Positions 1-64,000 of a stretch of 64,000 nt of DNA are shown here, piece by piece. The notes beneath the pieces were generated by a model, which ran no database searches, had not been told where the DNA came from, and saw nothing but the letters and a program-made list of their open reading frames with translations. Source of the DNA: Kondoa subrosea (Eukaryota). Both the position numbers and the translations under genes were made by a program. The stretch spans positions 2,032,484 through 2,096,483 of the forward strand of contig BCIN01000002.1 in NCBI GenBank assembly GCA_039545335.1, read 5' to 3'. Within the stretch, counting starts at the first letter, position 1. Each line of letters starts with the position of its first letter.

Positions 1-1403
1 GAGAAGGTGAAATGTGTAGAGTAATGGAATCGGAAGAATCTGAATCCGCTACTGCTTTATTGCCCATCTTATCTAAAAGATCGCAAATTTGTGTTGTTGA
101 AAGAGAAAGTGCAGTGAAAGCATTGATGTAAGAGGCAGAAACCTTCATTGCGCGGGTTGAAAGATCGGGTGTAATGACTGACTTTCCTCCAGGGTAGACA
201 ACTTTGACTGATTCGATAGTGAAAGGGTCAGAAGTATATTCGCTGAACATTGTGACTATCATGTTGATAACGATGGAGAGCTTGGTCTCGTCAGTTGCCG
301 TTGTATCGATGAAGATGTCGGTCGTTTCGAGCGTAATTTTGGTGTGCTCGCTATTGATGATTGGGGGCATGGAGAGCACTTGCCGTGTTGTGTCATAAAT
401 AATAGGGTAGACTGGAGAATCGCGAATGATAGGAAGGAATTTGTTCAAGTGTCGATCAGTCTGGCATAAATTTAGCAAACAGCGGAACACGGTGCAGAGA
501 AGCTCACTTCATAAAGCTGCATCATCTCTTCAGCAGTATACTCTTTGTCTTTGTTCAGCGGCTGGAACTTGATATCTTTCGGTGGAAGTGCTTCGTACGA
601 AATTGTTCCTTTTCTGCAAAGTGATTATCAAATCTGGGCGGAACGGGCTCATAAGAAGAGGACTCACGCGATCTTTGACAGATCATGCGTTCCAATTGCA
701 ACAAGTGTTCTTTTCCTCGCCAAGTTCATATGCAGCTTGTCTTGGAGGTCGATGAAAGATGCATAGGACTGCGGCGTGAATTTGACTCCACGAAGTACTG
801 CCCCAGCAAAGTACGGTCGTATCCTTGCAACCTGTAATCACTTTGATAAACTTGCCTACCACATACCAGACTTGGCGAGGCCTACATCTTCTGAAAGCTG
901 AACAGTAATCCCATTTTCATTCCACGGCAACAGCTTGTATTCAGGTCGCGGTTGCCATCCAAGATAGATCCGTAAAGCTCTGACAAGACCTTCCATACAT
1001 AACAAATCATAGCTTTGAGGAATAGTTTAGCTGTATTTAACCAGTCTCTGCTGGATGAGCTTACCGATTTGCTGGTATTTCTACTTTCAGCTTATGTGGA
1101 AGTTCATTAGGCGCTGATTGAGATGTCTGGCAGTGCAAGCATGAGTCAACTCTATCAAACTGTATATTTGAAGTATACATCTTCGTCCTGTCGAGGCAAT
1201 CAGTCGCAATCAGGCTCAAGATAACAAGACTTACCAGCTCCAGCCCATAAGCAAAGAGCAGCTCATCAAACTCCTCCGTTGCTTGAAATTACAAATTATC
1301 ACAAATCAACGAGTTGTTCCTTCATAGGCCCAGGACAGGACGCACTGTAGGTCTTGCCTAGTCTTGAGTAGAACTCATCCTTCTCCAATGAAATAGTCGG
1401 CAT
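1..1403 (-). CDS. FRS1: Phenylalanyl-tRNA synthetase beta subunit, cytosolic (3' end runs off the window; multi-exon)
   Basis: Manual minus-strand splicing gives [38 protein letters not shown]|...[16 protein letters not shown]...[30 protein letters not shown], which are typical PheRS-beta motifs. ATG is at 1403-1401. The gene is not in the ORF track. Confidence 0.95.
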
Positions 1404-1491
1404 CCTGTGTATCGGAGCGCGAGAATGGTCGAGGACCGTGAACAAGCGAGTTCCATGTTTCGAATTGGTGCCCTTCACTCTAGAACTGCCA

Positions 1492-3779
1492 ATGTCGGAT
1501 TACTCGCTCAACAGTAAGCAGTAACATATGGCCTCAAGATCGTACGCCAGACAAATGAAGAAGGAAGCACTCCAAGCCAATGGCCAGCAACAGCAAGTGA
1601 ACTGCGATGATTCACATAAGAGACCAGCTACGGCGGATTTACAACGCGCAATAGATCAATCAGCTCATACTCTAGTATCTGCCGAAGATCGAGCCTCATA
1701 TGTGTCTGTGTTATTGCAAGAATTGCATTGCTTGGAAAGGAATGACTCTGCAGGCGCTCTCCCGGTGCTGCAAGCTCTCAAATTGTATGGCCGCATCCCT
1801 CAGGGCAGTCAAGAACTTGGCACAGAATCTGCTCTTCGACTATTACTTCACTATGCCCAAGTTCTGCCTTTCCAAGGTGTAGCACCTCGAGAACTCTCGC
1901 CTAGCGCATTGGAAGCTTGGCGAATCATCTGCAACGCAGTCAAGCTACACGAGAAAGAAGCTCCGCTGGCTATTGCAGCTATAGACTTTGCACTTGAAGG
2001 AATTCTTGCCTTTGTACAGGTTAGTCTGGCCCGATGTAATTCCGTGTGTCAAACTAAAAGAGTGCGATCCGAAGGACCCTGCACCTATACCTGCACATTT
2101 TCTTGCTAGCAGACTGCTATTTCTATTGACGGCCAAAGGAGGAGAAGCAAATAGAACTTTGATTGAGGACTGCGGTGCGCTGGACGTACTGTATGAGGTG
2201 CGCTTTCTCACTCTTTACCTTCTGTCAGCTGACCGTAGTTCAAACAGGCACTTACCAAGGCAGCCAACACTGCGTCTTGTCTAAGTTCCGACACGCTCAT
2301 TTCGTTGGCTGAGCAATTGAAGCTTCTTTACGACCTGGCCATCTTTTATCCTCGTTTGCTGGCAATCGATCCCAAAGCGACACCTCCCTTGGACTACCTT
2401 TCGCCGACATCCTCCTCGGACTCTTCAAGCCGAATTCCACCGCCAATGGAAAGATCTTCATCTATGTCATCTTCCTTAGGTCGAGGCATCAAGAACATCT
2501 TCACCAAATCTCCCTCATCTAACGGAGGTGGACGAAGCAGTCGACCGCCCTCTCCTGCTTTCAGTACAACAGGTCGAAGAGAGTCCGCAACAGGTCGAAG
2601 AGAATCTATGCAGGTCTCTCGACGAACGCTACCTTCTTTCGCTACACCACTCATAGAATTGATTCTCCACTTGCCAGATATCTATAATTCACCTTACCCT
2701 GTTCCACCACTCAATCATGCATTGCATACTTTAAGCGAGATACCATTTTCACCTGAATGGGCTCTTGGATCAGCAGATCTTGGTAAATATCCTAATCTGC
2801 CTTCTACTTCTACTACACCGTTATCAAATTTGGATACTTTGCCTCCCTTATTGGCCAAACTACTTTCTCTGGTAGACGGATCGATGACATACACTTTCCC
2901 TACTGTCCAAGACCCAGACGATTCAAGTAATCGAAAAAGATTGACAACTCCTTCTGGTGCTCAAGAAAGTAGAACGGAAAGTGATATAGATGCAGAATTG
3001 GCTCCTATGTTGTTATTGATTAGGAAATGTATTGTGGGAGATGAAACTGGTCGATCGAGACGAAGCATGCGAGCTAGATTGCTCAGTGATTCAATGTATG
3101 TTGTGTTTCCTTGTATGTCATTGTTTGATGTGTGCTGAATGATGTTTGATCAGGGATCGATCTATTCCGCTAGACCAGAGATCGGATTTGACTGGTAGAC
3201 TTGTACGACTTATGGGTAGCGTCTATTTCAGCAATACAAAAGTCGGAGCCGGCGAACTGCTCTTTGTGCTTTGCGATCAAGATGGTCAGTCCTTTGCCTT
3301 CTCGTAAATTCGATGATATGCTTACATGGTGTGATGCTTGTTCAGCTGAAGACTTTGCTGCTACTATCGGTTATGGACCTGCAGCTGGTTTCCTCGCTTC
3401 CAATCAATTACTGGTTCCGGCCCCAGGAGAAAGCAAATCAAACGGAAGTAGCAGTACTAACAAATACTCTCATTCTCAACCTGTCAATCCTATGACTGGA
3501 GCATACGAAAGACCGATGCGATTCTCAGGAGATGATGAGCCGATGACTGAAGATCAAAAGAATGCAGAAGCTGAAAGACTCTTTGTTCTGTTTGATCGAT
3601 TGGCCAAAACGGGTGTCATGAATGTAGAAAATCCGTTAGCTAAAGCTCAGCAAGAAGGACACTTTGAAGAACTGGCTGCTGACGAAGAGACAGACGCGCG
3701 CGAGCAAGAAGATCAAGATGAAAGAGATGCGATTGAAGAAATGAGGAGATGGAAAGAAAGAAGAGGGACTGCAAAGTGA
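1492..3779 (+). CDS. RIC8: Ric-8/synembryn G-alpha guanine nucleotide exchange factor and chaperone (start tentative: 1492 or 1528)
   Basis: Motifs FLASRLLFLLT, IGYGPAAGFLAS, VNPMTG and PMTEDQKNAEAERLFVLFDRLAKTGVM match the Ric8 C-terminal signature. Exons join through GT-AG introns. Confidence 0.9.
2567..2603 (+). repeat. 21-nt-period tandem duplication in RIC8 (TGRRESA/TGRRESM)
   Basis: caacaggtcgaagaga occurs at 2567 and at 2588. Confidence 0.85.
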
Positions 3780-4120
3780 GAAAGTTCAGTTTTATTCAGT
3801 CATTCGTGTTGTATTACCTCGTTGTGCTAGTTATAATCATAGTATACCACTTCTGTAATGCTAATCTAATTTTCATAAGGCAGCCTCTGCCAGAAAGGAC
3901 CGATCGGTTGTCGCAAGAGAGTCATAGTACAGAGCATTTTCAATGTATTAGCTTGCACACTGCGCGCCGCCGCTACAATGTGAACCTCTATACCACGAAG
4001 CTGTTACATAACTGCTTGCCGTAGTTTCGAATGTGCGGTTTTACTGTCTGAGAGCGATCAGCTTGCATCATTGCGCAAGAAGTACGACTGACTTGACAAA
4101 GGATGTTTTCGTGGACAGAT

Positions 4121-5861
4121 CTATCGGACGAAGTGTGTTTTGTAGTGTCTGGCACTCTGTGTCCAGCATAAGGAATAAGCTGCTGTGTAGGCACGAGAGG
4201 ACTGTCTTACGTTGCCCCCGGGAACGATCTTGCCGCAAACCTTGCCGTCTTCCATCACAACCAAACATTTAGTCGTCCTGCCGCCGAGTAAATCCCACTT
4301 TTCCTTATTTTTTCTATTCTTGTAGCGCCCTTCAATCTTCTTGCGATCTCCACTCTCTTTCGTCTTCTTTCCTTCGTTGCTCGGCATGTAATCTTGATCC
4401 TCAATGTTGCTGTGTCCTAAAGCAGAAAATGTACTAAGATGAGCTTGATGAGCAGATTCATGTTCGCCAGTTTGGATGCTTGTGTTTGATCTACCAGGGC
4501 TAATGAGGTTGCTTTTCAATGGAACTTCTTGCCAACCAAAGTGTGGACCAGATGGATAAGCCTGATCATGAAGCTGACCAGCGCGAGGTGAGAAACCATT
4601 AGCATCAAGCCAAGCCGAAGTTGGGGACAGCATTGGATTGAAAGAAGTGATTTGAGCAGGTGCAGCTTCCTGCCCAAAGAAAGGTATTTGCATGCTAGAA
4701 AAATTGATAGCATGATCATTTCCGAAAATGTAGCGATCAAGCTCGGAAGAAAGGTGTTCTTCCTGTTTGACGCCGACAAAGAGCTCTTGTTGTTGTTGAG
4801 ATTGCATAGTGAAAGCGCTAGCAGAGTTGTTGCAGCCATTGAGAGACTGTTGTCCCGAAGTCGAAGCAAAGACTGGTAAAGCTTGCTGATCACCGGCAAT
4901 AATTGAAGTGTTTGGAGCGAAAGCAAGAGTACTGGCCAATTCAGAGCTTTGAACGATATCGACTTTGGTCAGTACCTCTTTGATGCGTTGCTGCAGTTTT
5001 GATCAGCTACCAGATTACGTGCAAGAAAGTTTCGACACAACATACCTTGAGTTTCGAATGCTGAGGATCATAATCGAGGCGCTTGGCGACAGCCTTACTA
5101 ATGATATGCAAGTCGGTAGTACGCAGATGATGGATCAACTCCAAGATCAAGTCGTCCTTGATTTTGTTGACATAGCACCTTTTGTATTTCTTCTTTTCCT
5201 TAGCTTCAATTTTGGAACTGGACGTAGCATATATAGACGATGGAGATAAACCTTGTGATAGAGGAGCAATAAAAGGGTTCTGATCATTACCGCTTGTTAC
5301 ATGTGCTGGCAAAGTAGGCTGATTATTGCTTAGAGCAGATGCATCGGGAGGATTGGTATCATCATACTTGTAATTGGCAGGTTGAAGTGAGAAACTTTGA
5401 TCAAAGGAGGTCAAGTAGTCATGCTTGATCTCCTCCTCCGTAAAAGGCATGTGCAGAAACTGAGCATCAACAGAAGATTCGCCAGTCTCCAACAAAGGAA
5501 GGACATCGGAAGCTTCCTTTAGGATCTGATCGATCTCATGTGAATGGAAGTATACGCCAGGAGACTCGAAAGGCTCAGAAGCGAGAGTCAAAAGACGTGG
5601 ATCAATAGGACGAGGAATGGTATCGAGCAGGAGTTGAGAGCTGTGATCACCTCTCATCACGTTCTGCTGTAGGACAGAGATGAGATTGCTGCCCGAAGCA
5701 AAGCAAGGGTGAGATTCCGTAGACAAACAACTGAAAATGGAATCGCTCGAGCTCACTTTGCGGCTTCGAAATAGCTTTGATAAGCCTGAGAGCTGAAGCA
5801 ATAGGGTAAGGCAAGCTCTCTGTTAGGTCTACAGTACTTACACGGTTATTTTAGAACTCAT
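4121..5861 (-). CDS. Hypothetical protein ending in an atypical C2H2-like zinc finger (putative transcription factor)
   Basis: Spliced model: MSSKITV|SQAYQSYFEAAN|NLISVLQQ...HSKLK|QRIKEVLTKVD...KCLVVMEDGKVCGKIVPGGN|SARHYKTHFVR*. Four GT-AG introns keep the frame and join ORFs 5007-5801 and 4121-4939. Confidence 0.65.
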
Positions 5862-6944
5862 GCTTGGTGGTAGCTGGACAAGTTGAATTAAAATCTACAA
5901 TCTTGGGCAGACAGCGGTGGCGACTGTGAGGCTCCTACAACTTAATAGACTTCCAATCGTAGTGTTACAACGCAAAGAGCGTCCCCAAGCTATACAATGA
6001 TCCGAGTTAGCGAAATTCTTTTCGAGTCTATTCCTCCATTGGCTCATTCTCCACAGCGGGAGCTTGATACCTCTTGTCCGTTGACAAGTCCTGTTGATCT
6101 TCAGTGAAGGATCTGGAAAGCTTTTGTTGTAGCGAACAGTCATTCCGAGCGTGATTGTTCTGCATCCAAAATACGAGAATTGAAGATCAGGCGAAGCAGA
6201 TCTTACTGAGACTGATGACGCCTCGGACACCCCGTATTCCCTCGGGCACCGCACATCCTTAAAGATGTCTTGAGTCGACCCAGCAGGCGATCTGCATGGC
6301 CGGTTGATAAGCTCGATCACGAGATAAGATGATAACCTACTTCGTGGTAATGACTGACCCTTGTTTGGCTACTTAGCACAAATATGGCGCAGAAGAACCA
6401 TAGAATGACACATCAATATATAGGGAGGTTGCTCCACAAACATTCGGCCTGTTCTAGATCCATCCCCAGAGCACCAAGGGATTCTGTTGACCAGGAGCAC
6501 GCTAGCCTCTAGGGCGTATGCAAACAGTATACAAGAAACATCGAAACGATAGGACGAAGATACAGGCTCGACCGAGGCGCTCACAGCAACAGACAAACAG
6601 CGAGAAAAGAGGACAACAGTGTCAAGTTCGGTAGGGTTGAAATAAGGAGAACTGGAAAGAATCATAGAAGAAGATCACTACAGCATCTGTACTCGTGCCA
6701 CATACACTCTAATTGTAGAGGAACGCGAGATTTTGTCTAAGCATGATTTTTGGCAGTTGATAGAAGAAACCGAGACAAGCACAACTGCAGGGATGGACTG
6801 CATGTGGCAGAGCACACACTCTTAGCCGCGATATCAGGCAAGCGACGCCTCCTTGCTCACTTCATGCGCTTGTGTATTTTGATTCGTCATGTCAGGTTAA
6901 CCCTTGACCAATTCCCCTGGCGCTGAATCTCTTCCACTGCCGCC

Positions 6945-9900
6945 ATGTCCCCAAAACGCAAAGCAAAAGTCATGGACTCTGATTCAGAGGATGGGATCGA
7001 ATTCGTGGATGCCAAACCTGCAGTGAAAGCGCCGAAAGCTTCAACCTCGAAATCAAAGCCTGCAGCCAAGAAAGCAAAGAAAGAAGAGGACATGGACGAT
7101 TTTGTTGTGCCTGATGAAGAAGAGGACGTGAAACCCAAAAAGAAAGCAGCTGCGACCAAGAAATCGAGTACTGCTTCGAGCAAGAAGGCTAGTACAAGCA
7201 GCAAGCGTGTCAAGAACGAGGACGAGGATGATCTGCTTGATCAAGCTCCTGAAGAGAAGAAGCCTAAGCTCAGCGGATCGCTCGTCAAGCGCGATGAATT
7301 TGATCCAAGTATGTAATCAGATCTATGTACAACTGTCGTCTGGCTAAAGACTATCCGCAGCCAAGTTTCAAATTCCTGAAGGTGCTCCTGACTGTCTAGC
7401 TGGTCTGGCATTGTTCGTCTTCGCAGCCTGTTATGCTTCGAAAGACTGATCGGACAAACCGTAGTGTCTTCACTGGAGAGCTCAAGTCTTGTGATCGAGA
7501 TGATGCTACACAATTAGTAAAGAAGCACGGCGGGTCAGTGGTTCTTCTTGCTTCAGCTTCTTCTGGCTGAATTGCGACATTATAGACGTACAACTACCGC
7601 TCCTTCTGGCAAGACCAACTATGTAGTCATTGGCGAAAATGCGGGTGCTTCGAAGTTGAAGAAATTAGAAACACTGAAAGGCCCAGTCAAGCTGAACGAA
7701 GAAGAGTTCTTCAACTTGATCCTTACTCGGTCGGTCATGCAGCCTTATCAACGGATTGTTTCTAATTGGTCGCAAACAGATCTCCTGACGAAGTGGATGA
7801 CAAGACTATCGAGAAGAAGAAGAAAGAAGAAAAAGTCATCAAAGAGCAAGCTAAAGCTATGGGTCCAAAGAAAGGTGACGAGTACGTCTAATCTGACACT
7901 GTGCAGGAATATGTGCATTGAGATACTCTGCTATTAGGAAAGCCAACATGAACCAATTGTGGACAGTCAAGTATGCACCGAAATCGCTCAAAGATGTTTG
8001 CGGCAACAAAGGACTGCTTGAGAAACTACAAAGATGGCTCGAAGCTTGGTGACTTTCATTTTAACCTATTGGGGGAATCCAGCTCACATTATGACAGGCC
8101 AAAAATGGTCAAGTCCAATTTCAAGAAACTAGGACCAGATTCGACGGGCACTTCTCGAGCAATGCTCATTTCTGGTCCACCAGGAATCGGTAAAACTACT
8201 TCTGCTCATCTTGTGGCTCGTTTGGCTGGCTATACGATCATTGAATTGAACGCTAGTGATACCCGAAGTAAGAAACTGCTCGAATTGGGTTTCAAGTCTG
8301 CTATCGACAACACTTCCTTGGATGGCTTTCTCGGTACTGGAGTAAGACTTTCTATCTTCCACTATCGTTTACGACGTCTGATGTTTTCCCGCCTGCAGTC
8401 AAAGAAACAGTTCGAAGGACAACCCGATGCAGGCGATCGAGCAGTCTTGATCATGGATGAAGTTGATGGAATGTCAGGAGGCGATCGTGGTGGTGTCGGA
8501 GCTCTGAACGTCCTCATCAAGAAGACCAAGATCCCTATCATTTGCATCGCGAATGATTCGAAATCGCAAAAGATGAAACCGTTACAGAACACTACCTATT
8601 CTCTGCCTTTCAAGAGGTATATCTCGCGGCTCTTTTGCGTTGCTATTTTGCTGACGATCTTGGAATTGGCGTACAGACCTGAAGCGAACATGATTAAATC
8701 GCGAATGATGTCCATTGCTTACAGGTAAGCTTTCTCGGGCCTTCTGAGCGCCTGCTGACGGTCTTCGGCAGAGAGGGCATTCAGATCTCAGGTCCTGTCA
8801 TTGAACAACTTATCAACGGCGCCCAATCTGACATTCGCTCGATCATCAACATGATGTCGACTTACTCTCTGGGCGCTAAAGGTGCCATGGACTTTGACAA
8901 AGGCAAAGAGCTGTACGCTTCTTTCTTTCCGCGCATCCCTCGGCTTCTGATGCACTTTTTCAGGGTCGATGCGAGCGCAAAGAATCAAGTTCAAAACCCT
9001 TTCAACATCCAAGACAAGCTTTTCGGACCTTACATGTTCTCTTCTACAAGTAAAGTCAAGTTAGGCGAAAAGCTTGAACTCTATTTCCAAGATTTCTCCA
9101 TTATGCCGTTGTTTGTGCAAGAAAATTATTTGAAGTACAATTTCAGTCGAGCGCAAGGTCTACATGGACGCGATGGAGAGTTCAAGAGAATTGAATTGGC
9201 TCAAAAAGCTGCTGAATCGATTTCTGATGGCGATATTATGGACACAATGATTCATGGGTAAGTCTACAGGAAGTCTCTGTGAGCGAGGAGAAGCTAACGG
9301 TGCAGCAGATCACAACAACATTGGAGTCTATTGCCAGCTCACGGTATCGCTTCTACTGTTCGACCTGCTTATTACTGCTTTGGACCGGGATCTTATGGCA
9401 AAGGCCCTGGCGGTTTCTCTAGCGGAGCGTCCTCTCGTGCATTCCCAGGGTACGTTGCTGTGTCTACTCTTTTCTTGGGTGAACTGATGATTGGTACTAG
9501 CTGGCTTGGCAAGAATTCGACAACTAACCGCTTGAAGAACGCTTTGGGAGAAATCCAGATTCGCATGCGGTTGAACGTCTCTGGCGATCGATCCGAAATC
9601 AGACAAACCTATCTTCCTATCCTTATGCAACAGCTCAGCGCACCACTTCGAGCTTCCGGCGCAGATGGAATTGAAGAAGTCATTAGTCTTATGGATGATT
9701 ATTACCTTACCAAAGACGAGTTCGACACGATTATGGAATTGGGTGTTGGTGATGAGTTTGATGGTGAGACTTTGTTGCATGGAGTTGCGGCAGCTACGAA
9801 ATCTGCTTTTACCCGAACGTGGGTCAAGATTTACACTTTTCAACGAATCTGTGAGCTGAGGCATCGTTGCGAACGCAGGTTCAACAAAGGAAGACATCCA

Positions 9901-10193
9901 ATTCCATTCCACAAAGCTTCTGATATCGGAGGCAAAGTTTCTAAAAAGATGCCTAAAACGGAGCAACCAGATTTAGAGGATGTTATTGAAGCCGAACCTG
10001 ACGAAGCTGATGTGTACGTCTCTTTTACTCTATACTTTGTGGATGTTCAAAACTGACGCGCGAACGCAGAGAGGATGAAGACGCAGTTAAAGTTGAAGAA
10101 GACGAGATCAAAGGTGACAAACTGCTCAAGAAGAAGCCTGTCAAAGGCGCGGCGAAAGCTAAGAAGCCAGCTGCTACCAAGAAAGCAAAGTGA
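6945..10193 (+). CDS. RFC1: Replication factor C large subunit
   Basis: BRCT segment (TTAPSGKTNYVVIG), Walker A GPPGIGKT, ELNASDTRSK, Walker B IMDEVDGMSGGDRGG, IPIICIAND and RFC1 C-terminal WLGKNS...MDDYYLTK. Confidence 0.97.
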
Positions 10194-10474
10194 ACAGGAA
10201 GAGAGTTGGGTAGCAGCGAAACTTTAAGGCTGGTTCCGAGAGTATTGTTGTCATGGCTTTCCTTTGTCCCTCCGCGATTTTTGACTTGAACTGTACCTTG
10301 CCTGTCACATTTATACCGAGCGACTACCATTCGACCCAGCCTGCACTGCCTGTTCAGTTCAAGCAGTGCAAGTCCAATCCCGAAACGAAGCAGAGAAATC
10401 GAACAATCGGATCATTTGAACAATCGCTTTCTACAAAGCGCGACCTACTCAGATCCAGCTAAACGAGAACCAGA

Positions 10475-12224
10475 ATGGCCGGCAGCAACTGTCTGCACGG
10501 AGATTACCAGCTAGCGCCTTCAACTGCAAGCGGCTCATCTATACCTCGAGCTATTCATATTCGACTCTCGGAAGAAGCCCTGAATGCTATACTCAGTGGA
10601 GGCAAAGGCAAAGGCAGGGCTCAAGAGATTGTCTATGATTCAGACGATACAACTCATGTAAGGCACCACCCTTCACATAACAACGCTTGCATCTCTCTCA
10701 AGCCCTTTGTTCGATGCTTATAACTGAATAATGTTGTATCTCAATACAGACACTGACTATTGGGGATACTGTACACCAACTTAGCAGCTCTACTGAAACT
10801 CAGCAACATGAAATTTATGCCAAGTCAACTCAGGATGGATCGACTAAAAGCTTGCGTACAGTGGGCAAACTATCACACAAGCTCATCATGCAGCACACCC
10901 TCGGCGCAGAGATGAGCAGTCGAGTCCGAGAACGAAACGAAGCAGCTGTGTCCGCTCGAGATGAAAGGCGATCAATACAGTTGAATTATGACAACAGTAT
11001 GCTATGCTTCACTTCACTGCTCATGGGACATAGAGCTGATTGAAAAGTACACAAGAACCATCTACATCTCTCAGGCCGCCTGCGGGTGCACGCGGTTCAT
11101 CTCCCAACGGTCGTCGAAGCGTTTCTCCTGCAAACGATTCGGCCAAAGCGAGAAGATCAAACCTCTTGGTCGCAACAGAAACAAACAGACGGAAAGATCT
11201 CAAGACATCTGGTAGCAATCGGAACTCTGGTCAACTTTCGCCATCTCATTTATCACATTCGTTCACTTTCGATGTGGAAGAGATGATTCCTGGTTCGGAA
11301 GCTGGTCTAGATCAACCAATGAGCAAGAAAGATAATTCCTCCTCCTCTTCGAATGGTGAAACAGCCTCCTTAACCTTTTCTCATTCACCTGATACTTCTG
11401 TCTCCTCTGCCGATTCTCCTCCTTCCAAAGAATATTACGCAGCTGCAGCAAATGGTCTAGGCATCAATACTATTCCAAATAACAACAAAGTAGATCTGAC
11501 TCGTCCCAAAGTTCGCGAAGTCCCAGCTCGAAGTGTTATTTCACCAGCAAAACCAGCAAAATCATCCAGTGTCGAACCATCTACTGCATCAAATTCCCCA
11601 GCTTTGAAAAGGAAAAGAGAAATTTCCAATGGAGGGAAAAATTCAACTGCTGCGGATAAAGATGTTTCTCCGCCGCCTGCGAAACGAACGGCTCCCAAAG
11701 CTAATGGAAGAACTTCTGGTGGTTCTCGATTGATCAGACCCGTTACTTCTTCTCCCAATTCAAAGAGCAACAATAGCAGCAGGTCTGCTACACCTCAAAC
11801 AACAACCGAAACGTCAATTAAAAAGGTTCAAGATGTGAAAATGAAAGATGTTGAAGTGAAGGATGAACAGCAGAAAAGCAAACATTGGTACACTTCTTCA
11901 GAAGCGGAGGACGAAGATGCGATAGGAGAAGACGATGACGAAGTTATGGCGTCAAGTAGTTCCATCACTTCAATTGCGCAATATCGCACTTGTCGACAGC
12001 AGTTCTCAAACATTTATCTTACTTACGGACCGATGAGGGATGAGTTGATTGAGCAGAGGAGGTTGATTCAAGTGTTGATCCAAGGTGGAACTTTATCGGC
12101 TGAAGAGCGTCAAAACATTCGAAGCAAGAATGAGATTACTACAATGGTTAAGAAAGTTCAAGAGACTCGTGATCAACTGTTGCAACTCAAGACGAGTCTT
12201 TGGTCAGCTGCTGAAACTCTATAA
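10475..12224 (+). CDS. Probable ELL-family RNA polymerase II elongation factor
   Basis: N-terminal IHIRLSEEALNAI...VGKLSHKLIMQ...RVRERNEAA...RRSIQL resembles the ELL N-domain. A low-complexity linker follows. C-terminal ITSIAQYRTCRQQFSNIYLTY...L resembles the Occludin/ELL domain. Recognised from memory. Confidence 0.6.
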
Positions 12225-12435
12225 CCTGTGATTTGGTACTTTCCAACTTTGTATAGCATTTTCCCTTTTCAGACTATTATTTTCTATATTTGTCGTTCTA
12301 CATATGCTTTGTGTAATTGCTGTGGCTTATTGCATGTTGTTTTTATAAGTCTATTAGACCGGTCTGAATTTTCGTTATACTGAAATTGTCCTTGCATCTG
12401 CCTGCATCTGCCTTCGTCTGAATTCCTCCTTCGTA

Positions 12436-14256
12436 TTACTGCCAGAAGACCACTAGAGCTACAGCAGCTAGGAAGGATAACGGAGCAGTGACCATACCGG
12501 AGCTTGAGTCTTGGTTGCTATTTTGGTAGGCTGCTTTGCTGGGCTGAGCAAGTGTTACTGTGCCATTTAACGCAGCTGTGGAGACAGACGAAGGAGCTGA
12601 TACAGAAGAGGGAGCTGAAGCGATAGGAGAGGAAGATACTATCGAAGCCAAGGCCGATGAGCTTTCTTCATCATCTGAATCATCTTCATTGACATATTCC
12701 ACATCGTCGCCCGAGAATGGTGTGCTTGCCCAGACATCTGGTCTATCACCACTAGCGTATTCAGAGAAGCTAGGGAAATCGGGAGTCTATCGAACCAAAG
12801 TCAGATGCAATAAGAGAACGAAAGCAAGAAAACTCACTTCGGATTCTGCGTAGATTCGGGAAACGTTGGCGCACGTCGAGACTGGTGTTACGTGCTCGAA
12901 AGCAGCCCAAACTTTGGGAAATTGCTGGGTGAATAGCGAGACCACTATCGAGCATGAATTAGTTGACATCAAAGCGGCAAAGGTATAAAGTACGTACCAG
13001 CGTCATTGGTTTCATGGTTTCTGTTACGAAGCAATCAGTCTGAAGCTGCTATGCTTGTAAAAGATGCGTGACATACAGGACGATGATACCTGTCGAATCG
13101 TGAGCATGTCCGATAATACGATCATAGTTGCCAATAACTTGAGCTTGACCAAGTTGGAGCACTCGGAAGTCGTCTGTATCTTGGTTCCATACTGTGGGGA
13201 AAGCTCAGAAAAGCGGATTACTCCATCACCGAGACATACGATGAATTCTCATGTCCAAAGCATGCGCAAAGTAGCGAATGCGGGAATCGACATCCCCGTA
13301 TGGCTATTGAGACGATAATCAACGAGTCAGACCTATAATGGATTGACTAACAGGTCGGAAGCAGCGTGTTGAAACACCGGTAGCAGCTTTGATTGCTTGT
13401 TTGGTGTAATACATCTCAGCGAAGACTTGCTCGTTTGTGAGAGTCGTCATTGCGCTGTGAGACCATGAATGTGCACAAACTTCATGGCCTGCTGTATATC
13501 CGGAAAGAGCAGCCTTTTGACAATACTCAGACAAGTTTCGGGTCATTTCCATTAAACTGCTTACCTCTGGGTGAGACATGACATTGACACCGATGTAATA
13601 CAGCGAAGCGAGTTGATTTCGTTGCTTGAGCAGATCATAAGTTGGCGTATGAGCGCAAGTTGCTGCATATTATGCTGAGCGGTTGATTAGTGGAATACAA
13701 AGCACCTGCTTACGTCCATCATCAATCGAAAGGCCCTGTGTGTCGGATAAGTATATGACCCAACTTTCTGAACTAAAACACTCACCCATGTGGAAGCAGT
13801 ATTGCAAGCCGCGATGTCCGACGGCAAATCACCTGCCTTTGGGACGGTGCATTGGGTGAATGACCACTGTACAAGAGGAGTGAATATGCGAACGCAAATG
13901 AGATGTTTAACTAACCCAGCAATCGCTATCAGTGTGCCAATCATAGGTGCCAAGAGCTGGATTTCCGGCAGCATCTTTCGCTCGCTGAGGAACTGCTACA
14001 TAAGGAGAGTTGCTTGAGATGATGCTGTTATACATAGCTCGAGCAGCATTATCGGTGGGCAGAATTTGTGCGATTTGGCCAGGTCTGCTCCCGTATTAGA
14101 GGAGTTGTTGAAGTTGAGGAAAGAACCTCACATCAAGGGAGGAAAGTCTGAAGAGATCGCTTGCGCTTCAGGTATAGGTTGACCAGAGCATGTTTGCGGA
14201 ACCGCTTGGGCCAGTATAACGGGTACAAAAGCAAGGGGAATCAGTGCAGAAAGCAT
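12436..14256 (-). CDS. Chitin deacetylase (CE4 polysaccharide deacetylase), secreted, probably GPI-anchored
   Basis: Signal peptide MLSALIPLAFVPVILA. CE4 motifs after splicing: SIDDGP, HSWSH, RP|PYG, DTDD and GIIVL|NHE. Ser/Ala-rich stalk and hydrophobic C-terminus LSFLAAVALVVFWQ. Confidence 0.92.
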
Positions 14257-15113
14257 TTTTGAAATGAGTGTGGGTGATTGAGATCAGGAAACGATAACAG
14301 AGAGGAAAGAGAGTCTATAGTCCACGTAAAACAAGAAGCAAAAGAAAGATTAGTGATAGAAAGAAACGGAAGACCGGCCAAAACATGGCGCTATGAAGCA
14401 CTTCCAAGCAGCAAAAGGTATAGCCTCATATGGCTGAATAAGCATGAGTGTCAATGGCACCATCCAGCCTGTCTAAACTCAGGTACATCGTCGACAGAAA
14501 CAAGTCTGTAGCAGTGTACTGGCAATTAACTTAGAGAGACCCCTTATCCCAAGTTAGCCACGTCTTCACGCAAACCCCCTGTAGACGTCGAGAGCACCTC
14601 ATCCGGTACAGTAATTCGCAATCTAATTTGCAATCTAGATTCGGAAGCGGATGGTCAAAGCGCATCTTGTTATCTGCATCGATTATGAACCAGTACTGTC
14701 GCTTTTCCACTGCGCTTCCTCACTGTGCAGTGTGTACGGCTGTCCAACGATCCTCTGCTAGGCATTCTTCCATCTGAACCAATTTTGCTACATTACGCAG
14801 GCTGCTTTTCGTTCTGGAATTATTGTGGTCTTTTCCCAGTCTACGACGCGTTGTTTGTGTCCTACGGCTCATCTGCAGTGACCGCATTCGATTGCGCCTC
14901 AGAAAACCCCTAGAGCCCCATATATTGCTTAATAGTCTTGCAATAGATTACGTCGTCGCATTCTAGCCTGAAAAGATTTATTGAACGGCTCAGCCGGATC
15001 ATGACCTTTGGCTCCCTTTGGTGAATTCTCCTTCTCTTCTTCAAAACCGTTTGCATCCTTCTCCTTGAGCTCCCCTTTCCTGTAACTTTCTATTTCGCGC
15101 ACCACCAACAATA

Positions 15114-16974
15114 ATGTCTGCACCTGCTGGCCCTCTTTACACCAACCCAGGCTTGAATCTAGACTTGTGAGCTCGCTTTATGAGACGCAGCAGCTCAGAT
15201 ATTGAAGACGTCTGCATGCAGAGTCGCCGGGCCGCCACTTTGGGCTACGGTAGGTCATTACCTGATCTCTGCAGGTCCTATTTTCACCTCTTCTCTAGTG
15301 GATTGATTGGTTCCTTTGTACGCATGCTTTCGCCTTTCAGTCGCCTGCTCAGACTTCATGTAGTCGGAATCATCGTCACTCAGCTGTTCCAATATGCTCC
15401 AAGTTTCAAGACAGATCAAAAAGTCATCAAGCTAGCAGTCGTGGCTATCTTCACTCTTGATTGCCTTTCCATCATGAATGCAAGCGCTATCGAGTATCTT
15501 TATGCTGTAACGCACTTTGGGTGAGACTTGTGCCTTTTGGTTCCTCTACCTTGCTGATAGACGTACAGTGACTATACATACCTGACTGTGAGTGCAATTT
15601 TCTCCTCACAGGGCCTGTTCTTACTGGTATCTTGCATTTAGGGTCAATGATAAGTTCCACTTGACTATTCGCTTGTTAAAGCTTACTCTAGGTCGCTCGT
15701 CTCTACGCCTCCTGTACGTTTATCATCTTTCCTGTCTTCATCATCCTAATGATAGTAACAGTTCTTGGTTTACACATCCAGCAATGCTGCCAGTATGTCT
15801 CACAGCTTTCCCAGGCCTCACTTGCAGATTGACACACTGTACAGCTACTCTCTTCGTTCAAACCTTCTTGATCTACCGAGTTCTCGTTGTTTCCAAGAAC
15901 TGGTTCGTCGCAGCATTTCTCGAAGCCGTTGCTCTCGTTTCGGTGTCTGGAGCTATGTGTGTACACACTGCTTGTTCCATCACTGTCCTGAAGCTTTATA
16001 CAGCGCTACCACTGTCGCTTTGGCTACATCTGCAAAGACTCTAGCTGGCCGTAATCAGGTCAACACGTAAGCTGAGCTTTATCGCTATCATTCCATCTCT
16101 GACCCGGACAAAAGCGTGGTCACTCTATGGATGTAAGCAACGACTTCTGCTGGTGCTTGCTCATGCTCAACACTCGATGTCCAGGGTTTCGTCTGGTACA
16201 TCATCAAATACTCTCACTTTCCAAAAATGCTGACAGCGGAATTTGCAGCTGTTGCCGATGTTCTCATTTCTGGCGCTCTCATCTTCTACTTGATCTCGAT
16301 GAAATCACACTTCAGCCAAACTCAGTCCAACATCAAACGTCTTATTTACTCAGCTATCCCAACTGGTACAGTCACTGCCTTCTTCGCCATTGCAGTTTTC
16401 GTTTCGTAGGTGTTTTCGTTCAATACCGGCAATGTCTCTCATGCTGTTTCCCCTTTATCAGATACAAAGGCTGGGTGAGTGTCTTGACATCATCGGGAGC
16501 ATTCTGTCTGATCATTCCTACAGCCCACTAGTCAACTTCCAACTGGTCTTAACCTTTGGCTGTTCGTCGTCTTTCGACTGTCTAAGTATGAACTCTAAAC
16601 GATTTTTTGTCACAGTGGACGTCTCTACTCGCTCTCTTTCGTAGGTAGCAAAGGAAACTCTCTGTAAACACCGCTCACTGTCTTGCAGTTTATGAACTTG
16701 AACTACCGTAAGACTCTCACCAATCCTCAAGGCAGTGGTATCAGCGCAACTTTGAACTCTCGTTTCACCAAGAAGCCTGACGCTTCTACTGACAATATTC
16801 GAATGCAAGGAATCTCCGTCCAAACCATGTAAGATTGTTCTTCCCATTCAGTATTTCTGCTAACATGTCAGTGACTTGCCCAGGACTCATACCGATTTCG
16901 ATCGCTCCGGCGACAAAAAGTCTTATGAAGATACCGACCAGGCTTCTGTCCCATACGGTACTGGTGCTGTGTAA
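15114..16974 (+). CDS. Multi-pass membrane protein with a DUF6534-type domain (about 18 exons)
   Basis: Spliced translation LVAGPPLWAT|WIDWFLF|GIIVTQLFQY...VQTFLIYRV...AVADVLISGALIFYL...IKRLIYSAIPTGTVTA...GRLYSLSF|FMNLNYR matches this basidiomycete membrane-protein family. Confidence 0.8.
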
Positions 16975-17436
16975 AGCAAGACCTTTGAAGGTGAGCTCGA
17001 GTTGATTTCATGCCTTAGTAGGCTCACGAAGAGTACTGACTTGAACACAGTCTTCGTTCAACAAAGCATAGTCGTATTATACCAAAAAGGGAAGGAAGCA
17101 GGAGCAGTCTTTTGTGTGACCAGCATCTCGTGTACTTCATAAAATCAAACTTCAAACTTGCATGACATTCGTTTGCTGTCTTCAAATGACCGTGTTGACT
17201 TCATATTGCCTCGAAGAATAGCAGCTTTCTCCTTTGCTGCTTTTCGACCGACTCGGGGTGCTACCGAATCTGCGCTTTGACCTTCGATTCACATTCTGCC
17301 ATTGAAATGCTGACTTTGTTCCGTTTGCTATCTCGGATGCGGATACTCCTGCCACTTCATATTTAGCTATACGCTACTGGCTGTATACCACTTCTCTATA
17401 TCCTTGGCTCTGCCTTAATTCCCGCTCATTCAAGCC

Positions 17437-20400
17437 ATGCAAGGGCAATTTCCATTTTCTACACCTCTCCTCGTGCCAGCTGCTCCGCCTTACCAGCAGC
17501 AGCAGCATCAGTACCCTATTCATTATCCCCTACCTTTGCCTTTACAGGGCTCAGCTATCTCTCCATCATATACACCAACTCATACTCGGCCTCGCGGTGC
17601 TCCTGCCTTCAAGTACAGCGGAGGATTTGCTCTGCTGAAACCTAGTCAACAGAATGCTCGTCCATCCATACAGACTCCACCGCTTTACAACGCGAATCAA
17701 GCATATCAATATCCACATTCTCCTCGACCCAATATACCTGCTCAACAACCATGGTCTCCACCTATTTTCCATCCGCGCAATCCACCTATACATCAATCCT
17801 CATTTCTGTCACCACCAACATCAAGTCTAGCAAGGAGTGAATCCCCTCTGAGTTCTGTGCCGAAAAGTCCAGCTCTTTCGTCTACTGGATCTGTTACTCC
17901 AGCTAATGCCAACTATACACCGATAGGATTACCAATCAAGCCAAAGATCAAGATCAAGATGAGTGATGAGAAGTCGTTCTTGAGAAGAGAAGCGCTTGAT
18001 AAGGACGATTGGCCGATTTGGGTCATCTTGAGTCAAGGACTGGAAGTCCTGTCTAGAGAGATGCATGAAGATGAGATTGCGCGCAACGAGTAAGTTGATT
18101 TGACATAGTTTTCGCGAAGAAGCTCACAAAGTTGGCAGACTACCGAATACTGTAAGCACAAAAAGCTAGTCTCTACAGACGTTGCTGATGAGGTTTATAG
18201 ATCGAAATATATCTTCCGGGTCAGATGGGCTGGCTTGACCTACTCGAAGAGCTTTGGGACACAAGAATCGCGTCGAAGGAAGAACAGGTCGGCCTCCCGT
18301 CTTCTGCTGCCGTCATTGCTGACAGTGCTGTAGATACCTGCTGATCTGCTGAGATTCAAGCTGGACGCCTTGGTGGATGTGTCGCAGCTTTCTTCACCAG
18401 AAGAAGCTTTCCTATATACGAGTCAACCTTCGTCTCCGCTGTCTTCTAGAAATACTAATTTCCTACCAAGCTTGAACCCTTCTGCACCTGTATTCAAGCT
18501 TAAGCCTAATTTCAACCCGAATGCAGCAGCTTTCACTCCTGGTGCTCCCGCTCCTACCGTTGTAGTGGAAGAATCACCTAGAAAAGCCGCCGATCTATCG
18601 AGAGAGGAACTTGAATTTGGATTGGGCATCTCAATATCCAGAGAAGAGGAGGTAGAAGAAGATGATGGGGAAGACGAGGATGAAATGGAAACAAATCCAT
18701 CGGAAAGTGAAAGTTATCAAGACGAGGAAGAAATTTTAGCACAGATGGAAATGCTACCACCTGGACAGAAATATCAACCTCAAGATGAAGATAACGAGTC
18801 GGACGTCCGATCAACAGCGGAAGAAAGTAATAACCCTATCAAACCTCATTGGCGGAACTTCAAATTCCCCCCTACTGAGCCTCTTTCGCAGGAAGACGAT
18901 GAGGAAATGTCAGATAAAGAGAATGGAGGTCTTTCTCTTGAGAGCATCGCTCTGCCTAGGATACCGCGTCGAGGAAGTCGAGCCATTTTGATTTCCTCTA
19001 AGTTCAAGAAGACTCGACTTCTTTCTGCTGCCTCAAACGGATTCACAAACTCTGAATTTGACGAGGAGGAGGAAGAAGAAGAAAGGTCCGACGAAGATGA
19101 AAGCGACTCAGAAGTCACTACTTGGCAATTACTTTCTAACTTGCTTGATGGGAAGCTCAAGGACTTGCAGGACGATTTGACGGGCTGCTTCAACCTTACT
19201 GCTGATATGGATACTTTGAAAAGAGATGCCTTACTGGATGATCTGCTTTCGCGTGTGGAAGACAAGATGCAACATTGGGCGGAACAACATTCTCTACCCA
19301 ATCCTGATCTACAAGCTATTCCGGAAATGCTTTCTGCTCGAATGGATCTATCCTTGCAACCGATTATACATGAATTGAAGAAGGTCACTGCCAAGTCCAA
19401 TGAACGCGAGTCGCCATCACTGGCTGAGCAAACTCAAAACATAACTAAGCAATTCTTCACCGATTCTCGATGGATAGAGCATATGTCCTTAATGCAAGAT
19501 CAGTCTGCTAAATCTCAAATAGCGCAACGAGAAGCAAGCGACAAGTTGCGCCATGAAATCACTCAGCTCCTTAGCCTCTATTCGTCGAAATTGCATGAAG
19601 ATCAGTCTCTCCTCAATGAGAAGCTCACTTCTGATCTCGATACTCTCCGTTCGCTCGTCACTGAAAGTTCATCGCAAGTGCAGATTGGTCTCGACGAAAC
19701 TTCCGCTGCGTTGCTTGAAGAATCGCATACTTCGAGATCTCTTCTTCTGGAACGATTGAAAGCAGCAGATGAGAAGACCTCGAAACAAGCTAGTGAATTG
19801 CAAGCTCTGACAGCTGAATGTCTCGCATTGTCGAGTAAATACGCTTCAACGCAAGAGAAGTTGCTCGTGCAAGCTCAGACTACCGAGGGGAAGCTCAGCG
19901 ATATGGCTCGCGCGTTAGAACAGAATAATGAAAGGTAAGCTGGAATTCTGCTTCGGATGTCGGACTAAGCTGAATGCATTTACAGCTGGTCTAAACAAAT
20001 CAATCACCTGCATTCCATTATGGACACTGAAAGAGAGAAATTCGATAGGATTAGTGAAAAAAGAGATACGTTGCGGCATCAGATTGCCGATATTCAAGCG
20101 AAAGCGAGGAAAGATCAAATGATGCATGAACGAGCTGTCCAAGACCATGCAGCGCTGATGGAGCGATCTGCTGCTGCACACCAAGAGGGAGTCAAGGTGC
20201 TGAACTCTGAGAGGGAGCAGCTCAAAGCCGATTTGCAGTCTGAGCAAGCAAGATCGCAACAGCTAGAAGTAAGTCTCCAGCTTTTGGCGAGAACATGCAA
20301 ATGCTCATTGCAGATTGTAGATTGAGACTCAAAAGGCTCGAGCAGAACAGAGCACGAAGCATACTGAAGCTCTTGCTTCTCTTCAGACCCAGCTCGACGC

Positions 20401-20614
20401 AATGCAAAAGGAGAATGAACGATTGCAGAAGGATCTGATGAATGCTCGCACTTCCACACCACTCAAATATATCAACGGTCTAGATACAGAAGCCGCCTAC
20501 CGCAGTCCTCTTTCTGTCCGTCGAACTAATTCAAGCGCAAGTTCTGTTCGAGCTAATTTGTCAAGAGCATCAAGCGTCGCGCCTTCGTTGAAAGAAGATG
20601 GCTGGTGGTCATAG
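17437..20614 (+). CDS. Hypothetical protein: Pro-rich N-terminus, tandem PAM2-like motifs, acidic region and long coiled coil
   Basis: ORFs 17437-18093, 18370-19938, 20020-20325 and 20402-20614 join through GT-AG introns, including small exons LPNT and IEIYLPGQMGW. The protein ends in EDGWWS*. Confidence 0.75.
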
Positions 20615-20761
20615 TAACCTAATCATATATACACCATAGCATCTAATAGCAAAGCATTATGACACTCAAAACAACAACGCCACCTTGACCTTTGCGCGAA
20701 TTGTTTATCGTCACCTTGCTTGTCTTCCAACTAACTTCTCTCTCTCCCTTTCGACAGCAAG

Positions 20762-23700
20762 ATGAGCAGCGACGAGTCAATGGACGACTTTCTCGTTGAG
20801 TCTGCCAGCGCTTCAGAATTCGAGGAAGAAGCACCCGCACCAAAGAAAACAGTAAGTTATGACTTGTTTGTCTGGATCAGAGCTCACACACTGTACACCA
20901 GACTAAAGCAGCAGCAGCACCGAAAGCTAAAGCAGCACCTAAACCTAAGGCAGCAGCGACAACCAAGAAAGTAGCTGCTAAAACGACCAAGACAGCAAGC
21001 AAGAAAACGGTCTTGTCTGAACGAGATGAGAATCAGATGTCGTTAGATGAACGTGATGGATCTGGTTCTGATCAAGATGATGAGGAAGAAGAAGCGAGAC
21101 CGAAAGCTAAAGGCAAAGGCAAAGCTGCAGCAACGAGCGGAAACAAGGATGCGAGTGATCAATATCAGAAGGCGAGTATCCTAATCAACCTCACACTGCT
21201 ACATGTATTGAGTGCTATATCAACAGCTCTCTCAATTGGAACACGTCCTTAAACGTCCCGACACTTATATCGGAAGTATTGAAGCTACAACTCAACCAAT
21301 GTGGATCTTTGATAAAGCTACTGGATCAATGGCTCATCGTAACATCACTTATGTTCCTGGTTTGTACAAGATCTTTGATGAAATTCTCGTCAATGCTGCC
21401 GATAACAAGGTTTGTGTTTCTTTTCGTGATCGATTATGTATTTGTGCTGATAGGACTGTACAGCAAAACGACTCCTCGATGAACCTGTTCAAGGTCAAGA
21501 TTGATCGAGAAGCTGGTGTCATTGAAGTCTACAACAACGGTAAAGGTATTCCAGTCGAAATTCACAAGAAAGAAGGCATTTGGATTCCAGAACTCATCTT
21601 TGGTCATTTGCTCACTTCCTCCAATTACGATGACGAGCAGAAGAAGGTTCGTCATATTGCTTCACCTTGATCAATGGTCTGACTGCGGCTGAACAGGTCA
21701 CTGGTGGTCGAAACGGTTATGGTGCTAAATTAGCTAATATCTATTCTACCGAATTCGTCGTCGAAACAGCAGACAAGAACACTCTACAGAAGTACAAACA
21801 AGTCTTTTCCGATAACATGAGCGTCAAGGGTAAACCCAAGATTACTGATAACAAGAAGGGCGAAGAATACACCAAGATCACTTTCAAACCTGACTTCAAA
21901 CGCTTTGGCATGGATGGCATTGATGATGATACGGAAGCTTTGATGATCAAGCGAGTTTACGATAGTAAGTTTTGCATCAAAACAAACACCATTGCGCCAA
22001 GCTAATGCATTGGCGACAGTGGCCGGATGTGTAGCTGGTGTCAAAGTTCATCTTAACGGTTCAAGCATTAGCACTAAAGTTGGCAGTTTCAAGAAGTATG
22101 TCGAAATGTACGCTACTGCAGCCCAAGAAATGAGTGGTGCACCTGATACTGGCAAACCACCTATCATCTACGAGAAGTTTGGTGATCGTTGGGAAATCGC
22201 GTTTACTCCTTCTGAAGGTCAATTCAATCAAATCTCTTTCGTCAATAACATTGCAACAACCAAAGGTGGAACTCATGTTGATCATGTATCGAAACAGTTG
22301 GTCGAAAACATTATTGAAGTAGTCAAGAAGAAGAACAAAGCTGTTCCTGTTAAACCGTTCCAAGTCAAGAACCATTTATGGGTTTTCGTCAACTGTTTGA
22401 TTGAGAATCCTGCTTTCGACTCCCAAACTAAAGAGAACATGACTTTGGCTCAATCCAAGTTTGGATCCAAGTGCAAGATCACTGAAGACTTTACAAAGAA
22501 GGTTATCAAATCAGGTGTGGTTGAAAACGTTCTCAACTTTGCCAAATTCAAGCAAGATCAAGTACTCAAGAAGACGGATGGTTCAAAGAAGTCCAGGTAC
22601 GCTACTGGTCAATTCAGCATCTCCATATGCTGAAATTGCACCATAACCGTACAGAATCACTGGTATTGCTAAACTCGAAGACGCAAACAAAGCAGGAACC
22701 AAAGAAGGTCACAAATGCACCTTGATTCTCACAGAAGGTGACTCTGCTAAAGCTCTAGCCGTTTCCGGTATTGGTGTGGTCGGTAGAGATTACTATGGTG
22801 TTTTTCCTTTGCGAGGAAAATTGCTCAATGTTCGAGATGCCACGGGGAAGAATTTGATGGATAATGCTGAAATTCAAGCGATCAAACAAATTATGGGTTT
22901 GCAACACAAGAAGGTCTATGAAGATACTACTCCTTTACGTTATGGTCATTTAATGATCATGACTGATCAAGTCAGTTCAATCTTTTCTACTTTTATGTGT
23001 GCCTATCTGATAATGTTGTGTGAAAAGGATCACGATGGATCTCATATCAAAGGCTTGATCATCAACTTCTTTGAATGCTTCTATCCCTCTTTGTTAAAAT
23101 GCAACGATTTCTTGGTCGAATTCATTACTCCTATTGTCAAAGTCACCAAGGGCAAGAAGCAAAAGTCCTTCTTCACTTTACCTGAATACGAGACTTGGAA
23201 GGAAGAAAACGACGAAGGTCGCGGTTGGGATCCGAAGTATTACAAGGTAAGCCGAGTCTGTGAATACACAGAGCAATGTTGACATCTTGAGACAGGGTTT
23301 GGGTACAAGTACAGCTGCTGATGCCAAGAAGTACTTCTCGGACATGAAATCTCATCGTATCGCTTTCAAGCCACTCAAAGCTGAAGATCAGCAGCTGATT
23401 GATATGGCTTTCAACAAGAAGAAGGCCGACGAGCGTAAAGAATGGCTGAGAGGATATGAGGTCAGTCAGATTCTGAAAGCGTGTCCTCCTGACTGAATCT
23501 TGTGCTGCAGCCCGGAACTTTCCTCGATCACAATGTCTCTTCCATCCCTATTTCAGACTTTGTCAACAAGGAGTTGATTCTCTTCTCCATGGCTGATAAC
23601 GTCCGATCTATTCCATCTATGGTTGATGGCTTCAAGCCTGGTCAAAGAAAGGTTCTCTTCGGTTGTTTCAAGCGCAAGCTCAAGAAAGAAATCAAAGTCG

Positions 23701-26049
23701 CTCAGCTTTCTGGTTACGTCGCTGAACATTCAGCTTACCATCACGGAGAACAAAGTTTGGTTATGACCATTGTCGGTTTGGCGCAAGCCTACGTTGGTAG
23801 CAACAACTTGAATGTGCTTGACCCTAATGGTCAATTCGGTACTCGTTTGGCTGGTGGTAAAGATGCTGCTTCGGCTCGTTACATTTTCACCAACATCTCG
23901 AAAATCACACGAACCATTTTCCATCCAGCTGACGACGCTTTGCTCAACTACTTACATGATGACGGTCAATCGATTGAACCAAGTTGGTATTTGCCAATTC
24001 TACCAATGATTCTAGTCAACGGATCTGATGGAATTGGAACTGGTTTGTCTCATCCCTAAGTAGAATCAGCGCTTTGCTGATAACATCTGCCAGGTTGGAG
24101 TTCTTTCATTCCCAATTACAATCCTCGCGATATTGTAGACAACCTACTTCGCAAAATGAACGGTGAAGAACTCATTCCAATGCAACCTTGGTTCAGAGGC
24201 TTTGAAGCAAGCAGGCCCATTTTTCCGTTGCTTCTGTACTAATGTTGGATGCACAGGGTGTCATTGAAGCCGCCAAAGATGACGGCAGATATCGATGTGC
24301 TGGTATTTGGGAAATGCTCGACGACGATACTATGAAGATCAGCGAGCTACCTATCCGTGTTTGGACCCAAACCTACAAGGAACACTTGGAAAGCTGGCTT
24401 GTCGGAACTGAGAAGGCTCCCGCTCTTATTAAGGTAGGTTGCTTGTCGTGGGTGCAGGATCGCCTGCTGATTGTTATATACAGGAGTACAAAGAGTACCA
24501 TACAGACACTACTGTTGACTTCACTCTGGTCTTGTCTGGTGAAGGCAAGAAGGCTGTCAAAGAGGGAACTGTTGACAAGGTCTTCAAGCTCGGCACTAGC
24601 ATCGCAACTACTAATATGGTCTGTTTCGATGTGGATGGCAAGATTAAGAAGTACTCTTCCCCGGAAGGAATTCTTGAAGACTTTTATGATGTCAGATTCG
24701 AGTTTTACCACAAGCGAAAGGTCAGTTGTTGCTCATATCATGACAATTCTGGCTGAACATTGTGATAGGCCCATCAAATCCATGAACTCAATCAAGAGCT
24801 TGAGAAGCTGTCCAATCAAGCTCGCTTCGTTCTTGCTATCATTGATAAAGAGCTCATCATCGAGAAACGCCGGAAAGCTGATATCGTGGCTGAAATGCGC
24901 AAGCAAGGCTACAAACCAATTCCTAAGCTACCCAAAAAGGCTGAAGAAACTGAAGTTGGCGAACCTGCAAGCGACGAAGAAGAGGTTCCCGAAGCGAGTG
25001 GATCAGTCAAGGCAAAGGATTCTGGTCAGGTCTTCTCTCCGTTTACGCTGTGCTTGCTGATATGTGCCAAAAGACTTCGATTACTGTTTGCAAATGGCCT
25101 TGTCATCTCTGACTAAGGAGAAAGTCGATGCTCTGAGGGCTTCCCGGGACGATCAAGAACGCAGGTTAGTTATAGCCTTGCCTTCGCAATATCGTTCCCT
25201 GACGAGTTCAATAGAATCAATGAGCTATCAGCCAAGACCACCAAACAACTATGGCAGGAGGATCTCGCTGCTGTAAGTCGTTCTTTCGCTTTGTTGGCGA
25301 CTTTGCTCATTCCCAAATTAGTTCATCACTGAATGGGACGCTCAACTCGAAGAAGATCGCTTACATCGTGGAACCGCCAAAACTGCCTCTGCCGGTCAAA
25401 AGGGCAAGGCTAGGAAAGCTCCGGCGCCAAAGAAGGCTGCACAAAAGAAGTCTGCTTTCTCTGGTGATGAAGAAGAAGCGGATAGCGACTTTGAAGCTGC
25501 TCCAAAGAAGAAGAAGGTGCGGTGTTATGTTTTGTTATCGATTGCATTTGTTGACCTGTCATTCAGACGCCTGTCAAAAAGAAGGCTCCTGCTGCTGCAC
25601 CTTCCTCAGCTCCACACATTTCTCAACTCGTGCTTGATACTTCTCCTGCCGTAGAAAAGAAGACGACCAAGAAACGAGCTTCTCCTACTGCCTTGAAACC
25701 AAAAGTAGCCAAGAAACAGAAAGTTGTGGTCGATTCCGATGAATCAGAAGAAGATGCTTTCACTGTACCTTCCAAAACAGCAAAAGCAAAAGCGGCACCT
25801 AAAGCAACAACTGTCAAAGCTCCAGCGAAAGCTAAAGTCAGCAAACCAAAGAAGGTCTTGTCGGATGATGAAATTGAAATTGATGATGCGCCGGTCGTTC
25901 CTCGTGGAGCTCGAGCAGCTAGAACAGCAGCAGCAGCCAAACCAAAGTCCAATTACATTGAATTGGATATTAGCGATGAAGATGCACAAGAAGAAAGCAG
26001 AGAAGAACCTGCTTCAAGCTTCGAAGGTTCAGCAAGTGAGTCTGATTAG
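20762..26049 (+). CDS. TOP2: DNA topoisomerase II (about 17 introns, two of them GC-AG)
   Basis: EHVLKRPDTYIGS, EILVNAADN, GGRNGYGAKL, TEGDSA, PLRGK, IMTDQ|DHDGSHIKG, DGFKPGQRK and active-site ASARYIFT. Confidence 0.98.
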
Positions 26050-26177
26050 AATATCTTTTGCGGAAACATGGTTAGAGGGACATTTTCACATTACTTGTAC
26101 ATTGCGTTCCGTCTATGTGTGGTGTGTAATACTATCATTGTACATTGATTGAGAGAAAGCTTATCGACACATTGGAG

Positions 26178-27430
26178 CTAAGATGCTTGATTGGGTCTTT
26201 TGAGATACTTTCTGTAAATTGCCTTCTTCCCTGAGCCGACACCTGCTCCAGTACCCTGCGACACACAGCACGTCAGCAGGATTCTAACAAGAGATATGAG
26301 ATTTACCCTCTCTTGTTCCAAAGCAAGGTAAACATCTCTCAAAAGAATATGATCTGGTTCGACAAATGCTGGATCTTCAGCTGCAGCTGATGCTTCCAGT
26401 TCCATCAATTGAGTAGAAGATTGACCGAGTTTTGATTTAGGATTTCGAGGAGGTGTTGGAGTGGAAGCGCCGCCAAAGTTGCCAGCTCCCAACCAAGAGT
26501 ACTTATTCTTTTCGCCAAACAGAGTATGCCTTGCAGCTGAATCTGACATCTTCTTTTGCATTTCTTCAGGCATGTTTTTAGCTGCTTGAGCTGCGCTTTC
26601 CTTCTTTTTTGCTTTCTTCTTTGGTCTTCCTTCACCACCTTCTTCTTCCTCATTAGCAGCAGCTTCTGCTGCCAAAGCTTGCTGAACACCTAATTCTATA
26701 GCTTCTCTTTCATCCCTCTCAATCCTTTCTCGTCTCGCTACCCTTTCTTCCTCTTTCTCAGTCTTATCAATAGCTTTCAAGATCTTGTTTGTATCATCAT
26801 GTAGACTTTCATCCCACATTGGACCTCCTTCTTCTTCACCACCACCAGGAAAAAAAGGTGGTGCTCTGTAAGGAGAAGAATCTACTCTGTGATTTCGAGC
26901 AGCGACTATATCTTCCAATAAACTTCGAAGTCGATATTGAATAGCGTAAGTAAGTAGATCGAGAGTATCTGATTTCAAAGTTCTCATTTGACTTTCGCTG
27001 GCTGCCATATTCACAGACAATCAATCAGGCTCAGCAATTTCAGCGTGGATGAATTAAACTAACCTATAGTCGTCACTGATCGTTGTAGATTACTTCTATT
27101 GACTAGATCTTGCAGTAAAGGTGTAGTGTCATATTGAGTTAAAGCAATATTCTGAGTTGCAGCCTTTCTCATTGTTAAGTTCTGCTTCATGGCTTCTTCT
27201 TCGGCCTGCTCAAACACATATTATTATGTTCAATGCTTGTGGCAGTAATGCGGGCGGGCGCACATTGAGATCAAAGCCTGACATAGCCAACGCATCGTGT
27301 AAGGTATTGAGATCCGTTTGCTGAGCGTTTCCTCGCGAAGTTCCTCTATCATTACAAGTGAGATTAGATTCTATGCTATAAGGGATGTTACGAGAGATGG
27401 GACCCACTCTCCTGTGCCATCCTGGTCCAT
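26178..27430 (-). CDS. TAF4: TFIID subunit TAF4
   Basis: Spliced MDQDGTG|EGTSRG...DLNTLHDALAMSGFDLN|AEEEAM...LLTYAIQYRLRSLLEDIVAARNHR...SAARHTL...LLRDVYLALEQER, i.e. TAF4 histone fold plus the conserved C-terminal segment. Confidence 0.85.
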
Positions 27431-27480
27431 GTTGGATGCTGAGATTTTGGTTTGAGTGTAAGAGGCTTATTTGCAAACGA

Positions 27481-28398
27481 ATGTCCACTGTATACCCGCC
27501 TATCTCTACTGATGGCTCTCTACTCTTGGCCTGGCAATTAGGCAAGAGTGAAGTGTTGCTAGTTGGTGGTGGAAATGTAGCAGCAGATAGAATTCGTTCT
27601 CTTTTGGCTGGATTCAATTCAAAGACTAGGTATCCTCATATAACGGTAGTTTGTCCTGAAGAAGGTCTAAATGATGAGTGTCGCTATCGATTGCAAGATC
27701 CAGAACAGCAAGCTTTATATGGAATCAAGCATGTTAATCGCAACTTCGATGAAGAGTTGGATCTACCTTCATCTTCATCTTCTTCATCATCTTCTTCTTC
27801 CTCTTTACCTGATTTAGTCCTCACTGCAACGGATGATGCCCAAATTTCTGAACAAGTTTACAAGCTATGCAAGAAATTAAGAATCGTAGTCAATGTAGCA
27901 GATGTTCCACCTTTATGTGATTTCTACTTCGGTTCAGTTATAAAGAAAGGTCCCTTACAAATTATGATTTCAACAAATGGTAAATCACCAAGAATAGCAA
28001 ATCGAATTCGTAGAAAAATTGAATCTTCTTTACCTAACAACATTGATCAATCTATTGAAAATCTTGGTTTACTTCGACAACAACTTAGGAAAATTTCACC
28101 TCAACAATCAGAATCTCCTAGACGAATGGAATATATGAAAAGAGTGACAGATGCTTGGTCATTAGGTGAATTGAGTAGAATGACACCGGAAATGAGAGAC
28201 AAGGTACTTGAAGGATGGGAAGATGATATTGTTTTGAGTTATGCGGATGTCACGGGCGATTTATGGAGCAGGATAAGATGTCCGGTTGCGGAAAAGGGTG
28301 TGGATGCACATACAGCTACTATTTGGGTTGGGATTGCTGGAGTATGCTTGGGTGTTGCCGGGAGCACGTTGGTATCTTGGATCAGGAGTAGAAGATAA
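27481..28398 (+). CDS. MET8: Precorrin-2 dehydrogenase/sirohydrochlorin ferrochelatase (siroheme synthesis), intronless
   Basis: SLLLAWQL..SEVLLVGGGNVAADRI (NAD-binding), VNVADVPPLCDFYFGS and LQIMISTNGKSPR. The likely start is the ATG at 27481, not the ORF-track start at 27385. Confidence 0.93.
   Translation: MSTVYPPISTDGSLLLAWQLGKSEVLLVGGGNVAADRIRSLLAGFNSKTRYPHITVVCPEEGLNDECRYRLQDPEQQALYGIKHVNRNFDEELDLPSSSSSSSSSSSSLPDLVLTATDDAQISEQVYKLCKKLRIVVNVADVPPLCDFYFGSVIKKGPLQIMISTNGKSPRIANRIRRKIESSLPNNIDQSIENLGLLRQQLRKISPQQSESPRRMEYMKRVTDAWSLGELSRMTPEMRDKVLEGWEDDIVLSYADVTGDLWSRIRCPVAEKGVDAHTATIWVGIAGVCLGVAGSTLVSWIRSRR
27769..27804 (+). repeat. (TCN)12 poly-serine tract inside MET8
   Basis: tca tct tca tct tct tca tca tct tct tct tcc tct. 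Confidence 0.9.
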
Positions 28399-28687
28399 CT
28401 ATTCTTGTCATAGTAAGGTCTCTCCTTGAGTATTGACATCTGTTCTCACGTTGCTTCCAGATAGAGCTTTTGTACTAGAATGTCAATATGTATGAGGGTG
28501 CATGTACACGCTCTTGTTCAGGGACGATTGGGAGAAATAGCAACGCCGCGCCGGTCCTCCCTTTCTCTCGTCTTTCCACGAATTCCTCTTCTTTTTCATC
28601 TTGTTCTGCTCATCATCTTTAATCATATTTCTGTTTTGCTCTTGTTTGAACACCATCACATTCTGCTGGAGTATGGACAGCATCGCG

Positions 28688-30539
28688 ATGGGTCAAATTA
28701 CCGAACTGAATGAAGAAGATACTCTGTAAGACTTTCATCGTACTGGAGCAGACTTCAGACTAATTCTTATGTTATAGCAGCGATTTTAGCGACTCGCAAC
28801 AAAGGTAGGTATTCTCTATCTGATCATTTGGATCAGCTCATTGCTAGAAAAGGACGTATGAAGCTTTGATAAAGGAAGAAGCAGATCAAGAGAAGTTCGT
28901 CTCTCTGTCCTTTACATCAGCTTCAGTTCTCTTACATGTCTTATTAGAGAATACCATGATATTCTCGAAACTGGGAAAGCAGAATTGGCAGTCGAAAGAG
29001 AGGTTTTGGAAGAAGAAGCTGAATTGATCAAAGAACACCGGTCGATACTCGCTACCCGTCAAGAGAAAGCTCCAAAAGAGAACGGCAGCAAGACTGGCCC
29101 ACCAGCTCTACATTCAGCTTTTGATACTCATCATCATCCTACCATTCGTGCTCATTTCCCGGAAGAACTACCACATTTACATGAGCCGAGCGTTGAAGAA
29201 GGTGATACACCCGAGGAGAAGCCGGAAGAAGGAAAGCAAGACAACATTGTCGAAATTGCCGATTCTGAATTATCGCGAACCACCGAAAACAGTCCAGATA
29301 CTCAAAACCTTCCCTTGATCGATAATGATATCACTCCCAACGATAACGACGAATCAGATGAAATTGGGCCACTTCGAGCATGCTCTGATGCTAAATTGCC
29401 TTCGAACCATTATTGGAGACCTTTTGCTGCTGAAGTTTGGCGCTATGAGAGTTTAACGCTTTGGTCTGATCCGAACAGAGCTGAAGGTACGTCATTGATC
29501 TACGTTGAATGCAGAAACTCATTCGAAAGTTGATAGAGTCCTGCTCTGGGTCATTTTTTTTACTTCTTGAATTGAATCATCCTGACTCTTGCCTGCGAGC
29601 AGCATTCATGCCAACGATGCGCAGATCGGCTTTCATGACTTTGTTAAAGGTAGTGCGGACTTACAGAAGGTCAGATTCATCTTCTTGCTGGTTGAGGTTG
29701 TTCACTCAAAATTGCAAAAAGGCAATCGAATCTGCAACTCCTTTGGTTGCAAAGAGGTTCAAGAAACACTTCGAAGTCATCACTGAGCTATACTCGGAAG
29801 TACTATGGCCTGCTCTTAGAGCTTATGATATGGTTAGTCCTGTTCTATGCTCTACAATTTGATATGAGGAGGCTAATCTGAATTTCTTGCAGTATGTGCG
29901 CTTCAGGTATATCATTTTACTCGAGAAAATATAGACGTAGTATTGATCGAGGCTCGTTCTGTTGCAGACATCAAGGGTATGTCGCCAAAAAAATGCCCGA
30001 CTGACTTGAAGCTAACTGAATCCCTTTCTTTAGCGTCACCTCATCCGATCTTGTTCAGTTCGACTCAGTTCTTCTTGGATCTATCATGATTGAAGGACCA
30101 GAGGAATTTCTCCTTCGCACTGGAAAACAGCCTGAACCCGCTGTGCACGACTTGCCGCCTCCTCCGCCTCCAATGCTCTTCCCTCCGGACGACGTCAATG
30201 ATGCGTTCGCCGCTCGGTCCTCTAACGAGTCTTTTGATGCACCAGTTTCAGAAGATGACAGCGCTCTGGCTACTTTTTTGGACGGCATCTATATGTCCCT
30301 GGGCAAATACACTGAAGCATTCAAGCAGGCTGGTGCAACGACTGAGCAGATGGTGAGTTTCTTCCATTTTAATGCACTACATTATTAATCGAGGGAAGCA
30401 GTTTGTGGAGCTCACTCTTCTAGGTGAAATCGCTCTGGAAGAATTCGTTACTTCTGTCGCAAAGGACAATGGGATTACCAAGTTCATGCAGACAGTCTTG
30501 ATATCTTCGCTTCGTCAGCGCTATAGCAAGACATTGTAG
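28688..30539 (+). CDS. Hypothetical multi-exon protein with a possible C-terminal SAM-like domain
   Basis: A regular series of GT-AG introns follows the ATG at 28688. The last exons read LATFLDGIYMSLGKYTEAFKQAGATTEQM|FVELTLLG...ITKFMQTVLISSLRQRYSKTL*. Internal junctions are not fully resolved. Confidence 0.6.
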
Positions 30540-30630
30540 GATCGCATTGCAATTTGTAATCAGCAACTCTTCTGCCAACCATCATAGATCATTGATACCC
30601 CTGCATTTGCTCCTGATCGTCGTTTGAAAG

Positions 30631-33148
30631 ATGTCTGACGTAGTACTTGTGCGTTTAAGACCGTATCAAAGCTGTTCCTCAGCTGACTCGAAAGCTTCAG
30701 ATTGACAATTATGATTCGTTTACTTGGTGAGCTGAATTCGGCAGGACTTATACTGCTATGACTCAGACATCTTCTTGAAGGAACCTGTATCAATACCTAT
30801 GTCTGCTTGGTGCTCAGGTCGAAGTGTACCGCTCGCAAGATTTGACGTTGGAGGAATTATTGTCCAAGCACCCTTCTCCTTCTCATATCGTCATCTCACC
30901 TGGTCCTGGTCATCCATTAAAAGATTCAGGCATTTCTATTCCAGTCATCAAGCATTTCGCAGGCAAAGTACCAATTCTAGGAGTATGCATGGGCCTACAA
31001 TGTGTTTATGCTTGTTATGGAGGCAACGTGGATGGAGCAGGAGAGATCATCCATGGTAAAACTAGTGGAGTAACTCATGATGGCAAAGGAATCTTCAAGG
31101 ATGTAACTCAGAACATTCAATCTACTCGATATCATTCTTTGGCTGGAAGTCTGAGCAGTCTGCCGGACGAGTTGGAAGTCACAAGCAGAACGAAAGAAGG
31201 TGTAGAAGGTGAAAAAGGTGGAATCGTTATGGGTATTCGACACAAGATTTTCGCAGTGGAAGCTGTACAATATCACCCTGAAAGTATTCTGTCCGAAGAG
31301 GGTAAAGTTTTGCTTGGCAATTTCCTTGCACTGAAAGGCGGCAAATGGTCAGACAATCCATCCTTCTCAGTCTCACCAGTACAGAATGGCAAACTGGAAA
31401 AATCCTCTTCCTCTTCTCTACCTACAATATTGAACAGCATCAAAGCACAACGCTTGGAAGATATAGCTCAAGCGAAAGCAACACCCGGCACAAGACCTCA
31501 AGATCTTGAGTCTCTTCTTTCACTTCATGTTGCACCACCTGCTTTAAACCTTCACAAGCGTCTTCAAGCGTCCTCCTCCTCTTCTTCTTCTTCACAACAT
31601 GTAGCCCTGATGGCAGAGTACAAACGGGCTTCTCCTTCAAAAGGCGACATCATGTCACCCGACACACCCATTTCAGCAGCTTCTGTTGGTTTATCTTACG
31701 CTTTGGCCGGAGCATCAGTCATATCCGTCTTGACGGAACCGAAACGCTTCAAGGGTTCTCTGTTCGATATGAGATCCGTTCGAGATATAGTCAAACATTT
31801 ACCTAATCGACCAGCAATACTAAGAAAAGATTTCATTCTCGATACATATCAAATTGATGAAGCACGAATCTATGGAGCTGATACCGTCTTACTTATTGTT
31901 GCGATGTTGAATGATGAACAACTGCAAACCCTTTACGATTACTCGTTAGCGAAAGGAATGGAACCTTTAGTGGAAATCAATAACGCGGAAGAATTAACTC
32001 GAGCTCTGAAAATTGGTTCCAAAGTTATTGGTGTCAATAATCGAAACTTGCATGATTTCAAAGTTGATATGGAAACCACGTCCAGAATTGCTGATTTAAT
32101 CAAACAGCAAAGAGGAGAAGAAGGAGCAAAGGAAGTGATTCTGTGTGCTTTGAGTGGGATATCTTCTAGAAGCGATGTGACGAGGTATATGTCTCAAGGT
32201 GTCGGTGCTGTTCTAGTCGGCGAAGCCTTGATGCAAGCGAAAGACAAAGCGGCTTTCGTCAGAGAATTACTGGATCTTCCAAAAGACAGCACAAGTCAGG
32301 AACGAAAAGAGCAAGTCAAAGTTTCTCCTCCAGACAGTATCTCTTCGGACGATCTTTCATCATCGCCAGTCAACGGCATTCTGACTGGCCAAATTCCTCT
32401 AGTCAAGATCTGCGGCATCAAGACTCCGGAAGTAGCACTAGCTGCGGCAGAAGCAGGCGCAGACTTTATCGGTCTCATGTTTGTCAAGAAAAGCAAACGA
32501 TACATTACTCCCGATCAAGCTCAATCCATAATAGAAGCAGTCCGATCTCGCTCTGGTTCTTCTTCCTCTACCTCCTCTTCATCGTCCAAAGCACCTTCAG
32601 ATTGGTTCTCTTTCCAAACAGCTCGACTAGAACGAAAACAAAAACCACACTTTGTCGGTGTTTTCCAGAATCCAAGTATGCAGGAAGTTCTTTCCCTCAT
32701 TGACGAATTACAACTCGACCTTGTCCAACTACATGGCGACGAACCAACAGAATGGGCTTCTTGGTTACCTGTTCCAGTGATCAAAGCTTTCCATGTAGAC
32801 GCAACACCTTCGACTATTGTATTAAGCGAATCAGTCAAAGAAGCAAATCGACCAGGGTATCACGCTATTCCTTTACTGGATACAAAAGTAGGGACCGGCT
32901 TAAGTGGTGGAGCTGGTGTCGTTTTCGATTGGGAAGTTGCCAACAAAGTTGCGGATTTACAACATGGTTCTGGATTACCTCGATTGCCTATCATGCTTGC
33001 TGGTGGATTGGATGTAGAGAATGTCGCTTCCGCTGTCAAACAAGTTCAGCCCTGGGGACTAGATGTGAGCGGAGGAGTGGAAACGGACGGAGAAAAGGAT
33101 GTAGAGAAAATTAGAGCGTTTATCAAGGCCGCGAAAGGGTCAGTATGA
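30631..33148 (+). CDS. TRP1: Trifunctional tryptophan biosynthesis protein (TrpG glutamine amidotransferase, TrpC IGP synthase, TrpF PRA isomerase)
   Basis: MSDVVL|IDNYDSFT|WNLYQYL, SPGPGHP, GVCMG, QYHPES; AEYKRASPSKG, SVLTEP, LRKDFI, GVNNRNL; VKICGI, VQLHGDE, LAGGL and DVSGGVE. Confidence 0.97.
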
Positions 33149-33221
33149 CTGTATTTGTGATGCAATGTGTGTGCTTTGGGTATAATAGCTTAATATACAA
33201 TGTTTGGGTTTCAAGCCTTTC

Positions 33222-34181
33222 TTAGAGTGCTTTCTCAACTGCTTCAACGACTGGCTTTGGCTCTGCCTTGTTCTCTAACTGTGCTAAGACTTGCGGTGTA
33301 TGCAGTACCAGAGCTCTCGGTGTATCCTTGTCGCCGACTCGTCCTAGCGATTCGCGAGTTATGAATTCTGTCTTGACAGGCCTGCCATAGAGCACGATAT
33401 CAGTCTCTATGTCGAGCCAGACTATGAAGCATTCGTACATCTTTGCTGAAGCCACTTTCAGCACTGCCTGAATTTATCAGCTGCTTGATAGATATGAGGA
33501 ACTTGAATCAATGTACCTTGAGCAGCAATCTCCCGCCTCAATCCACCACCACCTACTTCTAGTACTACTTTGCCTTGTGGTACCCTGAGTGTGTATGTGA
33601 GATGGCGGCTGAGAAACTGAAAGCACGGGATTTACCTTGTTGCCCAATATTCGAAAGTTCCCTTGCCTGAATTGCAACATGAGTGGGAGGTAAACCAAGC
33701 ATTACTTCAGCATACCTTTGCCCATTCGTACTTCATTACCCTGCGGATACTGCATAAACACTTGCGAGCGAATTAGACGAGAATGACTTACTTTCACGCA
33801 AACTGGTATATCAGGGAACACCCTCATGAAGACTCTAGATCCTTTGACGGGTTTCAAAGCTTTCTTGACAGCATCTTCAGCTGTTGTGAGCTGTTTCGCC
33901 GATAACCTTGTCCCTTCTAGCACTCTGATGCCAAACTCGCCCAATTCCACTGTTGTCCCTTTCGTGGAGCCACCAGTATGTATAGGCACCCTTCCTGTTA
34001 ATTACAAGAGCATCAAGAGGTGCTGACACCATCTGAGCCGCATTCATTGACCTTTATGAGATTTACGATATTTCGTTCGCTTCGGTGCCAATTGAGAGCG
34101 ATGTCTTGCGAAAGTGAGACTAGGTTGGACAGAGTTGAACTGCCTTGTCAAGCAATCGCGGAAAGCAGTTTGCCAGAGCAT
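33222..34181 (-). CDS. MRPL16: Mitochondrial ribosomal protein uL16m
   Basis: Presequence-like N-terminus, then [26 protein letters not shown]...[28 protein letters not shown]. Confidence 0.93.
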
Positions 34182-34290
34182 CGTCGACTTGGGTTGATGC
34201 ATGATAAATTCGATTACAAAATGGTATGTGCTGCGAATTCCTTCATCCTGATACACATCGTCCGGATCCCTCACTGGTATAAAGCATCCT

Positions 34291-36456
34291 TCAATTGACT
34301 TCCGGTTGAATCTTCTTTCCAGTCATTCGATGACTGTCTTCTTTCAAGGGATTCAACTGGGAACTCAAACGCGGCTTGAACTTGCTTTCGACGTCGTGCT
34401 TGATTTCTATCGGTAGCATGGAGTCAATAATAGAAGAGGCAATCGGGAAATGCAACATGCCTGCTAATGTTTTGCGATTAGGGTTCTTAGTAGCCAAAGC
34501 TCTAGGCTGCACAGATTTAGTCTTTGCCTGTTCCAAATTGAAATTGTCAGCTTATGACAAAGACTAAAGGTGAGATACTGACCTTGGTATATACTGCTTC
34601 TTTTCCAATTTCCACAACAAACTTATCCTCCGGAACCCTCGTTTGCAACTCTTTACATTTCGCAACCCAACCAGCAGAAACAACCAAAGGTTTCGGATCA
34701 TCGTGTGTTCTATATCTATGGATAGTCATTTGTTTGCCAGCTTTGAAAACGATGTGCGATAATTTGACATTCAATCGACTTGTGACCTGAAAATCAAATC
34801 CCAGCATTTTTCAGCAAACTTGATAGAGTAATCAAGGAACCAAGGATTTCAACGCACTTTAGCTCCCAAGGATCTCAGAATATCACCAAACACTTGTCCA
34901 GCATCATCCCCCTCTGCAGTCCTCACATCAACATAAATCACACAACCACTCAAAGGTAATCCTCCTCCTCCAGAAGTAACACTCTCTTCTTCAAGAATAC
35001 TACTATCCCCAACTTCTTCTTTGAAAGGAATGAAACTTTTCCTCATTCCACCAGCAGCAACAAAAGCGTTTATTGAAACTCTTCTTGATTCTCCCGTTCC
35101 AATAGATCCAGTAGAAGCTCTAGATTTCTTGGATTGGTTGAGGAGGGATAAAGAAGGTGTAGAACCACTTCTAGTTAAACTTGAAGAAGTAGACGAAGGA
35201 GGAGGTGGCGGTGGCATGAGAGAACCTGAAAGTCGACGTGATTTCATTTGGGACATCATAGATTGTAATTTCGCTAATCCGGCAGCTTGTTGAGAAGATA
35301 GTCCATCTGAAGTTGGTGCTTGTTGAGCAAGGTTGATTTGAGATGTAGAAGCTGATCTTGGTAAAGAAGCGAAAGGTACTGAAGTTTCTCCGTATGTCGA
35401 CGGAGTAGCTGCACATAATGATAAACGAGGGATTCCAGAAATTTTGTTAGTGTTGGAAGGAGATTGATGAGTGTTCTTTGGAATACAAGAAAGTTCTGGT
35501 CCATCCAAATTACCGGAAGTAGTGCGTTTCAAGCTTCGGACTCGAGAGACTGGCGTTTTACGAGAGTCACTACTGTCGGTCATAGGTTTTAGCCAATTGT
35601 CCAGAGTTGAATTGACTATCGTTGATCTAACAGATGCCGGATCGATTTCAATGTCTTGTGCTTCATGTTCAGATTGCTTAACTTCATCGATAATAGCTGG
35701 ATCAGATCCTTCGACGTCTTTGCTGACTGACAATTCCGTGTCACCCCTCAAAGTAGAAGAAGTGGACGAGATCGGTTTAACAGAAGAAGGTGCAGATGAT
35801 GCCTCGAAAGTTTGATGATCCAATGGAGAGATAGGCGGAGATTCATCTTGATCCAAATGCATTTCTTGCATACCTTCAGAAGGAGAAAGAGGTAAAACTG
35901 AATCGGAAGGAATAGGTGAATCTACAGCTTTTGCCAAATCACTGAGTAGATGAGAAGAGAGTTGTTTGGCTGGTAGAGCGAATGAGCGATGTCTGATGGA
36001 TGGAGGTGAAGTTGAAGAGGATCTTCTTTTGGGAGAAGGTCCAAGAAGGGATTCGATATCGTCATGAGGACGCTTTCGATCTCCAGCGAAGCTAGTGCGA
36101 GGGGGAGTGATGGAAGCAGCTCGAGCGATACCTGGATCTCTCGCAGCTAATGAGAAACCAGCAGGTTTGTCACCAAGTTGAACAGGTGTTGCTGCTTGAT
36201 TAGCTGAAGTCGCTGGCGGAAGAGACTTCAAGACAGCCGGAGCACTTTTCTGTTCACCATTACGATTCAATGACCGACCACTGGGCGCGAATGCAGCTTG
36301 ACGAGTGCTTGATGACACCTTTGTTGTTTTCTTTGGCACTTGCTGTTCTGGTGAAACGAGACCAAATCCGTATCTGGCTGAAGTACTTCGAGTCATTCTT
36401 CCTTTTGAGGCAGCCAGAGCATGACCCAAGCGTGAATTGTTAGAGTTGGAGTCCAT
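34291..36456 (-). CDS. BRCT-domain protein (long disordered N-terminus, single C-terminal BRCT)
   Basis: LSGCVIYVDVRTAEGDDAGQVFGDILRSLGAK|VTSRLNVKLSHIVFKAG...VVSAGWVAKCKELQTRVPEDKF is a microcephalin-like BRCT pattern. Confidence 0.85.
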
Positions 36457-36632
36457 TTCGAATGAATGTCTGTAAAGTGCATGACAATCAACAAATTAGA
36501 GGCTAATAAAGCACGTTGACAGCCATAAAGACTCACCAGTAGCCTTACAGCTTTACTACAGCTGTTCTCCGGCGTCCTAGACTCGGATACCTGCGATGTT
36601 TATATCGCTGTCTCGAAGCAACGAATCATCGA

Positions 36633-38080
36633 ATGCAAACCCAATCTGGCAAGCGAGCTGACACTGTAGCGATCAAGCACAAGCTGGCAGAGCTGCTGGG
36701 CAACGAAGGAGAACGCTACTGGGATGCCTTCGGCCTCTATCTGACTGGAAAAGCGACTCGCGAGGAATTCGACTTGTCCTGCTCTGCTTTATTAGTGGAT
36801 GAAGCGGGTGAGTCGATCTGTAGTCATCTATCTAATAATGCTATGTCTAAGCGTCCCAAGTACAGCTCAATTGCATAATGATTTGATTCTTGCTGTCTTA
36901 CACAATGTTACAGCTTCTGTTCCTCTACCTTCCTCTTCTGCTCGACAATCAGGCTGGCTCAAGAAACGTCGATCAAGTATCTCGTCCGAAGCAGGTTCTT
37001 CTCATCCAGAAACCAAACGTAGAAGATTAGGAGAAGCTGTCTTAGCTTTAGGCAAACGCGAACGAGCTCGACTCAAGTCTTTAGTCCATCTATCATCATC
37101 TAGCAACGATATAGAAGATCCTTCTTCTTCTTCTACAATCATCACTAGAAAACCTGGTACACCACTTGGAACACCTCGAATCATGCAAGGCAAATCAGCA
37201 GCTTTCCAACAAGATTTTGCTCGTTGCAAAAGTACTCTTCTTTGTGCTGAATCCCTTGTTTTACCTGATGAAGAATCAATGCAAGCGAGAATGAGTTGGA
37301 CAGCTTATCAAGCTGATTTATTAGGGGGAACGGATCCCGATGCAGTTACAGTTTTGATGGCTGCTTTGAATGTCAGTTTGTCCGTGATTCATTCCTCGTA
37401 TTATGCTCAAATGCGGTGTTATAGACACATTTACGGAATATCCTGCAAAGCGTTTTAGATCTCAAACAAATTCAACAACCTCTTTCACAAGATCTGAACC
37501 TTACAACATCCGATATAGCTGTTTTGGCTGAATTGTCACCTTCTTCGCTTGGTCAACCACCAACTGGAGCAGTTTGTCGTGCTGTAGCTTTATTAGCTCG
37601 ACAAAGTAATTTCACCGATGGGTGCGTTTCTTCCTTTACCTGTTCTTAATTCAATTTGATTAACGTTTGAGATATAGGATGACTAAACTGGAACAAATCT
37701 TGGATGCTTGTCCTTCGGATAAGAAAGTCCTCAGGGAAGAAACGCATGATGTGGCAGATCCTTTAAAGAAACCTTGGATTATAGAAGATCATCTACCTGA
37801 TCGGCTTCGATTACCTTCCTCCACTTCTTCTAATACGCAAGTCAATGGAACTCAAGGAGAAGAAGAAGGAAAGAAGGATAACAGTCAACAACAAGGGTTG
37901 TCGAAAGATTCTTCAATGCCTGATTTGATCAAGGAAATCTTCCCAGAAGTAGAATTGACTGCTTCACAGACTAAAGCAAATGATAAAGCAAATGAGAGGA
38001 GTAAGAGAAAAGATGGAGAAAAGGCATTGTTGGAAGCTGTTGATACAGTACAGCTTTTTCGCTTCTTGTCTGGAGATTAG
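36633..38080 (+). CDS. HFI1: SAGA complex subunit Ada1/Hfi1 (SAGA-Tad1 family)
   Basis: IKHKLAELLG...YWDAFGLYLTGKATREEF...LHNDLILAVLHN and LCAESLVLPDEESMQARM...AVTVLMAALN|THLRNIL. Confidence 0.85.
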
Positions 38081-38377
38081 GAATTTGCGTATGGGAAACT
38101 CTCATTACTATGAAAAGTACATGTAACTTGTTATATACACCCCTACTACTGAAGGAAAAGCCATTGTTTTGTCTTTGTCTGAATCCCTTTGCAAGTCCGC
38201 TAGGCAAAGACTGATCGAGATACCTCAGTGCACAAGTAATCGTGTGTTGTTGTTATCCTACCTACCTTGACGATGGACTTCAGCCGCTGTCCAGTTTCCG
38301 TTATGTTCAGTTTTTGGACTTAGACTGGTGTGTCTTCCCCAAGAAAGCTTGTGCACAGCCAATCCCACAGCTGTGCC

Positions 38378-40084
38378 TCAATGCGCAGGCATTGTCGGTA
38401 TCTTCCAGTAATAGAAAGGACCTGCTTCAGTATTAGATGGACTTAAGAAAAGATGACGTGGAAAAGCTACCTGTCGGGCCATTAAGGGGTTCGATGTAGC
38501 TATATGGAACATTAGCAGACTCTCAGATCATACGATGCAAGACATACTCGCTCCAGAGCCCAAGTATACCATTTGACGAGGGCTGAACCCCATTGAGCAA
38601 CCATCGTTGTGATCCGTCATATTCCACAGCTACCAGCACGAGTCAGTACTGGATCATACTTGAGAGGTGATATCGCTCACTCCATCTCCAAAGGTAATAC
38701 CCTTCCGAAGACATTGATACTTGACCTTGTATTTCTGTGCGGAAGGTGGGGAAGCTTCGGGCAACGCCAGAAGTGCCTTTGAATTTGATTGTAGGGTATT
38801 CTCTCCCGAATGCTGCATTTCTTCGCGATTTGTGATTTTCAACAGCATTTGACTTGCCTCACCAGTTGCTTCTGTGACTTCAGACAGAGTCGGATGTTCT
38901 CTACAAATGATAATTTAGTAAGCAAACATAACAGTCTTTCGTCGAGACGTACGCTATGTCAAACGCATTGAACAGCTCAAATATGCGGAAGTCTGATTAA
39001 AGCAATCAGATGAGGTCATCACGACGAATATGTAACTTACCAACAAAGGAATAACAGCCAGACCATTCTCCCTCTTCTATACCAGCCCAATCCACATGAT
39101 TTCTTGGTACAGGAGGGGAAGGTAATGTTTGGCTGAACCCGCAAGGATGCGCAACAACATCTCTTGGATCTCCCGATTGCATTGATTCGTCCACATCTAC
39201 TACAAATATCAGCTATGAGGATGTCAAAACACATATGAAACTTACTTGAGTACATCAAAACGGCTACACTTCCTAATACCCTCCAGTCTACGCGATCGCT
39301 ACCCTTGAGGAAAGGACCTTTGACTGTCCCATCTCGATCGACATGACTAGCTTTCCTATACACTATCTCTCTAGCTGAAGTTCTCAGCATCCTACGCGAT
39401 TCTTGTGTCGCTGCCATCATTCCTGCAAAGACAATAAGTTTGTACCGGTCGATCAATTCTTGTTGAAAAGGAGCAGTCCGATTGTCGTGTGACCGTAACC
39501 ATTGCTTGACGGGAGTTGCATTTGATCCATTAGACAGATGTACTCCAAGATAATTGGATAGAACAGCAGCATGAGCTGTGAACAATAGCTCCAATCGTAA
39601 AGCCGATATCGAGTCTTCTTCAACTGCCGTTTCGGCTATTCCAACTAAGGCTGATAAGGCGGATCTTCGGATTTCTGGGAAAGCGATTGAATCGTATTTA
39701 GAGTATGCAATGATGTTCTTGAAAGCTTTGGCTCGATGGTTGACCAATGTAGCCCAATCGTGATCTCCAGCGGTCGCTGTGTCCCAGACTCGATCGTGTA
39801 GACGCTTGAAGATGACTGGATCGCGGGCACAGACATAAAGCCGTTCTGTCGACTGTAGTGAGCGATTGTGCGCTGCAGACTTTAGATAAGACTTACTACA
39901 TGTAGCGGAAACGGATTGTATATCGTATGGACTGCAGTGACACTAAGATCAAATGATAGGGCCCGATCAAATCGGCTTACTCTCTGGTTTCGAGCAGGAT
40001 GCTAGCCAACAGCTCATCTGGGAGTTCTAGCAAGGGTGCGGATTCGTCTGCTACGTCTATATGGTGTGCCATTATCGTTGACAT
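38378..40084 (-). CDS. F-box domain protein
   Basis: N-terminal LLELPDELLASILLETR|DPYDIQSVSATC|KRLYVCARDPVIF (F-box). C-terminal RWLLNGVQP..GILGLWS...GPT|GPFYYWK is typical of a fungal F-box family. Confidence 0.75.
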
Positions 40085-40181
40085 GGGTCAAGATCAGGCC
40101 GAAGATGATTACTAAGCGCTGACTGGTTCTGCATTTCCGAACCGATACACTGCTCTGCAGCAGCCGCTATGGTATAATCAT

Positions 40182-40739
40182 TCATCGGACGTCCCTGTGA
40201 TCTGCAGCATCCGTGAACTTGTGTCTTTTGTTTCCTGCGCTGTTAGGAATTTGTAAGCAATGTGGATAACCGCTTCGAATTGAGCAACCTGATGCAGATA
40301 GCTTTATATGATCGACCAACGCTGTAATGATCCCCGTATTATAGTTGGTGTCGGCAAGCCACATCCTTCGCCTAGTATCGATATTTGCCCAAGTGAGCAT
40401 GGTGCAGCCCTGAAGACCGGACGGAAGCGATGTCGGAGCCCGATGTATTTGTAAGGTGGTTAGCTTGAGCCGGCCAGCAGTCACCTGGCATATACCAATT
40501 AGACAGGCTAGACACAAGAAGAATAATGTAACGTACGCCCCGCTGAATGTAATGATAAGGTGAGCGATCGTAATCCCAAAGAATTTCAGGTTCAGATCCC
40601 GGTGCTACGTTTTCGATCGGAACATTCTTCATCCATAGCATTAAGTCCGTTGCCTCTAGCTACACAGCGCAGATGAAGCTCGAAGTGCAAGCATTGTCAA
40701 TGTACATACACAAGAAATACTTGCTTGACCAGTAGCCAT
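40182..40739 (-). CDS. Small hypothetical spliced protein (orphan)
   Basis: MATGQASISC|LEATDLMLWMKNVP...YIQRG|VTAGRLKLTTLQ... Two canonical introns (gtatgt..tag and gtacgt..cag) join ORFs 40372-40641 and 40182-40517 in frame. Confidence 0.45.
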
Positions 40740-40949
40740 ATAGTAGACTCGTTGTACAGGTCCAAGAGTTATATAGTTTTCAGTCCCAAGCTGAAGAACA
40801 TGCTATAACTAGATTGAAAGAAGAAAAGAATAAAGAAGAAAGATACGCTCTCATGTGCAGAAGGCAAGAACCGCAATAATACCGCACAACATCAGACGAA
40901 AGGGATAGATAAGAGAAAGGCAAAGGACAGCTCCGGACATGAGAATACA

Positions 40950-42146
40950 TTAACCTTCCATAGTCGCATCGCCTGCTGAAGGAGGCAGAGTAGTAGAAGG
41001 ACCAGCGTTCATACTCGCCTGTTGTTCTCTTGTCGCTTGTAGCCTGTCAGTTTTGGGAGGGTGGGTTACTACCAGCCAAAGCTAAAGTCAAACAATCCTC
41101 CACTGACCTGTTCTTCTTTCTCTCCGCTTCCGCTTCTTTCTCAACCTCAATCTCCTTTACTACTTCCTCAATCTCCGCCAGAGTCAAATTCCTTACTTTC
41201 CCAAACCCTTCAACAATAGCCAAATCAATGTTCTTTGCTCCAGTTTGGACGACTTCCAACAAAGATTTGATAGTAAGCTTGATGGTCTCTTTCGTGTCCA
41301 TATCCGCTTTCCAACTCTTTTCTAGGAATTCTCGAACCGTTTTCGAACTTCTTCCAATAGCGTTTGCCTGTCAGACACACTTGGCTTTCGAATCATGGAA
41401 TATGATTCGAAAGACAACGACTGACCTTCCAAGCGGAAAAGATTCCACTAGGTTCAGTCATGTACAATTTAGGGTTGCCAGGTTCGCTTTCATCGAAACC
41501 AATAATCAAAGTAGAAATCCCAAATGGTCTCACACCGCCTGATTGAGTGTATTTCTGTTGAATACCAGCAATATGTCTTGTAATGTATTCCACTGTAGCT
41601 GTTCCTGCTGTAAGTCTATGCGATTGACATTCAATTCTTGCTTTATCGATAAGGATTCTAGCGTCTGCCGTAAGACCTGTACATCACCGCCACACAGCAT
41701 CAGTACCAGACTGATAGTAGTGGATGGGCCGCACCAGCAAAAGCTAAACAAACATGTTCATCCAGCATAGCTACTTTCCTAACTGTTCTAGGATCTTGTA
41801 ATTGCAAAGCAGTCTTCTTTTCTACTCCAAGTACTACTACATCTTTACCTCTCACACCGACCTGTTTCACATAATCACACGCGTGCGTAAGAACAAGAGG
41901 TGACGAATTATGCCAGGAAGGGATTGATTTACAGCACAGGTTCCTTTGCGGACGGCTTCGAGAGCGTATTCGACCTGTCATTACACATCATCAACACAGC
42001 AAACAGCTGAGTGTCGAAAGAGTACTGACTTGAAAGAGATGTCCATCTGGAGACTGTGCATTTCTCGGTAGCATGAGCTGAGAGAACAGCAACGCTATGC
42101 ATCAACGCACGAAGACTGTAAGGGCTCTGTCGTACGAGCGGGACAT
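40950..42146 (-). CDS. PRE6: 20S proteasome subunit alpha-4 (PSMA7)
   Basis: [39 protein letters not shown]...[18 protein letters not shown]...[13 protein letters not shown]. Confidence 0.97.
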
Positions 42147-42204
42147 GATTGAGGTTGAATGAGATCAAAGAGTCGTAAGCTCGAGTTATACGGGGTTACT
42201 CGCC

Positions 42205-42225
42205 ACCCTTACAATTTGTAAGGGT
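42205..42225. promoter_or_regulatory. Perfect 10-bp-arm palindrome in the PRE6/VPS4 divergent promoter
   Basis: acccttacaa-t-ttgtaagggt. A regulatory function is inferred only from its position. Confidence 0.45.
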
Positions 42226-42449
42226 TTCTTAGGCGTTTGTTGATCTGAAACCCTATCTTGGACTTTCCCTGTTCTGTGCTTCGTCTGCAGGTTATATACC
42301 TCTCAGCTACTCTCGCACTATCTCCAGCGCACCATATATTGCTCTTGCGCTGCCAGGTCTCGCAGCCTTAAGTAGTGTCATTCGTTTCTCTGAGGTCCTA
42401 TCTTGCCTTCCCTATCAGCCTTCGCTCGACCTAGCTCTCACAGTCCGTC

Positions 42450-44118
<1,669 letters not shown>

Positions 44119-44246
44119 AGGCTTCAGTGTTGTAGTATGTAGTTTGTATCCATAAAGCATCATCCACACGCCTTTGTTGCTAGCACGTCCGAATGTCCAT
44201 TCCAGTTGACTCTAGGTTGCTCCCAAACCATTCCTCATACATTATC

Positions 44247-46510
44247 ATGGCTACCCTAGGACTCGGACGTAAGAGCAGTGTTAGACGTACTGCGAGCAAT
44301 GTCAACCTTGTGAGCCCTTCCTACTCACGCTTGACACAAATTTCTCAATTTCCGGTCTTTCAAACAGGATCTGGGTGAATGAGGCTCCGCTATATCGCTC
44401 TAGACGCGTAGCTGACTGGGATGAACAGCCGATCTGGACTTACCTGCACCTAGCAGGGTCAGCGAAGCGAGCAAATCTCAAGAACACAAACGAGTCAATT
44501 CCGATTTATCTGATATCAAGATTGAGGGCGATGCACCACCTACGTTGACTACAGTAGCTGACGATGGTAAAGATGATGTTGAGGCAAGAGATGCTTTGCA
44601 GGAAGCCATTTCTGGTTTGGCTTTGGCGGATCCTGAGAAATACATCAGGGCAAACATGAGGGCTGACGGCGCGAAAACACCAGAGCCAACGTGCGTGATC
44701 ATTGCGCTCTAGATAAGTCACAACTTATCTTGTCCCGCTTCGAATCTGCACAGTATGCGATCTGAAGCAAAGGATGTCATCTCCCCTCCTGCTTCTCCTG
44801 CAGCAAGCAGAATCATGAGAAAACCTTTGGCCGAAGACAAGACTGCTACTTCCACTTCTTCAGCGGCTTCCATTCCTTCTTCTGCCGTTCAAACTGGAGA
44901 ACAAGTCATTACCCCTTGGGATGTAGAAGGAGCTACAGTAGATGGGAAGCAGGCAAGTTCTTGATTTAGGGGCTACCTCTATCTTCTTTGTTTGCTAGAG
45001 AAAAGAATATGTGTTAATGTATCATTCTTTTTTTTGCTGTTAGGTTGCTATCGATTACGAAAAACTTGTTGTCAAATTTGGTACCAGATTCATTGATGCT
45101 GCTTTGCTTGAACGATTTGAGAAAGTGACTGGAAGGAAACCTCATTTGCTGCTCAGGAGAGGGATCTTCTATTCGCATCGGTCCGTCATTTTCTGGGTTG
45201 AGCCTGCAAGCAAGCTGAATATGCATGGCAGGGAACTGGATCGTATTCTGGACCTACATGAGAAAGGCAAACCGTTCTATCTCTATACCGGAAGAGGACC
45301 AAGTAGCGACAGTCTGCATCTGGGTCATATGCTGCCTTTCACATTTACCGCGTGCGTACATAGGCGAGCTGTGCTGATTACCAGCTTATTCGGTTGTTGT
45401 ATTGCACAGTTGGTTACAAGACGTCTTCGACTGCCCGCTTGTTGTGCAATTGACTGGTCAGTCCCGGCTTGTGATTGCCCTCAAGTAAATCTGACCTGTT
45501 TGAAGATGACGAGAAGTTCCTCTTCAAGCTTCAATTGACCGTCGATCAAGTCCATCAATTCTCTTTCGATACAGCAAGGCAGATCATCGCATGTGGTTTC
45601 AAACCAGAAAAGACTTTCATTTTCAGCAACATCGATTACATGGGGTACGTCTCTCGCAGTGACTTTGGCTTGGCTTGCAGCTGACTCGGGTTTCAGAGGC
45701 GCTTTCTACAAGAACGTACTCAAAATCGCTCGTGGCATCCCATACAATCAAAGCAAAGCAACCTTCGGTTTCAACGATAGCGACAACATTGGCAAAAGTC
45801 ATTTCGTTGCCATTCAAGCTGCACCTTGTTTCTCTAGCTCTTTCTCACAAATCTTTGGAACAAAAGGCGATGTGCCTTGCTTGATCCCATGCGCGATAGA
45901 TCAGGTCAGTCGGACTTTTCAAATCTCATTTGCTTGAGTTCGAAAACTTCCGATACGACAGGACGCTTACTTCCGACTGACAAGAGATGTAGCTCAAAAG
46001 CTCAAGTTCCCAAAACCAGCTTTGATGCATTCAAAATTCTTTCCCTCTTTATTAGGTCCCCAAGGGAAAATGTCTGCTTCAAACACTGAATCGTCCATCT
46101 TCATGTCCGACACACCTAACCAGATCAAAAAGAAGATCAACACTCACGCTTTTTCAGGAGGTCAAGAAACTGCTGAGGAACAAAGAAGGTTAGGTGGGAA
46201 CCCAGATGTGGACGTTTCTTTCAATTACCTCAAACATTTCTTGGAGGATGATGAACAATTGAAACAAATTGAAGAGGATTACAGAAGTGGGAAAATGTTG
46301 ACTGGCGAACTCAAGAAACTGTGTATTGAGGTCCTGCAGAAGTTTGTTGCCGAATTCCAAGCAGTAAGTGAAATCTCTCTTTTTTCGTGGGAACGTCACT
46401 GATTAATATCATAGAGCAAGGCAAAAGTGTCAGACGAAGTTGTTCGATCATACATGGATGCAACTAGGAAGATAGATCCAACAAAATCTAGCGCAAGTGG
46501 TTCTTCATAA
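44247..46510 (+). CDS. WRS1: Cytosolic-type tryptophanyl-tRNA synthetase with a long N-terminal extension
   Basis: [26 protein letters not shown] (HIGH), [20 protein letters not shown] (KMSKS) and [13 protein letters not shown]. Confidence 0.96.
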
Positions 46511-46657
46511 CAGATTTCATCATTAGATTTCGTTAAGACTGCATTTAATTACTTCAAGAGCTATACAAATCATTTGTTATTAAAGGTGCATCCGTGAAAA
46601 CGACTTTATAAATAGGATGGATTAGAAGAGGCGTTTTGCAAACTTTGAGAGGAAGAT

Positions 46658-48160
46658 TTAGTTGCTGATAAGAGGCGCTCTTTCGTCGTCGGAAATGACG
46701 GAAGAATCTTTGCGGAATTGAGTGGCGAGTGCTTTGAGGACTGACAAAGCAGAAACGATAGCTGCTCCCAAGGCGCTGCAACAAATGTCAAGCTTGAGAC
46801 GAATGTTGTATGAATCGACTACTTACAACCAGTGAATGAGGGCAGGGTGCCTGTAACAGGAAATTAGCGATAGTCGAGACAGGCTGTGGTGAGCTGGCGT
46901 ACCTGTGTTCTGAGAAAACACCAAACAGACCAAAGCAGATCACTGCTGCGCCTGCTACATCTCCTTGTGCGCCGTTAAAGGCGTATCCAATTGAAGTAGA
47001 CGATAGGAATGCAAGAGCGACTTCGTCTTGTGATTAGCAAAACTCTACCATATTTGAGCGCGGCACATACTGCAAACGCTGTGAATAGCCAACAATCAGA
47101 ATTTCCGCACGGAAGTCTGACGTTCGCTACTCACAATACATCAGTGAAGATCCCAGCGTGCTTGGTAGTGCTCTTTCCGAAAGCAGCGAATCCAGAAATG
47201 AACAAAAGCAAAACGCTGAACGCATGCCATAAAGAGAATGGCAGATGGACGAAGAGCTTGGTAGTGACGGCGTTGCTGGAGATGTTCTTCAGGTCGCTGT
47301 CAAGTATCAAGACATTTCCTTCAGCACCAGCAGTTGCATGAGGAGATGCTTGACTGACTAGTAGACATGGCTGATTACAAGAGCCAAGAAGATGGAAGTG
47401 ACGAAGGCCAGAATATCTATCAATCATTGCTCAGCGACGAACAAGGCCCAAAAGAAGGAAGACCTACAGTGACCGTTCGAGAAGAACCAAACGAAGATAG
47501 CGTTCAGAAGTGCGACTCCGGAGAAACGATATCCGATATGGTTGATAATTGGGCTATAGCCAGCTATTATCGTCTTTCAGCTCAGCCTTGACCAGAGGGT
47601 CGCTAGAAACGAACCTTCGAAGAACTAATCCGCCAAGGGAAATCAGCCAAATTCTAAGTAATAGAGCAGATGATGAGACATACTTGCAGGATAACATAAC
47701 CAAGCAGCAAAGCATTGATCAGAGTCCACTATAACGAAGGGCGTCTCAGCTTCCGCTCCCGACTGGAAAACCACGTCATGCGCAAAACTCACAACATAGA
47801 AGCTGTACAAGTCAAAGATGAGTCTCATACAATGCGTTCTGTACGGAAGAACCTACGTGTAAGATGCGGGCGTAATGTATGTTTCCTTGTGACCAGCAAT
47901 GCCTTCAACGGAAGAGTCTTTACCATGGATCAGCAGCTTCTTCCACCGCTTCTAACAGAGGACATACAGGTCTATCGAAAAGATCAGATTAGATCAGACT
48001 GACAGGCAGCCATTGAACAGCAGGAGCTACATTGGAACCAAAGAGGAAGACATAAGTCAAGATGTTGACTAGCTTTAAAGCGAGGTTATCAGTCCAGGCT
48101 GTGGTATCCTTCCCGCTGAGCATATATAGAATGCTACGAAGACGGATGCTCACCAGCCAT
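46658..48160 (-). CDS. Conserved fungal multi-pass membrane protein (uncharacterised; DUF1774-like by recollection)
   Basis: MA|AWTDNLALKLVNILTYVFLFGSNV...TYITPA...LFVHLPFSLWHAFSVLL...DDERAPLISN*, with several hydrophobic exons. Confidence 0.7.
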
Positions 48161-48396
48161 TTGAGATGTTTGTAGAAAGACAAGAAGCGACTTTCGAAAA
48201 TCATGAAGCAAGTGATGATGGCACAGAACATAAATAGCGATGAATACTACTCAGAATTGATATACTACAACAACAACAAATGACAACCCTATCTTGCAAT
48301 TCACCAAGAAACTTTCAACTCTTCCTCTTCGCTCTCTCAACAAACGGCATCCCTTGTTCTTTCGCTCTCTCTCTCAATCCTTCACCTTCTGAATTA

Positions 48397-48960
48397 TCAG
48401 AATGCCCAATCATCTCCAGCTGAACCATAGATAGAAGAAACGGCCTTCTCCTTCCTTGCATTCAATTTCGAATTGATAGGGTTCATAGAAGATGGTTCTG
48501 GTACGTCCAACAATCCACTTCCCCAGCGATGATTTTCTACTTGAGTAGGTCTAGAAGTCCTTAATGGTGCTCTTGAGAAAGAAGAACAATCTGATAAAAC
48601 TGGTACGAAATTTGAAGGTGATGCTGTTGAAGAAGAAGAAGAGGTGTTTGATGTTGAAGAGGAAGAAGAGTTGAGTGAAAAAGGGTTGGATTCGGTACTG
48701 TTTATTGATGAAGCTGAAGAAAAGTTTCCTGTATACACATTTGATTTGTTATGAATAACGGTTGAATAGAAGGAATGTTTAATGGGAAAAAAAAACTTAC
48801 GCGAATTGAAAGCAGGCCGCGATGGAGATTGAGTTGGCATTTTATGTCTTCTTAGTTCTGCTGAAGACGCATGTTTACGTGGTGTTCCAGCTGGAGTCTT
48901 TGATTTGGAAGGAATTGGATGAGAAATTGGAATAATAGGTGCAGAGGATGAATTGCCCAT
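48397..48960 (-). CDS. Small Ser-rich hypothetical protein with an N-myristoylation-like start
   Basis: The ORF starts MGNSSS, contains a probable in-frame 72-nt intron (48729-48800) and ends SIYGSAGDDWAF*. The upstream leader is pyrimidine-rich. Confidence 0.65.
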   Translation of the reverse strand: MGNSSSAPIIPISHPIPSKSKTPAGTPRKHASSAELRRHKMPTQSPSRPAFNSRKFFFPIKHSFYSTVIHNKSNVYTGNFSSASSINSTESNPFSLNSSSSSTSNTSSSSSTASPSNFVPVLSDCSSFSRAPLRTSRPTQVENHRWGSGLLDVPEPSSMNPINSKLNARKEKAVSSIYGSAGDDWAF

Positions 48961-49882
48961 GATTGGCTTAGGTGTTCTTGGTTATATTGAGTTTATGCTT
49001 GGGTTTTGTTCTTGGACAATTGATGAATGGGAGCGGAAGAAGAAGCGGAAGCAAGGCGAGAGAAAACAAATAACATCAAAACATCAAGTCGCGCTTAAAC
49101 GGTCAACGGCAATGGAAATGGACCGAGGCGTCTATATAATGCTAAAATTGACCCGAGGCAATGCATGAGACCGCGTGTAGCAAGTAGTAGAACGTGTAAG
49201 GATAGCCACACGCAATGGTAAAGATCAGTCGTTGAGATACCGACCGATTTCTCGACGTTTCTCTTGAAAGTTTGAAAGGGAAGAGCAGTTCAGCTCTTGG
49301 ATTGCATTGCAGATATCACAAGGCATTGCTGAGATATTCAGGAAGCACACTGCGCGACTTCTGGCCAATGGCAAATTTATCTGCTAATTAATGCTGACGT
49401 GATGCGCGGTAATGGTAGGCCGCGATAACCAATCCATAAGAGAGCAACGAAATATAGCAACGTAGTCCAAAGCGTATCCAAAGCGTATATTGAAGCCTAG
49501 TGAACAATCTTAGGATAAGAGCACAAGACTAAACAATTCCAAAGAAAAGAGGAAGCCGCAAGGATATTTGGAATTCTTTGGCCTCGCAAGGCCTGCCCAT
49601 CCTGATGGACTGTAGAGGAGTGAACTAAGAATTCAATGACGAGCTCGTGAGCACTGCCCTCTCGAGAAGAGAGGTGCGAGCGGCTCGAAAGTAAGGTCGC
49701 GGCGTTTCTGTTGACGTCTTTTCAGTCTGGGCTTAACTTTCTTGCTCACCTTGTTTCCTCACAGTCAAATCAGCGTGAAGAGTCTTGCTCAGGTCAACGC
49801 TTGTCTTCTAGTCTAATCGGCTGCTTGCGCGACGATCCTCGCTCTGATCACTTGATCCTGATCAACGCCAAAGAAGCACAAC

Positions 49883-52800
49883 ATGTCTGCAGGTATGCTA
49901 GGAGTTTCCTCGAACGCAATCCTGTGTGCTCATAGGACACCACAGCCAACGATAATGTATCTGCGGGCTCTACCAGTGAGTACTTTAGCAGCTGTCAAAT
50001 CTACATTTCTAATGGAAAGCGCAGGCACCTTCATCACGGCGTAAGTCTCAGGAGAGTAGCTTGAATAAGCAGCGTCTGACTGCTGTGGACATCTAGGCTG
50101 GTTACATCTCTTATCATCTTTGGAGCATGTATGTAAAAAGCCTCAGCAGTAGTATTTTTTTGTGTTTGCTCAAAACCTCGCTTGTTATAGTGATGCTGGG
50201 TTTCCTTCTCTTCTTCAAGAAGCAAAAGAAAGTCTATCAACCTCGAAGCTATCTCGTTCCAGAAAAAGGTCGTTCCCCAGAACTGCCACATTCTATAGTG
50301 GGATGGTGGAAAACAGTGATGGCTACACCGCTGGACACGATCATTAGAACCAACGGCTTTGATTCGTATACTTTTGTTCGCTTCGTTCTCTTGCTGGTCA
50401 AAATCTGTCAGTATCTCTCTCTCACAAATGAGTTCATGCCTAACGCGTCATTCAGTCGTCCCTTATTTCTTCCTGACATGGATACTTTTGATGCCATTGG
50501 CTGCTGTCAGACCTAACGCTGGCCAAAAGCAACTCAATATGTTTACGTTTGGCAACGTCGGCAAAACAGTCCAATCTCGTTATGGTGGATATATTGTCGC
50601 TCTCTGGCTCTTGACTCTCTGGACTCTTTGGTGCATCTATACTGAAGTCCTACACTTTATCGCCGCTCGTCATTCTTTCCTATCTTCACCTCAACATGCA
50701 TCTTTGGTCCGAAGTCGAACTGTCTTGTGCTCCCAGTTGAAAGAAGATCTCATGTCTGAAAAAGCTATCAGAGAATTATGTTCACCCGCAACAGTGGAAC
50801 AAGTCTTTTTGGTCAGAAATGTCAAGGATATTGATGATGTTTATGATGAACGAGAGAAGTCTTGCACAAAGTTAGAAAAAGCTGAGGGCAAATTGCTCAA
50901 GTTGGCTACTAATAACATCAAGAAGGGTAAAGCTGCTGCTCCTTCAGCTGATAGTAAGTGATGGCTTATTGTAAACTGTATTTTCATTCTCACAATGTGC
51001 TGTCAACAGAAAAGAACCTCGAAGGTGGTGATTTGTCGCTCATCAACAGTATCGTACCAATCAAAAAGCGTCCTACCGAAAGATTGGGCAAAATTCCCTT
51101 CATTGGCAAGAAGGTCGATACCATTGAATACGAAACTCAACATATTAGAGAACAGACCGAAACGCTTGAAAAGATGAGAGCTAAATGGAATGAGAAGGAA
51201 CTTGCTAGTACCGCAATCATTCGATTCGGTTCGCAAGCGGAAGCCATCACCTTTGTTCAGAATCGATCAAAGGAAATGAAGAAGAAGATTCCTATGATTT
51301 ATGGTGATGTTGCTCCAGAAGCAATCTACTGGTTAGTCAGAGTACTGGTAAGACGAATACTCGCTGAGACGGATTATGACATTAGGCCAAACTTGGGTGT
51401 CAAGCGACCGGCTTACTTTGGACGCAAGATCATCGCCTGGTCCTTGACAATTGCTCTAATCATCTTGTGAGCTTTTACATTCGAGAAAGATGCTCATGAA
51501 CTAATATCATATTTAGCTGGGCTCCTCTGGTTGCTCTGGGTTAGTCTAAAAACGCTTTTGCTTGTCTCTCTCGCTGATGTAGCGCACAGCTGGTGCCGTT
51601 GCAAATTTGAAGACGTAAGTCGCCATGATGTCCGCTCTACATTGCTAATCTTGTGTGTTTCCTTAGATTGACCAATGTTGCACCTTTCCTATCATGGGTT
51701 AACGATCTGCCATCTGTTGTATTGGGTATTATTCAAGGTCTCCTGCCACCTCGTCAGTCCTCTCCCTTCGAATTTGCAGACATTTTTACCAATGTCTTAA
51801 TCGTGATATAGTCGTTGTTGCAATTCTTTTCATCCTTCTACCCCCGGTTCTTGGCCTCTTCTCTAAGATTCAGGGTATTCCGCTTACTACGCATATTCAC
51901 CTCTCGGTCTTCAAGCGTTATTGGCTGTTCGTGATCATCAATGGATTCCTAGTAATCACAGGTCAGTAAAGGGTTCTCGTCCGTCATTCGGAATGCTAAT
52001 TGAAATTTCTTGTGAATCGCAGCTGCGAGTGTCAGTCAAGAGTCCTCGTCAGCAATTCGGACCATAACTGATATTTCTCATGTTTAGGGTTTGGCTCCAG
52101 CTCTTTCTCAGATCTTCAGCGAGCCAGGAGGAGCTACCAATATCCCTGCCACGCTCGCTACGCAGCTTCCATCGGCTAGTATCTACTTCTTGACTTTCGG
52201 TAAGTCATGTTTCCTCAGACATGAAATACCTGCTCATGCTAGACGTTTCACCCTAGTCATCACAAGTGGTCTATCCATCGCCGGAAAGCAGCTGTCGCAA
52301 ACTATTTCAGTTGTAGTATTCAAGATCAAGACTTTGCTCGGTGTTTCTACTCCACGACAAGCGTTCCAGCTCGAATACAATTTGGCCAACACTCCTTATC
52401 TCAAAGTCTGGCCTGATGTCTCTCTTCTGGCTGTACTTGGCATTGTCTACAGTTGCATTCAGCCTGTAATTACCTTGCTTTGCCTTGTGAGCCTTACTTG
52501 ATTGTGTCCAAGGCAAGAGCTCATTCAGCGTATCACAGGTCGTCTTCTGCTTGTATTACGTTGCTTTCAAATACATGTTTGTATACGTCTACGATCAAGT
52601 GCGCTCTTTGCTCGCATCATTTTGCGATTTCAGCTGATTATTATTTGTAGCCTGATGCAGACGAGACTTGCGGTCTTTACTGGCCTCGAGCCATCAACCA
52701 TCTCTTCGTTGGCCTGTACATTCAACATATCCTTCTGGCGGCCTTGTTGTAAGTTATCTTGCTGGTCTCACTCTCCATCTCTTGGCTTATAATTCGATGC

Positions 52801-53473
52801 AGCTTCTTGGCTCAAGACGTCAGTGGGAAAGCCTCTGCTCCTGCTGAAGGTGCACTTGCTGTTGTTCTCTTGATCTTGACTATTCTCTTCCGTAGGTCAA
52901 GGCAACATTTGAGTGATGCACGCGCTAATACTTCAGGTAGACCTATATATCACCAAGCGACTCAAGCCAACTCACATATTCTTGGAAAAGTTCAATGAAA
53001 TGGACCACAGCGCTGTAGAAGAGACTGGCCGGCATGCATACAAACAAGGCGGTCGTCAAAGCAGAGGGCAGATGCTCCGTATGAATACAATGGAAAACGG
53101 CGAACGCATTGGCGGTAACCCAGCGGAACACCAAGGTAACACTGATGCAGATGATCTAGACCATGGCTTCGAGTGAGTTTTTCCCTGATTGCAGAGCACA
53201 ACAAGCTGAATCCTTTTATTAGTCCGCCTTCTACATTCCAAGGTGAACTTTTATGACATCCGGTGCTAGTACTATGCTGATGCATTCGTCACAGACCAAC
53301 CTGTCATCTGGCTTGCTGAAGATGCTCATGGATTGGCTCGCATTGAAACACACAAAATTCAACAGGGCAAAGTTGAAGCATCAATGCAAGGTGCTCAGAT
53401 GGATCAAGATGGCAAGATTCACGTCTCTCGTGGTCCTCCTGATGAAGAATGGCTTGGTGGCAGCAATCAATAG
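49883..53473 (+). CDS. OSCA/TMEM63/CSC1-family (RSN1/PHM7-like, DUF221) cation channel, about 20 introns
   Basis: TFITALVTS, VYQPRSY, NGFDSYTFVRF, SRTVL, KKVDTIEY, APEAIYW|PNL, IIQGLLPP, LATQLPSASIYFLT, GIVYSCIQP, GLYWPRAINHLFVGLY and QPVIWL. Confidence 0.93.
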
Positions 53474-53719
53474 AATCATTACGCATGCGACGATAAATCG
53501 GTTTGGGCTTTTTAACTTATACATTATTTCGGAACCTATATTGAATACTAGTAATCTCCGTCGTTCTTCATTTCATTAGAATACACGCATAGTCTGCTAT
53601 GGTCTTGCAAACAAAATAGAATATTATTAGTTTCGGCTTAGTAAGCATTACCCCTTGCGTCTTGACTTTGAAAACACTCTCTTCAAGTGCCCAACAGTCA
53701 CCCTTGATCGCGCGTCTGC

Positions 53720-54110
53720 ATGGATAACCAAGATGGAGAAGTGCAGCCGAACCAACCTCTAGCTATTACAGACACCCAATCTTCGTCTGACCACGGCGAA
53801 GCTGCTAAGGTCGTGGTAGATGCTGGGAAGACTTCTCTATAGTAAGTCTTGGCTTGTGTTCAAAAGATATAACACAGCTCACTATTCCGCAGCGATCAGC
53901 TCGGGCCATTAGTCAGAAACACAGACGGAACATTGTCGAGGATTTCAAATTGGCAAGAAATGGGCGAAGCAGAAAGGGTGTGTCCATCAGAGAATGTATT
54001 TAAGGTAACCACTCAATCCACTAAATCTTGGTCTGCAGGAACGGACTCTACGCATACTAGCGAAACGAAATGTCTTGCGATATGAAGCCCAAACAAGCGA
54101 TGCCAAATAG
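53720..54110 (+). CDS. Small conserved uncharacterised fungal protein (3 exons; absent from the ORF track)
   Basis: MDNQDGEVQPNQPLAITD...KTSLY|DQLGPLVRNTDGTLSRISNWQEMGEAER|ERTLRILAKRNVLRYEAQTSDAK*. I recognise the LGP..N.DGTLSRI.NW..M...ER..T.R.L.KRN motif from fungal hypothetical proteins. Confidence 0.8.
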
Positions 54111-54164
54111 GCTCTGCGTGAAGTTCGTTTAGGCTGTCTCTTCTCCTTGAGTCATGGAACTCTA

Positions 54165-54191
54165 TCTCTCCTCTCTCCTCTCTCTCTCTCT
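54165..54191 (+). repeat. Imperfect (CT)n microsatellite or pyrimidine tract upstream of the GST gene
   Basis: tctctcctctctcctctctctctctct. Confidence 0.8.
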
Positions 54192-54681
54192 GTTTGCATC
54201 CCTTCATTCTCTCGTCGCCAGGTCATATCTAAACACCCGCTAAGAGTTCCTGCTTCACAAGAGCAGCACTGCTTGCTCACCTCTAAGTCGTAGCGGCTTA
54301 GCTTGCCAGTGCTTCTGGTATCTCTAGAATTCTTTGTTGAAGTATCTGTTCCCTTGCAATTGCTCGCGGTAGAAGTGGACTTTGCAGACTAGCAGAGAAA
54401 GCCGGTATTCTTTGGTATTTCCAATTACTAACATCTGCTTCGATCCCCGATGTGAAACAGCGGCTTTCTATTTGCTGACCAGAAACCTGCTGCTCTTAAG
54501 ATTGTACATTACGTAAGCACTTTCAATTATCCATAACTGAGGCTTTGTGAGTATCTACACTGGAGCAGAGTGTATCGTAGTGTAGCTTCTGCTAGATTCT
54601 GTAGCATAGCTAGTCCAACTTATACTCGTCATCAATTGTTTCGCTCGTCTTCCGCAACCTACCATCGCGTTCCCTTTGAGC

Positions 54682-55856
54682 ATGTCGCCCTCCCAGCATT
54701 ATTCCAAGCATCAAGAAGGCAAGAAGAACTATCACCTTCAGCCGACAGGCCACGCACATGCAACAGCTCAAGCGCATAGAGACGAAGCTGTGGAATTGAC
54801 TCTGTTTGGTTCTTGTGTGAGGCCGTCTCGCTACTTGCAACTTAAACGCTCACTTTGAATTGAACAGTTCTGTCCGTACGGGCTATCACATCTCACCTGA
54901 TTGTTCTACATAGAGCTGACCTAAGCGGCTTACGGTAGTTTCGTGCAGAGATCCTGGATAGCTCTTGAGCAGAGCAAGCTGCCTTACAGATATTACGAAG
55001 TCGAGTGAGTGTCTTACAATCTCCAACACAGGGCAATTGCTGACATGATCACATAAGCGTCTATGCGAAACCTCAAGATCTACTAGAGATATCTCCTAAA
55101 GGTCTGGTTCCCGCATTGAAGATCAAGCATGGCGAGAGCACTCGATCTTTGCACGAAAGCAGTGTGATTGTGGAGTACTTAGAAGAACTTGCTCTGCAGA
55201 AAGGAACATCGCCTGATGGCGCTTTCTTGCCGCCATTGAGTGATCCATGTGAGGTTGACGGTGAACTGCGAAGAAAGAGACTGAATCCGACAATAGATGC
55301 GCGAGCCATTATTCGCTTGCAGGTTGAGTAAATCATGCACTATGCCATGTTTTCCATCTTTCGCTAACATTTCAAGCAGCCACATTCAAAAGAACATCAT
55401 CCCAGTCTTCTACAAATTCATTCAAGCGCAGGAGAAAGATGAACAAGAAGCTGGCAGAGCCAAATTCAGCGAAGGGTTGATTGGCTTAATCAAGCTATTC
55501 GACGATGCAATCAAGCAAGGAGTTTGTATTGGTCTTTACTCAGGAAGAGATACATTGAGCTTGGCTGAAGTGATGGTCGCGCCTTGGGTTCATCGAGCTG
55601 CCATTGTCTTGAGTCACTACCGCAACTACGAAGAGCCAGCCGGAAAGTACAAAGATTGGGCGGACAAGTTACTAGAACACCCCTTTGTTGCTGCAACGAC
55701 TAGCGACGAAGAGTTGTACATTGATAGTTATGCGCGATATGCTGAGAATAGACCAAAGTGAGCTTGATTGTTTTCATCAATAATGGTCTAATCTTACTCT
55801 CTTCAAGTACTTCACAAGTTGGCGATGCAACCAACTCTGGATCAATCTTGCCCTGA
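54682..55856 (+). CDS. Glutathione S-transferase, omega-like Cys class
   Basis: LTLFGSC|FCP|FVQRSWIALE...KPQDLLEISPKGLVPAL...ESSVIVEYLEE...SLAEVMVAPW...LYIDSYARYAENRP. Confidence 0.9.
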
Positions 55857-55921
55857 ACAATTGCGGAATGCATAGATAATAGTTTGTTGTATTATTCCAG
55901 AACAGGGATTCGCTGTCGTCC

Positions 55922-57671
55922 TTAATTATCAACCATACACGCAGCCGCTCTTGTCCATTCACTCCATGGCTCCATTCCAGCCACAAATCGAGCCTTGACC
56001 AATCCAAAAATCCAATAGCTCATTCGTTGTACCAAAATCTGCTTGACGATTGTCGCTCGCATTCCTTTTTGCCCGTCGAGCCAATGAGGAATATGCATAG
56101 CTCTATCCAACTGGAATGCCAAAGCTTTGCTACATTCTACTTGTTCTGGTGTAGCGAAAGATAAGGACCATTTTGCTTGTTTCAGACGCCAAGATTGAGC
56201 AGAAACTGTCTTTTGCGATGTGCCAGATTCTAAGAGCTCGCAAAAGAGAGCTTCGTTGTTGCAAGTCCATCTTCTTTCTGCTTTTTTGCCTAAAGCTATG
56301 GCTAGTTCAGGTGAAGGAGCCATGAGAAGGTCAATGAAGAAGTAAGGAGAAGCGTAGACGATATCCAGAACTTCTGTGGCTGTATCAGGTGAGCTCCCAA
56401 TATTGACCTCCGCTTCGCTTTGATCCGTTGAAAACAGTCGGACAGCAATTTTCCTTTGATTTCGCTCTTCTAATTGCATCACACGCTTTTGCAGCTGTTC
56501 AACTAGTTTTCCCTTTATCCATTCTGTGATACTATCAGCAGGCTGCCATAGAACGTTTCCTGCAAGTCCACCTTTCTCTACAGGATTGATGGTATGTAAA
56601 TCGCTCAGATCAGGTAAAGAAGAGTATGGTTCAGGTTTAGGAAAGACGTCCAACTTCTTCTTGTAGTGCAGTTTGGCAGCTTGATACAGAATTCGAGGGG
56701 TAGTAAGAAAGAGTGAAAGAGGGAATTGAAACATTGCTCTAAGAGCTGAAGATTCGGATAGAGGTACAGCATGGCCTTTCAAGTTTGCCATCAACTTCTT
56801 CTCCTTGGATTCTGCTGTCAGCAATAGGATCTTGATGGCAAAGTAAGGTGTAGTCGGTGTTCCGCCTTCTCTGTTGTTTAAAGGGTCTATCAAATTGACT
56901 TGATAGAATCCAGAGCGATCATTAAAGGGAGACACATGGAACGATCTTGGAAATGTCCATTGATGAGTGTATCTGTACCATCAGTATCAATGTAAATCCT
57001 CATTACTCAGACCGTAAACAGGCTTACTTCTGACCTTCAAGAGCATCTTCATCTTTTCCTGGTTGAAGATAGTACAAATGTCTTTCCTCAAAGGTATTGT
57101 GAACTTCCAACACGACGACCTCCAAAATCTGCTTCCCAGCTTTCTGTTTGTAGCCAAAGTAAACGCTCAAAGGATTGATGCCATGAAAGCCTAAATAACC
57201 AGGCATAGTGACCAGATAAACTTTATCCAGTTCTTCCGCTTGAACACCATTCTTTCCACATACAACATTGAATCGTTCTCGAATCCCTTGAGCTTTCCCT
57301 TTTGTGACTCTGTCCAAATAATCTACAGGAGACATGCTGAAAATAGTCCAACTTGATGAATCCCATTTGAACAGCCTAGACCAATCCAATTGCCTACTCT
57401 CAAGTTCCGCTAAGTCGAAACCAAAGAAGACAGTAGAATAGCTAAAGGCATGCTTGGCTTCGATAGGCAGGTAGCGAGCATGACTGGTGATCATTCGATA
57501 AATGTGTGCATCGCCAATAGGCTTCGTCTCATTATAGAGGATGTAGAGAATGAAACTGATCAAGATTAGCACTGGAGGCAGCAGGATATCCAGTAAGGTG
57601 ATGTTTAAGCCTGACAGGGGTATAAATGGTGAGAGTATCAAGGTGGCTTCATCGGCCAAGGTATCATTCAT
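55922..57671 (-). CDS. DUF1365 family protein
   Basis: HARYLP..AKHAFSY, YLVTMPGYLGFHGINPLSVYF, LEVHNTFEERHLY, FPRSFHVSPFNDRSGFY and PRILYQAAKLHYKK. Confidence 0.88.
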
Positions 57672-57800
57672 GCTCGTCCCACGTCAAGCAAAGTCACGTA
57701 ATTTGTGCGATGATGCAGTTTCTATATATTACAATGTTTATAGTACAATGTTAGCGAACGAAAGAGAAGCATAGAGAAATCGACCAGCGATAATTCAAGC

Positions 57801-59220
57801 TTAGCTATTGAAGCCAAAGAAGTCCGCGCCGCCTCTACTTTGAGCACCACCTCTTGGTCCTCCACGACCGCCTTTTCCACCACCACCACCTCCTCCTCCT
57901 TGACCGCCACCTGATTGAGATTGGGCCAGAGAGAATCGATCAATCAACTGTTTTTCACAAATTAGCAAGAGTCGAGACAAGATAATGGAAACCGAGCTCA
58001 CATCATTCATAGGCTGGAGTTCTTTAGTCATAGTACCAAGGTAGCTCTCCAAGAGAACATCAGAATATTCCTGTAAGAATGGACAAATTTGAATATTCCG
58101 AGGGATATGCAAATAAAGCAGTACTTGCAGTCATGAATTCTGCTCTGAACTCAGCAGAATCGGCAGTTGGCAGACTACCCATCAAAGCTGAGATTTGGCG
58201 CAAGGTTTCATGATCTTTCGGTGCAGTTCCTTAGTATCGATGCAAATGAGCAAAGTTGTCTACGAGGAATAGAAAGAAGGTCACCTTTCGACAGTCGATC
58301 AAGATACTGTGAAATGACTTGCACTCGTTCTTGTAGCATTTTCAGAGCGTTACGCTGCGTCGTCAAGCTAGTGACCACTGCTGGTTGTCATTAGAACATG
58401 CGTTGCCGCTTGCAGAAGATAGACTTACAAGTCGAATCGCCAGCTCCAGCAGAAGTGGTCTTGCTAGCATGATCAACAGCGACTCGCTCAGCTTCACCCG
58501 TTTCCACTCGGTAGGAAGCGACGATGAATTTCGTTTGAGGTGAATTGTCGACGATTTCAGTGATGGATTCGTAAATTACGATCGGAAGTTCTTTGCCATG
58601 AGAAACAGAGTCTGCAGAGAGTTGTAGAAAGAGCGGGTTTTCGTTGTAAGTCATCATCTGAGTGAAACTTCTCAGACGCGCTGGCACCAGAGAAGAAGAA
58701 GAATTGGTATACCTGTTTGTGAATGTACATGTCTTCTTCCGTTGGAGCTGCACCAACGCTGTACCATCCGAGAATCTCATACGTAGGGAAGACCTGGCTA
58801 AGATATCAGTCTGGACATCGACTTACTTGGGAACGTACTGACCTGCTTGACTGTCAATCGGAAGGCATGTCAGCAGAAGGCAGCACATAAGCATAAGATG
58901 ACCTACACTGATCTCTGCGAGTGGTAAAGAAAGCATGGTTGATGTCCAGGCTGCCGTCGGTCAAGGCGAATTCGAAAGAGTTGGTAATCTCAACCTCTCG
59001 TCCATTCTGAGTACCAATGAGTGATCCAACGACTATTGATGACATACTTCAGCTGCTGTCGAGCGCAGACGTAGTGCATTGCTTAGCTACCTCTGACAGC
59101 ATTGCTCTCTTGCTGCAGACGAGTTCGAGTTAGGTGTTCTGATGCATTCAGCAAAGGCAGAGGGTGCAAGGAGACATTCAGAGAGCTTTCTTCGGCTCTA
59201 GAGACCAGATTGGAGCTCAT
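57801..59220 (-). CDS. CSN6: COP9 signalosome subunit 6 (non-catalytic MPN)
   Basis: VSLHPLPLLNASEHLTR, VGSLIGTQNGREVEITNSFE, YNENPLFLQL, YRVETGEAERVAVDH, QRNALKMLQERV and EYSDVLLESYLG. Confidence 0.93.
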
Positions 59221-59490
59221 GACTTGAATTCCTTTTCGCAGTTTGTGGTTGCCTTGGGTTGACCTAAGACCGCGATGAGCTTGGAAACGATCCAGCTCTG
59301 TGGCTGCTTGCATGGATCGCAATGCTGTGCTCTTTGCATTCTGTGCAGTCGACTGCTTTGTGCAGACACGTCTACGAACTTAGTCCATTTTAAGATTCTC
59401 CTCCTTTTTCAACTTACCCATTCCAAATCCTGTCTTTTTGACTACCACGTACTCTTTACGCGTCTTCGTGAAGCTCTCCATACTATTCAT

Positions 59491-61388
59491 ATGCTCAAAC
59501 GACCCAAAGATCGCGGCATCGCTTCAAACAGCGAACAGCCTAAACGCGAGGACAAGTCAATCTCCCTCAAAGGCTTCTTCTCTAGCACTTCCAAACGCAG
59601 CAAGTTGGCAAGGTCAAGCTTAAGCAATGCTACGGCCGATGAACCTATACATATCACTTCACCTACTCATCCTTTGCCTCCTTTACCTTTTCATCCAAGT
59701 GTTTTACCCAGCCCTAGTCCATTGACTCGTGATCAGACATATAGAACTCAAGATTCTCCCACAGCCATTCAAAAGCAGCCGCTGATTAAAGCTCAATCTC
59801 CACCACCTTCGAATGAAGTACCAATCTTTCCTAACAATCTTTCACCACGTCCAATTATTGAACATGCTCGACCTTTCTCAGTAGACTTCACCCCTTCGCA
59901 TACTCCTAAACGCTTCTTGCTCAAAGCTAGAAGTCCTCCTTCCTCTAACAGTAATACACCTCAAACACCAATGCGTTTAGATCAAACAGCTCAAGTAGCC
60001 TTCAACGATAGTCCAACAGATCCAATGATGGGTGAACGACAAAAGAAATTGGAGAAACGTTGGTCTACTTTAGCTATGGAACAAGCTTTTGATCGAATGA
60101 AGGGTATGGTAGCGGAATCTAAAGGTCAAGATGAGAGTTTCAGCAGTATGGAAACCAACAAGGATATGAACGATTTGTCCATTGATCGTTTAGTGGATGA
60201 AGCTGGTTCTCTGGGTATTTCAATGTGAGCTTTTTGTACTTCCTATTCACACATGCGCGCAGCTCTCATGCGTCAAGTTTAGGTCCTCTTCTGCACCTAC
60301 TGTACAATTAGCCAGTCCGGCAGTGGTTCATCGCTTTCAATCGTCTGATAGAGAACTGGCTTCACCTTCTACAGCACCTTCTACTCCATTACCCACTCCA
60401 CCTTTAATTTCTCCAAGCATTAAACCAGGTCGTCGTAGTCGCGCATCTGAAATCTTCTCCGATAGACCCAAACCTTCCTTCTATTCTCCTCCTTTGGATC
60501 AATATCGGAAAAGCATTTCTTTCAGATCGGAAAGAGCTGTCAAAAGTAGAAGTTATCTTGATATGGCCGATATTTATTCTGCTCCTTTACCTATAAGATC
60601 AAGAGGAAGTTATTATGCACCTACAAACAATAGTCAACCCGAAACTCCTAGATCCGGTAGATCGACTCGGACGAACAATACTGGTAGCGCCGATAAAGTT
60701 GGCGTACGTACCGCTTCCAGTGCATCAGTTTGGATAGAGCTTGACAAATGGTCTCGGTTAGTCCCATTTGGCTATGTTGGATGCACTTTCGGAAACTCGT
60801 CAAGTTATTGTCGATCTACGCAATCAGCTAGACAAGAATAACGAGGTGATGCATCGTCTGTCAAGAATAGTTGGAAGGGACATCGAATTGGAGGATCTAC
60901 TTCATATTCTCGAGCAAGATGGACGTCATATGCAACGATTGCAAGAGATGGAGAGCGAGAAAGAAGCATTGCAAAGTAAAGTAGAACAATACGAAGAAGA
61001 AATGGTTTACCTCGGCTCACAAGTCGCTTCGCTTTCAGCTCAACTTCGTAACAAGCAAGTGCAGCAACAACAACATCAAGGTCATGATGGTCAGCGTCAT
61101 CAGCGAACAGACTCTGCAGCTTCACATTTCGAATGCTTAGATCAAGCTACAGGTATATTGGAAACCCCTTTGACAAGACAGCAACCTCGTTTTGGTTCGC
61201 CCGATACCCCTCAAGCAGCTCAATTTCGATCTTTCCACCAAGACAATCCTCTGCTCAGCCCAAATTCAATCAGCGAGTCAGCTTTCGATGAACACGTACA
61301 TCGCAATTCTGATAATTTGGCATGGCTGGGGTCAAGCGAAGGCTTATCGCAATCAGAATTCGATCGGTTCCTTTCTGAAGCACAGTAG
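59491..61388 (+). CDS. Hypothetical Pro/Ser-rich protein with a C-terminal coiled coil
   Basis: Three long, consecutive same-strand ORFs separated by intron-like segments. The start at ATG 59491 is inferred. Confidence 0.65.
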
Positions 61389-61451
61389 CCTTCAATAGTA
61401 TATATGTTTGGGTATTAAGGGTACAACTTGTGTATAGAGTACATATGCATG

Positions 61452-64000
61452 CTACAATTCCGTTTCTCCTGGTCTTGTGAATGGAAGGTCGAGCGACGAG
61501 AGACCGCGTTCGCAAAGAACACATGACGCAGCGACCAGATTGTCTACTTCTTCTCGAACTTTTTCCAATCTGGCTCGCTCTTGACTTGCTTCCGGGATTG
61601 TGGTTAAACTTGTTCTGATCTTTCCCGCTCCCGCCAATTTCATTGCTTCGTTCATTCCATCCATCAGACCATCTGCACTTGCACCGATAACATTCACCAA
61701 TACATCCGGTATAATCAATTTCCGCAATTGATCGACACTTTGAAAGCCCATAGCTGCTACTTTATTGTTCCGAGGAATGAAGCCAAAAGCCGGGTTGTTC
61801 GTTATAGGTGCGGTAGAGGAAGAGGGTTGTGGTGCAGCGTTGCCCGAATGCGCAGATTGTAATTCAACTAAGCGGCGGACTGCATGTTGAGGTAGAAGAG
61901 GTGTGACTTCTCTAATGAGGCAATCTGCGTGAAACGAATGTTGGCAGGGAAAGACGTAGAATTGGCGAGTCAAAAGAGGATTCGAGCAGACAGTACATCT
62001 TTCGGCCGCATCTAGAACAACTAGACGACTCGACAGATCTGAGATGTCGCGTTTGATGATATCTGCGTTCTTGTTTGCTTCATTCATTTCTTCTTTGAGC
62101 CGCACGATTTCGGCGGAATATTTGTTCAAAGCGTCACATATTTCTTCCTTGAAATCGTCAATGACCACAAAGTCGGGGAAAAATGGTAAGATATCTTCGA
62201 TCTGCAGTAATTGAGCGCTTTCGAGGAAGCGAGCGGCACTGCGTAACAATATTGATCAGCCATGACACCCGATATGCAAACAAGTCTTACCTTTGAACGT
62301 CGTGCTGCTGACCTACAACATGTGCAGCTACTTTCAGCCAGAGCGACTTGCGCACCAGAGTACGATCTTCGCCTGGCATGTCGGCATAGTGTTTCGCTAA
62401 ATCGATATCACCAATCTCGAGTGCTAGATCCACCGCGCTTTCCCACATAGCCATTTTGCCGTAGATATAGACGCTGGCTCGATGACATTTGAAAGATTGA
62501 CTAAGTCGCAAGGCGTAATCTAGATCGTAGGGCGGCAGACCAGTTTCGGAATCGTCTGTCGCTCGCTCGAGTACGTTTAGAAAGCTACTGTCGTCTTCTT
62601 GTACTAGCCGAGCATGCATCATGAGTAGGGCATTATATGCAGCCGAGTCATTCGATTGAGTATGAAGGATGCTGCGTTCCAGATAAGAAGCGATAGCGAG
62701 GTTGACTTTTCTATCTGTACTTTGTATCGAAAGAAGAGCAGGAAGTAGCCGAGAAAGATCCAATGCAGGCTGACGGAGAAAGGCATCAATGGCTGCAGTC
62801 GTAGAATGTCGCATTAGAGCGGGAGCGAAGATATAATACAGCTCGACATCGTTTTGGCGATTAAGAGCGTCAAGCGCTTTCGACCATTCTTCTTCTTGCA
62901 CCCAATATCGTACAATGCGATCGTGATGACCCATAATTTGGGAGTAGTGTATTGAGAGCATTGGTCTGCCATGACTCGCAAGCAGATCGTAGACTGTGTT
63001 GTCATCCAAGTTGTCCTGAGTATCATCATTTCCAGTTAAAAAGACAGCATAGCATAGATACAACTGACCTTGTAGGTGTTTAGAAAGGCTTTCAAATCTT
63101 CTTCTAGTATAGACCGCTCCAGCTCAAAGTTCTGGGCAATTTCGCTGTGCCCTTCGGAGAAAGCAGCGTCTTCCAGCTCGTTGATCTTGCCAAGAGTATT
63201 CTCAAGTAACCAAGATGCGAGCATCAAGCGCTGTATTGTGTCCTACCCGCAGTGATCAAAGTCCATTTTCCGCGCAGTTTCATAGCCTTTCACGTACTGT
63301 TTTCCGCAGTCGACTCAATCTAGAACTCAAATATGTCCTCAGAGCATCCTTTTCTGACTTCTCAGAGAATTTGATGGCAACCTCTTCGAAGCTCTTTGTT
63401 GTTTGAGCATAAAGATCTGCGGCTTGAATGTATCGACCAGCTGTATAAAAGGCATCTGCTTTCTTGGCCAGAACAATATCTCTTTGCGAAGGATTCTGAT
63501 CGCTAGAATCAGCTCTATCTCACAGCCAAATGGATGGAGTTCACCTTTGCCATAGTAAGAGCAGTGTCATATGCTTGTCTAGCTAAGTGAACAGCCCAGA
63601 TATCCCTATCTTCATCTGAAACAGACAACTCATAGATCGCGGAACTTGTGAAGAGCCAATAAGTCTGAGCTGCTCGATCGGTGACCAAGCCTTGAATTTG
63701 GTCATTTCCGGTCAAATTGAGCGTTTCTTCGAAAACAATCTTATCGTCTAGTACTCGGATGATCCTAATCGATGCTGTGTAGGCGAGAACGAAGTGAAAC
63801 TCGGTCAAAGCCATGCTGACTGGTAGTTCGGCTTGAATTTGTCTTGTTGTTCGGTCATATTCATTAGGTGAAGATGGAGCTTGCAAAGCCGGGTAGGGAA
63901 GTAGTTGTGCGGCATCAATGAGACCATCGCCAGGTTCTTGGGACGAGTAGGTGAGATTGCCATGGTATATGCCAGGCCCTGTTTGCATGTTAGTCTTTCG
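61452..64000 (-). CDS. PEP3: HOPS/CORVET subunit Vps18/Pep3 (5' end outside the window)
   Basis: ALTEFHFVL, EDRDIW, FEEVAIKF, YDLDYALRL, RKSLWLKVA, LQIEDILPFFPDFVVIDDFKEEIC and RING-H2 CTVC..FYVFPCQHSFHADCL...CVLC. Confidence 0.96.

Follow-up and report, generated by a model that had tools for sequence, protein, structure and literature searches.

The origin of new spliceosomal introns is still argued over, and there are few cases in which a source can be named. In the Rogers model, discussed in PMC2891723, an intron is born when a stretch of exon that contains AGGT is duplicated in tandem. Copying of an intron within one gene is a further way of intron gain, known and rarely caught. The fungal 'same gene duplications' (SGD) form a set of 82 members, from a report covering 24 species, in which two introns within a gene are mutual copies; half of the set lacks exon duplication, and for this half transposition within the same transcript was suggested (PMC3609843). 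The sections of that report drawn on here also deal with the introner-like elements of Dothideomycetes and the introners of Micromonas, which multiply as copies and then decay to ordinary introns, and cite introns of Oikopleura dioica that are nearly identical and, among the introns gained in Caenorhabditis elegans, three same-gene copies (PMC3609843). In the Drosophila work on near intron pairs (NIPs), similarity between the introns at two positions is described as the strongest sign of common origin (PMC2891723).

The locus described here lies in the window (the whole 64-kb stretch of DNA that was analysed). Introns 12 and 13 of a predicted membrane-channel gene lie on either side of a microexon of 8 nt and resemble each other. 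From the sequence, the pair is best read as a non-segmental SGD, a known kind of event in fungi, and we put at about 0.8 the probability that one intron was copied from the other, by whatever route, since the lineage parted from its nearest sampled relatives. As in the SGD set, the flanking exons are unduplicated, and intron length and folding energy are ordinary. SGD introns lack copies in unrelated genes, and here none is seen within the 64-kb window or, at a likeness of at least 80%, in the assemblies. The SGD introns, however, were found by BlastN as near-identical sequences (PMC3609843), and the older pair seen here, at 74%, would probably escape such a search. The spacing of 8 nt and the microexon have no counterpart in the sections of that report drawn on here, and the host of the present pair is a very intron-rich basidiomycete-like fungus.

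Like the Drosophila NIPs, whose positions are less than 32 nt apart, the two positions are close together in a conserved coding region. The Drosophila positions, however, are occupied in different species, and the sections of that work drawn on here regard their coexistence in one gene as very unlikely and read the similar cases as splice sites migrating over sequence that stays put (PMC2891723), whereas here two copies coexist in one gene; the pair could be the missing intermediate of intron migration. It shares with the introners a multiplication by copying, yet those families are described as having members in unrelated genes by the tens to the thousands and as longer than regular introns and stably folded (PMC3609843), and nothing of the kind was found here in the window or, at a likeness of at least 80%, in the assemblies. 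The Oikopleura dioica and Caenorhabditis elegans cases are alike in that similar introns were taken as traces of copying, and differ in being from animals. What is shared with the Rogers model is a local, small-scale duplication giving a new intron that adjoins conserved coding sequence; in that model the new intron copies the adjacent exon, whereas here it copies the adjacent intron and is unlike either exon. A Rogers-type origin from exon sequence was rejected, since neither intron resembles the adjoining exons beyond the level of shuffled sequence. A non-exhaustive survey of the literature found no description of paralogous introns flanking an exon of this 8-nt size.

The host gene (CDS 49883..53470, + strand) is of the OSCA/TMEM63/CSC1 (RSN1_7TM) type and has 20 introns of 49-62 nt. 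Spliced alignment of the homologue P0001 to the gene (score 3518) gives 20 GT-AG introns, and the joined exons form 2514 nt, or 838 codons, free of stops, with a product 86% identical to P0001 over the 838 codons. P0001 carries the domains PF13967, PF14703, PF02714 and PF12621; the exons in the window match PF14703 and PF02714, the latter being matched by the exon at 51814-51960 (E 7e-9). With the RSN1_TM, PHM7_cyt and RSN1_7TM domains in order, the gene is predicted to be a member of the OSCA/TMEM63/CSC1 family.

The exon upstream of intron 12 (51812..51961, + strand, 150 nt) ends with V I T and the first base of an Ala codon. Intron 12 (51962..52022, + strand, 61 nt, phase 1) has a GTCAGT donor, a CTAAT branch-like motif and a CAG acceptor. 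The microexon, CTGCGAGT (52023..52030, + strand, 8 nt), completes an Ala codon with its final two bases and adds codons for Ala and Ser. The counterparts in P0001 are residues 497-499, and A498 and S499 do not vary in a four-sequence alignment (A1). Intron 13 (52031..52087, + strand, 57 nt, phase 0) has a GTCAGT donor, CTGAT/ATAAC branch-like motifs and a TAG acceptor, and the downstream exon (52088..52199, + strand, 112 nt) starts with G L A P A L S. The intron and microexon coordinates and sequences given in the preliminary description of this locus are exact, and the difference in phase that it noted (1 versus 0) is confirmed by spliced alignment to a homologue of 90% identity.

Homology to relatives indicates that introns 12 and 13 are probably both spliced. 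If instead the gene model were wrong here, through other splicing or because the gene is decaying, the similarity would be irrelevant to the microexon; the two-intron splicing is, after all, predicted from sequence, and an 8-nt exon is sterically demanding. However, a single 126-nt intron in place of introns 12 and 13 leads to a frameshift and a stop, and a single 136-nt intron using a GTAATC donor would lose V-I-T-A-A-S, including the invariant T496, A498 and S499, and would be twice the length of the longest of the gene's other introns (49-62 nt). The two-intron model alone keeps both the frame and the conserved residues. Furthermore, each of the two introns has the consensus GT donor, branch-like motif and YAG acceptor of a U2-type spliceosomal intron and falls in the 49-62 nt range, the 838-codon frame that results is open and 86% identical to P0001, and two assemblies of the source sample, though not independent of the window, have the identical sequence. 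A wrong model at this point is therefore highly improbable. Since each copy has its own donor, branch-like motif and acceptor, each is probably removed separately by intron definition.

The likeness of the two introns was first described from a manual alignment, as 39 matches in 53 columns with 13 mismatches, eight of them transitions, and one gap; the same counts were obtained with MAFFT. Taken over its full 61 columns, the MAFFT alignment has 41 matches and 16 mismatches, the remaining 4 columns being gaps; in a Needleman-type alignment, 42 of the 57 aligned positions are identical. The local alignment score of the pair is 24, the highest among the 190 pairs formed by the gene's 20 introns; the other 189 pairs have a mean of 7.3 (sd 1.55) and a maximum of 13. 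After exclusion of the GTNAGT and YAG signals the pair still scores 19, compared to a maximum of 13 elsewhere in the gene, and none of 20,000 dinucleotide shuffles of the introns reached this value. Across the window, two of the 29,591 pairs of candidate introns reach 19; these are introns 12 and 13, the top-scoring pair of the window, and a pair that comes from one palindromic locus, counted once on each strand. The comparison set for this was 244 heuristic candidate introns, in which 13 of the 20 OSCA introns were recovered. It is clear that the likeness exceeds both the shuffles and every other pair in the gene, and thus what chance would give.

The other introns of the gene are unlike each other, as the preliminary description had stated: the other 18 adjacent pairs score no higher (mean 6.56) than the 171 non-adjacent pairs (mean 6.65; Mann-Whitney p 0.52). 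No likeness is seen in any of these 18, including the six pairs that lie across exons of 32 nt or less, and decayed older copies sought among the introns flanking the gene's other microexons were not found. This bears on conversion between neighbouring introns, by which two old and unrelated introns would have been made alike. The copies are 8 nt apart, and conversion is common between close repeats once homology exists; prior homology is nevertheless required, and unrelated introns of 55-60 nt do not have it. Conversion, offered in the preliminary description as one of the possible causes, cannot therefore have created the homology, although it could have maintained it. Together with the finding that neither position has an intron in 11 distant loci (see below), this leaves conversion of unrelated introns an extremely remote prospect.

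The similarity of introns 12 and 13 starts at the first intron base and reaches into neither flank. Such confinement within the intron borders is the trace expected if the copying process dealt with the intron as a whole. No similarity was found between introns 12 and 13 and the flanking exons (150 nt upstream and 112 nt downstream), with 480, 2969, 1754 and 2765 of 3000 shuffles scoring as well in the respective comparisons, and a direct comparison of the flanks revealed neither microhomology nor filler at the junctions. The microexon itself matches the end of the preceding exon at 1/8 positions, as expected from the earlier statement that it is not a copy of it, and the start of the following exon also at 1/8; the best composite with the flanks again gives 1/8. 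The encoded protein is colinear with homologues P0001-P0004, with no residue extra, missing or repeated.

These results weigh upon a segmental tandem duplication of 69 nt, comprising an intron and 8 exon bases and later reshaped by deletion or by splice-site shifts. The period between the copies is indeed 69 nt, and half of the fungal same-gene intron duplications are reported to be segmental (PMC3609843). Such a duplication would, however, add 8 exon bases and shift the frame, and yet the protein is without a repeated or missing residue compared to P0001-P0004; the microexon copies neither flank nor any composite of them, and the introns are unlike the flanking exons in the shuffle test. Furthermore, TRF at a score of at least 30 found no array at the locus and nothing at period 69. 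The view in the preliminary description that simple tandem duplication is a poor fit thus stands, given the unduplicated flanking exons and the colinear protein, and there is only a very slim chance that the pair arose in this way.

A dispersed introner-like family is also conceivable as the origin, with a master copy elsewhere in the genome giving rise to each intron in a separate insertion; introner-like elements are known from some fungi, where they decay until they look like ordinary introns (PMC3609843). A profile of the two introns was used with nhmmer and found the two copies alone in 64 kb, the next best hit having an E of 1.7, and there was no similar pair among the 244 candidate introns. 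The two assemblies of the source sample (18.8 and 18.9 Mb), in which the sequence is identical, were searched at a likeness of at least 80%, and within that limit no third copy was seen; one of 6171 and one of 9166 contig records, one record for each assembly, fell on 51900-52150. At 61 and 57 nt the two introns lie within the gene's range of 49-62 nt, and their folding is ordinary, with minimum free energies of -9.5 and -9.7 kcal/mol and z of -0.23 and -1.65 for introns 12 and 13, respectively; a stable fold of the kind seen in introner-like elements was not found in either. Moreover, two independent insertions 8 nt apart would be a large coincidence. The introner-like gain that had been suggested for this locus consequently finds no support in the absence of a third copy in 64 kb, the ordinary lengths and the lack of a stable fold, and an origin from a dispersed family is very unlikely. 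In both copies the branch region can pair with the 5' splice site, but this merely reflects that GUCAG is complementary to CUGAC.

Comparison with relatives bears on when the second intron appeared. All 11 distant loci that cover the site are without an intron at either position, a comparison that had been proposed when the pair was first described. Since these loci read through both positions, the 8 nt of the microexon once belonged to a continuous exon. In two contigs from close relatives, L001 and L002, the match runs unbroken through 840 and 839 residues, respectively, and the codon stretch of the microexon is intact; these contigs have no introns at all and hence are probably transcripts, silent on the presence of the introns in the genome and on which copy came first. 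The distance between introns 12 and 13 (K 0.32, JC) compares with a dS of ~2.1 between the window and L001, where 61% of fourfold sites differ, which places the copying, or the latest homogenisation, after the split from L001. Gene conversion between the intron copies would make this age estimate too young. None of the 20 OSCA introns shares its exact position with an intron of the loci that were compared (L007, L008, L009, L013 and L015, with L003-L006 and L016 left out), which fits a lineage with much intron turnover.

Local intron copying, as the preliminary description suggested, accordingly accounts for the significant likeness, the exact borders, the colinear protein and the 11 distant loci that are intron-free, and the same holds for its suggestion of microexon birth: a copy placed 8 nt away would have turned bases of a continuous exon into a microexon. 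As to the mechanism, reverse splicing followed by reverse transcription is the route that we tentatively favour, at somewhat less than even odds. We infer this RNA route, as well as the direction and time of copying. The ancestral gene would have had a continuous conserved coding stretch, V-I-T-A-A-S-G, that received an intron copy 8 nt from the parent. An excised intron would have been reverse-spliced by the spliceosome into a nearby site, in a transcript of the same gene still holding the parent intron; the transcript with its extra intron would have been reverse-transcribed, and the cDNA would have recombined with the gene. The 8 nt between the two insertion sites would have become the microexon, and both copies would then have drifted to ~74% identity, with the donor, branch-like motif and acceptor kept in each.

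We know of no reason why reverse splicing should land 8 nt from the parent intron, and so small a distance is what one would rather expect of DNA processes acting locally. Templated insertions copy nearby sequence, and the 8-nt range would fit a copy made at the DNA level, in which the exon broke at a point 8 nt downstream (or upstream) of an existing intron and was repaired using this neighbouring intron as a template, by end joining of the polymerase-theta type or by replication template switching, with selection keeping an insertion that was exactly spliceable. Homology is clear over 53 columns from the 5' end and poor over the 8 that follow, which would suit a copy lacking the 3' end; the last ~8 bases of the introns align poorly, with a 3-nt length difference there, and it could be that only the 5' 53 nt were copied. 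The end of intron 13, GTTTAG, also resembles the GTTTGG of the next exon, a likeness seen by eye that is not significant. Models that derive intron and donor duplication from double-strand break repair have been discussed for fungi (PMC7138796). On the other hand, insertions that start exactly at the donor G and are excised exactly in frame are a small fraction of those possible, and the junctions have no microhomology or filler, although the exact borders could result from selection filtering insertions made at the DNA level. Reverse splicing and a DNA-level copy are indistinguishable at this locus, and we regard the latter as possible, at odds well short of even.

If intron copying by reverse splicing is indeed what happened, it may be part of a wider process. 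It is conceivable, though we think it unlikely, that the spliceosome re-inserts excised introns a few bases away and that this is a recurrent source of new introns, and of the many microexons, in this extremely intron-dense fungus. Were this true, introns 12 and 13 would be a young survivor of the process and a coexisting intermediate of 'intron sliding', in which the copy comes first and the parent is lost later. Should further pairs of this kind exist in the genome, RNA-level and DNA-level mechanisms could be told apart by how the spacings and borders of the pairs are distributed. What the locus offers is a concrete and testable example of intron copying within one gene in which the source, the neighbouring intron, is visible; the insertion into a conserved membrane-channel segment was clean and gave an 8-nt exon, an example of microexon birth by intron insertion rather than by exon shrinkage.

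Two arguments about the insertion itself were tried and rejected. The Ser codon at the end of the microexon is AGT here and TCN in all 10 of the relatives that have Ser, and could have been rewritten by the insertion; in conserved Ser columns of the window, L001 and L002, however, the codon class differs in 11/35, with an AGT specific to the window in 3/35, and the argument was dropped. An argument from a proto-splice site for which intron is the younger was likewise rejected, as CAG is present at just 2 of the 20 exon ends of the gene. Finally, a scan of the window for nearby direct repeats (offsets 30-600, at least 24/34 matches) returned six matches, introns 12 and 13 among them; two others are Pro/Ser/Thr-rich coding-like repeats, and the remaining three are of low 3-mer diversity (0.40-0.63).

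The DNA of the window is eukaryotic, with very short introns, and the gene at 49883-53470 on the plus strand codes for an OSCA/TMEM63/CSC1-type membrane protein. A homology search with a single exon of this gene returned two close homologues, P0001 (840 amino acids, 90% identical over the exon) and P0002 (838 amino acids), and two named Microbotryomycetes homologues at 42%. P0001 contains the domains PF13967, PF14703, PF02714 and PF12621; PF14703 and PF02714 are also matched by exons of the window. Banded protein-to-genome alignment of P0001 gave 20 GT-AG introns of 49-62 nt, separating exons of 10, 30, 16, 32, 216, 498, 322, 81, 23, 25, 86, 150, 8, 112, 230, 60, 98, 89, 232 and 20 nt, followed by the last exon; the smallest are thus of 8, 10, 16, 20, 23 and 25 nt. 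The coding sequence is 2.5 kb long, and the joined exons give 838 stop-free codons whose product is 86% identical to P0001. A further, partial homologue (P0005, 270 amino acids) has an extra stretch between ...FFAPL and VALAGAV, without counterpart in the other homologues, which looks like an in-frame read-through intron close to where window intron 8 or 9 lies.

Intron 12 (51962-52022, plus strand, 61 nt, phase 1) and intron 13 (52031-52087, plus strand, 57 nt, phase 0) are separated by a predicted microexon of 8 nt (52023-52030, plus strand, CTGCGAGT), the case for which rests on homology. The product of the two-intron model reads ...FLVITAASGLAPAL...; the homologues have ITAASGL, ITFASGL or VTLASGL at this stretch, and all four aligned sequences share T496, A498, S499 and G500. 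A single intron of 126 nt would lead to a frameshift and then a stop, and an intron that starts at a GTAATC donor at 51952 and keeps the frame would cost V-I-T-A-A-S; either would be more than twice as long as the longest other OSCA intron. The contigs L001 and L002, from two close relatives, match the query without interruption over 840 and 839 residues and extend only about 100-150 nt outside the coding region, which makes it most likely that they represent spliced transcripts from two related species; the microexon codon stretch is unbroken in both. The DNA of the pair is identical in contigs of two sequencing runs, probably of the source sample, which confirms the assembly but is not independent of the window. 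The serine codon that ends the microexon (52028-52030) is AGT, while all 10 relatives with serine there use TCN. The idea that this codon beside intron 13 is unusual was dropped, since window-specific AGT codons occur at 3 of 35 conserved serines in this gene, and it is probably a coincidence. The ends of the OSCA exons show no proto-splice signal (2/20 end in CAG).

It is clear that introns 12 and 13 are a real, statistically secure pair of paralogous introns. A MAFFT alignment gave the same figures as the preliminary description: its first 53 columns hold 39 matches, one gap and 13 mismatches, of which 8 are transitions. The pair has a local score of 24, and the other 189 pairs of OSCA introns reach at most 13, in agreement with the claim that the remaining introns show no such likeness. 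With the splice signals removed the pair still scores 19, exceeding every other pair in the gene (maximum 13) and all of 20,000 dinucleotide shuffles. The other 18 adjacent pairs, including six separated by exons of at most 32 nt, are not alike. Among 244 candidate introns of the window, a heuristic set that recovered 13 of the 20 real OSCA introns, just one other of 29,591 pairs scored at least 19, and this is a single palindromic locus scored on both strands. Because that locus (47079-47144), tied with introns 12 and 13 at the top of the all-against-all comparison, is partly palindromic, it looks like a short GT...AG intron in either orientation (minus strand GTGAGT...CACAG, plus strand GTGAAT...TCAG). 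An ungapped scan found nearby direct repeats at six places in the window; introns 12 and 13 are the sole intron pair among the three inspected, and the remaining three are of low sequence complexity. Short direct repeats with offsets of 36 and 81 nt lie in Pro/Ser/Thr-rich coding-like sequence at 57838-57912 and 60285-60399, and low-complexity repeats were flagged at 18642-19107 and 48644-48733.

The likeness does not reach past the borders of the introns. The octamers directly upstream of introns 12 and 13 agree at one position of eight, so the microexon is indeed no copy of the preceding exon end; it agrees with the first bases of the next exon at one of eight as well, and no combination of the two flanks resembles it. 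The product has neither repeated nor missing residues relative to its homologues. A segmental duplication of 69 nt, which would have added 8 exon bases, does not fit, in line with the claim that simple tandem duplication explains the pair poorly. In the Rogers model introns are born from exon sequence; such a birth is unsupported here, because neither intron resembles the neighbouring exons and TRF reported no tandem array at the locus. Intron 13 ends in the six bases GTTTAG, similar to the GTTTGG that directly follows in the next exon (52082-52094); this likeness, too short for significance, coincides precisely with the point at which the alignment to intron 12 fails.

Two unrelated 60-nt introns cannot become alike through gene conversion, so the origin must have been duplicative, and we put the probability that the pair arose by copying at roughly 0.8. 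The sequence is best read as an intron copied to a site 8 nt away, which would have created the microexon from conserved coding sequence. Of the origins first offered for the pair, local copying therefore stands, whereas conversion as the source of the likeness does not. A profile of the pair found no third copy in the 64 kb (next match E 1.7), contig records on the stretch at 80% likeness or more number one per run (of 6171 and 9166), both introns are ordinary in length and predicted folding, and the other adjacent pairs are unlike; an introner-like family is therefore unsupported in searches covering the 64-kb window and contigs at that likeness. A diverged family elsewhere in the genome may exist but is improbable as the source.

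The copy may have been made through RNA: an excised intron would enter a transcript of its own gene by reverse splicing, the intron-bearing transcript would then be reverse-transcribed, and the resulting cDNA would recombine with the gene. Splicing is reversible in vitro, and the exact intron borders would be explained by the mechanism itself; we hold to this route tentatively. Alternatively, the copy could be a templated insertion made during DNA repair, which would account for the 8-nt range and perhaps for the poorly aligned 3' ends of the two introns, but which needs selection to choose an exactly excisable insertion and seems somewhat less likely.

The closest class described among fungal introns is that of "same gene duplications" (82 members in 24 species), half of which have duplicated exon flanks; the other half may, in the reading given there, have transposed inside a single transcript or passed from one paralogue to another (PMC3609843). 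Their members have the length and folding energy of ordinary introns, and our pair shows the features tested of the half without duplicated flanks, although its divergence exceeds that of the near-identical introns found there (PMC3609843). In their treatment of variable positions in Fusarium and Cryptococcus, Croll and McDonald report no similar introns, and they point out that adjacent gains lack a general explanatory model (PMC3514964). The stwintron work discusses small donor duplications via break repair (PMC7138796). In Drosophila, two intron positions separated by less than 32 nt are considered mutually exclusive in one gene, and likeness between such near introns counts as the strongest pointer to a shared origin (PMC2891723); the OSCA gene holds two such positions together. 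The pair belongs to a kind already known and sparsely documented, and its value lies in its clean anatomy and the extreme closeness of the copies.

Introns 12 and 13 have diverged by K 0.32 (JC, 57 positions), and synonymous sites between the window and L001 are saturated (NG86 dS 2.1; differences at 61% of fourfold sites). Provided that intron cores evolve about as fast as synonymous sites, the copying event, or the latest conversion between the two introns, would be considerably younger than the split from the closest relatives sampled, and one intron of the pair, if not both, would be expected to be absent from those species. Among more distant relatives, both positions are intron-free in all 11 loci that cover the site (L003-L009 and L013-L016). 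Where the whole gene was modelled (L007, L008, L009, L013 and L015), none of the 20 OSCA intron positions coincides exactly with an intron position there; the Kondoa subrosea lineage therefore has a largely private intron set in this gene. Five of its positions lie within three alignment columns of positions in the five modelled relatives.
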